Counted from the first letter of the stretch, positions 1 to 64,000 are shown. The stretch: 64,000 nt of DNA from a candidate division FCPU426 bacterium (GCA_040756875.1 JBFLYH010000002.1:638978-702977); one strand, 5' to 3'. Made by a program: numbers and translations. Notes: generated by a model not told the origin, from the sequence alone.

Positions 1-339
1 CGCCTCCAACTCCGCCTCGGTCTTGCCCACGCCCGCGTAGACGATCCGCTCCGGCGGCACGCCCGCGGCCAGGCCGCGGGTCAACTCGCCCTGGGAAACG
101 ATGTCCAAACCGGCGCCCTGCCCGGCCAACAAGCGCAGGATCGAAAGGTTCGAATTAGCCTTCACCGAATAGCAGACCAGGGGATTCAAATCGGCGAACG
201 CCCGGGCGATTTTTTGATAATGCGAGAGGATGGTGGCCTGGCTGTAGACGTACAAAGGCGTGCCGAACCGCCTGGCCAGCTGGGCCAGCGGCGCGTCTTC
301 GCAATACCATTCCCCCTGCCTCACCTTAAAATCGTCCAT
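1..339 (-). CDS. lysA: Diaminopimelate decarboxylase (N-terminal part, truncated by window edge)
   Basis: Manual translation MDDFKVRQGEWYCEDAPLAQLARRFGTPLYVYS...YSVKANSN...GLDIVSQGEL; contains the GTPLYVY motif and the PLP-lysine KAN motif. Confidence 0.93.
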   Translation of the reverse strand, partial: MDDFKVRQGEWYCEDAPLAQLARRFGTPLYVYSQATILSHYQKIARAFADLNPLVCYSVKANSNLSILRLLAGQGAGLDIVSQGELTRGLAAGVPPERIVYAGVGKTEAELEA

Positions 340-399
340 CGGGTCTTCCGCCTCTCGCCTCCGGAGCGGACAACGCGTCGCTCCCGAAAAATATCCGCA

Positions 400-428
400 A
401 TGCTAGCACACCCATTTTCCCTTGTCAA
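400..428 (-). promoter_or_regulatory. Sigma70-type promoter of lysA
   Basis: Minus strand TTGACA-17 nt-TAGCAT with extended TG. Confidence 0.6.
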
Positions 429-432
429 ATGG

Positions 433-462
433 AGCCCCCGGCCGAGGGGCCCGGGGTTTTTT
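433..462. terminator. GC hairpin with T-run (possible terminator)
   Basis: CCCCGG...CCGGGG followed by TTTTTT on the plus strand, between the 555 gene and the lysA promoter. Confidence 0.45.
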
Positions 463-554
463 ATATAAATTTCTTTCCGCTCCCCTGCGAGGTTGAGTAT
501 AGGGCATGGCCGGCAAGGCGTTTGCGAAAGGGAACGGGAAGTGTAAGCGGAGGT

Positions 555-1220
555 TTAAAAATCTTTAGCGAGACTGAAATGCTGGAGATGCACCAGGGAG
601 GACGTCACTTCGTAATTCAGGCGCCAGCGCCAGCCCTGCGTCCTGAAGCCGATGCCGAAGGCCAGGCCGTTGGAGCGCTCCCCGTCCATTTGCAGGTGGT
701 ATTCCAGATAGGAATGCGCGCCGTTCTTCAGCTTCAACTCGGGCCCGACCCAGACCCGCATGACGTCGTCGAAGGGCGCTTCCACCTTGGTGTTCATGGT
801 CACCTGCTGGACCAGCGGGTAGGAGGAATCCACTTCGATCTCAATCGGCAAAAAACGCCCGCAGCTGAGATAGCGGTTGAGATCCTCGTCGGCGTAAATG
901 CGAACCTGCCCCTCCAGGGGCAGGCCGATCAGCGCCGCCATCCGGTCAATGTCCATGGCCACGCTGGCCTGCCGGGAATCTTCAACGATGCTCATTCCGG
1001 AGGAAGATATCAGCTCCCGCATCTGGCTGCGCAAAAAACGGCGCAAATACTCCTGGCCCTGGCTGAGGTATTGATCCCTGACCTCGGCCGGAGCGCTGAC
1101 GCGGTCTCCGTAAAGTTGGGCCTGCTGCAAGGCCATGGCCTGGAAAGAATCCGCCAGGGCCGTGGCCGCCCAGCCCAGGGCCAGGCAGGCGAGCAGCATC
1201 CCCTTCAGCCAGTGGTTCAT
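555..1220 (-). CDS. Exported hypothetical protein, possible outer-membrane beta-barrel
   Basis: AGGAG RBS, signal peptide (ALA-D), amphipathic C-terminal strands ending in Phe (HFSLAKDF). Confidence 0.6.
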   Translation of the reverse strand: MNHWLKGMLLACLALGWAATALADSFQAMALQQAQLYGDRVSAPAEVRDQYLSQGQEYLRRFLRSQMRELISSSGMSIVEDSRQASVAMDIDRMAALIGLPLEGQVRIYADEDLNRYLSCGRFLPIEIEVDSSYPLVQQVTMNTKVEAPFDDVMRVWVGPELKLKNGAHSYLEYHLQMDGERSNGLAFGIGFRTQGWRWRLNYEVTSSLVHLQHFSLAKDF

Positions 1221-1246
1221 AGCCACTCCTTGCAGGATAATATATA

Positions 1247-1276
1247 AGTATAACCGTCCCTGCCAAACCCTGTCAA
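1247..1276 (-). promoter_or_regulatory. Sigma70-type promoter
   Basis: TTGACA-18 nt-TATACT upstream of the 555..1220 gene. Confidence 0.6.
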
Positions 1277-1283
1277 ATAGTCT

Positions 1284-2597
1284 TTAAAACCCTTTGTCAT
1301 TAAGGCGGCGGACGATGCGTCTGGCAGGTTCCAACAGGTACAGGGACCCGGTTATCAGGATGATCGACTTCAGCCCGGCCGCGCTGAAGGCCGCGCGCAC
1401 AGCAGCAGCCAGGGTGCGGCAAGGCCGGGCCGGCACGCCCTGCTGCCTGAATATCCTTGCCAATTCGGGCGCAGGCAGGCCGCGCGCATCCGGCGGGGTC
1501 ACGGTCCAGGCTTGTTGGGCTATGGGCGCCAGGGCTGCGGCGATGCCGGTTGTGTCCTTGTCAGCCATACAGCCGGCAATCAACAAACAGGAGGCGTCTT
1601 GCTCCCTGAACTCCTGCGCCAGGGCCTGGGCTGCGGCCGGGTTATGTGCGCCATCCAAAATGACCCAGGGCCTACGGTGGATGGTCTCCAAACGGCCCGG
1701 CCACTTCACGCGCCTGCAGCCAGCGGGGATCGCGCGGCGCAGGCCGGGAAACCCGGCGGTTTCCAATTCGCCGGCTGCTGCGACAGCCAACGCCAGATTA
1801 TCGGCTTGAAATGCGCCGGCCAGGGGAATTCGCAGTTGCAGGTTTGTCCGGGATGCGACCTTCAGATCCACGGCCAGGCCGCCTGGCACCCGCTGCCGGC
1901 GCAGGATGCGGACTGCATCCCCCGGCCGGGCGCCGGTAAATTTGACCGGAAACCCGCGCCCCTGCCCCAGCGCCTGCAACTGGCGGCGCAGGGCGGGGTC
2001 AGGCTCCGCGCACAGCATGGGCACGCCCGGCCTGGCCAGGCCGGCTTTTTCCCTGAGAATGGCCTGCCGGGTGGTCCCGAGAAAATCCGTGTGTTCGAGC
2101 TGCACGTTGGTCAGCAGCGAAAGGCGGATATCCTGCCAGGCCGAGGTGGCGTCCAGGCGGCCGCCCATGCCCACTTCCAAGACCGCCAGTTGCGCCCCCT
2201 GGCTGCGGAACAGTTCCGCCGCCAGCACGGTCCACGCTTCGAAGGTGGTGGCTGGCTGCCCCTGGCGCTTCATCCGCTGCAAGGCGGGCAGCAGGCGCTT
2301 GACCGCGGCGGCGAACGCAGCGGCCTTTGCCGGTTTCCCGTCCAGGGTGATTCGCTCGCGTTCGTCGGCCAGATGGGGCGAGGTGAAGCATCCGACGCGG
2401 TATCCGGCCGCCTGGGCCATGCTGGATACCAGGGCCGCGACCGATCCCTTGCCATTGGTGCCGGTAATCTGCACCGCCGGACAACAGCGTTCCGGATGGC
2501 CGCAGAGTTCCAGCAGCCGGCGCGTGCGTTCCAGGCCCGGCAACACGGCGCGCTTGGTCCAGCGCCGCAGAGCGGCCTGGGCTGATTGTAAAATCAC
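1284..2597 (-). CDS. folC: Folylpolyglutamate synthase/dihydrofolate synthase
   Basis: ITGTNGKGS, FTSPHL, LEVGMGGRLDAT, WPGRLE, LDGAHNP motifs; follows accD; GTG start inferred. Confidence 0.93.
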   Translation of the reverse strand: MILQSAQAALRRWTKRAVLPGLERTRRLLELCGHPERCCPAVQITGTNGKGSVAALVSSMAQAAGYRVGCFTSPHLADERERITLDGKPAKAAAFAAAVKRLLPALQRMKRQGQPATTFEAWTVLAAELFRSQGAQLAVLEVGMGGRLDATSAWQDIRLSLLTNVQLEHTDFLGTTRQAILREKAGLARPGVPMLCAEPDPALRRQLQALGQGRGFPVKFTGARPGDAVRILRRQRVPGGLAVDLKVASRTNLQLRIPLAGAFQADNLALAVAAAGELETAGFPGLRRAIPAGCRRVKWPGRLETIHRRPWVILDGAHNPAAAQALAQEFREQDASCLLIAGCMADKDTTGIAAALAPIAQQAWTVTPPDARGLPAPELARIFRQQGVPARPCRTLAAAVRAAFSAAGLKSIILITGSLYLLEPARRIVRRLNDKGF

Positions 2598-2604
2598 GGG
2601 AATT

Positions 2605-3483
2605 TCACCCCCGGCTGGGGCCGGAGGACTTGACAGGGCGGGGGGAAAGGGACAACAGGCGGCCAAGGGTCTCTTTCAACTGCTGGCGCTTGACCACCAT
2701 GTCGAGCATGCCGTGTTCCAGGAGAAACTCGGCGCGTTGAAACCGTTTGGGCAGGTGATGGCGGATGGTTTGTTCGATTACGCGCGGGCCGGCGAACATG
2801 ATCTGGGCGTTGGGTTCGGCGATATTGATATCTCCCAGCATGGCGAAACTCGCGGTCACACCGCCGCCCGTAGGATCCGCCAGCACGGAGATATAAAGCT
2901 GGCCTGCCGCGGACAGGCGCGCCAGGGCGGCCGAGGTCTTGGCCATCTGCATCAGGGAGACAATGCCCTCCTGCATGCGCGCGCCGCCGCCCGAAGAGGA
3001 CACAATGACCACGGGCAGACGGTCCTTCACCGCGCGCTCGATCAGGCGGGCGATCTCCTCGCCCAGCACGGACCCCATGGAACCTCCCATGAACCCGTAA
3101 TCCGTGATCGCCAGCGCGGTTTTGACGCCGCTGATCTCGCACAAGCCGCTGAGTATGGCATCCCGCAGATTGGTCTTCTTTTGTCCGGCCTTAACTTTTT
3201 CGGCATAATTGGGAAATTCCAGCGGATTGGCGGACTGTATCCGGCCGGAAAGGGTCTCCAGAAATACGCCCTTGTCAGCCAAAAGCCGGAGCCGCTCCCG
3301 CGCGGGCATCTGGAAATGGTGGTTGCACTTGGGACAGGTCCGCCAAGCTGCCTCGATTTCCTTGTTGAAAACAATCTCAGCGCAGGTTGGACACTTGGTC
3401 ACCAGGTTGTCAGGAATGGCGACCGTGCGCTCCTTTTTGGAGGCCCTGACTGTCATATACTTTGGTTTCTTAAACCAATCCAT
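2605..3483 (-). CDS. accD: Acetyl-CoA carboxylase carboxyltransferase beta subunit
   Basis: Zinc ribbon CxxC...CxxC, FMGGSMG, GGARMQEG, GGVTASFA. Confidence 0.96.
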   Translation of the reverse strand: MDWFKKPKYMTVRASKKERTVAIPDNLVTKCPTCAEIVFNKEIEAAWRTCPKCNHHFQMPARERLRLLADKGVFLETLSGRIQSANPLEFPNYAEKVKAGQKKTNLRDAILSGLCEISGVKTALAITDYGFMGGSMGSVLGEEIARLIERAVKDRLPVVIVSSSGGGARMQEGIVSLMQMAKTSAALARLSAAGQLYISVLADPTGGGVTASFAMLGDINIAEPNAQIMFAGPRVIEQTIRHHLPKRFQRAEFLLEHGMLDMVVKRQQLKETLGRLLSLSPRPVKSSGPSRG

Positions 3484-3595
3484 GCTTTGGTCCTTTAAAA
3501 AAGATTCTTTCCGAACAAAAACGCGTATATTTTAACTTATTTTGGATAAAAAAAAGATAAAAAAGCGCGTCTGAAACCAGCCTCCGTTATTTCCC

Positions 3596-4405
3596 TTATT
3601 TTATTGGTTTTTTCACTGCCCGGCAGATCCCTGAAGCCAGTTTGCTCAGTTGGTTCAGGGCCTGGGCATCGGAAATCCGGCCTTCCATGGCTTTCACCAA
3701 TGCACTGCCTACTATAACTCCCTCGGCGATTCGGCTGACCTGGCTGGCTTGTTGGGGAGAAGAAATCCCGAAACCGACCAGGATCGGCAGGCGGGTGTGC
3801 CGCCTGACCCGTTTGAGGCCAGCTGCCAGGTCCGGAGGAACGGTCCGGCGCGCGCCCGTGGTGCCGGTGACGGACATATAATAAATGTAGCCGCTCGAAG
3901 ACCGGGCCACTGCCTGCACCCTGGTTTCCGGGCTGTTGGGCGTGGTCATGAAGACCGTATCCAGGCCGCGTAGCCGGCACTGGCTGATCCAGGGTCCCGC
4001 CTCCTCGGGCGGAAGGTCGGGAATAATGCAGCCGTCCACCCCGGAGCTGACCGCCTGCCTGGCCGAGGCCTCCAAGCCGAACTGGAGGAAAGGATTATAA
4101 TAACCCATCAGCAGCAGGGGCACGTTGGTCTGCCGGCGCAGGGAACGCGCCAAATCGAAGATTTTGGGCAAGGTGGCGCCAGCTTCCAGGGCCCGCTGCG
4201 AAGAAGCCTGGATCACAGGCCCGTCGGCCAGGGGGTCTGAAAAAGGCACGCCCAGTTCCACGGCATCCGCGCCCAGGCCGGCCAGGCGCAAGACCGCCTG
4301 GCGGGTGAAATCAAACCCCCGGTCGCCGGCCGTGATAAAGGGCACGAATAGGCGGCGGCCTGCCCCCAGTTCAGCGGCCAGGCGCTGCTGCAGCCGCCGG
4401 CTCAT
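3596..4405 (-). CDS. trpA: Tryptophan synthase alpha chain
   Basis: [34 protein letters not shown] overlap with trpB. Confidence 0.96.
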
Positions 4406-5574
4406 GACGCGTCTCCGGGCTTCAGGTCCTTGTCGCCCCGGCCGGAAACGTTGACCAGGAGGATTTTCCCCCTGCCCAACCTGCGGGCCAGTACGCGGGC
4501 ATACGCCACGGCATGGGCGCTTTCCAGCGCCGGAATGATCCCCTCCAGGCGCGAGAGTTCGCGCTGAGCGGCCAGGGCCTGGCTGTCCGTAACGCTGGCG
4601 AACCGGGCGCGGCCGCTGTCCTTCAACCAGGCCAGTTCCGGCCCCACGCCCGGATAATCCAGGCCTGCGGCCGCGGAATGCGTGGCCTTGATCTGGCCGA
4701 ACGCGTCCTGCAGGACGTAGCTCCGGCTGCCGTGCAGCACGCCCGGCCGGCCGCGCAGCAGCGAGGCGGCGTGCCGGCCCGTGCCCAGCCCTTCGCCGGC
4801 TGCCTCCACGCCCACCAGTTGCACGCGCGCGTCGCGCCGGAATCCCGAAAAAATGCCCATGGCGTTGCTGCCGCCGCCCACGCAGGCCACGACCGCGTCC
4901 GGGAGACGGCGGGCCGCGGCCAGAATCTGGCGGCGGGCCTCGCGGCCGATCACGGACTGGAAATCGCGCACCAGGGTGGGATACGGGTCGAACCCGGCCA
5001 CGGTGCCGATCAGATAATAGGTGGTGCGTACGTTCGTGATCCAGTCGCGGATGGCCTCGTTCATGGCGTCTTTCAGCGTGCGCGTGCCCGACTCCACGCC
5101 CACCACCTCGGCGCCCAGGAGCCGCATGCGGTAGACGTTGAGCGCCTGCCGCCGCATGTCCTCGGTGCCCATGTACACGCGGCAGGTCATCCCGTAGCGG
5201 GCGCACACCGTGGCCGTGGCCACGCCGTGCTGGCCGGCGCCGGTTTCGGCGATGATGCGGCGCTTGCCCATGCGGCGGGCGAGCAGGATCTGCCCCAGGC
5301 AGTTGTTGAGTTTGTGGGAGCCCGTATGCAGCAGATCCTCCCGCTTGAGGAAGACCCTGGCTCCGCCCCAGGCCTCGGTCAGCCGGCCCGCGAAATCCAG
5401 GGGCGTGGGGCGGCCGCCGTAATTTTTCAGGGCCGCCTCCCACTCCCGCCGGAAAGCCGGGTCTCTCCGCGCCTGGGCATAGGCCCGGCGCAGCTCGGCC
5501 ACCGCGGGGACCAGCACCTCGGGCGCGAAGCAGCCCCCGTAGGGGCCGAACCAGCCCATGCGTTTCATAGACAT
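4402..5574 (-). CDS. trpB: Tryptophan synthase beta chain
   Basis: [48 protein letters not shown]. Confidence 0.97.
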
Positions 5575-6212
5575 GCCAGCCTCCTCGAAGAACCGTCCGC
5601 GCGGCGCACGGCCCGGATGAACGCCCGTATCCGCGCAGGATCCTTGACGCCTGGCCTCAGTTCCACGCCCGAGGACACGTCCACCATGTCCGGCCGCACC
5701 CTGCGGATGGCTTCGCTTACGTTTTCGGGCGTCAGGCCCCCGGCCAGGATCACCGGCTTGCCAAAACGGCGCAGGTGCCGGGCAAAGGGCCAGTTGGATT
5801 TTTTTCCGGTCCCGCCAACCTGCCCCGGAACCAAGGCGTCCACCAGATACGCGCCGGCTGCTGGCGCGGGATCGCGGACCGGGAGCGGCGCGTCCGCCGC
5901 GGGCCGCAGCGCCCGGATCACCCGGGGGCGCGGAAAGCGCCTCATCCAGGCGTTGGTCTCCTGGCCGTGAAACTGGAGCCGGTCTAGCCCCAGCTCCTCC
6001 AGGCTGTACTGCAGCAGGGGCAGCGGCTGGTCGACCACCACGCCCACCGTGGTCACGAAGGGCGGCACCCCGGCCAGCAGGCGCCTGGCCTGCGCGACCG
6101 AAATGCACCGGGGCGAAGGCGCCAGCACGAAGCCGAGCGCGTCCGCGCCGGCCGTGACCGCGGCCCGGACATCCTCCGGCCGGGTCAGGCCGCAAATCTT
6201 GACGCGGATCAC
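5565..6212 (-). CDS. trpF: Phosphoribosylanthranilate isomerase
   Basis: [30 protein letters not shown]. Confidence 0.95.
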
Positions 6213-7006
6213 AGCCGCTCCGCGACCTGCACCATGCGCCGCAACAGCGTCTCGGGCTGCGAATCGGCCAGCAGGGCCCTGCCCACCAGCACGCTGCGCA
6301 CGCGGTCGGATTCAATGGTCGTGATTTCCTCGGGCGTGGCATAGCCGCTGGCCGCGATCACCAGGTTGTCCCGCGGAATGCTCTTGGCCAGCCGGCCGAC
6401 GGTTTGGCGGTTGATTTTCAGCGTGTTCAGGTCCCGGTTGTTGATCAGGATCACGTCGGCGCCCGCCCGTAGGGAGCGTTTGACGTCCGGCGCCTTGTGG
6501 ATCTCGACCACGGGCGTCATGCCCAGCCCGATCGTCAGCTCCACCAGGCGGGTGAGCAGTTTGTCCGGCAGGGCCTCGGCTATGAGCAGCACGGCGTCGG
6601 CCTGCGCGGCGCGCGATTCGTAGATCTGATAGGGATCGACGACGAAATCCTTGCGCAGCACGGGCAGCCCGCACAGGCGCTTGAGCTCCGCAATCTGGCC
6701 CAGTTTGCCGTCGAAATGCTTTGCGTCGGTCACGTACGACAGCGCCACCGCGCCGCCGGCCACGTAGGCGGCAACCATTTTTTCCAGGCCGTAGCGCGGC
6801 CGGAACGACGGCGAGCCGGGCATCCTGCGCTTGATCTCGGCGACCACGTTGATGCGCGGGGCGTTCGCCAGCGCTTCGCGGAAATTCCGGACCGGCGGCA
6901 GGGTCAACACGGTTTGCAGCAGCTTGTCGAGCGGCGTCCGCTTCTGCGCCTGGGCCACTTCCTTGTGTTTCTCTTTCATTACCGCTTTTAAGAAAGACTT
7001 GGCCAT
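6209..7006 (-). CDS. trpC: Indole-3-glycerol phosphate synthase (divergent)
   Basis: AEIKR, PVLRKDF, NNRDL; position in the operon before trpF. Confidence 0.88.
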
Positions 7007-7147
7007 GCTCCCATCCCCCTTGAGCATAGAAATGAAGGGTCCCGTCCTGGTGCTCCGGGTTCCCTCTCGTGTGTTCCGCCTTCCGCCCCGCGAAAGCGAG
7101 GCGGAGGGAGTATTGCTTCGATGTCCGACTATCGGCCGCGCCCGCTT

Positions 7148-8554
7148 TCAGCGCCCGGCCGGTTCCTCCGGTTCTCCCAGCCGCTGCGGCGTCCGGCCGC
7201 GGTAACGCGCGCCCGCCTGCTCCGCGAACCGCCTCACCTGTCCCGCATCCACGGCGGGAAGCTCCACGGCTGTCGCCGTGACTTCGAACCCCGCGGCCGC
7301 GGCGCGGCGGATGAACGACTGCACGGCCGGCAGTGTCTCCGGGCCTGTGGCGGGGCGGACCAGTTCAAGGTACTGCGCCGGGTCCGTGCTGTTGAGCGAT
7401 ACGGACCAGGCGTCCACCACGCCGCGGCACTCGGGCAGAATGTCCCGGCCAAAAAGGCAGTCCGCGTGCCCGTTCGTGTCCACGCGCACCCGCGCGCCCT
7501 GGGCTTTGACCCCGCGCGCCACCGCGAGCAAAGTGGGCAGCCGCAGCAGCGGCTCCCCGAACCCGCAGAAAACGACTTCCGAATAGCGGCGCGCGTCGCC
7601 GATGGCCGCGAGCAGCTCCGCGGCTTTCGGTTCCCGGCGCAGAGTCAATTCGTACTGCTGCAGTCGGCGCGAAACGCGGCGCGGGCAAAAGGCGCAGTTG
7701 GCGCTGCAGCGGTTGGTCAGGTTGACGTATAAATGCCCCTTGAGCTCGTAAAGCCACTGCCCCGGGTCTTCGGGGCTCAGCTTGAACAGCCGCTCCGCGC
7801 TGGCGGATGTGCGTTCCGCCACTTCCTCCGCCGCCAAGCCGCGGACACGGGCCACAGCCGCGGCGACTTCCGCCACGGCCGCGGGTTCATTGCGCTGGCC
7901 CCGCCGGCTCTGCGGCGGCAGGTAAGGCGCGTCCGTTTCCAGCAGCAGCCGGTCCAGCGGCGCCTGCTGGACCGCGGCCCGCAGGCCCCCGGCCCGCGGA
8001 TACGTCACCGGCCCGCCGATGCCCAGCGAAAACCCCAGGTCCAAGCTCTCGGCCAAGTGCGTCTCTTCGCCGGAATAACAGTGCAGCACGCCGCCCCAGG
8101 GCCAGGGCCCTGCGGCCCGCAGTTCAGCCAGGGCCTCGGCCTGGGCCTCGCGGACATGTACCACGGGCGGCAATTCGAAAACTTTGGCCCACCAGAGCTG
8201 GCGCCTGAACGCCCGCAACTGGGCCTCGCGGTCCGGCGCCGGATATTCGGGAAACTGGTGGAAATCCAGCCCGATCTCGCCCAGGGCGACCACGGATTCC
8301 TGGCACAACTGGGCGGGCAGCGCTTCCACGGCCTCGAGCCCCTGGCGCGGGAATTCGTGCGGGTGCAGCCCGATGCCCAGGGCCATGCCCTCCACGCGGG
8401 GGGCCAGGGCCAGGGCCGCGGCATTGGCCGCCACCGTGGACCCGGCGTTGAGAAACGCCTCCACGCCGGCTTGGCGGGCGCGCGCAATCACCTGCTCGCG
8501 GTCCGCGTCAAACGCCGGGTCCTCCAAATGCACGTGCGTGTCGATCAAACGCAT
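7148..8554 (-). CDS. TatD family DNase fused to TatD-associated radical SAM domain
   Basis: N-terminal DTHVH, GEIGLD, ETDAPYL; C-terminal LYVNLTNRCSANCAFC, VVFCGFGEP, RVDTNG. Confidence 0.9.
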   Translation of the reverse strand: MRLIDTHVHLEDPAFDADREQVIARARQAGVEAFLNAGSTVAANAAALALAPRVEGMALGIGLHPHEFPRQGLEAVEALPAQLCQESVVALGEIGLDFHQFPEYPAPDREAQLRAFRRQLWWAKVFELPPVVHVREAQAEALAELRAAGPWPWGGVLHCYSGEETHLAESLDLGFSLGIGGPVTYPRAGGLRAAVQQAPLDRLLLETDAPYLPPQSRRGQRNEPAAVAEVAAAVARVRGLAAEEVAERTSASAERLFKLSPEDPGQWLYELKGHLYVNLTNRCSANCAFCPRRVSRRLQQYELTLRREPKAAELLAAIGDARRYSEVVFCGFGEPLLRLPTLLAVARGVKAQGARVRVDTNGHADCLFGRDILPECRGVVDAWSVSLNSTDPAQYLELVRPATGPETLPAVQSFIRRAAAAGFEVTATAVELPAVDAGQVRRFAEQAGARYRGRTPQRLGEPEEPAGR

Positions 8555-8557
8555 GAT

Positions 8558-10093
8558 TCAGCCTTGCTTGGCTTCCCGCTCGATGCGCGGAAACAAAGGG
8601 CCGGTTTTGGCAATGGTCTGGCCTGCGGGCAGCAGGCCCCAGGCGGCGGCAGCCGGAAAGAGCTGCGGCCGGCCGGGATCCGTATCGCCCAGTTGCGCCA
8701 GCATGCGCGGCGTGGTGTCGGGCATGAAAGCCTGCAGGTAGCAGGCCGCCAGCCGCAGCGTTTCCAGCAGCTGGTACATGACCGCGTCCACCTGCGACTG
8801 GGCACCTTGCTTGAAAAGCGCCCAGGGCGCGGCCTCGTCGATGAACTTGTTGGCCCGCTTGACCAGGTCCCACACCAGGCCCAGGGCCGCGGAGAAATCG
8901 AGTGCATCCATTGCACGGTCGAAGGCCGCAAACAGGCCGCCGGCTTTTTCCGCCAGCACGCCGCCGGCCGGAGCGGGCACGCGGCCGCCGCAATACTTCT
9001 CCACCATGGTCAGCGAGCGGTTCAGGAGGTTTCCCAGGTCGTTGGCCAGGTCGCTGTTATAGCGCTCGATCATCGACTCCTCGCTGAAATCGCCGTCCCC
9101 GGCGAAGGCGTTGGCCGCCAGGAGGACGTAGCGCACCGGGTCCACGCCGAAGGCGCGGGTCAGGTCCAGGGGATCGAGCACGTTGCCCCGGGTTTTGGAC
9201 AGCTTCTCACCCTTGAGGTAAATGAACCCGTGCCCGAACACCCGCTTGGGCAGGGGCAGGGACGCGGAAAGCAGCATGGCCGGCCAGATAATGCAGTGGA
9301 AGCGCGTAATGTCCTTGCCGATCACGTGCACGTCCACGGGCCAGAAGCGGGAGAACCGCTCCATGTCTTGGGGAAACCCGATGGCCGACAGGTAATTGAT
9401 CAGGGCGTCGAACCACACGTAGATGACGTGGCTGGGGTCGTCCGGAAACGGGATGCCCCATTGGGACGTGGAACGGGAAATGGAGATGTCCTTCAACCCG
9501 GCGCGGATCACGTTTAAAACTTCGTTGCGCCGCGATTCCGGCTGGACGAATTCCGGGTGCGCCTCGATGTGGCGCAACAGCGGCTCCGCATAGCGAGACA
9601 GCCGGAAGAAGTAATTCTCCTCGGCCAGCCACACGGGCGCGGTCCCGTGGTCCGGGCATTTGCCGTCCTTCAGGTCCGCCTCGGTGTAGAAGTTGTTGCA
9701 GGAATTGCAGTACCAGCCCTCATAGCGGCCGCGATAGATGTCCCCGGCGCGCTGCGACCGCCGCACCATCTCCTGGGCCGCGGCGTGATGGATGGGCTCG
9801 GACGTGCGGATGAACCGGTCGAAGGAAACGTTGAGCGCCTTCCAAGTGTCCTGGAAAATCCCGGCCATCTGGTCGCAGAACGCGAGGGGCGTCAGATTCA
9901 ACTCCCTGGCCCGGGCCTCGACGTTGGCGGAATGCTCGTCCGAGCCGGTGGCAAAGACCACCTCGTGGCCCGTGGCGCGCTTCCAGCGGGCCAGGGCGTC
10001 CGTGGCGATTTCCTCATAGGCATGACCCAGGTGCGGACGCGAATTGGCGTAGGTGATGGCCGTGGTAACATAATACCGGGGGGTGGTGGACAC
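8558..10093 (-). CDS. metG: Methionine--tRNA ligase (short form)
   Basis: HLGH, TGSDEH, YVWFDAL, GKDITRFH, KLSKT. Confidence 0.96.
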   Translation of the reverse strand: MSTTPRYYVTTAITYANSRPHLGHAYEEIATDALARWKRATGHEVVFATGSDEHSANVEARARELNLTPLAFCDQMAGIFQDTWKALNVSFDRFIRTSEPIHHAAAQEMVRRSQRAGDIYRGRYEGWYCNSCNNFYTEADLKDGKCPDHGTAPVWLAEENYFFRLSRYAEPLLRHIEAHPEFVQPESRRNEVLNVIRAGLKDISISRSTSQWGIPFPDDPSHVIYVWFDALINYLSAIGFPQDMERFSRFWPVDVHVIGKDITRFHCIIWPAMLLSASLPLPKRVFGHGFIYLKGEKLSKTRGNVLDPLDLTRAFGVDPVRYVLLAANAFAGDGDFSEESMIERYNSDLANDLGNLLNRSLTMVEKYCGGRVPAPAGGVLAEKAGGLFAAFDRAMDALDFSAALGLVWDLVKRANKFIDEAAPWALFKQGAQSQVDAVMYQLLETLRLAACYLQAFMPDTTPRMLAQLGDTDPGRPQLFPAAAAWGLLPAGQTIAKTGPLFPRIEREAKQG

Positions 10094-10105
10094 GGAACGT
10101 GCTCC

Positions 10106-10918
10106 TTAAGCCTGAGGCGTATTCGGTTTTGGGCCGTGGCCGTGCCGGCGCCGGCGCGACCGCCTGAATCCGCCGGCCGGTTTCTCCGCGCCGGCCGCAG
10201 CCGGTGCTCCTGACGGCGCTCCGGCCGGGGCGCCGCCGGGCTGGGTGTCCTCGGCGGGTTTGCGCTTGGTCTTGGCCAGCGAGCCTTCGTATTCGTACGC
10301 CAGGCAGCACATCAGGCGTCCGCACAGCCCGGACACTTTGGTCGGGTTCAGGGAGAGATTCTGCTCCTTGGCCATACGGATGGAGACCGAGGAAAAATCA
10401 CGCAAGAAAGAGCTGCAGCACAGGGGCCGCCCGCAGCCGCCCACGCCGCCCAGGCGCCGGGCCTCGTCCCGCACCCCGATCTGGCGCATTTCGATCTTAA
10501 TGCGCAGCGCCTGCGCCAGCTCCTTGACCAGTTCCCGGAAATCCACGCGGTTCTCGGCGGTGAAGAAAAACACCGCTTTGCGCCCGTCCAGGGTGTAGGT
10601 GACGTCCACCAGCTTCATTTTCAAATCCCTGTCCTGGATTTTCTGCCGGCAGAGCCGGTACCCTTCCTGTTCCTTCTGGTCATTGCGGCGCTGCTGTTCC
10701 TGATCACGCAGTGTCGCCACCCGCACGATGGCGCGCAGGTTCGCGCCGGCCTGCTTTTCGGACAGGCGGCAGCACCCGCGCACGACCCGGGCCAGCTGCA
10801 AGCCGTGGTCGCTCTCCACCACGACTAGCGTGTGCAGGGCCAGCCCGCCTTCCTGGGGCGCGCGGTAGTAATACACGCACCCGCCTTTGAGAAATTGCAC
10901 GCCTACGACTTCCTGCAT
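10106..10918 (-). CDS. ricT: PSP1/RicT (YaaT) family protein
   Basis: RVDFRELVK, IEMRQIGVRDEA, CGRPLCC, SGLCGRLMCCL; between holB and metG. Confidence 0.9.
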   Translation of the reverse strand: MQEVVGVQFLKGGCVYYYRAPQEGGLALHTLVVVESDHGLQLARVVRGCCRLSEKQAGANLRAIVRVATLRDQEQQRRNDQKEQEGYRLCRQKIQDRDLKMKLVDVTYTLDGRKAVFFFTAENRVDFRELVKELAQALRIKIEMRQIGVRDEARRLGGVGGCGRPLCCSSFLRDFSSVSIRMAKEQNLSLNPTKVSGLCGRLMCCLAYEYEGSLAKTKRKPAEDTQPGGAPAGAPSGAPAAAGAEKPAGGFRRSRRRRHGHGPKPNTPQA

Positions 10919-10923
10919 TTCAT

Positions 10924-11916
10924 TCACCTCGCGCCGGCGCCTGTGCGCGGCAGCAGTTTCATCCACATGCGCTCCAACAGCAATTGCAGGTTCAGGTTCT
11001 GGGACTTCCAGTCCAGGGCCTGGAGCACCAGCCGGCACTGGTCCCACAACGTCTCGGGCGTCTTGCCGGACAGGGCGGCCCGCAGCTGGGCCAGCCGGTC
11101 CTGGTTCACGGCCAGCCGCGGCGAAACGCCGCTCGCCAGCACCAGCAGGTCGCGAAACCACGTCAACAGGAACACCAATGGCTCGACCGCCGCGCCCTGC
11201 CACTCGCTCATGGCCGCGGCCAGTTCCGGCCAGGCCTCCGGTTGGGCGGCAGCCGCCACCTCCAGCACCTGGCTGCGCAGGGCCTGCACCTCGGGATCGG
11301 AGAGGCGCAGCGCTTCGGCCGGCCGGCCGTCGGACAAGCGCGCCAGGGAGGCGGCGGTTTCTGAAGGCAGCCCGTGCTGCTCGGACAGCCATTGCGCCAG
11401 TAAGCCGGTATCCAGCGGACGGAACCGGACCTCCTGGCAGCGGGAACGGATGGTGGGCAGCAGCGCAAACGGCTGGCTGGTGATCAAAACGATCACGACC
11501 GCGTCCGGCGGTTCTTCCAGCGCTTTCAGCAGGCTGTTGGCCGCTTCGGTCGTCAGCGCATCCGCTTCATCCAGAATGAATGCCTTGCAGCGGCCTTCCA
11601 GCGGCTTCCAGCGCAGATTGCGTTGCAGGGTTTCGCGCACCTGGTCGATCTTCAAAGCCTGCCCCTCGGGTTCCAACAATACCACATCCGGGTGGCCGGC
11701 GGCCGCGATCTTCCGGCAGGCCGCGCATTCGCCGCAGGCGTCTCCGGCCTGGGGCTGCAGGCAATTCAGCGCCTGGGCCAGGGCCAGCGCCGTGGTACGC
11801 TTGCCCACGCCCTCGGGCCCTGAAAACAAATACGCGTGCGCTGCCCGGCCCTGGGACACTGCCCGCCGGAGAAAATCGACGGCCTGCGGCTGTCCCCATA
11901 CGGCGTTAAACGGCAC
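10924..11916 (-). CDS. holB: DNA polymerase III delta' subunit
   Basis: HAYLFSGPEGVGK, zinc motif, HPDV, ANSLLKALEEPP, LLPTIRSRC. Confidence 0.94.
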   Translation of the reverse strand: MPFNAVWGQPQAVDFLRRAVSQGRAAHAYLFSGPEGVGKRTTALALAQALNCLQPQAGDACGECAACRKIAAAGHPDVVLLEPEGQALKIDQVRETLQRNLRWKPLEGRCKAFILDEADALTTEAANSLLKALEEPPDAVVIVLITSQPFALLPTIRSRCQEVRFRPLDTGLLAQWLSEQHGLPSETAASLARLSDGRPAEALRLSDPEVQALRSQVLEVAAAAQPEAWPELAAAMSEWQGAAVEPLVFLLTWFRDLLVLASGVSPRLAVNQDRLAQLRAALSGKTPETLWDQCRLVLQALDWKSQNLNLQLLLERMWMKLLPRTGAGAR

Positions 11917-12568
11917 GGCAACGCTCCTTCATTACGGCCATTTTTTTCTGCACCACCTGCCAGGTCTGCCGGGTCACCGCGGCGAGGGGCCGGTCCGAGC
12001 GGATCAGGGCGATGCGCCTGGGTTCCCGCCGGGCGAGCCCGCGGTACGCCTGGCGCACGGCCTGCCAGAAGGCCGAGGGCTCCGATTCCATCCGGTCATG
12101 GGCCTGCTTGGCTTGAAAGGCCCGTTCCCGGCCCTGGCGCAGGGGCAAATCATACAACAGCGTCAGGTCCGGTTTCAAGCCGGCTGTAGCCAGTTTGTCC
12201 GCCGCGGCCACGGCAGCCGGGGGCAACGCCCGCCCGCCCGCCTGGTAGGCCAGGGTGGAATCGCTGAAACGGTCGCACAGCACGACCTGGCCTGCCGCCA
12301 GGGCGGGCCGGATCAACCGTTCCACGTGCTGGGCGCGGGCCGCCAAAAACAGGAGCAACTCAGCCGTCGGCGTGGGCGACTGGTCGGCGCGCTCCAGGAG
12401 CAGGGTCCGGATCTTTTCGGCCAACAGGTCGCCGCCCGGTTCCCGCGTGGTGGTTACCTGGAACCCTTCCACCCGCAGCCGGGCCGCCAGCAGTTTGAAT
12501 TGCGTACTTTTTCCGGAGCCGTCCAAGCCTTCAAAGGTAATGAAAAACCCGCGTTTCCGCGCTGGCAT
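11906..12568 (-). CDS. tmk: Thymidylate kinase
   Basis: FITFEGLDGSGKST, TREPGG, CDRFSDSTLAYQ. Confidence 0.96.
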   Translation of the reverse strand: MPARKRGFFITFEGLDGSGKSTQFKLLAARLRVEGFQVTTTREPGGDLLAEKIRTLLLERADQSPTPTAELLLFLAARAQHVERLIRPALAAGQVVLCDRFSDSTLAYQAGGRALPPAAVAAADKLATAGLKPDLTLLYDLPLRQGRERAFQAKQAHDRMESEPSAFWQAVRQAYRGLARREPRRIALIRSDRPLAAVTRQTWQVVQKKMAVMKERCRAV

Positions 12569-12745
12569 GATGGCTGCTCCTTGGCGGGCCCGACCCGCGT
12601 TCCCGGTCTGTCTGCAAAACGGTTCAGCCCTCTCGGCAGGCAAGACGAAAGACAGTTCCCCGGGGAAATTGAACGGAAGGGATATAATAATGGTTTTCGG
12701 ACCAGGACACAATCCCGTTTTCAGGCCGCCTGAGCCGGCACACGC

Positions 12746-13663
12746 TCAGGGAGCGGCCGCCCCGGCAGGCGTCAGCCAGTCGCCCTGAACCGATTCGAGC
12801 AACAACACCTTGGCCGGCTGCAGGGCCTCGTCTTCAGTCAGAATATTCCACTCCACCGGTTCCTTGACCAGCAACATCCGGGTTTGGGCCGGTTTGATCT
12901 CGGCGGTCAATTTCCTGGACACGGGCGTCAGGCGCTGCGTGTCCCGGGGCCAGACAAATTCCATCCCATCCCCCTGCCACAGTTTTCCGTCCTGGCCGCG
13001 GCTGAACAAATCCATGGCCTGCGCGCCCACGCCCTGGCGGGGATCCACCTGGGCCACGAGGGCCGCGAAATTCCCGCGCCGCAGCTGAAAGAAATGGATG
13101 AAAGGCGAAAAGTTCACGTCCGCGCCGGACAGGGGATAGGCCGCATAGGCTCCGTGCTGGCGCGCCCAGAGAATGGGCCAGCTGGGTTCGAAGTACAGGC
13201 GCAAGGGGTAGGTGCCCCGTTTGCCGTTTTCCGTCACCTCGAATCGGTATCCCAGCTCCACGAAAGGTTTGTACGTTACCGGCGGACGGCCCGCGGAATG
13301 GACCGCGGTCCATTGCAGGGCATCCACCCTGAACCAGATATCCTTGGGTCCGGGAAACGGTTTGAGCCCGGGCGGCAGTATTTTTTCCACCCGTGAGACC
13401 GGGATTAAATAGTAGAGGGACAGCCCCCGGCCTTCGCAGACCAGCGGCACGCCCGGAACATTCCAGGGCGCTTCGGGGAGTTTGAGAGGATCGTCAGCGT
13501 AACGCGCCTTCACCTCGCCGGCCGGCCGGGTTTCCCGCTTTTTTATGAACGGCGCCACATCCGCCTGGGGACCCTGGGCCGCCCAAGCCAGATTCAGGCC
13601 GAAAACCAGCAAACAAGCCAGCGGAACCGCCCGCCTGATTATGACCCCTGCTGATCCGATCAC
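12746..13663 (-). CDS. Exported protein, acetoacetate decarboxylase-like fold (tentative)
   Basis: Signal peptide; LPPGL and ELGYRFEV...GKRGTY...PILWARQHG resemble the ADC/DUF2071 pattern. Confidence 0.5.
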   Translation of the reverse strand: MIGSAGVIIRRAVPLACLLVFGLNLAWAAQGPQADVAPFIKKRETRPAGEVKARYADDPLKLPEAPWNVPGVPLVCEGRGLSLYYLIPVSRVEKILPPGLKPFPGPKDIWFRVDALQWTAVHSAGRPPVTYKPFVELGYRFEVTENGKRGTYPLRLYFEPSWPILWARQHGAYAAYPLSGADVNFSPFIHFFQLRRGNFAALVAQVDPRQGVGAQAMDLFSRGQDGKLWQGDGMEFVWPRDTQRLTPVSRKLTAEIKPAQTRMLLVKEPVEWNILTEDEALQPAKVLLLESVQGDWLTPAGAAAP

Positions 13664-13706
13664 TCCGAATGCCTCGCTTCCTTATTCACAACCGGGCCAA
13701 CGGCAG

Positions 13707-15428
13707 TTAAAACAGCCCCTTGACTTTGCCGTCCGGCGTCAGGTCGATGAAATTGCCCGCGGGCTGGGAAGGCAGACCCGGCATGGTCCGCATGTCCCCC
13801 AGCAGGGGATATAAGAATCCCGCGCCCACCGACGCCCTGACATCGCGCACCGGCACGCGGAACCCCCGCGGCCTCCCCTTGAGCTTGGGATCGTGTGAGA
13901 GGGACAGGTGCGTCTTGGCCATGCAGATCGGAAGACGGTCGTACCCCAAACGGGTATACAGCTCGATTTTCTTCTCGGCCTCGGGCAGATAGTCCACGCC
14001 GTCGGCGCCGTAAATCTTGGCGGCAATGGTCTCGATTTTCTCCTTGATCGGCGCTTCCAGGGGGTAGAGAAACTTGAACGCCGAGGGCTGCTGGGCCGCC
14101 GCCACGACGGCTTCGGCCAGCGCCCGGCCGCCTTCCCCGCCGCGCGCGTGCACTTCGGAAGGCACGGCGGCCACGGCGCCGTATTTCAACGCCTGCCGCT
14201 TGATCAGTTCCAGTTCCTGCGGCTGGTCCGTGGCGAAGCGGTTGATGGCCACCACCACCGGCACGCCGTGCAGCCGCACGGCGGCGATGTGCTGCTCCAG
14301 GTTTTCGCACCCCTTCAGCAGGGCTTCGTCGTTGGCTTTGGCCACCACGTCGGGATCCAGGGCCTTTCCCGGCCGCACCTGGAAGGCACCGCCGTGCATT
14401 TTCAAGGCCCGGACCGTGCAGGTCAGAATCACGGCATCCGGCCGCAATCCCGAGTAGCGGCATTTGATGTTCATAAACTTTTCGCAACCGCAATCCGCGC
14501 CGAAACCGCTCTCGGTCACCACATAGTCGGCCAGCCGCAGCGCCATCTGGTCCGCGATGATGGAGGAATTGCCGTGGGCGATGTTGGCGAAGGGACCGGC
14601 GTGGACGAACACCGGGGTGTGTTCCAGGGTTTGCATCAGCGTCGGCAAAATCGCGTCCTTCATCAGCACGGCCATGGAGCCGGCGCACTGCAGTTCCTCG
14701 GCTGTGACCGGCTGTCCGCCGCGGGTGGTGCCGACCACGATCGCGCCCAGACGCCGGCGCATGTCCGGCAGGTCTTTCGCGAGGGCCAGAATGGCCATGA
14801 CTTCCGAGGCCACTGCGATGTCGAACCCGGTTTCGCGGGGCAGGCCGTTCTCCGCTCCGCCCAGCCCCACCACGATCTGGCGCAGGGCGCGGTCCGAAAT
14901 ATCCACCACCCGTCGCCAGGTGATGGACAAGGGATCCAGGTCCAGGCGGTTGCCGTGCAGCAGGTGGGAGTCGATGTAAGCGGCCAGGAGGTTGTTGGCC
15001 AGGGAGACGGCGTGAATGTCGCCGGTCAGGTGGAGGTTGAAATCCTCCATGGGGATGACCTGCGCGTACCCGCCGCCCGCGGCTCCGCCCTTGATCCCGA
15101 ATACCGGGCCGAGCGAAGGCTGGCGTATGCAGGTGGCGACCTTTTTCCCGATTTTGGCCAGGGCTTGGGAAACGCCGATGGTGGTGACGGTCTTGCCTTC
15201 CCCCAGGGGGGTGGGCGTAATGGCGGTCACATCAATGTATTTGCCGAGGGGGCGAGCCGCGAGACGGTCCAGCAATTCCAGACGGACTTTGGCTTTGTAG
15301 TTGCCGTAAAGCTCAAGGAAATCTTCGGGGATGTCCAGTTGGCGGGCAATGTCCCGAATGGGCTGAAGGCGGGCCGCCTGCGCGATTTCCAGGTCGCTGG
15401 GGATCGTAGCCGAGGCCTGTGCAGTCAT
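13707..15428 (-). CDS. fhs: Formate--tetrahydrofolate ligase
   Basis: TPTPLGEGKT, KGGAAGGG, HAGPFANIAHG, ESGFG, MPGLP. Confidence 0.97.
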   Translation of the reverse strand: MTAQASATIPSDLEIAQAARLQPIRDIARQLDIPEDFLELYGNYKAKVRLELLDRLAARPLGKYIDVTAITPTPLGEGKTVTTIGVSQALAKIGKKVATCIRQPSLGPVFGIKGGAAGGGYAQVIPMEDFNLHLTGDIHAVSLANNLLAAYIDSHLLHGNRLDLDPLSITWRRVVDISDRALRQIVVGLGGAENGLPRETGFDIAVASEVMAILALAKDLPDMRRRLGAIVVGTTRGGQPVTAEELQCAGSMAVLMKDAILPTLMQTLEHTPVFVHAGPFANIAHGNSSIIADQMALRLADYVVTESGFGADCGCEKFMNIKCRYSGLRPDAVILTCTVRALKMHGGAFQVRPGKALDPDVVAKANDEALLKGCENLEQHIAAVRLHGVPVVVAINRFATDQPQELELIKRQALKYGAVAAVPSEVHARGGEGGRALAEAVVAAAQQPSAFKFLYPLEAPIKEKIETIAAKIYGADGVDYLPEAEKKIELYTRLGYDRLPICMAKTHLSLSHDPKLKGRPRGFRVPVRDVRASVGAGFLYPLLGDMRTMPGLPSQPAGNFIDLTPDGKVKGLF

Positions 15429-15492
15429 GCTGACTCCCCCCTTATCGACGCCGCCGGCACGGGCGCGGTTGGCTCGCCGATCCGCAACCGCA

Positions 15493-16884
15493 TCAGCGCT
15501 TTCTCGGACTCCTGGGTTTTGTGGTTTTGTTTTCCGCGGCGGCTTCCGGGGTGGGAACGGCGGTCGGCGCCATGGTCTGATCGGCCGCCGGTGGCATATC
15601 CGTGGATTCCGGCGGCATGACGCGGGCCTTTCCGCCAACGCGTTTTTGCATTTCCAGACGGTTGAGAATATTTTCGATGTGCCGTTTGATCCAGTCGCTT
15701 TTTTCGGATTTCACCAGGCTCTTGAGGATATTTCCCGCCTCCACCGAACCGACCTCATCCAAGGCGGTGACCACGGCCCAGCGCACCCGTTCCGAGGAAT
15801 CGGTCGTCATCCGCTTCAGGATATCCACGGCCTTTTCGTTTTTGATGCGTCCCAAGGCCGCCACGGCTTCCTCGCGGATGGTTTCATCCTTGTCCATGGT
15901 CATCTTCTGCACAGTGTCCAAATGCTGCGGGCCCGCGGCCTCGGACAAGGCGTGGGCCACGGCCACCCGAACCACCGGGTCCTCTTCTTTTAAAAGCGGC
16001 AACAAGGCGGGTACGGCGCCCGGGGTGCCCAACCGGCCCAGGGCCAAGGCCGCTTCGCGCCGGGTGGTGTTTTCCTTCTCGGACAAGGCGCGAATCAGCA
16101 CATCCTCGGCCCGGCTGTCCCCCAGATTGCCGAGCGCCATGATGGCGGCGCGCCGGACAAAGGGATCCTTATTGTCCGCCGCCTGGATCAGATCCGGCAC
16201 CGCGCCCTTGGCGTTCATCCGGCCCAGGGCCATGGCGGCGTCGCCTTGCAGCATCGGAATGCCGGACTTCAACGCCCCTACGATTTTCTGAATGGCGGTG
16301 GGATCGCTGAAATTCGTCAAAACCCAGATCGCGCGCCGGCGGACCATGACTTCCGGATCCTCCATGGCCTTCATCAAGTCGCCCAGCACCATGGCTTCCG
16401 GCAGTTTGCCCAAGGCCAGGACCGCCTGCTCGCGGACCATGAGCGAAGGGTCGGACAGGAACGGCTTGACGGCTGCGTAACGATCTTTGCCTCCCAGGTT
16501 GATCAGCGTAAACACCGCCGCAGACCGAACCCGTTCGTTCTTGTCCTTGAGGAGCGGCTCCACCTGATCCAATTGCGAGGCATCCCCCCAGGCGCGCATT
16601 GAAATCAAAGCGTTTTCGCGCACACGTTCGTCCGGGTCCTGCAGGGCCTTGAGCAGGCGCGGAATCACGGACTTGTCCCCCACCCCGCCCAGAGACATCA
16701 CTGCTTCCCGCCTTAACGCGGCGTCTTTTGATTCCAGCATGTGGGTATATTTACTCATCATGGCTTTGCGCTTATGTTCCCAGGATCTCGGGGCACGCAC
16801 GAGCATGGAAACGACCAAAGCCGCTCCCGCCAAAACGAGAACTGCCATGGTCACCCAAATAATCTTGGTTTTTTGGCTTGCCAT
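15493..16884 (-). CDS. Membrane-anchored HEAT (PBS-lyase-type) repeat protein
   Basis: One N-terminal transmembrane helix, then about 11 repeats of the L.D.D..VR..A..ALG type. Confidence 0.85.
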   Translation of the reverse strand: MASQKTKIIWVTMAVLVLAGAALVVSMLVRAPRSWEHKRKAMMSKYTHMLESKDAALRREAVMSLGGVGDKSVIPRLLKALQDPDERVRENALISMRAWGDASQLDQVEPLLKDKNERVRSAAVFTLINLGGKDRYAAVKPFLSDPSLMVREQAVLALGKLPEAMVLGDLMKAMEDPEVMVRRRAIWVLTNFSDPTAIQKIVGALKSGIPMLQGDAAMALGRMNAKGAVPDLIQAADNKDPFVRRAAIMALGNLGDSRAEDVLIRALSEKENTTRREAALALGRLGTPGAVPALLPLLKEEDPVVRVAVAHALSEAAGPQHLDTVQKMTMDKDETIREEAVAALGRIKNEKAVDILKRMTTDSSERVRWAVVTALDEVGSVEAGNILKSLVKSEKSDWIKRHIENILNRLEMQKRVGGKARVMPPESTDMPPAADQTMAPTAVPTPEAAAENKTTKPRSPRKR

Positions 16885-16967
16885 TGAACGTCCTCCTTCG
16901 ATGCCTATCATTCAAACCGCCAAGATGCAAATTATAACACGCTGGCCAGGGTCCCGCATTAAAAAAG

Positions 16968-18080
16968 TCAAGGCAGGCATTGCCCGCAGATCGCCTGGAT
17001 ATCCATGTATTGGCCGACCAGTTGGATCGCCTGTTCGATTTTGTTGCTTTCCTCGGGCGTGATTTTCACCATTAAATCGTGGATTTGCGAGGCCACGGTA
17101 TAGGTGTCCTTGGAGCAGGTGATAACCGGGATCCGGGCGCGGTGAATCAGCTCCAAAATCGCCGGATGCGGAATGGTGTGCCCGGTCAGCACGATGCCCG
17201 AGACCATGCCGGGCTGGCTTTGTTCGTCCGAAATAGCCATGCCGATGGAGGCTAGGATGATGTCCTCGCGGTCGCCGGGTGTGATAATCAGTGATCCGGG
17301 CTTGAAATAATCCAGGGCCTGGTGGGCGCTCATGGCCCCCACCAAGTTGTGCTTGACCGGGGCCTCCAGGGCCGCTTCGCTGACGTCCTGACTGATCAGC
17401 TCTCCGCCCACTTCGATCATCACTTCCTTCACGCTCGGCGCCGAAAGCACGTCGTCGAACGGCAGCACGCCCAATACGTTGATTCCTTTTTGGGCGAACC
17501 CTTTGGTGGCCAGTTCCTTCACCTGCTCGTATTTATGCGGCTTCACCTTGTTGATGACCACGCCGGCCAACGGCACGCCCGCTTCACGCAGCAATACGTA
17601 ATTCAGCGCGACTTCATCGATCGGACGGCCAACGCCGCCCGGCGCCACCATGACCACCGGCGTTCCGAGCAGCTGCGCCACCCGGGCATTGGACAAATCC
17701 AGCACCGAGCCCACGCCCGCATGGCCGGTGCCCTCCACTACTACGAAATCGCGGCCCTGACTCACCCGGTCGAAAGCTTCCTGGATCTGCTCGGCCAGCC
17801 GGCTGTCGCGGCCGTGGCGGATATAATCGGCCGTGAACCCTTTGCCGACCCGCACGGGATTCATGTCCTGCAGATGGCTGCCGATATGAAAGACCCGCTC
17901 CATCAGCACCGCATCTTCGTCGACTTCCACCCCTTCCGCGACGATGGTGCGCTGGCCCACGGGCTTGATGTATCCCACGTTTTTGCCGCTGCGGCTGAGC
18001 GTGCCGAGAATCCCCAGGGACAGCAGCGTCTTCCCTACGTTTTGGTGCGTGGCTGCAATGAAAATTTTCCCGCCGCTCAT
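16968..18080 (-). CDS. BioD-like/DRTGG protein (stand-alone phosphotransacetylase N-terminal domain)
   Basis: NVGKT, GYIKPVG, VVVEGTG, ITPGDRED. Confidence 0.85.
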   Translation of the reverse strand: MSGGKIFIAATHQNVGKTLLSLGILGTLSRSGKNVGYIKPVGQRTIVAEGVEVDEDAVLMERVFHIGSHLQDMNPVRVGKGFTADYIRHGRDSRLAEQIQEAFDRVSQGRDFVVVEGTGHAGVGSVLDLSNARVAQLLGTPVVMVAPGGVGRPIDEVALNYVLLREAGVPLAGVVINKVKPHKYEQVKELATKGFAQKGINVLGVLPFDDVLSAPSVKEVMIEVGGELISQDVSEAALEAPVKHNLVGAMSAHQALDYFKPGSLIITPGDREDIILASIGMAISDEQSQPGMVSGIVLTGHTIPHPAILELIHRARIPVITCSKDTYTVASQIHDLMVKITPEESNKIEQAIQLVGQYMDIQAICGQCLP

Positions 18081-20500
18081 GTCCCGGACCTCCCGGGCCT
18101 GCCCGCCAGCAGACGTTCCACCACTTCGACGCTGCGTCCGGCGTCCACGGCATAGCCGTCCGCGCCGATCTCGTCGGCGAAACGCTGCGTTACCACCGCG
18201 CCTCCAACGATGACCTTGGCCGCCAGGCCGCGCGCCTTGACCAGCTTGACCACCTTGGCCATTTCGACCATGGTGCTGGTCATAAGCGCCGACAAGCCGA
18301 TGAAGTCCGCGCCGGCCGCCTCCGCTTCTCTAACGATCGTTTCCTCATCCACGGATTTGCCGAGGTCTACGATCTTGTATCCGTGGTTTCTCAACACCAA
18401 ACCGACGATTTTCTTGCCGATGTCATGGACATCGCCCTTCACCGTGGCCAGGACCCCCACGCCCTTGATTGCACCGGACGCGAGCGACAGCCTGGGCGCC
18501 AGGGACTGCATGCCCGCTTCCATGGCCTCCGCCGAGGCCACTAATTGAGGCAGAAAATACTCCCGCCGGTTGTATTTCTCGCCGACCTCGCGGATGGCGG
18601 GAATCATGAGCTCGGCGACCAGACGGTCCGCCGCCACCCCGGCTGCCAAAGCGTCTTCGACGGCGGACGTCACTCCCTGACGGTTCCCTCCGATGACCGC
18701 AGCGCGCACCCGCTCCTCCGGCGGCTGAGAGGCGTGCGGAACAGCAAGCTCCCTTTTTTGGACAACGGCAAACCTCCGGATCAGTTCCTGGCCGCGTTCG
18801 TCCCGACCGGTCAGCGCCTCGGCGCTGGCTTTCAGGTTCATGACTACTTCGTCCGCCGGATTCGCCAAAACCAGCGAGAGCCCTTCAGCCGCGGCCTGGG
18901 CCAAAAAAGCGCCGTTTAGAAACGACCGCCCGGGGAGCCCGAACGAGACGTTGGACAGGCCGATCACGGTATGCAACCCCAGTTGTTGCGAGGCGTACCG
19001 GATCAGCTTCAGGGTCTTCGTCGGCTGATCGGCCCCGGTCGCCACGGTCAGAGCCAGACCATCGACCACCACTTGCGAGCGGGCCACGCCATGTTTGTCG
19101 CAGGCCTGGAGAATCCTTTCCAGCACCTCCAAACGTCCTTCAACGGTTTCGGATATTCCCCGGTCATCCACAGGCAGTATGATGCAGGCCGCACCGTATT
19201 TGGCAATAACAGGCAGCAACTTCTCGAGTTTGGCTTTTTCGCCGGAGAGGGAATTGACCAGCGCCTTGCCGGGGTACAGGCGCAAGGCCGCCTCCAAAAC
19301 CTCAGGATGGCTCGAATCCAGGCACAATGGCAGATCGGACGCCACGCTGAGCTCCACCACCGCTTGTTGCAAAAGAGCCGCTTCGTCCGCTCCGTCAACG
19401 CCGACGTTGACGTCCAGCACGTCCGCTCCCTGGCCCTGTTGTTCCTGGGCGAGGGCGCGGACCCGCTCCATTTTTCCCGCGCGCAGTTCGTCCTGCAATT
19501 GAGGCTTCCCGGTCGGATTGATTCTTTCTCCAACGACCCTGATGAGCCCCTGTCCGGGCGCGGACAGCTGCAACGTCTGCCGCGGACCGGCCACTGTGAA
19601 GGCTTCCGCCGGCCTGATCGCTGGTCGCAACTCGCGCGCGGCCACGGCGCGGGCGAGTTCGCGGATATGGTCCGGCGTGGTTCCGCAGCATCCGCCCAGA
19701 GCGTTCACGCCAAGCTTCCAAAACGTTTCCGCGAAGGCGGCGAACTCGATCGACCCCATGGTATAGGTGGTTTCCCCGGCCCGCACCTGCGGCAATCCGG
19801 CATTTGGTTTGATCCAGATCGGAATGCGGGCCAACGGCGCGATTTGCTCGACCAGCGGCACGATGTGCTCCGGGCCTGTGGAACAATTGATGCCAAATCC
19901 GTCGGCACCCAAGGCGGCAAGGATGGTCAAACACGTGACCGGATCGCTGCCTGTCAGCGTGCGGCCCTGTTCGTCAAACGTAAGGCTGATGACAACGGGC
20001 AGGCGGGTGTTTTCTTTGGCCGCCAGCAGGGCCAAACGGGCTTCTTGGATGTCCAACTGCGTTTCCACAACCAATAAATCCACACCCGCAGCTTCCAAAG
20101 CTTTCATCTGTTCGGCAAAAATCCCCACCCCTTCTTCCACCGATCGTTCGCCGAAAGGACGGAAAAACTCGCCGGTCGGCCCGATGTCTCCGGCCGCCCA
20201 GGCACCCTGAGCGTGCGCCAGTTTAACCGTGGCTTCGGCCAAGCGCTGATTCAATTCAGATACGCGCTTTTCCCACTGATAATGCCGGAGTTTGCTGCGG
20301 TTGGCCCCAAAGGTGGGCGTATATATAATGTTGGCGCCGGCGGTCAGGTATTCTTCCTGGATTTTACGGACCACCTCGGGGTGTTCAAGGCAAAACAGTT
20401 CCGGCGCCGCGCCTGCTGGCATGCCGCGACGCTGCAACATGGTTCCAGTAGAACCATCCAGAAGCATCAATTTTGTGTTTTTAAGCGGTTTTTCAATCAT
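18077..20500 (-). CDS. metH: Cobalamin-dependent methionine synthase lacking the activation domain
   Basis: Homocysteine domain (LLDGSTGT, GGCCGT), pterin domain (GERINPTG), B12 motif GDVHDIGK. Confidence 0.92.
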   Translation of the reverse strand: MIEKPLKNTKLMLLDGSTGTMLQRRGMPAGAAPELFCLEHPEVVRKIQEEYLTAGANIIYTPTFGANRSKLRHYQWEKRVSELNQRLAEATVKLAHAQGAWAAGDIGPTGEFFRPFGERSVEEGVGIFAEQMKALEAAGVDLLVVETQLDIQEARLALLAAKENTRLPVVISLTFDEQGRTLTGSDPVTCLTILAALGADGFGINCSTGPEHIVPLVEQIAPLARIPIWIKPNAGLPQVRAGETTYTMGSIEFAAFAETFWKLGVNALGGCCGTTPDHIRELARAVAARELRPAIRPAEAFTVAGPRQTLQLSAPGQGLIRVVGERINPTGKPQLQDELRAGKMERVRALAQEQQGQGADVLDVNVGVDGADEAALLQQAVVELSVASDLPLCLDSSHPEVLEAALRLYPGKALVNSLSGEKAKLEKLLPVIAKYGAACIILPVDDRGISETVEGRLEVLERILQACDKHGVARSQVVVDGLALTVATGADQPTKTLKLIRYASQQLGLHTVIGLSNVSFGLPGRSFLNGAFLAQAAAEGLSLVLANPADEVVMNLKASAEALTGRDERGQELIRRFAVVQKRELAVPHASQPPEERVRAAVIGGNRQGVTSAVEDALAAGVAADRLVAELMIPAIREVGEKYNRREYFLPQLVASAEAMEAGMQSLAPRLSLASGAIKGVGVLATVKGDVHDIGKKIVGLVLRNHGYKIVDLGKSVDEETIVREAEAAGADFIGLSALMTSTMVEMAKVVKLVKARGLAAKVIVGGAVVTQRFADEIGADGYAVDAGRSVEVVERLLAGRPGRSGT

Positions 20501-21135
20501 ATTCTTACCTCAAGCGGGCGAACGGGCGCCAGTCCTGTCACGGTTTTCTCCGGAATAAGCAGGTACTGAGGCGTCAATATTATGCCATATCGCGAAAACT
20601 CCAGGACATTATAAAAAAACCTTTGATTTTCAAGGGAAAAGTCGCCATATCCGCATGATAGCCTCGCGCCCATAACCTGACCTTTGCGGCGCAATTCGAG
20701 ATTAACTCCCTTTTCGATAAAATCCAGCGCATAATCGACCTTTTCCGATAAAACCGCATCTAAAACCACGGCTTCCTCCAGGCGGTTTTGTTCCTGCAGC
20801 GACTGAAGCTGCCTGAAGTCTTCCTGCCTGACCGACGCCCCGAGCAAGTAAACCCGTTGCGCACCCGCACAACGTTCTGCGACCAGCCGGCTGCTGAACC
20901 GGTGGCGGTCAACGGCCACCAGGTCTCCCTCAGCCTGGAAACCGGCTTCCCGGTAAAAAAGTCGTATCTGAGTCTCGCGTAAAAACCGCTTGATCAGGGA
21001 TTGATACTTGGACAGGATCAGCGTCTGGTCGGAGGTCTTCTGGCGGTAACCCAGGCGCGTCCAAATCGGCTCCTCGGGCATGGGGTGCATCGAGACCAAA
21101 CTGACGTTAAGCGGAAACCCGGACGCCTCATTCAT
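20497..21135 (-). CDS. Methionine synthase activation-domain protein
   Basis: LDAV, RLSCGYGDF, LIPEKTVT; overlaps the metH start. Confidence 0.75.
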   Translation of the reverse strand: MNEASGFPLNVSLVSMHPMPEEPIWTRLGYRQKTSDQTLILSKYQSLIKRFLRETQIRLFYREAGFQAEGDLVAVDRHRFSSRLVAERCAGAQRVYLLGASVRQEDFRQLQSLQEQNRLEEAVVLDAVLSEKVDYALDFIEKGVNLELRRKGQVMGARLSCGYGDFSLENQRFFYNVLEFSRYGIILTPQYLLIPEKTVTGLAPVRPLEVRI

Positions 21136-21163
21136 GCTCTGCTCCGCCTTGCTTGCTTGGAAG

Positions 21164-21712
21164 TCAAATTTTTGCCAGCGTAATGCCCTTGCTTCCTTGG
21201 TACTTGCCTCCCTTGTCCGCATAAGAAACTTCAGGAACCCATTCGCTTTGCATGAACACCACCTGGGCGATGCCTTCCTGGGCGTAGATCTTGACGGGCG
21301 CTGCGGTGGTGTTAAATATCTGCATGGTCACATGCCCCTCCCATTCCGGCTCCAACGGCGTGATATTCACCAACACGCCGCTGCGCGCATACGTGGACTT
21401 GCCCGTGCACAAGGCGATCACATCTCTGGGGATGCGGAAATATTCCACCGAACGTCCCAGGCAAAACGTGTGCGGAGGCAGCTCCAGCACCGGGCCTTGA
21501 AAATTTTCAAAATCTTCGGACCGGGATTGTTTGGGATCCGCCACATTGTTGGTTGACCCTTTGTGGATTTTGAACTGATCACTCACCCGCATGTCGTATC
21601 CAAAGGAAGAAATGCCAAAGGAGACCACGCCACCCGAAGTCGGCTCGGCGCAAGGTTCAATCATCCCTTTCTCCTTTGACAACTTCCTTATCATATGGTC
21701 CGGCATGACCAT
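21164..21712 (-). CDS. dcd: dCTP deaminase
   Basis: SFGISSFGYD, GKSTYARSG, TPLEPEWEG, GKYQG. Confidence 0.95.
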   Translation of the reverse strand: MVMPDHMIRKLSKEKGMIEPCAEPTSGGVVSFGISSFGYDMRVSDQFKIHKGSTNNVADPKQSRSEDFENFQGPVLELPPHTFCLGRSVEYFRIPRDVIALCTGKSTYARSGVLVNITPLEPEWEGHVTMQIFNTTAAPVKIYAQEGIAQVVFMQSEWVPEVSYADKGGKYQGSKGITLAKI

Positions 21713-21745
21713 GGCCGCAATTCCTCCCGGATTCTGATTACTCGT

Positions 21746-23248
21746 TCATGCGTTGGACTTGTATTTAAAATGCTTGTTTTTTTGAGCTAAAAGCCAAGCC
21801 AGAGTCAGCCTTATACCAACCCCTGTAGCCCCTTTGGGCGACAAAGGCGTTTTATCTCCATACGCTGTTCCTGCAATGTCCAAATGGACCCAGGGCGTAT
21901 CCCCGATAAAACGTTCAAGAAAAACCGCGCCTTGAATCGTGCCTGCTCCGGACTTGCTTGAAATATTTGCAATATCAGCCACTTCGCTTTTCATTAACTG
22001 GCGGTATTCATCCCAGATCGGTAGCTGCCAGGTCTTCTCGCCAGACTCATTTCCGGCCTCGGCAATATCCAATCCCATCTGGTCGCAATTCGTCAATAAC
22101 CCGGTGGCATATGTCCCTAACGCTACGATAACCGCCCCTGTCAATGTTGCGAAATCCAGAATGCATGCCGGCTTATGCCTAAGACTATAAGTGAGGGCGT
22201 CCGCCAGTATCAATCTGCCTTCCGCATCAGTGTTGATGATCTCAATACTCTTCCCGGATAAACTGGTCACAACATCTCCCGGCCTGGTAGCTGTCCCGGA
22301 AGGCATATTTTCGGCAGCCGGAACCACCCCTAGCAAATTAACCGGCAGCCTCATGGCTGCTGCAGCTTTGATGATACCCAAAACTGCGGCCGCGCCGCTC
22401 ATGTCAAAACGCATCTCTTCCATTTTGGCAGATGGCTTGATCGAGATGCCCCCGGAATCGAAGGTGATGCCCTTCCCCACCAGCGCAACTGGCGCTTGTT
22501 TGCTGCTGGCCCCCTGATAACGGATGTCGATCAGCACCGGAGGGCGCACGCTGCCAATGCCAACCGCCATTAAAGCGCCGAATCCCTGCCGTCGCAATTC
22601 CTGATGACGGAGAATTTTCACCTTGATTCGTTTGTCTTTTTTCGCCAACGCCACAGCCTCTTTAGCCAATACTTCCGGATAAAGAACATTCCCGGGGCGG
22701 TTGGCCAACGTCCTGGCATAATTAACGCTGTCCGCCGTGTCCTCGGCCATCTTCACTGCCTGGAGAATGGATGGCTTTTTTTCAATGCATAACGACACTG
22801 TGAACCGCTGCCTACGCAAATCCTCGTCCTGCTCTTTCTTCAGTTCCAAATATCGATAACTCGCCAGTTGTCCGGCCAGTACGATGAGCCGGCTGGTCTC
22901 CACCGGTTCCAAACGTTCATGGCAGAAACTGCCCACTTCAAAGACCGCTTCCCGGACTTTTAAGCGCACGGCTCTTTGCACCGCCAACCCCACCGCTTTA
23001 CGCACTTCCTCGGCTTCCAATTCGGCGCCTTTTCCCAAGCCGCAAAGAATTACCCTTTCAATGGGTCCGGATGGGGGGTAAAAAACGTTTATTTCCCCCA
23101 GTTTTCCGGTTACATCACCTAGTTTAATGGCGCGTTGTATCCCGGGTATCCGCGCAGTCAAGCCTGACAGGGATTTTTTGTCTTCCGTTACACCCAACAC
23201 CAAATTTCTTATCCCCCGGATTTCCTTTGGGCGATAAAAACGGACCAT
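21746..23248 (-). CDS. pepA: Leucyl aminopeptidase (M17)
   Basis: VGKGITFDSGG, NTDAEGRL, ATLTGA, HLDIAG. Confidence 0.95.
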   Translation of the reverse strand: MVRFYRPKEIRGIRNLVLGVTEDKKSLSGLTARIPGIQRAIKLGDVTGKLGEINVFYPPSGPIERVILCGLGKGAELEAEEVRKAVGLAVQRAVRLKVREAVFEVGSFCHERLEPVETSRLIVLAGQLASYRYLELKKEQDEDLRRQRFTVSLCIEKKPSILQAVKMAEDTADSVNYARTLANRPGNVLYPEVLAKEAVALAKKDKRIKVKILRHQELRRQGFGALMAVGIGSVRPPVLIDIRYQGASSKQAPVALVGKGITFDSGGISIKPSAKMEEMRFDMSGAAAVLGIIKAAAAMRLPVNLLGVVPAAENMPSGTATRPGDVVTSLSGKSIEIINTDAEGRLILADALTYSLRHKPACILDFATLTGAVIVALGTYATGLLTNCDQMGLDIAEAGNESGEKTWQLPIWDEYRQLMKSEVADIANISSKSGAGTIQGAVFLERFIGDTPWVHLDIAGTAYGDKTPLSPKGATGVGIRLTLAWLLAQKNKHFKYKSNA

Positions 23249-23733
23249 AACGAATTCCTCCTTCGACGAAACCGCGTTAATGATTCACAGTGTACGACGA
23301 GAAAAATACGAGGGCAAGGAATAAAAATCGTCAGCAAAAGCGACTGCGGGTGTAAATTTCATTCTTAACATTTAAGCAACGTATTGCACCCTCTTGTGCT
23401 ATTCCCCGGGAATGAACCCGCGCCGATTTTTAAAAGGCAAGTTTATATGAAGTCGTCTCGCAAACAAACAAGGCGTGGCCGAACAGCCTCCGCAGTGACA
23501 ATTTATGTTTAATACTATAATTTGAAAGGGTGGTTTTATGACTTCGTCTCGTCAATATTCATAATATCAGTTAAATAATAACTATAATAATAAACAATAT
23601 TATATCATTGTTACATTTGTGTATATTTATATTTAAAGTGTTATATATACATTAAACTCGGCGATGCGATCGGGTTTCGGCAGGCGGGAATCCAATTCGT
23701 TTTTAACTTTCTCTTAAAGAATATTGCACACCT

Positions 23734-24570
23734 TCAGTTTTCTTTTGGTTGCGGCACCATCCAATCCCCCAACGCTTGATTGATATCCGCAAATTCCTGC
23801 AAGGACAATGTCTCCGGCCGGCGTTGCGAATCGATGCCTGCCCGGGCTAAAGCGCTTTCCCAATATTCCTGTCGCGGTGCACGCTCCAAACCCTGCAGGC
23901 ATTTTCGCAAAGTCTTGCGCCGATGGGTGAAGGCCGACCGGACAAGGTACAAGAACATCTCTTCATCACTGACATGCACCTGAGGAGCCTCTCTCTTGTC
24001 CAATCGAATGATCGCAGATGAAACCAGCGGCGGAGGGTTGAATGCCTTGGCCGGCACCCGGCATACATAATGCGGTTCGCTATAATATCGCGCCGCGACA
24101 CTCAGCGCGGAATAGTCCTTGCTCCCTGGTTCGCTGCATAGGCGTCTTCCCACTTCATCCTGGACCATTACCACCAAACGGTCGCAACGCGCTTTGCTGG
24201 CAAGTACGTGCATAACCATTTGGGTGGCCATGTAATATGGAAGGTTGGCGACAAGCTTAATTCGTTTGAATCCCTTTTCGCGCAATTCACCAATCACTTC
24301 ATCCCAGCTGATATACCGGGCATCAAGATTACGGACTTCGAAATTGTTGTGGTTTTCGAATTTTTCTTTCAATTTATCGATAAATCGGGAATCAATCTCT
24401 AATGCCAGCACCAAACCGGCCTTGGGCAATAAGTATTTGGTTAAAACACCCTTACCAGGCCCGACTTCAATGACCGCGTCTTCCGGCGAAAGCTCGGCTG
24501 CTTCCACTGCCTTCATGGCGTAATGGATATGTTTAAGAAAATGTTGGCCATATTTGGGTTTTTTTAGCAT
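23734..24570 (-). CDS. rsmA: 16S rRNA adenine dimethyltransferase
   Basis: GQHFL, EVGPGKG, VANLPYY, RRKTL; follows pdxA. Confidence 0.95.
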   Translation of the reverse strand: MLKKPKYGQHFLKHIHYAMKAVEAAELSPEDAVIEVGPGKGVLTKYLLPKAGLVLALEIDSRFIDKLKEKFENHNNFEVRNLDARYISWDEVIGELREKGFKRIKLVANLPYYMATQMVMHVLASKARCDRLVVMVQDEVGRRLCSEPGSKDYSALSVAARYYSEPHYVCRVPAKAFNPPPLVSSAIIRLDKREAPQVHVSDEEMFLYLVRSAFTHRRKTLRKCLQGLERAPRQEYWESALARAGIDSQRRPETLSLQEFADINQALGDWMVPQPKEN

Positions 24571-25592
24571 CGGGAATTAATGACCATTTCTCTGGCAGTC
24601 AGGATCGCCTGGCGCATGGAATGAGGATCCGCTACATTTTTACCTGCAATTGAAAATGCCGTGCCATGATCCGGCGAAGTCCGGATTATTGGCAAACCTG
24701 CTGTAATATTCACGCCATTGTTAAAATGCCTCATTTTAAAAGGTATTAATCCCTGATCATGATACATACATACGAATAAGTCGAAAGCTTCAGTGTATTT
24801 ATCAGTAAATAACGTATCGGCTGGAAAAGGCCCTTTAATATTAATCCCTTTCTTCTTCAGTTTACTAATGGCTGGTTTTATTATTGTTATTTCCTCTTTT
24901 CCAAAAATCCCATTTTCTCCTGCGTGTGGATTTAAACCAGCACAGGCGATTCTGGGTCTAGAGATGTTGAAATATTTTTTTAAAGTTTCATTTCCTGTAA
25001 TACAAGTCTCTATAACCTTTTGAACATTTATTATAGAATGAACTCTGGATAAAGGTTCATGAATAGTCACAAGTATTACTCGAAATACACCTCCAATAAA
25101 CATCATGGAATATCTTTTTGTTTTAGTCATTTTCGCGAGCAGTTCAGTGTGTCCAGGGAAAAATATCTTTGCTTCATGCCAAGCTTCTTTAGATATAGGT
25201 GCTGTTACCATGGCATCAACACTTTTATCCATACAAAGCTGAATACCCCTGGTCACTGCTTTATATGACATAAATCCGCTAGCTTTATTACCCCTGCCAA
25301 TTTCAATCATACCATTCGAGATATCACTATTAATAAATAATATTCTTCCTTTTAGTGCATAATGCTGATTTGATACCGTGTTGTCATCAACTACGATTAT
25401 TTTTTTAATTGTTTTTACAAAGTGTTTCATCCTTTTAAACACATTGAAATCGCCTATAATTAAAGGACAAATCTTTGAGGTAATTGTTTTATCATTTAAA
25501 CACTTTAAAATAATCTCTGGACCTATGCCTGCAGGATCGCCCATCGTAATAGCAATTCTAGGAATAAACTTGTTTTTTAATCGGATTAGCAT
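24564..25592 (-). CDS. pdxA: 4-hydroxythreonine-4-phosphate dehydrogenase
   Basis: TMGDPAGIGPE, PGHTE, LNPHAGE, MYHDQG, RTSPDHGTA; start approximate. Confidence 0.93.
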   Translation of the reverse strand: MLIRLKNKFIPRIAITMGDPAGIGPEIILKCLNDKTITSKICPLIIGDFNVFKRMKHFVKTIKKIIVVDDNTVSNQHYALKGRILFINSDISNGMIEIGRGNKASGFMSYKAVTRGIQLCMDKSVDAMVTAPISKEAWHEAKIFFPGHTELLAKMTKTKRYSMMFIGGVFRVILVTIHEPLSRVHSIINVQKVIETCITGNETLKKYFNISRPRIACAGLNPHAGENGIFGKEEITIIKPAISKLKKKGINIKGPFPADTLFTDKYTEAFDLFVCMYHDQGLIPFKMRHFNNGVNITAGLPIIRTSPDHGTAFSIAGKNVADPHSMRQAILTAREMVINSRC

Positions 25593-26417
25593 AGCAATAT
25601 ACACATCCTTCCGGACAATGCTGCTGATACGACCCGATATCAATTGATTTGCTACAATTACACTCTTTTCTTTGTCCTCTATCCTTGTCACAACTTATTG
25701 AATTTTGTAAAGGATGAATTATTGATATAAATTCACTATTTACACATTTTGCCGGCGTTACTCCAAAAGGAGTAAATACCGGCGATGAACAGGCATTCAG
25801 CCTCATATTATAATCATTTGCTACTTCCAGCAATTGATTAATATCTCTTTTAATCTCTTCTGAATTCGGCTCTGCTATATTAATTGAATAATGCTCTGCT
25901 CTGGCTTTTGATTTCGCATACCATTGACATAAAGAGATGATTACATTTTGGATGCCAGCATCAGCGATTATTGGAGCTATTTTTTTGAAAATACTTATAT
26001 TGCTTGCTTTTTTCCCCCCGTCCATCCAATAAACAATAGGATCGAATCGCCATACCACTCTCTCGCAGCTTCCGGCGATATCTACCAGGTGTTTCCCTTG
26101 TAAAGCTGTTTTATTATAAGGTAGTATACCCGGTTCCAGCGAAGTGCCGCCTAATCCTGTTATCGTGAAATGAAAAAAAGCTGTTGGTACCTTTTCAATC
26201 GGTCCAAAAGCTTGCATTCGTTGGCAAGCAACCTTGAAAAATCCTTGGACCATAAAACTATTGTGTGAACATCGCTCGGGTCGAGGGAAACATGCCTGAC
26301 TTGGCCTGAGAAGGGGTTTTTTACTTCAACCCATTTTTGTTCCAGCCACCCTGAAAATACGGAAGGAAACATTCTCGCCAAATCGGTCCGGCGGGAAGCC
26401 GAGATAATTTCCGCCAT
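25558..26417 (-). pseudogene. DUF1848 family gene split by a -1 frameshift at a T7 run (26173-26179)
   Basis: N-terminal ISASRRTD...NPF...LWSK in one frame; HFTITG...WRFDPI...QRKECNC..SIDIGSY..CPEGCVYCYAN in the -1 frame. Confidence 0.8.
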
Positions 26418-26420
26418 GGC

Positions 26421-27392
26421 TCACTGGGCCAATTGGTTTGAGAGGTGGTAGTATTCCCGGCCAAGATGCTTCTGCCTGGCCGTTACGATCGCCAGGGGCG
26501 AAGCAACGATATGATCGTTTTGGAGCCCTGATAAATGGGCGTACAGACCTTTCGCCAGGTTCTGGACAGCGGCATGTCCCATGCGTGCCGCTAGCAGGCG
26601 GCTGCGGGCCGAGGGGCTGCCGCCGCGCTGAATATATCCCAGGATCGAAAGCCGGACACGCAAGCCGGTTTTGGCCTTCAATTGCTCCGTGATTTTTTTT
26701 GAGTCGCCGGCCCCCTCGGCCATCACGATGATCGAAGATAGCTTGCCGCGCTTCTTGCCGTTGACCAGCATCCGGCTGATTGCATCCAACTGGTATTTGA
26801 TTTCCGGAACCAGCACAGCCTCCGCCCCGCACGCCAGCCCGACTTCCACGGCGATGAATCCGTTGTGACGGCCCATGACTTCAATGAGAAACACCCGTTC
26901 GTGGGAGGTGGCGGTGTCGCGGATCTGGTCGATGGCGGTGACGGCCGTGTTCACGGCCGTATCGAATCCCACCGTGTCGTCCGTTCCGTAGACGTCGTTA
27001 TCGATGGACGCCGGCACCACGGCCACTGGCAACTGGATTTCACGGTGGATCGCCTGTGCGGCTGCGGCGCTGCCATTGCCGCCGATCACCACCAACCCTT
27101 CCAGACCTAGCTCGCGGATATGCCGATAGGCTTTTGCCCTTTGGGAGGCTTGCTTGAATTCGGGACAACGGACAGTCCGCAGAATAGTGCCGCCACGGTT
27201 GATGATTCCGCCGACACTGCGCGAATCCATGGGCTGTGTTTCCCGATTGATCAAACCCCAATAGCCGCGTAATATCCCGGTCACCCTCCACTTGCGGTCC
27301 GTTGCGGCGCGTACAACGGCCCGGATGGCGGCATTCATCCCGGGCGCATCTCCCCCGGAAGTCAATACCCCTATATGCTTTATCTTGATCAC
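26421..27392 (-). CDS. pfkA: ATP-dependent 6-phosphofructokinase
   Basis: TSGGDAPGMN, SIDND, EVMGR, LGYIQRGG. Confidence 0.95.
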   Translation of the reverse strand: MIKIKHIGVLTSGGDAPGMNAAIRAVVRAATDRKWRVTGILRGYWGLINRETQPMDSRSVGGIINRGGTILRTVRCPEFKQASQRAKAYRHIRELGLEGLVVIGGNGSAAAAQAIHREIQLPVAVVPASIDNDVYGTDDTVGFDTAVNTAVTAIDQIRDTATSHERVFLIEVMGRHNGFIAVEVGLACGAEAVLVPEIKYQLDAISRMLVNGKKRGKLSSIIVMAEGAGDSKKITEQLKAKTGLRVRLSILGYIQRGGSPSARSRLLAARMGHAAVQNLAKGLYAHLSGLQNDHIVASPLAIVTARQKHLGREYYHLSNQLAQ

Positions 27393-27407
27393 GCGTTTCC
27401 TCCGTCC

Positions 27408-28817
27408 TTACGGCTGTTCTTCAACGACTTTAAATTCCACGCGCCGGTTGCGTCTTCGTCCTTCGGCCGTGGCATTGTCGGCGATCGGCCTGCTTTCACC
27501 GTAACCGACGGGAATGAACTGCTCGGCCAGCAGCCTGTGGTGGTCGACCAAATAGGCCTGGACAGCCTGCACCCGGCTTTGGGATAGGCGCAAATTGGTT
27601 TTCGCCGAGCCTTGCGCATCCGTATGTCCTTCGATGCGGATGCGCAGGTCTGGGAACGACGCCGCTTCTGCGGCTATTTCATCCAGTGTGCCCAGGGATT
27701 CCGGCGTCAATATCGTCGAACCGCTTTTAAACTGTATATTCACCAGTTGACCGAGCTCAATTCGCCGGCTGATGGCCTCTATGCGCTCCTCCAGCGCCTG
27801 ACGCTGGGGTACTGGTGTCGGCACTGGCGTGGGAACCGCAGTCGGTTGCGCGGTGGGCGTCGGAGCCGGTGAAGCGGCCGCGAATTGATACGTCATGGAA
27901 ATGCGGTGGGTCGTGCCAAAAAAGCCGTAAGGCACGAAAGCATAATCCAATCGAAACGGCGCATATCGCAAGCCCAGGCCCGCCGTGACGCCGGCGGCTG
28001 CTTGGCTCCCAAAATTGGCGTACAATTCGGATGGATCGATTTTTTCCTGATACATGTAACCCGCCCGCAAGGCCAGGGTTCCGGCGAACAAGTATTCGGC
28101 GCCCAAGGCGATCTTTCCAGGTTGCTCCAACAGCTGGTTGTAATCCAGGGTAAGGGCGACTTCTTTTAGGGGAAGGTAGGCTGCGCCCAGCTTGAAATTG
28201 ATGGGAAGACGATAATATTCTTCCCGCAGACTGGTCGCTGGTCCCAGGTGCTGGACGACCCCTCCCAGGCGCAGTCCGGGCCAGGGCAGAAAGTAAAGGA
28301 AGCCAGCGTCCACGGCCCATCCGAGGTTGGCCTGGGCATCAATGGTTTCCGAAAACATCAATACATTTGCGCCCAAGTGCAGATGTTCCGAGAAGCGAAG
28401 CCCATACCCTGCCGTGAACCCAAAATCCGCGGCGGAAAAAGTCCCGCGGCCGGGATCATCTGGGGTGTCTCCGATGTCCGAACGCACCAAGTCGCCGGCG
28501 TTTAGATAAACCAGCGAGCCGCCGATCGTTCCATTCAGCCAGGGCAGTGCCAACGCGACGTGATCGAAAAAAATGTCCTCCAACCAAAAGACGTGCATAG
28601 CCGTGGCTTCGGGCGTCGTAATCTGGGCTAGTCCCGCAGGATTCCAATAAAGGGCGGTTGCGTCGTCGGCTAAACCCGCGTACGCTTCGCCCATGGCCAC
28701 GGCCCGCGGGCCGACGCTGATTTTCAAGAATGTGGCGGCAGTAGTTCCTTTTCCGGAAATAGCCAAGGCTGAAAGTGGAAGGCATCCCACGAGAACCGCG
28801 ATGAAAATATTGCGCAT
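27408..28817 (-). CDS. PorV/UPF0164-like outer-membrane barrel fused to an OmpA-like peptidoglycan-binding domain
   Basis: Signal peptide, FLKISVGPRAVAMGEA, YWNPAGL, DYAFVPYG, PT linker, IEGHTD...NLRLS..R, RNRRVEF. Confidence 0.85.
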   Translation of the reverse strand: MRNIFIAVLVGCLPLSALAISGKGTTAATFLKISVGPRAVAMGEAYAGLADDATALYWNPAGLAQITTPEATAMHVFWLEDIFFDHVALALPWLNGTIGGSLVYLNAGDLVRSDIGDTPDDPGRGTFSAADFGFTAGYGLRFSEHLHLGANVLMFSETIDAQANLGWAVDAGFLYFLPWPGLRLGGVVQHLGPATSLREEYYRLPINFKLGAAYLPLKEVALTLDYNQLLEQPGKIALGAEYLFAGTLALRAGYMYQEKIDPSELYANFGSQAAAGVTAGLGLRYAPFRLDYAFVPYGFFGTTHRISMTYQFAAASPAPTPTAQPTAVPTPVPTPVPQRQALEERIEAISRRIELGQLVNIQFKSGSTILTPESLGTLDEIAAEAASFPDLRIRIEGHTDAQGSAKTNLRLSQSRVQAVQAYLVDHHRLLAEQFIPVGYGESRPIADNATAEGRRRNRRVEFKVVEEQP

Positions 28818-28845
28818 GCACCAGCTCCCTGGAGGGTGTTTCCAT

Positions 28846-28875
28846 ATATTAGCATCTCTTTCCAGGGCGCGTCAA
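28846..28875 (-). promoter_or_regulatory. Sigma70-type promoter
   Basis: TTGACG-18 nt-TAATAT with extended TG, upstream of the PorV-OmpA gene. Confidence 0.5.
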
Positions 28876-29533
28876 TGGAGGCAAGAATCCATATTGGCTC
28901 AAACGGTTATTTGTAAAGAGTGAATGTCGTTCTTCCGGGAATGAGTGCACCCCGATTTTTATTTTCTCGACCAATCAACCAGGCGACCACTCTGCAACCC
29001 CTGCTCGTGCAACCGCCCTTTCCTTACCCTCGTTCAATGCCCCATTCGCTTGTCATCCTTGTAGTGGGAGGGTTTATACGCAGATCCCAAGGTCATAGGT
29101 ATTTTCAATAGTGAGTGACTACATCGAATTTCAGCCTTAAGCATTCAATCATCCTGGATGAGAAACGAATTGGAAAATTGTAATATACTAGAATATCTTG
29201 AAGCAGCATTTATTGGTAATTATTGCTACCATACAAGCGTGCATTTTTAGAAATTTAAATATAAATTAAACTGTGCCTTATTGAATAATTGAATTAATTC
29301 ATTTTTTAATAATGAGCATAACCAATGATAATTACAGACACGATTTTATGTTTTTAATAATTTTAACCCCTTCTACGCAATATTTTAGTAATATAGAGAG
29401 ACACTATAATTTTAGTTCTTTTTATTTGAGTTATGATACGGTTTACTTGGCGTGAAATTAATTTATTTTTCCGGAATTTAGCCAATTATTTAAGCATTCT
29501 ATATGCTGAGTGGTATATAAAGCCTTTATTAAA

Positions 29534-32017
29534 TTATAAACCACCATAATTTTTATCAAGTGCAGACCCGCTGGTTGATACTTCGAAAATTCTGCATGGT
29601 TCAGAAATTCCTTTTAGCATAACCGCCTCATGAATCTCCCTGATTATTATTCTCCGCTGCAATATTTTATCTATATAATTGAATAATTTTTCCTGCTTAA
29701 AAACCTCTTCCTTTGCATTGAATGCCTGGATGCTGGTTTCCTTTTTAATGGTTTCGAAAACACCTTCGGTTATGACGATTCCTCGATTAAAGAGCTTTTT
29801 CTCCCAGGCATGCACATTATAGGGGAATGGCTGTGGATAATGGGTCTCGATATAATTCCTGACCTCTTCTGATGACCCGGACAAACGGGCTGCCTGCGAC
29901 AACTGGGGAGATATCACGATTTTTATTTTTTCGCCTTGGTCCTGTTGATCCTGTCCTATCAGCGCAAAAAACAGTTCTCCGGCGGTTATAGCAATCCCGA
30001 TATCCACTCTTGGCATAGCCCGTGTGGCAGCCACTTTAGACAAGGCCTTTTTAATATCATCCTCTTCCAGCACGCGGGTTTCTATTTGAGCCAATTCCGT
30101 TAGAAAATCTTGGACTTTACCCGGTGCCTCGCCCGGTTTTAAATGCTTCAGCAGTCCCCGTATTTTTTCCGTATCTTGAAGGTTTACACCCGTTTCCAGG
30201 GCAGCTTGATAGATTTCCCGCGCTTCCCGCAAATGCTCCTCAGAAGCTTGACGTCTAAGTTTGGCGAATTGTCCTGAAATCATGTAAGCTGCACGGATGC
30301 TGCTTTGGGCCTGGCGGTAATAAGCCGAATAACCGTCGCCTGCGAAGTAGATTCTTTCCCCCTGATAATTCAGGGCGATTTGATTTACAGCCGTCAGGTA
30401 AGGCGTCAGGAAGGAGGCGGTATCCTTGGTCAGGCGCATGGTGGTTTCCGTGGAATTGCGCAAATCTGCAAACATGAAAATAACGCGCTCCCCCCGGCGG
30501 CTGTTGGTGGGATAGATCTCCCCCGCGGCGCGCAAATAGAATAAATTGCCGTCTAAAAATTGGTTTTCGATTTCCTCCTGACGTTTGTCCTGCAAATCCA
30601 GCAATTCGATTCTTTCGACGCCCGCCCGTAATGTAGTGCTGATTTTTACTTCCTGGGTGCGCCATAAACGCAGCCCCTGCCAGGGTATGGCCTGCCCCGC
30701 GATCCGGCCGTAATGCGAACGGACAAGGCTGAAATCATCGATCAATCCTTGGATGACGCCATAGCGGCCTATGGCATCGGTCAGCTGGTCGGTCAATTCC
30801 ATGCGGGTCAATCGACCGAACCAGCGTTTTCGTCCCCGCTTGGCGGTTTCCGCCCCCCAGCGCAAGAGGGCGATGGCCTCTTCCGCTGCACGGGCATCCG
30901 CCTTGCGCAGGATTTTTTGCACTCGCCGGCGCACCGCCGGCCGAGTCAGCGTTTCCTCCAGCTGGCGTTCGTTGACAATATAGGGATAAAGCTCCGTTAA
31001 ATTCGGATGCGAGCGCAAAAAGGCCCGCAAGGCTTTGCGCACCTGCGCCCTGACATTCTCGGAAACCATTCTGGCGCGCAGATCGTGGTGCCGCCGCAGC
31101 TGACTGAGCAGACGGTTGCGGTCAGGCCGGCTTTCCAGCAATTGCTGCCAGGCAAGGGGTTCCCCGGCAAAACGGGCGCCGGGTCTAGCCGCAAAGCGGC
31201 GGCTTCTGCCCACCGCCTGGAGCGCGGCTTTGTGCAATTGGGACCTTACTGCATAAGATAGCTGATAGGGATTGGGACCTGCCAGTTCTTCCTCAATCAT
31301 CCCGGCGTCGCCCTGGTCATTGAAGGCCAATATGAAGGGATTCAACAGCCTTAGAACCGCTGGTTCAGGCTCCCCGTGTCCCAGGCACGCCTGACGCTTT
31401 TGGGTGAGGAGGTCGTCCCGCTCCACCTGGCGCCAGCACAGGGCCAAGCTGCGTCCCAGGGTCAGGCGGGCGGCCACGGCCATCTTGCCTAGGATTTCAA
31501 CCTGCTTTTCGAAATACTCCGAGATCATCTCGGCGCACAGGCTGGCCGCGCCAAGCAGTGCCAGATAGCCAAGGCCGGAGATGCCTGTGGCTTTCTGCTC
31601 CTCCAGGGCGTGCAGCCTCAACCTGCGATAAGCCAACCCGAGGCCCATCAACTCTTCGTTTACCCATTGCCGAAAACGTCCCAGATCCAGCCGGCTGACA
31701 TCGCACCACTGGTCCAGGAAAATATCCCATAATTCGGCCTGCCAGCCATCGAAGACCAGTGGCGAGGCGGGGGTGCTTTCATCGCGAATGCTTTGGGGCC
31801 TGTCTTCCTGCCAGTCACCCGGTTCCAGGGCAGCGGCAGAACGGTTTTCGAGCAGAAGGTCGGTAAAACGGTCAAGGCATCGGAAAAGCAGACGCTCCCA
31901 ATCCGGGAGAAACGCCACCTGCTGGAAGCGCATTTTTCCACCGTAATTTACCTCTGACGGCGGATAATGGAAAAGAAAAACATCCTGTCTTTCGGGCAAT
32001 GGCTGTCGCTGCGCCAT
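29534..32017 (-). CDS. Large protein with a C-terminal atypical class III nucleotide cyclase domain
   Basis: IFMFADLRNST, FAGDG, IGIAITAG, AARL, LKGI; unrecognised N-terminal region of about 500 aa. Confidence 0.72.
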   Translation of the reverse strand: MAQRQPLPERQDVFLFHYPPSEVNYGGKMRFQQVAFLPDWERLLFRCLDRFTDLLLENRSAAALEPGDWQEDRPQSIRDESTPASPLVFDGWQAELWDIFLDQWCDVSRLDLGRFRQWVNEELMGLGLAYRRLRLHALEEQKATGISGLGYLALLGAASLCAEMISEYFEKQVEILGKMAVAARLTLGRSLALCWRQVERDDLLTQKRQACLGHGEPEPAVLRLLNPFILAFNDQGDAGMIEEELAGPNPYQLSYAVRSQLHKAALQAVGRSRRFAARPGARFAGEPLAWQQLLESRPDRNRLLSQLRRHHDLRARMVSENVRAQVRKALRAFLRSHPNLTELYPYIVNERQLEETLTRPAVRRRVQKILRKADARAAEEAIALLRWGAETAKRGRKRWFGRLTRMELTDQLTDAIGRYGVIQGLIDDFSLVRSHYGRIAGQAIPWQGLRLWRTQEVKISTTLRAGVERIELLDLQDKRQEEIENQFLDGNLFYLRAAGEIYPTNSRRGERVIFMFADLRNSTETTMRLTKDTASFLTPYLTAVNQIALNYQGERIYFAGDGYSAYYRQAQSSIRAAYMISGQFAKLRRQASEEHLREAREIYQAALETGVNLQDTEKIRGLLKHLKPGEAPGKVQDFLTELAQIETRVLEEDDIKKALSKVAATRAMPRVDIGIAITAGELFFALIGQDQQDQGEKIKIVISPQLSQAARLSGSSEEVRNYIETHYPQPFPYNVHAWEKKLFNRGIVITEGVFETIKKETSIQAFNAKEEVFKQEKLFNYIDKILQRRIIIREIHEAVMLKGISEPCRIFEVSTSGSALDKNYGGL

Positions 32018-32066
32018 GCGGCGGATTCCTTTCCGCGCGTGGACTGCCTCCACGCTGCGGGGGCGG

Positions 32067-33392
32067 TTACTTCATTTCCTTTTCGATCTTCTGGATGTTC
32101 ATGCGCGCTTTCTCGTGCCCAGGGTCAAGCTCCAGGACTTCCTTCCAGGCGGCCAGGGCGTCGTCCAACTCGCCGCGCTGATACGCCGCCAGTCCGTCCG
32201 CGTACCGGGCCTCTGCCCGCTGCCGGTTTTGGGTGTCCCGCCCGATCAGTTCTTTTTTTGCGCGGCTCAGCCATTCCCGATACTCGGCGTCCTCCGGTGA
32301 GGCGGCCACGGCCAGTTCCCACTCGCGGATCGCAGCCGCCAGATCGTTGCGGCGGTAGCAGGCAACGCCGGCATTGAAACGGCGCCGGCCTTCGCCCTCG
32401 GAGGCCGCCTGGGTGCGGGCTTGAGCGGTCGCCCGGCGGGCTTCATCCTGTCCCCGCAGCGCCCGGGAGTCGCCGGGAAACATTTCCAACACTTGTTGAA
32501 AGCGAGTCAGGGCCGCGGGATATTTTTCGTCCGCCAGCAGCCGCTCAGCCGCGGCATTTTGAGCTTTGGCCCACTCAGCCACGCGCGGCTGACAGCGCTC
32601 CAGGCCCTGGACGGCCTCAGGCGGAGAGGGCTGGGTGCCCTGCGCCAAGGCCTGCCAGTGACGGTAGGCGGCGACCCATTGCCCGGCAGCTTCGGCGGAC
32701 AGCGCCTGCCGCTGAAGCGCTTCTGCTTCCGCGGTTTGCTTTTTTTGGGCCAATTGCAGGCGGGTTTTGTCCAAATACCGCCGTACCTGCGGCTGATCGG
32801 CGTTCAATTTTTCCGCTTCAGCCAGCTTGAGTTCCGCGCGTTCCCACTCCTGCCGGCGGAACGCCCGCATTCCCTCCTCATATAACTCCCGGGTCATCTG
32901 GTCGAATGACCGCCGGCTGTCCGCTTCGTAGGCTTCGGCGGCCAGGCGCTCCAAGCCGGCCACGGCCTCCGGCTGGCCGTTGTTCCATTCCAACACGCGC
33001 CGCCAGGCCACCTCGGCATCCTTCACCCGGCTCTCCTGGTAATGTTCCTCGGCCGCTGCCAGCTCCTGCCGGAGACGGGGATTATTCTCTCCGGACGGAA
33101 CCGCATCTTGCAGCTGCCAGGCACGGCCGCTGCCCACGGTTTCGATGCGCTCGGCGATTTCCCGCCGCGTCGGGTCGAGGGCGTACGCCAGCCGCCATTC
33201 CCGCAGCGCTTCGGTAAACCGCTTGCGCTCATAAAACTGGTCGCCCAGGGTTTGGTGCCTGTCCGCCGCTTGCTGCGCTGAAGGCACCACGGACGAGGTG
33301 GCGCACCCCGCGCCGTTCAACAGCATTCCCACTCCCAGCAGGGCCAAGCCTTTCCGGTGCCCCGCTCTTATCCACCGCCGGATGCCATTCAC
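32067..33392 (-). CDS. TPR-repeat lipoprotein
   Basis: Lipobox AGC and multiple TPRs; GTG start inferred. Confidence 0.8.
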   Translation of the reverse strand: MNGIRRWIRAGHRKGLALLGVGMLLNGAGCATSSVVPSAQQAADRHQTLGDQFYERKRFTEALREWRLAYALDPTRREIAERIETVGSGRAWQLQDAVPSGENNPRLRQELAAAEEHYQESRVKDAEVAWRRVLEWNNGQPEAVAGLERLAAEAYEADSRRSFDQMTRELYEEGMRAFRRQEWERAELKLAEAEKLNADQPQVRRYLDKTRLQLAQKKQTAEAEALQRQALSAEAAGQWVAAYRHWQALAQGTQPSPPEAVQGLERCQPRVAEWAKAQNAAAERLLADEKYPAALTRFQQVLEMFPGDSRALRGQDEARRATAQARTQAASEGEGRRRFNAGVACYRRNDLAAAIREWELAVAASPEDAEYREWLSRAKKELIGRDTQNRQRAEARYADGLAAYQRGELDDALAAWKEVLELDPGHEKARMNIQKIEKEMK

Positions 33393-33399
33393 CTTCAAA

Positions 33400-33753
33400 T
33401 CACCATCCCTTCCCGGAATTTGTCTGCAAGCAGTCGCCGACTTGACATGTCTGGGGCGTGCAGGAATCCGCCGGCAGTTCCAACACCCCCCGGGCTTCGC
33501 GCACCCAGGGCCCCAAACGCCAGGGCTCCAAGCGGACGATCCGCAGCACGCGTCCCTGAGCCGAAAGATAAACCGCGTCAATGGCCACGCGCATCCCCAA
33601 GGTATGGACGGCGCGACACGGCGCAATATACCATCCATGGCCGGCAGGTGGCGAAACGCGGCCCGACCCTCCCACCAAACGCCGCCAAAATGTCCGGCAT
33701 TCCTCTATTTGTTCCGCCAGGTTAAAATTGCGGGTTTGATTGATTACTTGCAT
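33400..33753 (-). CDS. DUF192 family protein
   Basis: RRLVG, PCRAVHTLGM, IDAVYL, VLELP. Confidence 0.8.
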   Translation of the reverse strand: MQVINQTRNFNLAEQIEECRTFWRRLVGGSGRVSPPAGHGWYIAPCRAVHTLGMRVAIDAVYLSAQGRVLRIVRLEPWRLGPWVREARGVLELPADSCTPQTCQVGDCLQTNSGKGW

Positions 33754-33821
33754 CGGGTCCCGTTCATCAGCAAGAAGTGCCTGATTGTATCAGATTTCAT
33801 CCGCCTTCGCAATCCGACCCC

Positions 33822-36227
33822 TTATTCGCGCATCCTGCGCCACGCCAGCCATTGCAATGGACGGTTCGGCCGTAGGCGTAATTCGACCGCGCCGAGTTGC
33901 CGGGCATCGAGTATAAGCAGGCCGGCCTGGCCCAATCGCCCCAAAAGCTCCGGGTCGGGAAAACCGAAGGGATTGCGCGTGCCGGGCATGATGACGGCGA
34001 TTTCAGGCCGGCATTGCAGCAATAAACCCGGGCTGGTGGCTTTGCGGTCGCCATGATGCCCAACCTTCAGCAGCGCGTACGTTCGCGGCAGCTGCCATTG
34101 TCGCTCGCAGTCCGCCCGGCTATCGCCTGTAAACAGCAGGCTGCCGCCCGGAACTTCGCAGCCAAGGACCAGGCTGGTTTCATTGCCGGTCTGGTGGCTC
34201 CCGGCCGGCGGCCAGAGCGCGCGCAGGCGTAAACGGGTCCCCAGCTTTTCCCTGCGCCCGCGCCGCCATTCCTCGGGGGAGGGACTCCCGACCGGAAGGC
34301 CGAGGGAGCGGTCAGCAGCTGCCAAACGCCGGACCGAAAAACTCCGCAGGCATGCGGACACGCCGCCGGCGTGGTCCGAATCAGAGTGGCTGATCAGCAA
34401 GGCGTCCAGGCGGTTGAGGCCCAAAGCCGCCAGGCAGGGCCTGACGCGGTAATAGAATTCCTGCTCAGGCCCGGTATCCAGCAAGCAAACCGTGCCGTCG
34501 CCCGAACGCAGCAACGTGGCCTCGCCCACCGCCAGACTGAAAAAAGTCACCCGCGTTTCGTCCGGTTCCAGCGGTTCCGGACCAAACACCGGATACCAAA
34601 GGCACCACGCGAGCAGCGGCATCCAGCTGGTGCGTTGCTTTTTCCCGGCCACCAAAGCCAGCCCTGTCAGGACATAACAGCCTGCCACCCACCAACCGGA
34701 CGGAGGAAAGACAAACCAGCGGTGGCCGGGCAGCAGGGCGCTCAGGGCGGCGACGTGTTCCAGGCCAGCGGCCGCCAGACCGGCAGTCCAGCCGGCTATG
34801 GACGCAACTGTAGGCCACCACGCTGCCAGGCCGATCGCCGCCAAGCCGGCGGTTAAAATGACGCTGGCCAGGGGCACGGCCGGTAGATTGGCGAGCAATG
34901 CCACGGGAGTCAGATTGTAAAAATGATAGAGCGTCAGGGGCGCGGTGGCGAGCAGGCAGGCGCCGGTCGTGAGCAGCGAGATTGCCGGCCACGCCAGCGG
35001 CCGCGGCCAGTGGCGGCCGATCCACTGGGCTTTGGGCCAAACCAGCACCAGGGCAGCCGTGGCGGCGAATGAAAGCTGAAACCCGGCCTCAGTCCCTGAA
35101 AGCGGGGATTTCGCCAGCAACAGCAACGCCGCCAAAGATAGACCGGAGAGCGGGTCCGGTTGGCGGCCGAACGCGTGGGACAGGGCCACGGCTGACAGCA
35201 TCCAGGCGGCCCGCGCCACCGGCGGCTCGGCGCCGGTCAGCAGGGTGTACGCCCAACTGGCGGCCACAGCCGCAATGGTTCCGGCGGGCCGGGGCAGGCG
35301 CAGGCACGCGGCCAGGCCGAATATCAGGCCGAACACCAAACCCACGTTCATGCCTGAAACCGCTAAAATGTGGGCCAGCCCGGCCGCTGCCAGCAATTCC
35401 TGGTCAGCCGGGGACAAGCCCGAGCGGTCTCCGATAACGATGCCCCGGACCCAGCGGCAGCCGGGCGGTTTCACCTGCTGGTCCAACTGCCGCAGGCACC
35501 ATCGCCGCAAGCGCCCAATTCCCGCCCGCCAGTCCCACGCCGAGGCTGCCCGCGTGCGTTTGGCGTCTTTCGGCAATTGTACCTGCAGCCGGCCGCGCAC
35601 GCCCCGGTGCGCGGCATGGGTGGAAAAATCATATTCGCCCGGATTGAACGGTTTGGCGATTGCTTCCAAGCTGCCGCGGACCGTAAGGCGGTCTCCCGGC
35701 AGCCAGCTGGGTATGGGGCCCGGAACCTGCAGGTACACGCCACCTGATACTTCGTAACGTCTTGCCTTCCACTCCGCGGTTTCGCAGCGCAGCCGGCTGC
35801 GCCAGGCCTGGCCCCAGAGCACTTGTTCGGGCAGGCTTTCCAGCCGGCCTTCCAGGACAATCTCCCGCCTGGATCCCAAGTGGGAGACATCACGATTTGC
35901 AGCCTGCAGGTGCATGGCTGCCAGGCCGTGAAACCACAAGCCGGTTGCCAGCACTACCACCGGCCCTGCCCAGGCCTGGCGGCAACAGCGCCAGGCCCAG
36001 ACCGCCAACAGCAAAGCCGCACCCCAAATTCCCAGTACCCACGCTGCGGGCCAGGCGCGGGCCAGAAGCACACCCGCCCAGGCTGCCGCCCCCATTTGCA
36101 ATAACGGACGTTGATAAAAAAGCAATCCGGAGCCGGATGCAGGGCCGCCAGGCGTTTCGGTCCCGCCCGGATGAACCAGGGCAACTGCCGGACGGGCCAT
36201 GGGCAAAGACAGATCATGCGGATGCAT
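33822..36227 (-). CDS. comEC: DNA uptake channel ComEC/Rec2
   Basis: OB domain with NPGEYD, GLAHILAVSG, GFQLSF, beta-lactamase domain SHSDSDH, KVGHHG; start uncertain. Confidence 0.92.
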   Translation of the reverse strand: MHPHDLSLPMARPAVALVHPGGTETPGGPASGSGLLFYQRPLLQMGAAAWAGVLLARAWPAAWVLGIWGAALLLAVWAWRCCRQAWAGPVVVLATGLWFHGLAAMHLQAANRDVSHLGSRREIVLEGRLESLPEQVLWGQAWRSRLRCETAEWKARRYEVSGGVYLQVPGPIPSWLPGDRLTVRGSLEAIAKPFNPGEYDFSTHAAHRGVRGRLQVQLPKDAKRTRAASAWDWRAGIGRLRRWCLRQLDQQVKPPGCRWVRGIVIGDRSGLSPADQELLAAAGLAHILAVSGMNVGLVFGLIFGLAACLRLPRPAGTIAAVAASWAYTLLTGAEPPVARAAWMLSAVALSHAFGRQPDPLSGLSLAALLLLAKSPLSGTEAGFQLSFAATAALVLVWPKAQWIGRHWPRPLAWPAISLLTTGACLLATAPLTLYHFYNLTPVALLANLPAVPLASVILTAGLAAIGLAAWWPTVASIAGWTAGLAAAGLEHVAALSALLPGHRWFVFPPSGWWVAGCYVLTGLALVAGKKQRTSWMPLLAWCLWYPVFGPEPLEPDETRVTFFSLAVGEATLLRSGDGTVCLLDTGPEQEFYYRVRPCLAALGLNRLDALLISHSDSDHAGGVSACLRSFSVRRLAAADRSLGLPVGSPSPEEWRRGRREKLGTRLRLRALWPPAGSHQTGNETSLVLGCEVPGGSLLFTGDSRADCERQWQLPRTYALLKVGHHGDRKATSPGLLLQCRPEIAVIMPGTRNPFGFPDPELLGRLGQAGLLILDARQLGAVELRLRPNRPLQWLAWRRMRE

Positions 36228-36315
36228 GCTATATCCGACCAGGCGGATAAAAAATCAATGCGTTTTTTCAGAGGAATTTATGCGGAATTGCGGGGAAAAG
36301 CGGAGATCCGTCCGT

Positions 36316-37278
36316 TTATTGTTGGGCGGGCATTTCAGGCGTGATACGCACGACGCGGTTCTTTTCCGGCGCTGTCACCACCAGGGACCCATCTTTCATG
36401 GCGAGAATATCTCCGGGATAGAATCCCGTACGCAGAGTGCCGAACAGGCGCGCCTGGGCGACGTCGATGACCGCCAGGCGGAAAGAGCGGCCGCACGCCA
36501 CCCACAAGGTCCGGCCGCGCAGGGCCAAAGCTTGGGGCTGCTTGAAAACGCGGATGCGCGCGCGTTCCTCGTATTTCACCCGGTCAATCAGGGAAACATC
36601 CTTCGAGCCCGCGTTGGCCACGCAAACCGTATTGCCGGCCAACAGGATGGCCTGCGGGTAGATGCCCACGGTGACGCGGCGCTTTTCGGCCAGGGTCTTG
36701 GTGTCCAGGACCACCACCGCGTTCTCGCCCTTGAGCGTCACCCAGGCTTCCTGCCCGTCCGGGGTAAACAGGATGGATTGCGGGTAGCGGCCCACGTGCA
36801 CTTTGCGCTGCAGGCATACGCACGGCATCCCAAAGATGCTCACGCCCGTGGTGCCGTCGCAAATCCACAATTCCCCGGCCTGCGGCCTGACTGCCGCGCC
36901 GGCCAGGCTGAGGCTGCCCGTGCGGGCCTTGCGTTTGACGCGCAACGGCTCGCCCTCCAGGATGGCCAGGGCGTTTTCCCGGGTGTGCAGGCAATAAACC
37001 GCTTTCTGGTCCTGATCCAGAACCAGATCCTGCGGGCCTTCCAGCACATCCAGGGTGGCTGTGACTTCCAGGGGGGCCAGGGAAATTTCCTGCACGACGC
37101 TGCCGCCGAAGCAACTGACCACCGCGCGATTGGGGGCGAGGCCCGGCGCCAGGCGGAAGGGCTGTTTGCCTGTCTCCACGATTTCCTGCCGGCCGGACAG
37201 AGCCACAACGTTGTCGCGGGCGCAGCCGGAGGCCAACACGATGCAGATAACGGTCAGCCACAGGAGCGAGCGGGGCAT
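36316..37278 (-). CDS. YVTN/YncE beta-propeller lipoprotein
   Basis: Lipobox LASGC; repeated VG.YP..I blades. Confidence 0.8.
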   Translation of the reverse strand: MPRSLLWLTVICIVLASGCARDNVVALSGRQEIVETGKQPFRLAPGLAPNRAVVSCFGGSVVQEISLAPLEVTATLDVLEGPQDLVLDQDQKAVYCLHTRENALAILEGEPLRVKRKARTGSLSLAGAAVRPQAGELWICDGTTGVSIFGMPCVCLQRKVHVGRYPQSILFTPDGQEAWVTLKGENAVVVLDTKTLAEKRRVTVGIYPQAILLAGNTVCVANAGSKDVSLIDRVKYEERARIRVFKQPQALALRGRTLWVACGRSFRLAVIDVAQARLFGTLRTGFYPGDILAMKDGSLVVTAPEKNRVVRITPEMPAQQ

Positions 37279-37285
37279 GTGGGGA

Positions 37286-37651
37286 TTACTTTTGTTTGAA
37301 AGCGGCGATCGCCTCTTCTTCGGTCAGATAGGCGGCGATCAGGTTGGAAAAGGCGAGCATGTTGAACACGTTGCGCACTTCGGTGGTCATGGCGACCAGT
37401 TTGATGTCGCCCTGGTGTTCGCGGGTCTTGGGCAGCAGGCTTACGAACAGGCCCCAGCCGGCCGAGGACACGTACGACACCTGCGCGAGGTTGATGATCA
37501 GGCGGTATTTCTGTTCGCGCAGCAAGCCGGAAAGATGTTCATCCAGGATCAAGGTGGTGCCTGTATCGATCACTCCGGTGACATCCACCACAGTGACGTC
37601 ATGAAGCCCGGATTTGCGGACTTCAATGCTGATGTTTCCGTCTCGGCGCAT
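37286..37651 (-). CDS. STAS domain anti-sigma factor antagonist
   Basis: GVID, INLAQVSYVSSAGWG, GDIKL. Confidence 0.9.
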   Translation of the reverse strand: MRRDGNISIEVRKSGLHDVTVVDVTGVIDTGTTLILDEHLSGLLREQKYRLIINLAQVSYVSSAGWGLFVSLLPKTREHQGDIKLVAMTTEVRNVFNMLAFSNLIAAYLTEEEAIAAFKQK

Positions 37652-37675
37652 GCTGCTGCTCCTTCTGTCCCGGCG

Positions 37676-39199
37676 TTAGTCGACTTTAAGCGTGACCACG
37701 GCCAGGTCGTCGTTTTGGTGTAGTTCGCCGCAAAACCGGATCAACGAGCGGTCAATACCCTGGATCATATCCGCCGCGCTTCCCAGCCCTGCGCTTGCGG
37801 CCACGGCCTCTTTCAAGCGCTCCATGCCGAATTCTTCCCGCTGGTCGTTCCAGGCTTCGGTCAATCCGTCCGTATAGAGAATCACCGCATCGCCCGCTTT
37901 GAGGGTGATGGTCCGTTCCTGAACCAGGCGCTCGAAAATGCCCGTCCCATCCACGCCCAGGGGCAGACAGGGCGGCCGCAATTCCAGCAACTGGGATTGG
38001 CGTTTCTGCGCCTGCCACACCAGGACCGGGTTGTGCCCGGCCGACGTGAAAGTCATGGTCCTATTCTTAACATTAATTACCGCATAAAACAAGGTAATAA
38101 AAAGCCCGCGGCTCAAATCCGCGACCAGCAGGCGGTTAAGTTCTTTCAATACCTTAAGCGGAGACGTCTCTCCGGGGGCGATGGTCTTTAAAATGCTGCG
38201 CGCCACGCTCATGAGCAGCGCGGCCGGCACGCCCTTGCCGCAGACGTCCGCCACCGCCAGCCCCAAATGATCCTTGCCCACCCGCAGGAAATCGTAATAA
38301 TCGCCCCCCACCTCCTTGGCCGCGCGGTACAGCGCGCCGAAGGAATATCCCGGAATCTCCGGCAGCTGCTTGGGGAGAAGTTTTTGCTGGATTTGCTGGG
38401 CCACCTGCAGTTCCTTCTGCAACCGTTCCTGTTCCAGAGCCTGTTCAGTGGCGATCTTGAGCTCGCGCGTCATGCGATTGAAGGTCTCGGCCAGCTGCCC
38501 CAGCTCATTGGGCCGCATGGGTGGAATTTGGTAGTCCAGGTTGCCCAAACCGATGGCCTGCGCCCCCCGGGTCAGCGCGGAGACCGGCCTGAGCATCAAG
38601 GTGACCAGCACCACCGAGCCGACCAGCCCGGCCAACAGAAAGATGGCCACCAGCATGCCGGCATTGCGCCAGGCGTGCGAGACCACGTTTTGGATGGTCG
38701 AATGCGATATGCCCAGGTGGATTTCGCCGATTTTGGTCTTGGCTTGCAATATCAGGGGGATGCCGATGTCGATCACCCACCCGGCGTCCGGATGATGCCA
38801 GGTGTGGATGAAAGGTTCCGGAAGGTACAGGGGCGGGATTCCGGGCGGACGGATGTATGGCTTGTCGATGAGTTCGGACTTGTCCGCAGCCACCACCCGG
38901 CTGTCCCGGTCGACGATGAGGGCGTAGACCATGTCCTCGTTTTTCATGACATCCGCCACCAGCGTGGCCAGGGTAAGCTTGTCGTTGGTGAGAAACGGAT
39001 CAATGCTGTGCGTGGCCAGGTATTGGGTTAGGGCCAAGCCGCGGCGCGTCACTTCCTGCACCAGGGCGTCCCGCTCCTGGCGCAGAATGAACCAGGTCAA
39101 GGTGCCGGCCGTGGCCAGCACCAGGAGCATGACCCAGAGCGAAAACTCGATTTTAACGCTCGTCTTCGGGCGCGGGAGCGGGGTGGGATGGAGTTCCAA
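37676..39199 (-). CDS. Membrane HAMP + SpoIIE/RsbU PP2C phosphatase
   Basis: Two transmembrane helices, HAMP, EVGGDYYD, ADVCGKG, YTDG, DDL; TTG start after GGGAGG. Confidence 0.9.
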   Translation of the reverse strand: MELHPTPLPRPKTSVKIEFSLWVMLLVLATAGTLTWFILRQERDALVQEVTRRGLALTQYLATHSIDPFLTNDKLTLATLVADVMKNEDMVYALIVDRDSRVVAADKSELIDKPYIRPPGIPPLYLPEPFIHTWHHPDAGWVIDIGIPLILQAKTKIGEIHLGISHSTIQNVVSHAWRNAGMLVAIFLLAGLVGSVVLVTLMLRPVSALTRGAQAIGLGNLDYQIPPMRPNELGQLAETFNRMTRELKIATEQALEQERLQKELQVAQQIQQKLLPKQLPEIPGYSFGALYRAAKEVGGDYYDFLRVGKDHLGLAVADVCGKGVPAALLMSVARSILKTIAPGETSPLKVLKELNRLLVADLSRGLFITLFYAVINVKNRTMTFTSAGHNPVLVWQAQKRQSQLLELRPPCLPLGVDGTGIFERLVQERTITLKAGDAVILYTDGLTEAWNDQREEFGMERLKEAVAASAGLGSAADMIQGIDRSLIRFCGELHQNDDLAVVTLKVD

Positions 39200-39424
39200 G
39201 CCGCTGGCCTCCCTTTCGAGGCGGTCGTTGGCGCGGGCACGCCTGCTGCCGGCGGTTCTCCCGGCAGTCGGTGCAATATGCCAGTTCCGGCGCGCAGGGC
39301 GCGAACCCCTGGCTGGCGATTCTGACGGATGCCGGTTTGCGTTTCATATCCGAATGGCCGCTGCGATGCTGTCCAGGATGGCTCGATTATACCTTAGCCG
39401 CCGGTAAATGTGGAGCCCCTGCTT

Positions 39425-40849
39425 CTACAGCAGGTGCTGGACCGCCTGCCGGGCGCTCTCGACCACCAGGCCGGGAAAAACGCCCAGGAGCAGGATGCCG
39501 ATCAGCGTCGCGGTCAGGACCAGGGCCAGGGGCCACGCCACGGCCACGCCGGTTGCGGGAAGGCGTTCCGGCGGCTGGATATACACGGCCCGGATGACGC
39601 GCAGATAGTAATAAAGGGAGAGCGCGGAATTGAGCACGGCCAGCACCACCAGCCAGACATACCCCTGGCCAAAGACCGCCGTGAAAAGATAAAATTTCGC
39701 CGTGAACCCGGCCAAGGGCGGAATGCCGGCCAGGGAAAGCAGGGCCAGCATCAAGACCAGGCCCAGGCGCGGCGAGCGCTGCGCCAAGCCCGCGTACGCG
39801 GCCAGGTCGGTCGAACCCGAAGCTTGCTCGATGGCGATCACGACCGCAAATGCCGCCAGGTTGGTCGGAAGGTAGGCAGCCAGATAATACAGCAGGGCCG
39901 AAAGCCCGAGGGTGTCGCCCGCCACCAGGCCCATGATCAGGTAGCCGGCCTGCGCCACCGAGGAATACGCCAAGAGCCGCTTCAGGTTGGTCTGGGGAAT
40001 GGCGGCAAAGTTGCCCAGGGTCATGGTGGCCGCGGCCAGCACGGCCAGCACCATGCCCCATTCGCGGCTCAAGGCCGCAAAGGCGCCGGCCAGCAGGCGC
40101 AGGGCCAGAACGAACCCCGCGGTCTTGCTGGCCACGGATAAAAACGCCGTGACCGGCGTGGGCGCGCCTTCATACGCGTCCGGCACCCAGAGGTGGAACG
40201 GCACCAGCGCCACTTTGAATCCCAGTCCCACCAGCACGCACAACAAGCCGATGACCACCATGGGTTCCAGGCTGCGTCCCACCAGGGCCTGGGCCAGGTC
40301 CGCCAGGCGGGTGGCGCCGGCGGCCGCATACAGGAGCGAGAGCCCGAACAGCAGCACGCCCGAACCCACGGCCGCCAGAATGAGGAATTTCAGCCCGCCT
40401 TCCGCGGATTTGCGGTCCGCCGGGCAATAGGCGGTCAAGAGCACCATGGGCACGGTCGCCAGTTCCAGGCCGATGTAGAGGGTGATCAGTTCCTGCCCCG
40501 AAGCCAGGACCATCATGCCCAAGCCGGCGGACAGCAGCAGGAACCAGAATTCGCCCATGGGGCGCTTCCAGGTTTGGTCCCAAGTCCAGGCGCTGAGTAC
40601 GACCAGGCCGAGCGCGGCCAGGACCAGGATCTTGACCAGGCGCGCCACGCCGTCGGCCGCATACACGCCGCCAAAGGAGCCGTCCGGCAGGGCCGCGACC
40701 GCGACCAGCGCGAGCAGCGTGCCGGCCAGGGCCACACCGGCCAGCACCCGCCGGCTCCTATCCCGCGGCAGCAGCAGGTCCGCCAGCAGAACCGCACCCA
40801 GACAGGCCACGATGATGAATTCAGGCAGCAGCGGAAGCCACGCGGTCAC
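39425..40849 (-). CDS. nuoN: NADH-quinone oxidoreductase subunit N
   Basis: FKVALVPFHLWVPDAYEGAP, KRLLAYSS, GIPPLAGF. Confidence 0.94.
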   Translation of the reverse strand: MTAWLPLLPEFIIVACLGAVLLADLLLPRDRSRRVLAGVALAGTLLALVAVAALPDGSFGGVYAADGVARLVKILVLAALGLVVLSAWTWDQTWKRPMGEFWFLLLSAGLGMMVLASGQELITLYIGLELATVPMVLLTAYCPADRKSAEGGLKFLILAAVGSGVLLFGLSLLYAAAGATRLADLAQALVGRSLEPMVVIGLLCVLVGLGFKVALVPFHLWVPDAYEGAPTPVTAFLSVASKTAGFVLALRLLAGAFAALSREWGMVLAVLAAATMTLGNFAAIPQTNLKRLLAYSSVAQAGYLIMGLVAGDTLGLSALLYYLAAYLPTNLAAFAVVIAIEQASGSTDLAAYAGLAQRSPRLGLVLMLALLSLAGIPPLAGFTAKFYLFTAVFGQGYVWLVVLAVLNSALSLYYYLRVIRAVYIQPPERLPATGVAVAWPLALVLTATLIGILLLGVFPGLVVESARQAVQHLL

Positions 40850-42300
40850 GGCAGACTCCTTAACAGCGCGGTCAGGGGTTCAACCGTGAGATTGATGACC
40901 CGCAGCAGCGAGGCGGGATACACGCCCACGCCCAACATGACCAGCATGAGGATCGCCAGGCAGGTTTTTTCCACGCCGTTGGCGTCGGTCAGTCCGTGGA
41001 AGGACTCGCGGACCGGACCGAAGAAAATTTTCTGGACCACGCGCAGCACGTAAATCGCGGTAAACAGGATGCCGGTCACGGCAATGGCCGCGTATACGGG
41101 ATGCACGCGGAAGGCGCCCATGAAAACCAGCAGTTCGGCCACGAACCCGGAAAAACCCGGCAGGCCCAGGGACACCAGCCCGCCCACAGTGAAGGCCACG
41201 GCCAGGAAGGGCATTTGCTTGGCCAGGCCGCCCATGTCCGGAATAATGCGGGTATGGGTGCGGCCGTAGACCATGCCGACCAGCGCGAAGAACAGGCCGG
41301 TCATGATGCCGTGGGAGAACATCTGCAGGACCGCGCCGTTCAGGGCCACGGGATGCAGGGTGCAGATGCCCAGGAGCACGATGCCCATGTGGGACACCGA
41401 GGAATAGGCCACGACGTACTTCAGGTCGGTCTGGGCCATGGCCACGAGCGAGCCGTAGACAATGTTGACCAGGGTGAAGAGCCCGAGCCAGGGCGCCCAA
41501 AATTGCGCGCCCTGCGGCAGCAGTTCCACACCGATGCGCAGGATACCGAACGCGCCCAGTTTCATCAGCACGCCCGCGTGCAGCATGGACACGGCCGTGG
41601 GCGCGGAGGCGTGGCCGTCGGGCGACCAGGTATGGAAGGGCCAGAACCCCGCCAGCGTGCCGAAGCCGAGGAAGAGAACGGGGAAAAACAGCTTTTGGAA
41701 CCCGGGCGTGAACGCCTTGGCCGCGATGTCGGGCAGATAGAAGCTGCGGCCTTCGCCGCTGAAATACAGGGCCAGGAGCCCCACCAGCATCAGGGCGCTG
41801 CCCACCAGCAGGTACAGGGTCAGCTTCATGGCGGAGTATTCCTTCCGCCCGGTGCCCCAAATGCCGATTAAGAGGTACATGGGCAAAACGGCCAATTCGT
41901 AGAACAGGAAGAAGAGGAAGAGATCGCGCGCCATGAACACGCCGAACACACCGGTCACCAGAACCAGGAGCATGGCGAAAAATTCCTGCGGCCGCTCCAG
42001 GTGGTCCCACGACGCCAGCACGCCCGTAAAAATGATGATGGCGGTGAGGAGGATCATGGCCAGACCCATGCCGTCCAGGGCCAGGCTGTAGGAAATGCCC
42101 AGCGAGGGCAGCAGGGGCGCGGTTTCGAGGAATTGGAAGCCCTGGGTCAGCTGGAACCGGAACCAGACACTCAGCGTGGCCGCGAGGCCGACCAGTGTGC
42201 CGGCCAGGGCCACCCAGCGGGGCCAGGTCACGCGCTCGCGCGGCAGGAACATGATGACCAGCGCGGCCGCGAAAGGTATGGCGAGGATCAGCGATAGCAT
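40846..42300 (-). CDS. nuoM: NADH-quinone oxidoreductase subunit M
   Basis: PFHTWSPDGH, KLGAFG, AYSSVSHMG, GLPGFSGFVAE. Confidence 0.94.
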   Translation of the reverse strand: MLSLILAIPFAAALVIMFLPRERVTWPRWVALAGTLVGLAATLSVWFRFQLTQGFQFLETAPLLPSLGISYSLALDGMGLAMILLTAIIIFTGVLASWDHLERPQEFFAMLLVLVTGVFGVFMARDLFLFFLFYELAVLPMYLLIGIWGTGRKEYSAMKLTLYLLVGSALMLVGLLALYFSGEGRSFYLPDIAAKAFTPGFQKLFFPVLFLGFGTLAGFWPFHTWSPDGHASAPTAVSMLHAGVLMKLGAFGILRIGVELLPQGAQFWAPWLGLFTLVNIVYGSLVAMAQTDLKYVVAYSSVSHMGIVLLGICTLHPVALNGAVLQMFSHGIMTGLFFALVGMVYGRTHTRIIPDMGGLAKQMPFLAVAFTVGGLVSLGLPGFSGFVAELLVFMGAFRVHPVYAAIAVTGILFTAIYVLRVVQKIFFGPVRESFHGLTDANGVEKTCLAILMLVMLGVGVYPASLLRVINLTVEPLTALLRSLP

Positions 42301-42320
42301 GCGAACTTCTCTCCTTTATC

Positions 42321-44183
42321 TTAAGGCAGCGCCAGCACCGCGGACTGCGTCAATAGCACGGTCACAGCCATGATCAGCAGGCCCAGCACCAGGGCCAGGA
42401 GGTAGGCGGACAAGCGCCCCACCTGCACCAGGCGCAGCAACGATCCGGTCTGACGGCACAGCCAGGCCACGCCGTTGACCGCGCCGTCGACTACGTTCCG
42501 GTCAAACCACGCCAGCACGCGCGAGAACGCGAACAGCAGGCGGCGAACCAGCCACTGGTAGGCTGCGTCGATGTAGTATTGGTTCACCAGCAATTCGTAC
42601 AGCCAGGAAAACCGGCGGGCCAGCAAGGCGGCTGAAACCGCCCGCTGATAATAAACCAGGTAGGCCCAGCCGAATCCAAAGCACGCGGCGATGAACGCCA
42701 GCAGGGGGATCAGCCGGTCGTGCCCGGCTTCCGCGGCCGCGGCGCCCAGCGACTGTCCGAGGAACTGCTGGATGGGTTCGGCCCAAAAACCGAGCACCGT
42801 GGAAATCAGGGCCAGGAGCAGCATGGGCAGGGTCATGACCAGCGGGGACTCGTGGCCGGATTTGCCGGCAGCCGGCCGCTGGGTAAAGACCGTGAAAAAG
42901 AGGCGGAAGATGTAGAAGCTGGTGATCAGGGCTGTGAGCAGGCCGATGACCAGCAGGTCCAGGCGCCCGCTATGGGCCACGGCCAGCAGCACCGCGTCCT
43001 TGCTGAAAAAGCCGGCGAAGGGAAACACGCCGGCCAGCGCGAGCGCGCCCACCAGCGTGACGAGCGACGTGATTTTCATGGTGCGTCCCAGCCCGCCCAT
43101 GTCCCAGATGCGGTTGGTGTGCACGGCGTGGATGACCGAGCCCGCGGCCAGGAACAGCAGGGCCTTGAACGCACCGTGGGTGAGCAGGTGGAAAATGCCG
43201 GCCGTGTACCCGCCGCAGCCCAGGGCCAGCATCATGTAGCCCAGCTGCGACACTGTGGAGTAGGCCAGGATGCGCTTGATGTCGTTTTGCACGCAGGCCA
43301 TGGTCGCGGCCAGAAACGCCGTGCCGCCGCCGATGTAGGAAATCACGGTCAGCGCGTCGGGCGAGGCCGTGAACAGCGGAAACAGTCGGGCGACCATGAA
43401 CACGCCGGCCGCCACCATGGTGGCCGCGTGGATCAAGGCGGATACGGGCGTGGGGCCCTCCATGGCGTCCGGCAGCCAGATGTGCAGCGGGAACTGCGCG
43501 CTCTTGCCGACCGCGCCGGCAAAGAGCAAGAGGGCCACGGTCGTGGCCAGCCCGCCCGTGAGCTTGCCGGCCTGCACCGCCTGGCCGAGCTCGGCGATGT
43601 TGAAGGTGTTGAGCAGGTGCCCGATCAGCAGGATGCCGATCAGGAAGCCGAGGTCTCCGAAGCGGGTGACGATAAAGGCTTTCTTGCCCGCGTTGGCCGC
43701 CTCGGGTTTTTGGTACCAGAAACCGATGAGCAGGTAGGAGCACAGCCCGACCAGTTCCCAGAACATGTACATGAGCACCAGGTTGTTGGCCAGCACCAGG
43801 CCCAGCATGGAGAACGTAAAGAGGGACAGGTAGGCAAAATACCGCGGCCGGTCCGGATCATCGGACATGTAGCCCAGGGAGTACACCTGGATCATGAGGG
43901 AGACGAAACTCACGATCACCAGCATCATGGCCGAGAGGGGGTCGACCAGCAGGCCCGCCTCCAGGGCCAGCTGCCCGGCCGATTGCAGCCAGGGCCAGGT
44001 CATCTGGTTCACGCGGGGGTTGGCCAGCAGCAGGATCAGCAGCTTGAGCGAGATGACGAGCGAGAAAAACACCGCGCTCGCGGTCAGGCCCCCGGCCAGG
44101 CGCGTCACGCGGCGGCCGAGCAGGGCCACCACGGCCGCGGCCAAGAGCGGCAGCAAGGGGATGATCCAGGCGTTCGCAATCAT
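42321..44183 (-). CDS. nuoL: NADH-quinone oxidoreductase subunit L
   Basis: GKSAQFPLHIWLPDAMEGPTPVSALIHAATMV. Confidence 0.95.
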   Translation of the reverse strand: MIANAWIIPLLPLLAAAVVALLGRRVTRLAGGLTASAVFFSLVISLKLLILLLANPRVNQMTWPWLQSAGQLALEAGLLVDPLSAMMLVIVSFVSLMIQVYSLGYMSDDPDRPRYFAYLSLFTFSMLGLVLANNLVLMYMFWELVGLCSYLLIGFWYQKPEAANAGKKAFIVTRFGDLGFLIGILLIGHLLNTFNIAELGQAVQAGKLTGGLATTVALLLFAGAVGKSAQFPLHIWLPDAMEGPTPVSALIHAATMVAAGVFMVARLFPLFTASPDALTVISYIGGGTAFLAATMACVQNDIKRILAYSTVSQLGYMMLALGCGGYTAGIFHLLTHGAFKALLFLAAGSVIHAVHTNRIWDMGGLGRTMKITSLVTLVGALALAGVFPFAGFFSKDAVLLAVAHSGRLDLLVIGLLTALITSFYIFRLFFTVFTQRPAAGKSGHESPLVMTLPMLLLALISTVLGFWAEPIQQFLGQSLGAAAAEAGHDRLIPLLAFIAACFGFGWAYLVYYQRAVSAALLARRFSWLYELLVNQYYIDAAYQWLVRRLLFAFSRVLAWFDRNVVDGAVNGVAWLCRQTGSLLRLVQVGRLSAYLLALVLGLLIMAVTVLLTQSAVLALP

Positions 44184-44236
44184 GCATTCACTCCCAACCA
44201 AAATCCCTGCAGCCAACGGCAGGGTCGTTCAGCGGT

Positions 44237-44449
44237 TCATTGCCCTTCGGCGTTCAGCGTGTTTCCGATCCCAATCTCCACCCGTTCCAGCACTACCGGC
44301 GTGGGCAAGGGCGTTACGGCCCGCGGGTCGCCTTCGGTCCAGCGCTGCGGCGTGCAGCAGCCTGAAACCAGGAAAAGCATCCCCGCCCCGGCCGCAAAAA
44401 ATCCCAGCAAGGACACCCATGCAATCACTGCGGTTTTTCTCATCGTCAC
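44237..44449 (-). CDS. Small putative lipoprotein inside the nuo operon
   Basis: AGGAGG RBS, basic N-terminus, hydrophobic stretch, lipobox VSGC. Confidence 0.6.
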   Translation of the reverse strand: MTMRKTAVIAWVSLLGFFAAGAGMLFLVSGCCTPQRWTEGDPRAVTPLPTPVVLERVEIGIGNTLNAEGQ

Positions 44450-44500
44450 TGCCCTCCTGATCCAAGGATTCAGCCGCGGCGCATCCGCCCCGGCGCAAGT

Positions 44501-44809
44501 CTAACCCTTCAGGACGGTCAGCCGGTCAAGGTCAGCATCCTGCTGCGTGCGGTAAATGGCGATGACCACGGCCAACCCGACCGCAGCCTCGGCCGCGGCC
44601 ACGGTGATGACGAAAATCGCGAATACCTGGCCGGCCGCATGCCCTAAAAAGCAGGCCGCAGCCGTGAAGTTTAGCGCCACGGCCAGCATGATCAGCTCCA
44701 CGGACAGGAGCAACGCCACGGCGTGCCGGCGCGTAATGACGCCGAACAGGCCCAGGCCGAACAGCAGGCTGGAGACGACCAAGTAATGTTCGAGACTCAG
44801 CGCACCCAT
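44501..44809 (-). CDS. nuoK: NADH-quinone oxidoreductase subunit K
   Basis: SVELIM, AAAEAAVGLA. Confidence 0.94.
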   Translation of the reverse strand: MGALSLEHYLVVSSLLFGLGLFGVITRRHAVALLLSVELIMLAVALNFTAAACFLGHAAGQVFAIFVITVAAAEAAVGLAVVIAIYRTQQDADLDRLTVLKG

Positions 44810-44811
44810 GT

Positions 44812-45306
44812 TCAATCCTCCTGGCCGCGGGCGATGACAATGGCGCCGATCAGCGCGGCCAGCAACAGCACGGACACCAGTTCGAACGGCAGCACGAACG
44901 GCCCGAGCAGCAGCTCGCCCAGCTGGCGCACCGTGAACTGCCCGGCCGCCGCGGCCGTGGCCGCGGGGCGGGAAAGGAGCACACCCGCGACTAGCGCGGT
45001 CAGGGCCAGGGACGTCAGCCCGGCCAGTACGGTCAGTTCATTGCTGCTGGGGAGCGCGCTGCGGCCGAAATTCCCGGTGAGCAGGATCGCGAACACCGCC
45101 AGCACCACCACCGCACCCACGTACACCAGCACCAGCACGAACGCCAAAAATTCCGCGGAGACCGTCAGCATCAGCCCGGCCACGGCCAGGCTGACCACGG
45201 CCAGGGCCAGGACCGCGTGCCAGACATTGCGGCTGGCGACCAGCATCACAGCCGCGGCCACGGCCACGGCGCTTAATAGATAGAACCCCACGGCAGTCGC
45301 GGTCAT
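44812..45306 (-). CDS. nuoJ: NADH-quinone oxidoreductase subunit J
   Basis: AEFLA, LVYVGAV, LPFELVS. Confidence 0.92.
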   Translation of the reverse strand: MTATAVGFYLLSAVAVAAAVMLVASRNVWHAVLALAVVSLAVAGLMLTVSAEFLAFVLVLVYVGAVVVLAVFAILLTGNFGRSALPSSNELTVLAGLTSLALTALVAGVLLSRPAATAAAAGQFTVRQLGELLLGPFVLPFELVSVLLLAALIGAIVIARGQED

Positions 45307-45797
45307 GCCTCTTTCGCCTTTCCGGCCGCGGGCTGCGGCAGCCCGCCGTCCCAGGGTTCGCCAAAAGCCAGGGTCTCGGCCTGCAGATGCCGTTTCAGGA
45401 GCGCCTTGTCCCACACCGCCAGTTCATGCTCGTGCGACATGCGCAGCGCGTCGAAGGGGCAGACTTCGGTGCACAGGCCGCAGAAAGTGCAGCGGTCCAG
45501 GTGGTGCAGAAAATCGCCGGCGTACCGCTTGCCCGCCTCGTTGGTCGCGACCGTGATTTCAATCGAGTGGTTGGGGCAGGTGCGCTGGCACAGCAGGCAG
45601 GCGGTGCAGCGGTCCTTGCCAATCGCCGGATCCTTGGGCAGCACCAGCCGGCCGCGGCTGCGCGCCGGCCAACTCAGGCGTTCTTCCGGATACTGCACGG
45701 TAAACGGCCTGACGAAAAGCTGGCGCAGGGTCACCCACAGGCCCTTGACCAGGCTCGCGCCCGCGTTCCAGGATTCGGAAAAGAGTTGCTTCAACAT
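45303..45797 (-). CDS. nuoI: NADH-quinone oxidoreductase subunit I
   Basis: TVQYPEE and two CxxCxxCxxxCP motifs. Confidence 0.93.
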   Translation of the reverse strand: MLKQLFSESWNAGASLVKGLWVTLRQLFVRPFTVQYPEERLSWPARSRGRLVLPKDPAIGKDRCTACLLCQRTCPNHSIEITVATNEAGKRYAGDFLHHLDRCTFCGLCTEVCPFDALRMSHEHELAVWDKALLKRHLQAETLAFGEPWDGGLPQPAAGKAKEA

Positions 45798-45811
45798 GCG
45801 TTGTCCGTTTT

Positions 45812-45839
45812 GTAGGGGCGTTCGATTGAACGCCCCTAC
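45812..45839. repeat. GTAG-type REP palindrome
   Basis: GTAGGGGCGTTC-GATT-GAACGCCCCTAC, perfect 12 bp stem between nuoH and nuoI. Confidence 0.75.
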
Positions 45840-45841
45840 GG

Positions 45842-46885
45842 TTATTGAATTAAAACCAGCACCAGGCCGGTCACTAAAATATTGATAAACGCCAGGGGCG
45901 TCAGCACCTTCCAGCTCAAATCCATCAACTGATCCGAACGCAGCCGGGGAAAGGTCCAGCGGAACCAGTAGAACAGGAACAGAATCACGCCGGTTTTCGC
46001 CATCATCCAGAACCAGCCCGGCAGCCACGGCCCGTGCCAGCCGCCGAAAAACAGCGTGGCGCCGAGCATGGAAAGCACGAACATGTTCACGTACTCGGCC
46101 AAGTAAAAATAGGCGAAGCGGATGCCGCCGTATTCGGTGTGGAAGCCGGCCGTCAGCTCAGATTCGGCCTCGGGAATGTCAAAGGGATTGCGGTTGGTCT
46201 CGGCCACGGCCGAGGTCAAAAACACCAGGAACCCGATGGGCTGCAGCAGAATGTACGGCACGCGCGCCTGCGCGGCCACCAGGCCCTGCAAATCCAGGGT
46301 TTGCGCCAGCATGACCACGCCCAGCAGGGAGAGCACCAGCGGCACTTCGAAACTGATCATCTGAGCCGCGGAGCGCAAGCCGCCCAGCAGGGAGTATTTG
46401 TTGCCCGAACTCCAGCCCGCGATCAAAATGCCCAGCACGCCAGGCGTCCCGACCGCCAGCAGATACAAAAGCCCCACGTTGAGCTGGACCGGAGCCACGC
46501 CCCGGTCCCAGGGCAGCGCGATCAGGGCCAAAAACCCGGCCACGAACACCAGGTACGGCGCCGCGCGGTAGAGGCCGCGCTCGGCTGCGCTCGGGATTTC
46601 GCTTTCCTTGATGACCAGCTTGATGGTGTCCGCGATGAGCTGGAGCGCGCCGTGCCAGCCCACGCGCATGGGCCCGAGCCGGGCCTGCATGTGAGCCGAG
46701 ATCTTCCGCTCGCCGTACACCAGCACCATGACGATCACGGCGCACAGGCCAAAGAGCGCGAGCATGAGCACGACCGCGCCCACGGCCTCGCCGACCACCG
46801 GGGCCAGGCCCAGCGACGACGCCAGGCCCACCAGCCATTCGCGGCTGATCCGGATCCATTCCGCGGTTTCGGGGAAAAGTCTCAT
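45842..46885 (-). CDS. nuoH: NADH-quinone oxidoreductase subunit H
   Basis: RLGPMRVG, AETNRNPFDIPEAESEL, PRLRSDQLM. Confidence 0.95.
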   Translation of the reverse strand: MRLFPETAEWIRISREWLVGLASSLGLAPVVGEAVGAVVLMLALFGLCAVIVMVLVYGERKISAHMQARLGPMRVGWHGALQLIADTIKLVIKESEIPSAAERGLYRAAPYLVFVAGFLALIALPWDRGVAPVQLNVGLLYLLAVGTPGVLGILIAGWSSGNKYSLLGGLRSAAQMISFEVPLVLSLLGVVMLAQTLDLQGLVAAQARVPYILLQPIGFLVFLTSAVAETNRNPFDIPEAESELTAGFHTEYGGIRFAYFYLAEYVNMFVLSMLGATLFFGGWHGPWLPGWFWMMAKTGVILFLFYWFRWTFPRLRSDQLMDLSWKVLTPLAFINILVTGLVLVLIQ

Positions 46886-48018
46886 CGGTCGATCTCCGGC
46901 ACGATGAAATCCAGGCTGCCGAGAATGGCCACCACGTCCGCCACCTTGACGCCTGCGAGCAGCTTGGGCAGCACGGACAGGTTGGCGAAACTGGGCACGC
47001 GGATGCGGCAGCGGGTGGGTTTGACGGTTCCGTCGGACGCCAGGTAAAAACCCTGGATGCCGCGCGACGACTCCACGCGGGCGTAGGCTTCGCCCACCGG
47101 CGGCTTGAATACGCGCGGCACCTTGGCCTGGACCTCGCCCTCGGGCAGGCCGTCCAGGGCCTGGGCCACGATGCGGGCGCTCTGTTTCATCTCCTCGACG
47201 CGCACCTGATAGCGCGCCAGGGCGTCGCCATCGGCGCGGGTGACGACGTCAAACTGGAATTCCGGATAGGCGGAATACGGCTCGCTGCGCCGCAGGTCGA
47301 GCGCCATGCCCGAGCCGCGCAGGCTCGGGCCGGTCACCGCGTGGGAGCGCGCGATCGCGGGGTCGAGGACGCCCACCCCGCGCATGCGCTGCAGGAAGAT
47401 CGCGTTGTCGGAAAGAATTTGATCGTACACGTCGGGCAGGCGTTCGAAATAGCGGAGGAACTTCCGGGCCTGGTCCGCGAACCCGGCCGGCAGGTCGCGG
47501 GACACGCCGCCGATGCGCAAGTAGTTGAAGGTCATGCGCTGGCCGCAGAGCAGGTCGAACAGGTCCAGGATCATCTCGCGCTCGCGGAACGTGTAGGTGA
47601 GCGGGGTGAACGCGCCCAGGTCCATGCCCATGCTGCCCAGCCACACCAGGTGGCTGGAAAGGCGGCAGAGTTCGCCCGTGATCACGCGCAGGTACTCGGC
47701 CCGGCGCGGCACCTGGATCCCGGCCAGGGTCTCGCAAGCCAGGCAAAAGGACCACTCGTTAAGTATGGATGAAAGGTAATCCAGGCGGTCGGTCAGGTAA
47801 ATGTATTGGGGATAGGTGAGCGCCTCGGCCATTTTTTCCATGCCCCGGTGCACGTAGCCGAAATCCGGCTGGGCCGACACCACGCGTTCGCCGTCGAGCT
47901 TGAGGATCAGGCGCATGGCGCCGTGGGTGCTGGGATGCTGCGGCCCCATGTTGAGCGTGAGGGTTTCGGTGGCAAGCGCGGGCGCCTGGTCGAGCGGCGG
48001 CATGGGCGAAGGATTCAT
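46882..48018 (-). CDS. nuoD: NADH-quinone oxidoreductase subunit D
   Basis: NMGPQHPSTHG, GYVHRG, RLDY; no NiFe-binding CxxC motifs. Confidence 0.94.
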   Translation of the reverse strand: MNPSPMPPLDQAPALATETLTLNMGPQHPSTHGAMRLILKLDGERVVSAQPDFGYVHRGMEKMAEALTYPQYIYLTDRLDYLSSILNEWSFCLACETLAGIQVPRRAEYLRVITGELCRLSSHLVWLGSMGMDLGAFTPLTYTFREREMILDLFDLLCGQRMTFNYLRIGGVSRDLPAGFADQARKFLRYFERLPDVYDQILSDNAIFLQRMRGVGVLDPAIARSHAVTGPSLRGSGMALDLRRSEPYSAYPEFQFDVVTRADGDALARYQVRVEEMKQSARIVAQALDGLPEGEVQAKVPRVFKPPVGEAYARVESSRGIQGFYLASDGTVKPTRCRIRVPSFANLSVLPKLLAGVKVADVVAILGSLDFIVPEIDR

Positions 48019-48019
48019 G

Positions 48020-48484
48020 TCAGTTCCCCGGGCGCCTGAGCAGGCGCTCGTCCTGGTAGTCTTTGCGCAGCGGATGGCCGCTCCAGTCCTCGGGCAGCAG
48101 GATCCGGCGCAGGTCCGGATGGCCGTCGAACCGGATGCCGAACAGGTCGAAGATCTCCCGCTCGTACCATTCCGCGCAGCCGAAGCGCGAGACCAGGCTG
48201 GGCGCCTGGGCCGTTTCCCGGGCTATTGGCGCTTTCACCGTGAGCCGGCGCCGGACATCCGCGCTGGACACCAGGTGCAGCACCAATTCAAAGCTGGTCC
48301 CCAGGTCGCGGGCCGTGTAATCTTCGACCGTGTCCCATCCGAATTCAGGCCGGGCCAGGGTCTCGCAGGCCGCGGCGAGCGCGTCAGCAGCGGCCAGGCC
48401 CACCAGCGGGCCGAATCCTCCCTGCTCGCTGACCTGGGCGCCCGGGAAAGCGGATTGCAACTGTTCGAGCAGATTATCGGGCAT
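48020..48484 (-). CDS. nuoC: NADH-quinone oxidoreductase subunit C
   Basis: EREIFDLFGIRFDGHPDLRRILL, GHPLRKDY. Confidence 0.93.
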   Translation of the reverse strand: MPDNLLEQLQSAFPGAQVSEQGGFGPLVGLAAADALAAACETLARPEFGWDTVEDYTARDLGTSFELVLHLVSSADVRRRLTVKAPIARETAQAPSLVSRFGCAEWYEREIFDLFGIRFDGHPDLRRILLPEDWSGHPLRKDYQDERLLRRPGN

Positions 48485-48582
48485 GGAGCCCCCGGCGCCT
48501 TATGCCGGGGTTCCTCCTTTCGCCTCGCGTGATACCGCTGACGGCGGGGCGACATCCCCGGCGCAGGGCGACAACTGTTTTT

Positions 48583-49137
48583 CTAAACATGGGACTCGCT
48601 TTCACTGCGCTGGGGATGAGGCTCCTGGGGTTTACGGCCGGGCAGGCGCTCGTGGCTGATTTTCTTTTCCAACGTCAAAATGGCATCAAGCAAGGCTTCG
48701 GGCCGCGGCGGGCAGCCGGGCAGGTACACATCCACAGGAATCAACTGGTCCACCCCGCGCACGGTCCCGTACGAATCATAGTGGAAGGGACCGCCTGAAA
48801 CCGCGCAGGCGCCCATGGCGATCACGTATTTCGGTTCGGCCAGCTGTTCGTACAGGCGTTTCAGGCGCGGCGCCATTTTCCAGCAGACCGTGCCGGCCAC
48901 CACCATCATGTCCGCCTGCCGGGGCGAGGCGCGCAACACCTCGTTGCCCAGGCGCGCCCAGTCGAACCGGGGCGCCCCGGTGCAGAACATTTCGATCGCG
49001 CAGCAGGAGAGTCCGAAGGTCAGGGGCCAGAGGGAATTCTTGCGCCCCCAGTTGATGAAAAATTCAGCGGTGGTCAGCGCCAGCGAGCCGCCGGGAAAGC
49101 GCTCCACCCATCCGGTCCACTTGTCCACTACCGCCAC
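48583..49137 (-). CDS. nuoB: NADH-quinone oxidoreductase subunit B
   Basis: [31 protein letters not shown] start after AAGGAG. Confidence 0.94.
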
Positions 49138-49490
49138 TGCAAGGCTCCTTTGCGCCAGGCGTACGCCAGCCCCAGCAAAAGAATAGCGATGAACACGGCC
49201 ATCTCGATCAGGGCCGGAACGCCCAGGCGGACGAAGGCCACGGCCCACGGGAAAAGGAAAATGGCTTCCACGTCGAACACCACGAACACCAGGGCCACCA
49301 GGTAGAACATGGGCCTGAACCGCACCCAGGTCGGGCCGACAGTGGGCTCGCCGCACTCGTAGGGCTCCATTTTCACGGGCGTGGGATTCATGGGCCTGAA
49401 GAACCACGACACCCAGGCTCCGGCCAGCAAACACCCCAGGCCGACGACCAAGGCGATGACAATGGTGGTATAGGGTCCCACGGTGGTCAC
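49128..49490 (-). CDS. nuoA: NADH-quinone oxidoreductase subunit A
   Basis: [23 protein letters not shown]. Confidence 0.94.
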
Positions 49491-49525
49491 GAGGTCTGCT
49501 CCTTGCTCGTTGTCAATCTAATCCG

Positions 49526-50494
49526 TTACCGGTCTCGCTCCACGGCCATTCTCGCCAAGGCCAGGAGGCCGCGCTTAACCTGCGATTCCTTGAAACAATC
49601 CAATTCGCGTTCCGCCAGCCGGACCAAAGCTTGGCTGCGGGCCGCGGTCTGAACCAGCGCTGCGGTGCCTGCCAGCAGGCGCCGCACAGCGGCCTGTCCG
49701 GCCGCTCCCTGGCGTAAAGACCGCTGCAATGCCCGGCGCTGCGCGCCGCGCAGCTGCCGCAATCCCAGGATGACGGGCAGAGTCAGGTGCCCGGTCTGGA
49801 AATCCGCGCCCACGGGTTTGCCCAGACGGGCCTGGCGGCCGGTCAGGTCCAGCAGGTCGTCCTGGATCTGAAAAGCCAGCCCCATCTTCATGCCAAAACG
49901 CCGCAGGCTTTCCACCTGCCCCGGGGAGCCTTTGGCCAGCATGGCCCCGCCCGCGCCGCACGCCGCGAACAGACTCGCGGTTTTCCGTTCGATAATCCGC
50001 TGGTACTGCGCCGGCGTCAGGTTCAGCCGGCCCCGGTGGCGCTGTTCGGCGATTTCGCCCAGGCACACCTGCTGCGCAGTGCTGGCCAGGAGCTCCTGGA
50101 CCCGCGTCGGCAGACCGCCGAAGGCCGCGCGCATGACCTGCGTAAACAGGTAATCACCGGCCAGCACGGCCACGGCATTGCCGAAATGCGCATTCAGCGT
50201 GCGCTGGTGCCGGCGCTGCCCCGCTCCGTCCAGCACGTCGTCGTGCAGTAGCGTGGCAGCGTGAAAGAGCTCCAATACCGCGGCCAGCTGCTGCGCCGCG
50301 GGCGTCACCCGGCCGCAGGCTGCGGCCGACAGCAGCGTCAATTGCGCCCGCACCCGCTTGCCCCGGGTCAGACCGGCCAGATCCAGTAAACGGCGGAGAA
50401 AAGGGTCCGGTGCCTTGAGCAGACGCCGCAGTCGCTGGTCCACTGGTTTCAAAGTGAGAAAACGGACTGCTCCAGGGAGAACCATGCTTGGCAT
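49526..50494 (-). CDS. Trans-polyprenyl diphosphate synthase
   Basis: GKRVR, LLHDDVLD, KTASLF, FQIQDDLLD. Confidence 0.92.
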   Translation of the reverse strand: MPSMVLPGAVRFLTLKPVDQRLRRLLKAPDPFLRRLLDLAGLTRGKRVRAQLTLLSAAACGRVTPAAQQLAAVLELFHAATLLHDDVLDGAGQRRHQRTLNAHFGNAVAVLAGDYLFTQVMRAAFGGLPTRVQELLASTAQQVCLGEIAEQRHRGRLNLTPAQYQRIIERKTASLFAACGAGGAMLAKGSPGQVESLRRFGMKMGLAFQIQDDLLDLTGRQARLGKPVGADFQTGHLTLPVILGLRQLRGAQRRALQRSLRQGAAGQAAVRRLLAGTAALVQTAARSQALVRLAERELDCFKESQVKRGLLALARMAVERDR

Positions 50495-50539
50495 CACACC
50501 TTTGGCCAAAAACCGGATTACTTAAACATCCGCGGCAGG

Positions 50540-50662
50540 GTGAAACTCCCCGCGGCTTGCCACGGGGGCTTCTGAATGTCACCCCTCCCTAGACCCCAGG
50601 GACCTTGGGGCCGAACCTTTCTCTCCATCCCTACGGCGAGCTGCGGGGCTTTGGTGAAGGGG
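50540..50662 (-). mobile_element. Non-coding IS200/IS605-like mini-element (PATE-like), copy 1
   Basis: Minus strand: TTAC, left hairpin, conserved core, then GAAGCCCCCGTGGCAAGCCGCGGGGAGTTTCAC; homologous to 54356..54482. Confidence 0.65.
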
Positions 50663-50811
50663 GTAAAAACGGCAGCCATCCTAACAAATGGGCGTTGATT
50701 CTGTCAACGATCAACTGGAGGGGTTTTGTTATCCGGCTGGCGTTTTTATTTATACCCTTCGATTATAAGAATTTTCCGCCAGGAGCAGGTCGGAAAATCC
50801 GCCAACAGCCG

Positions 50812-51537
50812 CTAAAAATTCTCTTTAAGCTTGCCCTTGAGCCTGGGATGGCGTTTGATCTCCCTGACGATTTCCTCCGGGTCATCCAGAACGCGAAAAG
50901 GCTTGATTTCCTTGGGCGAAAGCATTCCCGATTTGACCATGTGGGAATCCATCCACTTAAGCAGCGTGTGCCAGTAGTCCTTGCCCACGAGAATCACCGG
51001 GAACGGCCTGACTTTGGCGGTCTGGATCAGGGTCATCAATTCGAAGCACTCGTCCATGGTGCCTAACCCGCCGGGCATGATCACGGCCGCAGAGGCGTAT
51101 TTGATGAACATGACTTTGCGGACGAAAAAATACCGAAACCCCAGGGGCAGGTTGACGTACCGGTTGACGCGCTGCTCTTCGGGCAATTCGATGTTCAAGC
51201 CCACGGACAAGCCGCCGACTTCAAATGCACCCCGGTTGGCGGCTTCCATAATCCCCGGACCGCCGCCGGTAATGACCGCAAACCCGGCTTTGGCGAGCTT
51301 GGCGGCAATGGCGCGGGCCAGTTGGTATTCATGGCTCCCGGCTTTGGCGCGGGCCGAGCCGAAAACCGTCACCGCCGGACCGATTTTGGACATCAGTTCG
51401 AACCCGTCCACGAATTCGGACATAATTCGGAACACGCGCCAGGAATCCTCATCGAACAGATTCCGGCCTCCGATCGGGCGGTTGAGGTACCGCCGGATGT
51501 CTTGGGGCCCCTTGAACCGGACTTGGCTGCGTTTCAT
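50812..51537 (-). CDS. LOG family (TIGR00730) nucleotide phosphoribohydrolase
   Basis: VTVFGSAR, TGGGPGIME, RKVMF, PGGLGTMDE. Confidence 0.92.
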   Translation of the reverse strand: MKRSQVRFKGPQDIRRYLNRPIGGRNLFDEDSWRVFRIMSEFVDGFELMSKIGPAVTVFGSARAKAGSHEYQLARAIAAKLAKAGFAVITGGGPGIMEAANRGAFEVGGLSVGLNIELPEEQRVNRYVNLPLGFRYFFVRKVMFIKYASAAVIMPGGLGTMDECFELMTLIQTAKVRPFPVILVGKDYWHTLLKWMDSHMVKSGMLSPKEIKPFRVLDDPEEIVREIKRHPRLKGKLKENF

Positions 51538-52394
51538 GCTCGCTGTTCCTCCCTTTGCGCGGCGGCCCGCAGGGTGTTGGCCATCAACATGGCGATGGTC
51601 ATGGGGCCTACGCCGCCGGGCACGGGCGTGATGTGGCCCGCTTTTTCCCGCGCCTGCGCAAAAGCCACGTCGCCGCAGAGCCCGCTTTCGTCGCGGTTGA
51701 TGCCCACGTCGATCACCACGGCGCCCGGCTTGATGAAGTCCCCGAGGATGCAGAATTTCTTGCCCACGGCCACCACCAGCACGTCCGCGGTCCGGCACTC
51801 GGCCGCCAGGTTTTCAGTGCGCGAGTGGCAGAGCGTAACCGTGGCATGCTCGTGCAGCAGCAGGAGGGCCGTGGGTTTGCCCACGATGTTCGACCGGCCC
51901 ACGACCACGGCCTTTTTTCCGGGCAGGGAGATCCCCGTGGACCGGATCAAGGCCATGATTCCGGCGGCCGTGCACGGCACAAAACGAGGATGGCCGGCCA
52001 AAAGCCTCCCCATGTTCGCGGGATTGAAGCCGTCCACGTCCTTGTCCGGGTCCACGGCAGCCAGAACGCGCTCCGAGGAAATGTGTTTGGGCAGGGGCAG
52101 TTGAACGAGAATGCCGTCCACGTGCGGATCGGCGTTCAACCGTCCAATGACGGCCAGCAGGTCGTCCTCTGAAACAGAAGCCGGATAATCCTCGGTAAAA
52201 GCGCGGAACCCCAGCTCCTCGCCCCGCTTGCGCTTGCCGCGGACATAAATGTGCGAAGCCTCGTCGTCACCCACCAGCACCACGGCCAAGCCCGGCGGGC
52301 GGCCCGAGCGGGCGCGAAAAGCGGCGATTTGGCCTTGCAATTCCCCGCATAAACGGGCGGCCTGGGCTTTACCGTCAATAATTTGGGCAGTCAA
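51534..52394 (-). CDS. folD: Methylenetetrahydrofolate dehydrogenase/cyclohydrolase
   Basis: GILVQLPLP, KDVDGF, GRSNIVGKP, TPVPGGVGPMT. Confidence 0.96.
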   Translation of the reverse strand: MTAQIIDGKAQAARLCGELQGQIAAFRARSGRPPGLAVVLVGDDEASHIYVRGKRKRGEELGFRAFTEDYPASVSEDDLLAVIGRLNADPHVDGILVQLPLPKHISSERVLAAVDPDKDVDGFNPANMGRLLAGHPRFVPCTAAGIMALIRSTGISLPGKKAVVVGRSNIVGKPTALLLLHEHATVTLCHSRTENLAAECRTADVLVVAVGKKFCILGDFIKPGAVVIDVGINRDESGLCGDVAFAQAREKAGHITPVPGGVGPMTIAMLMANTLRAAAQREEQRA

Positions 52395-52631
52395 ATAAAG
52401 CGTCCTCCAGCTGAAAACTGGCCTCTACAATACTCTAGACGCTGTTTTTTTTCCACAAATTCCTTTTATTAATATGGGGTTAGTGTTAAAATTTTTCATC
52501 ATCCTGCTGATCTCCTTGGTTGACCTTATAGCATGGGGGGTGATCCGTCCGACCAAGACGCAGAAAAGGTGATGGAAAAACCACATGCAGCACAAAATAC
52601 AATTTTTCAACATCTTTCAAGGAGGAAAAAA

Positions 52632-54305
52632 GTGAAGAAACTAATACTTTTAAGCCTTGTATGCTGCCTGACAGCCGCCTTGGCCAGTCCGGCGGCAGCA
52701 CTGCGTTGGCCGGCGAACATGAGCTACCGGGTCAACACCATGGGTGGAGCCACCCTGGTCATTGAAGACGAAACCACAGCCATCACGGTTTTCAATCATG
52801 AAAACGTCGCGGGCGTGGTGTTGAACAAAAAAGAAAACCGTTCGGATTTCGGTCTCGGATACTCCGGCACCACCTACAAGGTGGAACCCACGGGCGTGAC
52901 GTATGAAACAACGTCCTCCAACTTGTTCCTGGCGCGTCCGGGCGCTGAATACCGCGGTTTGACCTACTGGGTGGACGATGCGCTGGCTGTCCGGGTAGGC
53001 ATTGAAGGCATGATGGTCAACATCAACAGCAAGACCACCCCGGCGGTTGGCACGGCCACCGAGGAGAAATTCGGCTTCTCCGGCCTCGGCGGCGGCGGTT
53101 CGGCCTCGTATAAGCTGGACATGGGCCTGGCATTCGGCGCGGGTGTGAGCTACATCGGTGCAGGCGGCAAGCCGGATTCCCTGGACGGCGCTTACAACGT
53201 CGCGGCCATGGTTTCCGGCGATCCGACAGCCACCACCAGCAAGTTCGAAGTCGCGGCTTCCTGCCTCTCCTGGGGCATTGGCGCGGCCTATGAAGCGGCC
53301 CTGGGCAGCGAAGACAAGCTGACCATCGGCGCTGGCGTGCACGGAGACGATGACCAACCCAACTTGGGCAGCATCGCCAATCCCGCAGCCCTGCTGAGCG
53401 GTTCGCCCACCATGATGGGCGATTACAGCGGCACCATCACGATCGAAGGCTCGGCCGGCGGCCTGGACAACGTGGGCCAGAAATACACCATGAGCCAGGC
53501 GCCGCTGGGCATCAATGCGGAAGCCATCTACAACATGGGCAAAATGCTGGAAGCCGGCCTGCTGTTTGATTACAAAATGGCCGAAATGAAACTGAAGACC
53601 GAATACACCGGTTTCGACGCCCTGCCTCCGGCAGCACGTCCGGTGGACACGGAGCAAAAACTCGCAGCGACCAACCTCATGGGCATCACGCCGGTTATCC
53701 GCGCCATGCTGCCCCTTGCCGAGGACATGACCCTGGTGCCTGGCCTCTCCTTCACCACCTGGGGCAGCGGCACCATGGATCTTTATACTGACAACGGCAC
53801 CACAGCCGACGTGAACGACACCTATAAATACCAAACCAACACCCTGTCGCAGAGCATGTTCGGCATCGGCTGCGGCTTGCAGGCCATGGGCAAGCAGTTG
53901 GCCTTGGCCGTGCAGTATGAAACCGGCAGCGACAAGACCGAGAGCAAGTTCTACGACGTCAATGGCACGGACATCACCCCGGCCGGGACTGATCCGGCCG
54001 AGGGCAGCTCGAGCAACCTGCGCGCCGGCGCCGAGTTCTGGGTCATGCCCATGCTCGCCATCCGCGCTGGTTTTGCCTCCTTGCTGCACACGACCAAGGA
54101 CGGCGCCGTGGATTCCAGCGGCAACCCCACGGATCTGAAAAACATGACCAACCGCATTTCGTTTGGCGCGGGCGTGGAATTGCCGGACGGCCTGCGGGCT
54201 GACCTGTTGGTGGGCTTGAACACGCTCACTCAGGATCCGGCTTCGAATCCCGAACCGACCAACACGGCCATGGATGTCTGGCTGGGCATCAAGCTTCCTC
54301 TTTAA
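52632..54305 (+). CDS. Outer-membrane beta-barrel or major surface protein
   Basis: AGGAGG RBS, signal peptide, many amphipathic beta-strands, C-terminus VWLGIKLPL, own terminator. Confidence 0.75.
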   Translation: MKKLILLSLVCCLTAALASPAAALRWPANMSYRVNTMGGATLVIEDETTAITVFNHENVAGVVLNKKENRSDFGLGYSGTTYKVEPTGVTYETTSSNLFLARPGAEYRGLTYWVDDALAVRVGIEGMMVNINSKTTPAVGTATEEKFGFSGLGGGGSASYKLDMGLAFGAGVSYIGAGGKPDSLDGAYNVAAMVSGDPTATTSKFEVAASCLSWGIGAAYEAALGSEDKLTIGAGVHGDDDQPNLGSIANPAALLSGSPTMMGDYSGTITIEGSAGGLDNVGQKYTMSQAPLGINAEAIYNMGKMLEAGLLFDYKMAEMKLKTEYTGFDALPPAARPVDTEQKLAATNLMGITPVIRAMLPLAEDMTLVPGLSFTTWGSGTMDLYTDNGTTADVNDTYKYQTNTLSQSMFGIGCGLQAMGKQLALAVQYETGSDKTESKFYDVNGTDITPAGTDPAEGSSSNLRAGAEFWVMPMLAIRAGFASLLHTTKDGAVDSSGNPTDLKNMTNRISFGAGVELPDGLRADLLVGLNTLTQDPASNPEPTNTAMDVWLGIKLPL

Positions 54306-54317
54306 TCGGTCTCAGTT

Positions 54318-54354
54318 AAAAAAGGCGGGGAGCCGTTGCTCCCCGCCTTTTTTA
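54318..54354 (+). terminator. Bidirectional Rho-independent terminator
   Basis: AAAAAAGGCGGGGAGC-CGTT-GCTCCCCGCCTTTTTT. Confidence 0.9.
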
Positions 54355-54355
54355 T

Positions 54356-54482
54356 TCCCCTTCGCCAATAACTCGCTGCTTGCCGAGGGGCTACGGCGGG
54401 TCTTGAGGCTCGCCCCAAAGTCCCTGGGGTCTAGGGAGGGATGACATTCAGATGCCACGCAGATTACTGCGTGGAGCTTCAT
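54356..54482 (+). mobile_element. Non-coding IS200/IS605-like mini-element, copy 2
   Basis: TTAT, then TCCCCTTCGCCAA..., core 41/44 identical to copy 1, ending GATGCCACGCAGATTACTGCGTGGAGCTTCAT. Confidence 0.65.
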
Positions 54483-54512
54483 TTTCCCCATCCCCAAACA
54501 TCCTGAAGCAGA

Positions 54513-54542
54513 TTGTCAAACACCCGGCCTCTCTGGTAAACT
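54513..54542 (+). promoter_or_regulatory. Sigma70-type promoter of the PorV-TPR operon
   Basis: TTGTCA-18 nt-TAAACT. Confidence 0.45.
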
Positions 54543-54565
54543 ATGAGGAATAAGGAGCAGCTTGC

Positions 54566-56287
54566 ATGCGGCGCCTATTCCATGCGGTCCTTTTCCTCTC
54601 GCTCTCTTTGGTCGCCGGCACCCCGTGCCTCTCCCTGGCAGCCGAGGGCGATGCCGGCACCGAAGGGCCTTTTAATTTCGGGGTGGATGCCCGGGCCGTT
54701 GCTCTGGGACGGGCTTACACCGGTGTAGCCGAGGATGCCAGTGCCATTTATTGGAATCCCGGCGGCTTGGGACGCCTGGACAAAGCCGAAGTCGCCGCGC
54801 TATACGTTCCTTTATATGAGCAGACGGACTATGGTTTCTTGAGCCTCGCCTATCCTATCTACCGCCTGGGCGTCATCGGCGTCGGGGTTTTGGCCCAAAG
54901 CAGCCGCGGCATTCCCAAAACCGACGCCTATGACAACAGCCTGGGCGAATTCTCCGACACCCAGCTTTCCTGGCTGATCTCCTATTCCCGCATCTGGTGG
55001 CAAAACCTCGCAGCCGGCGTGAATCTCAAGGGTTATTACCACGGTCTGGACACTTATTCAGGCTGGGGGTTCGGCCTGGATGCGGGCATCCATTATCTGG
55101 CCGACGCATATGTACCTGGTTTGTCCCTGGGACTAACGGCCACCAATGCCTGGCCGCCGCAGGTGACGCTCGTGACCACTCCGGACATTTATCCCCTTAA
55201 CCTGCGCCTGGGCGCGGGCTACCATTTCGACCTGGATGCCGGCGGAGACCACCGCTTACTGATCAGCGTGGACGGCGAGAAACCCGAGTATGCGGGGTTC
55301 AAGCTGCATGCCGGAGCCGAATACCGCTTGTATAAAATCGTATCGGTCCGCGCCGGCTGGGATCACGACCAACCCACCCTGGGCGCAGGCGCGACGTATT
55401 GGGACTGGCGGCTGGACTACGCCTTGAGCCTGCAACCCGAGCTCGGACCCCTGCACTTGTTCACTTTAGGTTGGCGTTTCGGCCCTTCGCTGAGCGAAAA
55501 CGCCCAGGCCGAGCGTCAGCAAATCATGAACGAACTGCGTTTGTCCATGTCCAAGCAGTACAACCAGCGCGGCCAGGAGCACATGGCTCGCCACGAGTAT
55601 GCGGAAGCCGTGGAGGAATTCAAGAAGGCGCTGAGCTGGATGGAAGAATCAGGCGAAATCGCCGGCAACTTGGATAAAGCCCAGACCGCCTGGAACCGCC
55701 AGCAGGCCGAAACCAAAGCCCGCGAAGCCGAGCGTTTCTACTCCCAAAAAGCCTATTTCGACGCCCTCTTGTCCTGGCAGGGCGCAGCCAAGCTGAATCC
55801 CGAGTTTCCCGGCGTGAAAACCCAAATCGCCAAAGCGCAGCGGGCGCTGAAGTCACAGTTGGCCGCCGCCCCCCGCGCCAAGGCGCAGCGCGCCGGCAGT
55901 CGCGAGCAGGAAGCCCAGGACCTTTTTGTCCAGGGGCTGGCGTACTATGCGGACAGCGATTTTACCCGGGCCATCGCCAAATGGCGGGCAGCCCTGGAAA
56001 CCGATCCTTCGCATGTCCAGGCTGCAGCCTACCTGGCCAAGGCCGAAACTCAAAAACCCCAGCAGCCCTTGCCGGATGTGACGCCCACCACCAGCGAGCG
56101 CCAGCGTCAGGAAGCCCAAACCCTGTATGAATCCGGCCTGGTCAAGTACCGGCAGCGTGAATTTGCCCAAGCCCGGGCGCTCTGGCAAAAAACCCTGGCG
56201 CTGGATTCACGGCACGCGGACGCCCAGCGCGGGCTGGAGCGCATCGAGGCGATTCTGAAAGCTTTTGAAGACCGGGGTATCAAGTAA
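54566..56287 (+). CDS. PorV/UPF0164-like barrel fused to TPR repeats
   Basis: Signal peptide, GVDARAVALGRA, YWNPGGL, LDYAL, then TPRs. Confidence 0.85.
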   Translation: MRRLFHAVLFLSLSLVAGTPCLSLAAEGDAGTEGPFNFGVDARAVALGRAYTGVAEDASAIYWNPGGLGRLDKAEVAALYVPLYEQTDYGFLSLAYPIYRLGVIGVGVLAQSSRGIPKTDAYDNSLGEFSDTQLSWLISYSRIWWQNLAAGVNLKGYYHGLDTYSGWGFGLDAGIHYLADAYVPGLSLGLTATNAWPPQVTLVTTPDIYPLNLRLGAGYHFDLDAGGDHRLLISVDGEKPEYAGFKLHAGAEYRLYKIVSVRAGWDHDQPTLGAGATYWDWRLDYALSLQPELGPLHLFTLGWRFGPSLSENAQAERQQIMNELRLSMSKQYNQRGQEHMARHEYAEAVEEFKKALSWMEESGEIAGNLDKAQTAWNRQQAETKAREAERFYSQKAYFDALLSWQGAAKLNPEFPGVKTQIAKAQRALKSQLAAAPRAKAQRAGSREQEAQDLFVQGLAYYADSDFTRAIAKWRAALETDPSHVQAAAYLAKAETQKPQQPLPDVTPTTSERQRQEAQTLYESGLVKYRQREFAQARALWQKTLALDSRHADAQRGLERIEAILKAFEDRGIK

Positions 56288-56333
56288 TGATCATCGCGGC
56301 CCAGACGAACGCGGCCGGGAGAAGGAGCAAGGG

Positions 56334-56690
56334 ATGAAACACATGAAAATCACCCAGGACCTGCGGGAAGGCGTGCACCTCCTTACGGTTTCCGGGTTCA
56401 TGGACATGACCTCGGTTCCCAAATTCGAAGCTGCGCTCGACGAGTTGATCGCCCAGGGCGTCATCCATATCGTCCTCGACTTGTCCTATCTGGAATTCAT
56501 CACCTCCGCCGGCTTGGGAGCCATTATCGGCCGCATCCGTCGGGTGCGTCAGCAGGAGGGCGACATCAAAGTGGGCGGCTGCTCGGACCGGGTCATGGAA
56601 GTGCTCAAGACCTTCGGCTTTACCGATGTCTTTCAAGTCAGCCCGACGGCGGAAGCCGCGCTGGCGCAGTTTAAAACCACCCCATCCTGA
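56334..56690 (+). CDS. STAS domain anti-sigma factor antagonist
   Basis: LDLSYLEFITSAGLG, GDIKV. Confidence 0.9.
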   Translation: MKHMKITQDLREGVHLLTVSGFMDMTSVPKFEAALDELIAQGVIHIVLDLSYLEFITSAGLGAIIGRIRRVRQQEGDIKVGGCSDRVMEVLKTFGFTDVFQVSPTAEAALAQFKTTPS

Positions 56691-56710
56691 TCCAGCCGGG
56701 AGGCGTTCCC

Positions 56711-58249
56711 ATTCCATCCGCACCGTTCAAGCGCGGGATCGGCCTGCGCTTCAAATTTTCGGTCATCGTCAGCCTGCTGATCGTGGCCCTGATGGCTTCA
56801 GTGACGCTGGTGGTGCATTACCGCGTGCGGCAAACCCTGCTCACTCAAATGCGCGTCAAGGGCGCAGCCCTGGCGCGGGGGCTGGCGGCCAACGCCGCAG
56901 AGGCCATGCTGACCCGCGACCGCCTGCAACTGGCCGAACTGGTGGACAAAACGCTCGCCGCCGAAACCGGCATCGTGGCAGCCGCCCTGGTGGATGCCGA
57001 CGGGGTGGTCGTGGCGCACAGCGACTTCCGCCTGGAGGGCCGGCAATACCGCGAGCAGCTTCCCCAGGCGGTGTCTGTCGAGCCCCTTGCTCCCGGAGAA
57101 ATCCTCGGCTATGCCCGGCAGGGCGACGACTGCCTGGATTTCTCCCTGCCGGTCCGCATCGAGGGCAAGGACCAGGCCGTGCTGGGCTCGGCCCACGTCG
57201 TGTATTCCCTGTCACCCATCAAGCGGGTGGTCTACGAAACCCTGCAGAGCATCTTCCTCATCGCCGCCGGCGGACTGATCATCGGCATTCTGTTCGCCCT
57301 GGCGTGGGTCCGCCAGATCACCCGGCCGGTCGCCAAACTGGCGCAGGCCGCCGGCGCCCTGGGCCAGGGCGACCTGGACGTGCGGGTGCCGCTGCGCCGC
57401 CGCGACGAACTGGGCCAGCTGGCCGTGGCCTTCAACGCCATGGCCGCCAATCTCAAGCAAGCCCAGGCGGACCTGCTCGAGAAAGAGCGGATGCAGCACG
57501 AGATGGAAATCGCCCAGCGGATCCAAAACGCGCTGATCCCCAAACGCTGCCCCGAGATCCCCGGCTATTCGTTGAGTGCGCTCTACCGCGGCGCGCTGGA
57601 AGTCAGCGGCGATTACTACGACTTTGTTCCTGTGGATGCCAAGCATTGGGGCATCGTGGTGGGGGACGTTTCCGGCAAAGGCGTGCCCGCCGGCCTGGTC
57701 ATGGCCCAGATCCGCTCCACCCTGCGCAGCCTGGCGCCGCGCGCCCTGTCGCCCCAGGCGGTTTTGGCCCGCGTTCAGGCGCAGATGTACCCTGACATGC
57801 GCGACGACATGTTCGTCACCGCTTCGTATGTGGTGCTGGACCCGGCCTCCGGATCCGCCGTCCTGTCCCGGGCCGGGCATCTGGCCGCCTGGGTCTACCG
57901 CCGCGCCCAGCGCCGGTTTGAACTGGCCCTGCCGAACGGCATTGCCATCGGGATATCGGACCCGGACACGTTTTCCTGGGTGCTCAAAGAGGAAACCATC
58001 CACCTTCGCCCCGGCGATTTCATTTTCCTCTACACCGACGGAGTGGACGAGGCCTATAACCGGCAGCAGGAGTTTTTCGGCAGCGAACGGCTGTTGCAGA
58101 CGCTTTTGAAATCCGCCGACCTGTCCGCGGCGGACATCCTCGCCGGACTGGACCGCGCGCTGCAGGACTTCATGGCCGGCGGCTCGCAAACCGACGACAT
58201 TACCATGGTGTTGGTAAAAGCGGAGGAAAAAGCCAGGGCTAAAGGGTGA
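56711..58249 (+). CDS. Membrane HAMP + SpoIIE/RsbU PP2C phosphatase (probable ATT start)
   Basis: IGLRFKF before the first transmembrane helix, HAMP, EVSGDYYD, GDVSGKG, YTDG, DDIT; GGGAGG 7 nt before ATT. Confidence 0.85.
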   Translation: MPSAPFKRGIGLRFKFSVIVSLLIVALMASVTLVVHYRVRQTLLTQMRVKGAALARGLAANAAEAMLTRDRLQLAELVDKTLAAETGIVAAALVDADGVVVAHSDFRLEGRQYREQLPQAVSVEPLAPGEILGYARQGDDCLDFSLPVRIEGKDQAVLGSAHVVYSLSPIKRVVYETLQSIFLIAAGGLIIGILFALAWVRQITRPVAKLAQAAGALGQGDLDVRVPLRRRDELGQLAVAFNAMAANLKQAQADLLEKERMQHEMEIAQRIQNALIPKRCPEIPGYSLSALYRGALEVSGDYYDFVPVDAKHWGIVVGDVSGKGVPAGLVMAQIRSTLRSLAPRALSPQAVLARVQAQMYPDMRDDMFVTASYVVLDPASGSAVLSRAGHLAAWVYRRAQRRFELALPNGIAIGISDPDTFSWVLKEETIHLRPGDFIFLYTDGVDEAYNRQQEFFGSERLLQTLLKSADLSAADILAGLDRALQDFMAGGSQTDDITMVLVKAEEKARAKG

Positions 58250-58580
58250 AGCCGAGCGTCAACAGGTACTCCATGATGGTTTCCCGCTGATCCGAGGACA
58301 AATCCATAAACTCCACGCCCGCCAACGAAAACGCCTTCTTGCTCTCCACCCAGCGCACGCGCCCTTCCAGGGAAAGCGATTTGCGGGTGTTGGGCAGCGT
58401 GAAGCTGAGCTGCAGCAGGCCGTTTTTAGCCAGCGGGATGTTGGTCTCCAGCAGGAGGCCGTCGGGCGTGATGTTCTTCACCACGCCCTGAAATTCGCCG
58501 GTCATCTCGCCTTCCGGCAGGCTCAGGTTCTCCAGCACGAAAAACACGGGTACGCGCGGTATGCGTCTGCGGTCGTCCAT
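58239..58580 (-). CDS. PilZ domain protein
   Basis: RRRIPR and NITPDG motifs, GRVRW, GVEF. Confidence 0.85.
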   Translation of the reverse strand: MDDRRRIPRVPVFFVLENLSLPEGEMTGEFQGVVKNITPDGLLLETNIPLAKNGLLQLSFTLPNTRKSLSLEGRVRWVESKKAFSLAGVEFMDLSSDQRETIMEYLLTLGFTL

Positions 58581-58593
58581 GCGGTTCGCTCCT

Positions 58594-58998
58594 TCAGCGC
58601 AGGGGTTGCAGATGCTTAAGCAGGTCTTCGGGGCCAAACGGCTTCCACAGGCAATCGTCGGCTCCGGCTTCAAGGCACTGGGCGGCCGCTTCCTGGTGTT
58701 CCCGGTCGGCCACCACCACCAGGGACCGGTAGCGGCCGGCGCATTGCTCCCGGCAGGAGCGCACAAACACGCGATCAGCGCCCGGACAGGCGGCGAACAC
58801 TATGTCCAGCGGATCGGACGAGCGCCGTAAAACTTCCACAGCTTCCCCGAGGTTGCGGCAGCGGCTGAAGTCCAGCCCTGCCCGCGGAACCTGGCCGGCG
58901 CGGGCCCACGTCTTGGCCAGCATGTAATAACCGACCAGTATCGTCTGTTTCAGCAGGTTGGCGAGGTCTTCGTCCTCGTCAATAATAAGGATCGTCAT
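58594..58998 (-). CDS. Atypical response-regulator receiver protein
   Basis: ILIIDED and GADDCLWKPF; expected phospho-Asp position reads DIVFAA. Confidence 0.7.
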   Translation of the reverse strand: MTILIIDEDEDLANLLKQTILVGYYMLAKTWARAGQVPRAGLDFSRCRNLGEAVEVLRRSSDPLDIVFAACPGADRVFVRSCREQCAGRYRSLVVVADREHQEAAAQCLEAGADDCLWKPFGPEDLLKHLQPLR

Positions 58999-59009
58999 GC
59001 CTGGCAGCC

Positions 59010-59324
59010 CTACCCGCGCCGGGCTTTGGGGGCCGGGGTGGAAACGGCCGGAGAAACGGCTGCCGCGGGTTTGGCCGCCTGTTTGGCCGCCAGCTTGGCC
59101 GCGCGCTTGGCCGCTTCCTTTTTTTTCGAGTCGCGCAGCACCATGGCCAGTACGCCCAGGGGTCCGAAGACCAGCCCGATCAAACCCCAGATAAAATGAT
59201 TCCGTTCCTTAAAATCCGCCAGCGCAATGTTGACCACCGCGGACACGGCCCACAGGCCGAATATCAACAGCCAAAACTGCGCGGCCGCTTCAGGCGTGCC
59301 GAAGATGGGGATTTGGGATTCCAT
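59010..59324 (-). CDS. Small membrane protein
   Basis: Two hydrophobic segments (W..IGLVFGPLG) and an Ala/Lys-rich tail. Confidence 0.7.
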   Translation of the reverse strand: MESQIPIFGTPEAAAQFWLLIFGLWAVSAVVNIALADFKERNHFIWGLIGLVFGPLGVLAMVLRDSKKKEAAKRAAKLAAKQAAKPAAAVSPAVSTPAPKARRG

Positions 59325-59338
59325 GATTCTTCACCTCG

Positions 59339-59929
59339 TCAGGGAATTTCACCGCTGGATTGCTCGAGATTGGGCGGCGCCGGCGGCGTGGGCACGGGCT
59401 CGGGTGTCTGGCTCGCCGGGGCGAATTCCGGATTGATACGCTGGAACATTGCGGGCGGATTGCATTCCGGGCAGGGCTGGTAGCCTTTCTGCGCGGCAAC
59501 CCGCGCGGAGGGAAACATCACACGCTCCTCCGCCGGGAGATCCTGGAGCACGGTGCACCAGTCATAATGATATACCTTGCTGTTCCGCTGGCCCACGTAC
59601 GTTTGTTCGCGCTTGAGCGGCAGCGAGAGCTTTTTACCCGTCTGGTCGATTTGGGACGGCTGGTTGCTCGGGGTGATGCATTTCTCGCAGGGATAAAAGC
59701 CCCTGGACTCGGCTTCCTGTTCGGCGTTGAAAATGCGGAGATATTTGGGCTTGATTTGGTCCTTCGCCGGGCAGGTGTCGCTGTGGTAAAGGTGCGATTC
59801 CTTGTCCGCATATATTTTCGCCTGGGCTGAAAGCGGCGACCAGGCCGCGAACAATCCCGCCAAGCTGAAGAGCCAGGCGGTCCGGATCAGGGCGGTCAAG
59901 GCCAGGGGAGGACGGGTCATGGATGTCAT
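59339..59929 (-). CDS. Exported protein with two Ada-type metal-binding domains
   Basis: Signal peptide; two repeats of YH...C...F....A...G(F/Y).PC..C. Confidence 0.8.
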   Translation of the reverse strand: MTSMTRPPLALTALIRTAWLFSLAGLFAAWSPLSAQAKIYADKESHLYHSDTCPAKDQIKPKYLRIFNAEQEAESRGFYPCEKCITPSNQPSQIDQTGKKLSLPLKREQTYVGQRNSKVYHYDWCTVLQDLPAEERVMFPSARVAAQKGYQPCPECNPPAMFQRINPEFAPASQTPEPVPTPPAPPNLEQSSGEIP

Positions 59930-59985
59930 TGTAGCAATTTTTGGGCGGGTTCAGCAAGCACCTTGTGTTTCATGGAGGGACAGGG

Positions 59986-60333
59986 TCAATAACTCATGGA
60001 AGTGTTGATGAACGCCTGGAGACGCTCCCGGTCTTCCACACCGACGCGGCTGAACAGCACGCCGTGGGCGAAGACTCTGGCGCCCCCCTCCTGCACCGGA
60101 CGCGACCACAGCACGTCGGCGCGCACATGGGCCAGATCGCGGGAGCGAGGCAGGATGATATCGAACTCCAGGGAAGCGGCGATGGGCAGGGACGACGGGC
60201 TGATGAGGGAAGCCCCTTCTTCGCTGATATTGCTCAGGTAGCCTGCCACGGGCTGGGAGGCCTCGTTCACGTAGCAATTGACCGGAATATCCACTTCCAC
60301 GCGGGCATACCGGCGGAAATTTAAAACCGCCAT
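59986..60333 (-). CDS. PilZ domain protein
   Basis: RRYAR and NISEEG motifs. Confidence 0.85.
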   Translation of the reverse strand: MAVLNFRRYARVEVDIPVNCYVNEASQPVAGYLSNISEEGASLISPSSLPIAASLEFDIILPRSRDLAHVRADVLWSRPVQEGGARVFAHGVLFSRVGVEDRERLQAFINTSMSY

Positions 60334-60394
60334 TTTATCCTCCTTTTGGGGCTTCTTTTTAAGTTTATCATTCCCGCGGGACCGATGCCAGCCG

Positions 60395-60425
60395 AAAATA
60401 AAAAGGGCGGCCTCGCAGCCGCCCT
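60395..60425 (-). terminator. Rho-independent terminator after fabH
   Basis: AGGGCGGC/GCCGCCCT stem with a U-rich tail on the minus strand. Confidence 0.8.
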
Positions 60426-60441
60426 GTGGAAAAACCGGGAA

Positions 60442-61428
60442 TTACAGCCGTACCAAACACGACCCCCACGTAAATCCTCCGCCAAAGGCCACCAAGAGGC
60501 ACAGGGAGCCCGGCCCCACCCGCTTTTCGCGCCGGGCCTCGCATAAGGCCACGGCCGTGGTCGCGGCCGACGTGTTGCCGTAGCGCTCGATGTTTAAAAA
60601 CACCTTTTCCATGGGCAGATTGGAAAGACGGGCTGCGGCCTGGATGATCCGCATGTTGGCCTGGTGGGGGATCAGAAGGTCCACATCCTCGATGGCCAGC
60701 CCTGCGCGCTCCAGGACCTTCTGGTTTGCCATAGCCATGGCCCGGCCGGCGAATTTAAAGACTTCGTTGCCCTTCATCTTCATGTAATGCAACCGGCCGT
60801 CCACGGTTTCGTGGCTGGCCGGCAGGCGCGATCCGCCGGCCGGAAGCTCCAACAGGTCCCCTTTGCTGCCGTCGGCGCCCAGATACGTGGCCAGAATGCC
60901 CCGGGGCGCTTCCACCGGCCTCAGCACGGCCGCGCCGGCCGCGTCCCCGAACAGCACCGCAGTGTTGCGGTCCTGCCAGTCCGTGATCCGGCTCAACACC
61001 TCGGTGGCGATGACCAGAATGGTTTGATACTGGCCGGAACGGATGAAGGCCTGGGCCAGGTTAAGGGCGGTGATGAATCCGGTGCAGGCCGCTTCCACGT
61101 CGAAACAGGCCGCTTGCCCGGCGCCCAGCTCGCGCTGAATGAAGCAGGCCGTGGAGGGCCAGGGCACGTCCCCGGAAATGGTGGCTGTGATGATCAAGTC
61201 CACGTCCGCAGGCGTAAGGCCCGCGTCGGCCAGGGCCTCCCTCGCGGCACGGGCTCCCATGCTGGAAGCCGTCTCCTCGGGCGCGGCAATCCGGCGTTCC
61301 TTGATGCCTACGCGCGTGGTGATCCATTCGTCGTTGGTGTCGACCATTTTTTCAAGATCGTGGTTGGTCAGCACCTTGGAAGGCAGATACATGCCGGTGC
61401 CCACGATGCCGGCGTTGGGCATGGTCAT
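60442..61428 (-). CDS. fabH: 3-oxoacyl-ACP synthase III
   Basis: AACTGF, LFGDAAGA, PHQAN, YGNTS, AFGGGFTWG. Confidence 0.96.
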   Translation of the reverse strand: MTMPNAGIVGTGMYLPSKVLTNHDLEKMVDTNDEWITTRVGIKERRIAAPEETASSMGARAAREALADAGLTPADVDLIITATISGDVPWPSTACFIQRELGAGQAACFDVEAACTGFITALNLAQAFIRSGQYQTILVIATEVLSRITDWQDRNTAVLFGDAAGAAVLRPVEAPRGILATYLGADGSKGDLLELPAGGSRLPASHETVDGRLHYMKMKGNEVFKFAGRAMAMANQKVLERAGLAIEDVDLLIPHQANMRIIQAAARLSNLPMEKVFLNIERYGNTSAATTAVALCEARREKRVGPGSLCLLVAFGGGFTWGSCLVRL

Positions 61429-61979
61429 AACAGCGTCGCTCCTTGCGTTTGTCCGGCCTGCCCCAGAACCTGCAGGTAGGCCGCATAGGCGGAGTCGAAA
61501 AAATCGCGCCCCGCATCATAATCCGGATAGGTCCACGGCCAGGCCGCAAAGCGGCGCTGGCGGATGCGCAACGTCACTTCCGCGTAAACGCCGTCCCGCA
61601 GATAGAGCCGGTGTTCGTGATTCTTGGTGCTCGCCAGCACCAGTTTTCCGGGCGCCAGATACCCGGGATCCAAATTGAGGCGGCGTCCGCCCCGCTCGTT
61701 CGTTCCGGCCTCTCGCTCCAGGGCGTTGGCGGCCAGCTTCCAATCCGCCAGTTCCTCGGCCGGGCGCAACTTTTCGAAAACCAGGAATTGGCGCCACAGT
61801 TGTTCGCCCATTTCAGCCGCGTAGTAGTGCGTGTGCGTGAAAGAAACCGGCAGCGAGGCCGCGGCCATGGGCCCGAAATATCCGGCGAGCAGCGCTTGAG
61901 CCTTATCCAGCCATTCCTGATCCGCGGCCAGCACGCCCGCGATCGGCCGGACGTTGGACACTGGCTGGAGATTCCCCAT
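61425..61979 (-). CDS. DUF4416 family protein
   Basis: YY..EMG, RRLNLDPGY, LASTK..HRLYL, WTYPDY. Confidence 0.82.
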   Translation of the reverse strand: MGNLQPVSNVRPIAGVLAADQEWLDKAQALLAGYFGPMAAASLPVSFTHTHYYAAEMGEQLWRQFLVFEKLRPAEELADWKLAANALEREAGTNERGGRRLNLDPGYLAPGKLVLASTKNHEHRLYLRDGVYAEVTLRIRQRRFAAWPWTYPDYDAGRDFFDSAYAAYLQVLGQAGQTQGATLL

Positions 61980-62096
61980 GCGGCTTCTCCTTGACCTGAG
62001 CGAATGCAGCCTGCCGGCGGGACAAAAACAGGAAGTGATCATATACCAGCGCTGTAAACAGCGTCAACGGGAAAGTGCCGGATGTTGAAACCCAGT

Positions 62097-62138
62097 AAAA
62101 ATCAAAACCGGCGCGCCCCCTAGAGCGACGCGCCGGTT
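62097..62138 (-). terminator. Rho-independent terminator after the Spy-like gene
   Basis: AACCGGCGCG/CGCGCCGGTT stem followed by a T-rich tail on the minus strand. Confidence 0.7.
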
Positions 62139-62182
62139 CCCGCGAGGTGAAAAGGCCCTCTGCCGAGGGAAAAACCGTTTAT

Positions 62183-62707
62183 TTAAGGCCGGTCTTTGCC
62201 GGAGTGCTGGCCGTGGCCCCCCATCATGCCCGGTTTGCCCATGCCCTGGCCGTGCATGCCCTCGCCCATGCCCGGACACCCGGGACGCAGCCGCATGGTA
62301 TCCAGGATTTTCTGTTGCTCCGGAGTGAGCAGGCCGCGCAGGAACAGCACGGACTGCGCCCGGGCGGCGATCATCTGGCCGTGCAATTCGCCGATCCGGC
62401 GCGCCAATTTTTCGATTTGGGCTTTGTTCGGTTTGGAGTTGTCGAGTTCGTTCTCCAGATCCAACTGCAGATTCTCCATCTCGGCGCGCCAGGAAATCAT
62501 CTGGCGCCGGTTCGCGAGCTTGTCTTTTTTCAAAGCCGCGATCTGGTCCTGGGTCAGGTTAAGCGCCTCCATGAGCGGCGGCCCGGCCTCCTCGACCGCT
62601 TCCGGCCCGGGTCCTTCCGGCATTTCCGCCCGCGCAGGCAGCGACCATCCGGCCAGCACGGTAAGCAGCAGCGCTGCAATGCTCCACTTCTTCATTCCAT
62701 TCCACAT
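62183..62707 (-). CDS. Spy/CpxP family periplasmic chaperone
   Basis: Signal peptide, LNLTQDQ and LTPEQ motifs, Met/His/Gly-rich tail. Confidence 0.85.
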   Translation of the reverse strand: MWNGMKKWSIAALLLTVLAGWSLPARAEMPEGPGPEAVEEAGPPLMEALNLTQDQIAALKKDKLANRRQMISWRAEMENLQLDLENELDNSKPNKAQIEKLARRIGELHGQMIAARAQSVLFLRGLLTPEQQKILDTMRLRPGCPGMGEGMHGQGMGKPGMMGGHGQHSGKDRP

Positions 62708-62723
62708 GACAGCCTCCTTGAGT

Positions 62724-63179
62724 TCAATTATTGATCCACTGGGCGAGCTCGGTCGGAATGCCCCACGTGGGTTCCTCGCTCTCGCTCGTGGTTGCCGTGC
62801 CCCAGAGGGACAGGGCGTTCAAATCTTCGCCATACGCTTGCATGACTTCCGACGTGCTCAGGGGCTCGGGGCCGCGGGTCCAGGGGACAACCAGGACGGC
62901 CGCGAGGACGGCCGCGCCGGCGGCCACGGGCAGCCACCACCCCAGCCGGGCCGGGGAAGCCGGCCGGTCCAGCCGGGCCAGCACCCGGGTCGTCAGATCG
63001 ACCGGACGTTCATCCTCCAGCGCGGAAGACAAGGCCCGTTCCGCCGTCCGCATCCGTTCCAGCTCGCCGCGGCAGGCGGCGCAATCCGCCACATGCGCTT
63101 GCACCTGGCGTTGTTCCGGGCCGGACAGCACTCCAAGGCTCATGCCGGCCAGCCGTTTCCGTGCGGATTCGCATTTCAT
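62724..63179 (-). CDS. Zinc-finger (zf-HC2) anti-sigma factor
   Basis: HVADCAAC and a single transmembrane helix. Confidence 0.88.
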   Translation of the reverse strand: MKCESARKRLAGMSLGVLSGPEQRQVQAHVADCAACRGELERMRTAERALSSALEDERPVDLTTRVLARLDRPASPARLGWWLPVAAGAAVLAAVLVVPWTRGPEPLSTSEVMQAYGEDLNALSLWGTATTSESEEPTWGIPTELAQWINN

Positions 63180-63862
63180 GCCGCCTCACCTCCCAACAAG
63201 TGGTACTGGCGCTGAAAGTATTCAAGTCCGCGGCTGAGCCGGGACTTCACCGTGCCCAGGGGGAGCCCCAAGGCCCGGGCCAGGTCTTTCAGGCTGAGAT
63301 CCGCCTCGTACCGGAGGGCCAGGCATTCCCGGTACGGGTCCGGCACCAGGCTGAGCGCCCGCCAGACCAGTTGCCGCCGTTCGGCCCTCAGCAGCGCCTG
63401 CTCTCCGTCCGGCTCCTGCACGCCCTCGGGCAAGTCGTCGCCTTGCGGCCATTCCCGCCGGCGCCGCAGACGCTCCCGCCCCAGGTTGACGGCTACGGTG
63501 AAAAGCCACGGCGCCAAAGGCCGCCGGGCGTCGTAATGGCGCCGCTTTTCATAAACCCTCACCAGCGCTTCCTGGGCGAAATCCTCGGCCTCGGCCTGCA
63601 GGCCGAACATCCGCAGGCCCAGCCTGATCAGGCGCCCCTGATACGCCTGGATCACCCGGCGAAAGGCCTCGGTATCTCCGTCCCGGAACTGCCCTGCCCA
63701 GGCTGCTTCGTCCTGGGCACCTCCGGACGCTTGCCGGGTGGCCTCCTGGTCCGAAACGGCGGCCAGGGGGAGTTCCTGTGGCGGCAATCCGCGTTCCCCT
63801 TTGTCCACAGCCAAAGACCCGGGTCCTGGGCGATGGCGGGGGTCTGTATCAGGACGGTCCAT
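63176..63862 (-). CDS. ECF sigma factor
   Basis: AEDFAQE, WLFTVAVN, GTVKSRLSRG; GGGAGG RBS. Confidence 0.92.
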   Translation of the reverse strand: MDRPDTDPRHRPGPGSLAVDKGERGLPPQELPLAAVSDQEATRQASGGAQDEAAWAGQFRDGDTEAFRRVIQAYQGRLIRLGLRMFGLQAEAEDFAQEALVRVYEKRRHYDARRPLAPWLFTVAVNLGRERLRRRREWPQGDDLPEGVQEPDGEQALLRAERRQLVWRALSLVPDPYRECLALRYEADLSLKDLARALGLPLGTVKSRLSRGLEYFQRQYHLLGGEAA

Positions 63863-63883
63863 AGGTCCTCCCTTCATATAACA

Positions 63884-63910
63884 GTATGCAAAAAGGCGTG
63901 TGCAGGTTCC
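63884..63910 (-). promoter_or_regulatory. Possible ECF-type autoregulatory promoter
   Basis: GGAACC-15 nt-GCATAC upstream of the ECF sigma gene. Confidence 0.4.
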
Positions 63911-63916
63911 CCGACC

Positions 63917-64000
63917 GGACAAATATATTTGCGCCTTTGGCGCCATGGGACTTCCGTTGGTCGCCCCAACAGGACAAATATATTTGCGCCTTTGGCGCCA
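63917..64000. repeat. 29 bp exact direct repeat, 55 bp period, cut by the window edge
   Basis: GGACAAATATATTTGCGCCTTTGGCGCCA at 63917-63945 and 63972-64000. Confidence 0.85.

Follow-up and report, generated by a model that had tools for sequence, protein, structure and literature searches.

What are two gene-less elements of about 125 bp in a candidate division FCPU426 genome: stand-alone RNAs that carry guides for a nuclease encoded elsewhere, as a preliminary description of the sequence had supposed, or remnants of a mobile element? They lie in a stretch of 64,000 nucleotides (the window; G000:C2:638978-702977), part of a 3.22-Mb metagenome assembly, G000, that comprises seven contigs with approximately 60% G+C. 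We consider it very probable that both are non-autonomous, ends-only (PATE-like) derivatives of an IS200-group insertion sequence that encodes tnpA only. They are an ordinary kind of mobile-DNA relic and form a new family of a known type. The outcome is mainly corrective: a plausible "orphan guide RNA" lead becomes an ends-only IS200 family in a lineage without TnpB or IscB.

Anatomy of the elements and their family

Element 1 occupies positions 50540..50662 on the minus strand (123 nt), where it gives a full-length match to our covariance model R1 (87.5 bits), and element 2 occupies positions 54357..54482 on the plus strand (126 nt), where it gives the best R1 match (97.4 bits). Both are complete ends-only elements of the IS200 family. 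The preliminary description was right that two elements of this size are present and that neither contains a tnpA, tnpB or iscB ORF, there being no room for a gene in either; the model start of element 2, however, is 54357 and not 54356. The described termini are likewise present in the sequence. Both elements start with CCCCTTC(A/G)CCAA, element 1 after a TTAC target or cleavage motif at its left flank (50663..50666, minus strand) and element 2 after TTAT (54352..54355, plus strand), with one additional T between this TTAT and the element. At the other terminus, a G+C-rich hairpin is followed by AGTTTCAC or AGCTTCAT, giving the TTCAC and TTCAT ends. Alignment also reproduced the 41/44 identity of the 44-nt internal core. 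A 40-nt core has 0 and 2 mismatches to the two window copies and matches in 0 of 100 shuffles of the window; an exact-pattern scan of a collection of genome contigs for the core gave 1 locus only.

The left end of element 1 (50629..50662, minus strand), as delimited by alignment and pair counts, consists of CCCCTTCACC, a putative DNA guide AAAG (50652-50649) and the hairpin CCCCGCAG-CTCG-CCGTAGGG (50648-50629). Its right end (50540..50572, minus strand) is built of a guide GAAG(C), the hairpin CCCCGTGG-CAAG-CCGCGGGG (50567-50548) and the tail AGTTTCAC (50547-50540). The right end of element 2 (54451..54482, plus strand) has the corresponding parts: the guide GATG, the hairpin CCACGCAG-ATTA-CTGCGTGG (54455-54474) and the tail AGCTTCAT. 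The latter hairpin and its T-rich tail are also picked up by a simple terminator scan.

Two minus-strand genes flank element 1, one LOG-like and the other for a polyprenyl synthetase; the closest named homologues of the synthetase are from Planctomycetota MAGs (32-45% identity). Element 2 lies directly past the terminator of a 590-aa ORF, whose product matches no Pfam family, and 84 nt upstream of a TPR-protein gene (54566-56287). The hairpin of that terminator, at approximately 54324-54349, was flagged by weak terminator-like Rfam matches, and the TTAT preceding element 2 is the final part of its T-tract. A promoter scan returned 2 sites against 1.3 expected, a result to which we attach no weight, and plasmid and phage searches with the two elements gave no match. 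A sequencing-run search located the window DNA in one groundwater metagenome DNA run, possibly the source sample, and in no RNA run.

The core search beyond the window that had been proposed was productive. An nhmmer search seeded with eight copies recovered no fewer than 11 full-length copies (100-129 nt), along with fragments, in G000 (E 4.6e-38 to 7.5e-6), and R1 has 18 matches there. R1 matches are present in 13 of 41 genomes, G000 counted in: in 8 of 10 genomes of the same family, 3 of 4 of the second family in the order and 1 of 2 of one further family, with none in the others. Copy number reaches 15-18 in G000, G001, G005 and G012. The G000 copies are mutually only approximately 60-76% alike, and what unites them is well-defined boundaries, a left leader of CCCCTTCRCC, the TTCAY end and, ahead of the right hairpin, a conserved GTGACATTCRGA. 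The motif T[TG]AY is found 0-2 nt from the model start in 7 of 11 G000 copies and is absent in the other 4. The termini are asymmetric and lack inverted repeats; instead, the 100-130 nt unit contains two similar subterminal hairpins, which are on the same strand and in direct orientation.

The terminal hairpins had been said to differ in sequence and still pair, and this holds across the family. In the 11 G000 copies, pairing reaches 93% in the right hairpin and 65% in the left, and each of the two helices shows compensatory changes at 4 of its 8 pairs. The covariance check gave a whole-structure score of 0.289 compared with 0.175 for shuffled data, and none of 500 shuffles reached it. Copy orientation relative to neighboring genes is mixed. 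Relative to local GC skew, the 18 G000 matches split 12 to 6, a difference that is not significant and was obtained on contigs from a metagenome assembly; the split runs opposite to the lagging-strand-template rule as we read it.

The parent insertion sequence and its reduction

An autonomous insertion sequence with the same ends was found in metagenomes. The scan pattern, CCCCGCGG-N4-CCGCGGGG-AGYTTCAC, corresponds to the right end of one G000 copy (C3:26673); element 1 is a near-match to it. The scan returned at least 119 stretches, and the matches listed include 84 occurrences in 80 loci. Among these listed matches, 17 of the 84 have an IS200-type ORF that ends approximately 45 nt before the element end, in 27 the sequence upstream is shorter than 230 nt, and the other 40 fall into further classes. 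The ORF encodes 146 amino acids and scores 138.6 bits against Pfam Y1_Tnp and 150 bits against NCBIfam transpos_IS200 (cut-off 55). The parent is approximately 605-618 bp long, its exact boundary being our own reading, and carries tnpA only, with one and the same hairpin at both ends. Its left end is ...TTTAG CGAACCCTTTGCAGAAT C-CCCCGCGGCTTGCCGCGGGG ATGAATG. Its right end, approximately 35 nt of guide, hairpin and tail, is GATG CCCCGCGGCTTGCCGCGGGG AGYTTCAC, and the right-end module of element 1 is near-identical to it. Element 1 aligns to the parent only at 13-52 (left end) and 590-618 (right end), and element 2 only at 13-47 and 584-617. Because the two window elements match the parent at its ends only, we regard them as PATE-like derivatives of a tnpA-only IS200. 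The preliminary assignment to PATE-like IS200/IS605 elements is therefore upheld by the further copies, the insertion polymorphism described below and a parent with the same ends. No TnpB or IscB gene was found in G000 or in the 14 same-order relatives searched.

Three parent classes were distinguished by eye, in which the base before the left hairpin is C, A or G and the flanks end in TTTAG, TTAT and T(C/A)AC, respectively. Searches of G000 and 40 relatives did not recover the parent. Three genomes of the same phylum contain classical IS200 genes of 145-160 aa, whose ends show GATA or GAAA, a hairpin and then TAATTCAT, AGAATCAT or AGTAACTTCAT; a wider IS200 clade has the same end design. Run with filters off on 18 classical IS200 loci, a set partly different from the Y1 loci scanned with default filters, R1 puts its right-end module immediately downstream of tnpA in 11 (12.6-16.2 bits), although these matches are weak (E 0.015 to 0.1) and two of the loci carry identical sequence. 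A hairpin scan of Y1 loci found a comparable right end only in the classical IS200 of G021.

The metagenome matches also include shorter forms. In L352 and L372, tnpA is deleted and approximately 190 nt are left. Two-hairpin forms (L339 and L361) have the left leader CCTTCTTCGCCA, which is like that of the window family. Forms of approximately 46 nt have a single hairpin between the left leader and the right tail AGYTTCAC; by eye, they account for approximately 24 of the 40 in further classes among the matches listed (L325, L327, L331, L357-L359, L367, L390, L399 and others), and they have the look of REP-like remnants at the end of IS200 reduction. The series, from 610 bp to approximately 190 nt, to 100-130 nt and finally to approximately 46 nt, shows stepwise reduction of an IS200. 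A few of the mini forms are perfectly palindromic, with the arrangement GTGAAACT-hairpin-AGTTTCAC (L364, L380 and L393). In G020, a relative from another family, at least four copies are 94-100% alike and are located at contig starts or within contigs (C20:1-119, C134:1-119 and C75:1632-1763), which suggests recent activity of the family there. The G020 variant is approximately 130 nt or longer and retains the terminal 70 nt or so of the parent, with the final part of tnpA.

On the left, each element has kept approximately 35-45 nt of the parent left end, namely a leader of 14-19 nt ending in a 4-nt DNA guide, plus the hairpin. On the right, it has kept approximately 35 nt of the parent right end, namely guide, hairpin and an 8-nt tail ending in TCAY, with a short unrelated filler in the middle. 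For the movement of these elements we propose a scheme drawn by analogy with IS608. A Y1 HUH TnpA supplied in trans would bind both hairpins on the top strand of single-stranded DNA and cut twice, once behind the flanking TTAY and once behind the terminal TCAY. Recognition of either cut site would come from base contacts made by the guide that immediately precedes the hairpin foot on its 5' side. The element would then exit as a single-stranded circle and be pasted 3' of another TTAY without target duplication. The copies probably spread during earlier visits of the autonomous insertion sequence, and we infer that those in G000 are now immobile.

This family resembles the IS200 group and IS608 in having subterminal hairpins on one strand, no inverted termini and insertion 3' of a tetranucleotide, and the parent with its 146-aa TnpA has the same ends as elements 1 and 2. 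It differs in that the window elements are gene-less and 123-126 nt long compared with approximately 610 nt for the parent, and in that a cognate tnpA was not found in G000. PATEs are described, in the sections of PMC7290912 and PMC10055086 consulted, as short elements that consist of palindromic ends only and need a transposase in trans. The window family, which is multi-copy, mostly intergenic and made of ends only, is of this kind.

Guide pairing, landing sites and insertion polymorphism

According to the consulted part of PMC5027513, IS608 recognizes its target, TTAC, through a left guide AAAG positioned 5' of the hairpin foot, and insertion always takes place 3' of the target. Element 1 carries the identical pair, a TTAC target and an AAAG guide. 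Guide and cleavage site covary, as they do in IS608. In 39 of 59 aligned matches (A-T 25, G-C 10, T-A 4), the nucleotide immediately 5' of the right hairpin is the complement of the final nucleotide of the element, compared with a shuffle mean of 22.6 and with 0 of 10,000 shuffles reaching 39, where the rows are related copies rather than independent ones and the shuffle counts are not true probabilities. Counting unique guide/tail combinations, which are subject to the same reading, 20 of 39 are complementary (shuffle mean 13.1; 50 of 10,000 shuffles reach 20). Across sub-lineages, guides ending in A, G and T go with elements ending in T, C and A, and the family is a clear natural example of the IS608-type rule that links guide and cleavage site. 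The rule is broken in 20 of the 59 rows, including element 2 (GATG with TCAT). The pattern at the left end is weaker, with C/G in 7, T/A in 3 and non-complementary bases in 10 of the rows with an identifiable T[TG]AY; the true boundary of several sub-families lies 6 nt upstream of the model start, which would add T/A cases.

Empty insertion sites, which had been named as a further check, were found by comparison with the sister genome G001. Both flanks mapped to G000 for 6 of the 18 G001 copies, the other 12 being without two-sided flank mapping. Four G001 copies (L102, L104, L105 and L106) are missing at the orthologous G000 sites, only the left half of L109 remains in G000, and L098 is common to both genomes. 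The empty L106 site in G000 reads ...GATTAC|AGGAGGGG, so that TTAC abuts the right flank; owing to divergence of the flanks, the empty sites do not match base for base. Flank repeats indicative of target-site duplication were absent in the 10 copies inspected. Five of the G001 copies are approximately 90% alike.

One G000 copy (G000:C3:64675-64778, minus strand) is located inside an ORF of 2010 aa (G000:C3:61959-67988; L315 2717-2820) and is read through in frame as approximately 34 extra residues of the protein. It is also present in G001, while the orthologues in G012 and G014 lack query residues 208-241 with the DNA continuous, and the outgroup empty site reads GTCAT. Comparison of the shared copy between G000 and G001 showed 2 mismatches in the right half (approximately 51 nt) and none in the left terminal 16 nt; the middle is approximately 60% identical and the flanking coding sequence approximately 88%. 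In 4 of the 11 full G000 copies (C1:1520811-1520911, C1:860432-860558, C3:31731-31833 and C1:362456-362561), the TCA/TTA of the right end is, on the other strand, the TGA/TAA stop of a convergent ORF. Such stops are expected if the TTAY target overlapped a TAA stop, because the element end mimics the target. The landing sites are harmless, in that convergent genes gain a stop codon from the element end and the ORF that contains a copy stays in frame.

Neither window element has a simple counterpart site in G001. The G001 region orthologous to window positions 50510-50810 (G001:C1:603917-604408; L085) contains two copies of another repeat of approximately 90 nt (…CCCCTTCTTGGCGACATCCCCGGAGCA…CCCTCCTGCGGAGGGGATGG) and no element 1. 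This is not a clean empty site, and the presence of a different repeat indicates that the spacer was colonized independently. Element 2 and the downstream TPR-protein gene are without a G001 counterpart (window 54483-56287 compared with G001:C1:600070-600245); only approximately 175 nt separate the flanking homologous blocks in G001. At L104 (G001:C1:1052962-1055466), an unrelated repeat of approximately 130 nt lies approximately 130 nt to the left of the element and has four G000 matches with 88-93% identity (C2:172571, C1:1482762, C1:1309084 and C3:21349).

The absent transposase and alternative roles

The only Y1 genes of G000 detected with PF01797 are two ORFs of 336 aa located 6 kb apart on contig C1 (G000:C1:1033649-1034732 and G000:C1:1039773-1040873; L190 5650-6733 and 11774-12874). 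They combine Y1_Tnp with a C-terminal region, which in one of them is Bac_DnaA_C-like (26.9 bits, below cut-off), and they fit the TIRYT group, subclass 2.1 of Quentin et al. 2018, as characterized in the consulted part of that paper (PMC6006769). Each gene lies between its own inverted repeats starting with GGGG (28 nt with 96% and 26 nt with 92% complementarity), which are unrelated in sequence to the element family. No classical tnpA was found in G000 or in its sister G001. Since TIRYT-type genes are the only Y1 genes of G000, its copies of the element are orphans in this assembly. One point counts against the ends-only explanation: G001 copies were inserted or lost after the two genomes split, yet neither genome has a classical tnpA. 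A multi-copy insertion sequence could have been left unassembled in a seven-contig metagenome assembly. When contig ends were examined by BLAST for such a sequence, the repeats shared between ends had no link to the element.

This point feeds the alternative that survives best, according to which the copies are not mere relics but are kept by the host for a REP-like hairpin role (termination, mRNA stability or protein binding) or are still moved by the two TIRYT-type proteins with their Y1 and DnaA_C-like parts. We consider it unlikely. Insertions and losses after the split without a classical tnpA are consistent with it, as are the two TIRYT-type genes present in both G000 and G001, but such genes also occur in element-free genomes (e.g., G003, G007 and G011), and the 26-28 nt inverted repeats that bracket them bear no relation to the element. 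Furthermore, R1 with default filters gave nothing at E <= 10 in 17 Y1 loci of relatives. The shared copy, with its near-unchanged termini around a middle of approximately 60% identity and within coding sequence of approximately 88% identity, argues for preservation of the ends, although it is one copy and lies inside a coding sequence. The right hairpin and T-rich tail of element 2 fit a simple terminator pattern. The mixed orientation of the copies relative to genes counts against this alternative. The wider form of this idea is that the family is active or kept in the whole order without a classical TnpA, the TIRYT-type proteins or a REP-like host function mobilizing or preserving the ends as RAYTs do with REPINs. 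It is about as unlikely; if true, it would account for both the insertions and losses after the split and the near-perfect termini in one orthologous copy. The REP/REPIN-RAYT and TIRYT systems share with the window family the HUH Y1 superfamily and hairpin-based recognition, but the elements are not arranged as inverted REP pairs, nor are Y1 genes flanked by them.

The role first suggested for elements 1 and 2 was that of stand-alone guide-RNA scaffolds of the TnpB reRNA or IscB omega RNA type, in which the right end and 3' flank would serve a TnpB, TldR or IscB encoded elsewhere. We now regard this as very improbable. The elements do resemble TnpB reRNA and HEARO in being structured and derived from transposon ends, and each has a different 3' flank that is readable as a guide. 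In addition, the consulted part of PMC10055086 describes IS605-family PATE-like elements of Geobacillus that often encode omega RNAs for TnpB or IscB, used in trans; those are IS605-derived, however, whereas the window family comes from a tnpA-only IS200. The parent lacks tnpB, and its right end of only approximately 35 nt is not a TnpB-type scaffold.

The partner proteins were not found either. PF07282, which covers the TnpB zinc-ribbon/RuvC part, has 0 matches in six frames of G000 and in 0 of 14 same-order relatives; among the 41 genomes, it has only two matches, both below cut-off and both in element-free genomes. NF040570 (guided_TnpB) gave nothing at E <= 0.1 in G000, and the match to NF040563 (guided_IscB) was confined to the HNH domain of a free-standing ORF of 174 aa (32.8 bits, cut-off 175). 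The resemblance to HEARO/IscB omega RNA that had been noted for the opposite orientation was not borne out, as a search of 241 nt around each element at E <= 10 gave no HEARO match on either strand, and no Rfam family reached its gathering score anywhere in the window. The E <= 10 search returned only terminator-like matches upstream of element 2 and sucA (E = 2.5) over the right end and flank of element 1, which we read as chance. Candidate guides, searched as 16-mers with up to 1 mismatch and as 20-mers with up to 3 mismatches, matched only themselves in the genome, which speaks neither for nor against a guide role. The single-sequence RNA fold z-scores of the window elements are only -2.0 and -1.9. 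The mixed orientation of the copies relative to genes and the location of one copy inside a coding sequence also argue against an RNA role. Because there is neither an effector gene nor an Rfam match, the guide-RNA role is unsupported, and for TnpB and IscB it is largely refuted in this assembly. A model of this family in annotation pipelines would stop such repeats from being taken for RNA genes.

Repeats of the REP/BIME or REPIN type served by a RAYT (TnpA-REP) are the least probable alternative and can hardly be entertained: the hairpins are G+C-rich, Y1 proteins of a RAYT-like branch are present (one of the two 336-aa ORFs, L007, scores 75.6 bits on NCBIfam REP_Tyr_transpos, cut-off 80) and one-hairpin mini forms occur in metagenomes, but the unit is 100-130 nt with two direct hairpins and distinct ends rather than an inverted REP pair, carrier genomes have Y1 genes bracketed by inverted repeats of their own and not by the element, and the parent is a classical IS200, present in multiple copies, whose tnpA lies between this same pair of ends.

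Two further observations concern the Y1 genes themselves. A class of Y1 genes of approximately 220 aa in the relatives is likewise flanked by repeats, which are of the GGTGCCAGGCAC type. The TIRYT-type genes of G000 sit in an island of lower G+C, together with large ORFs rich in repeats and a TTAGAC...ATATTTCCAT motif that recurs there.
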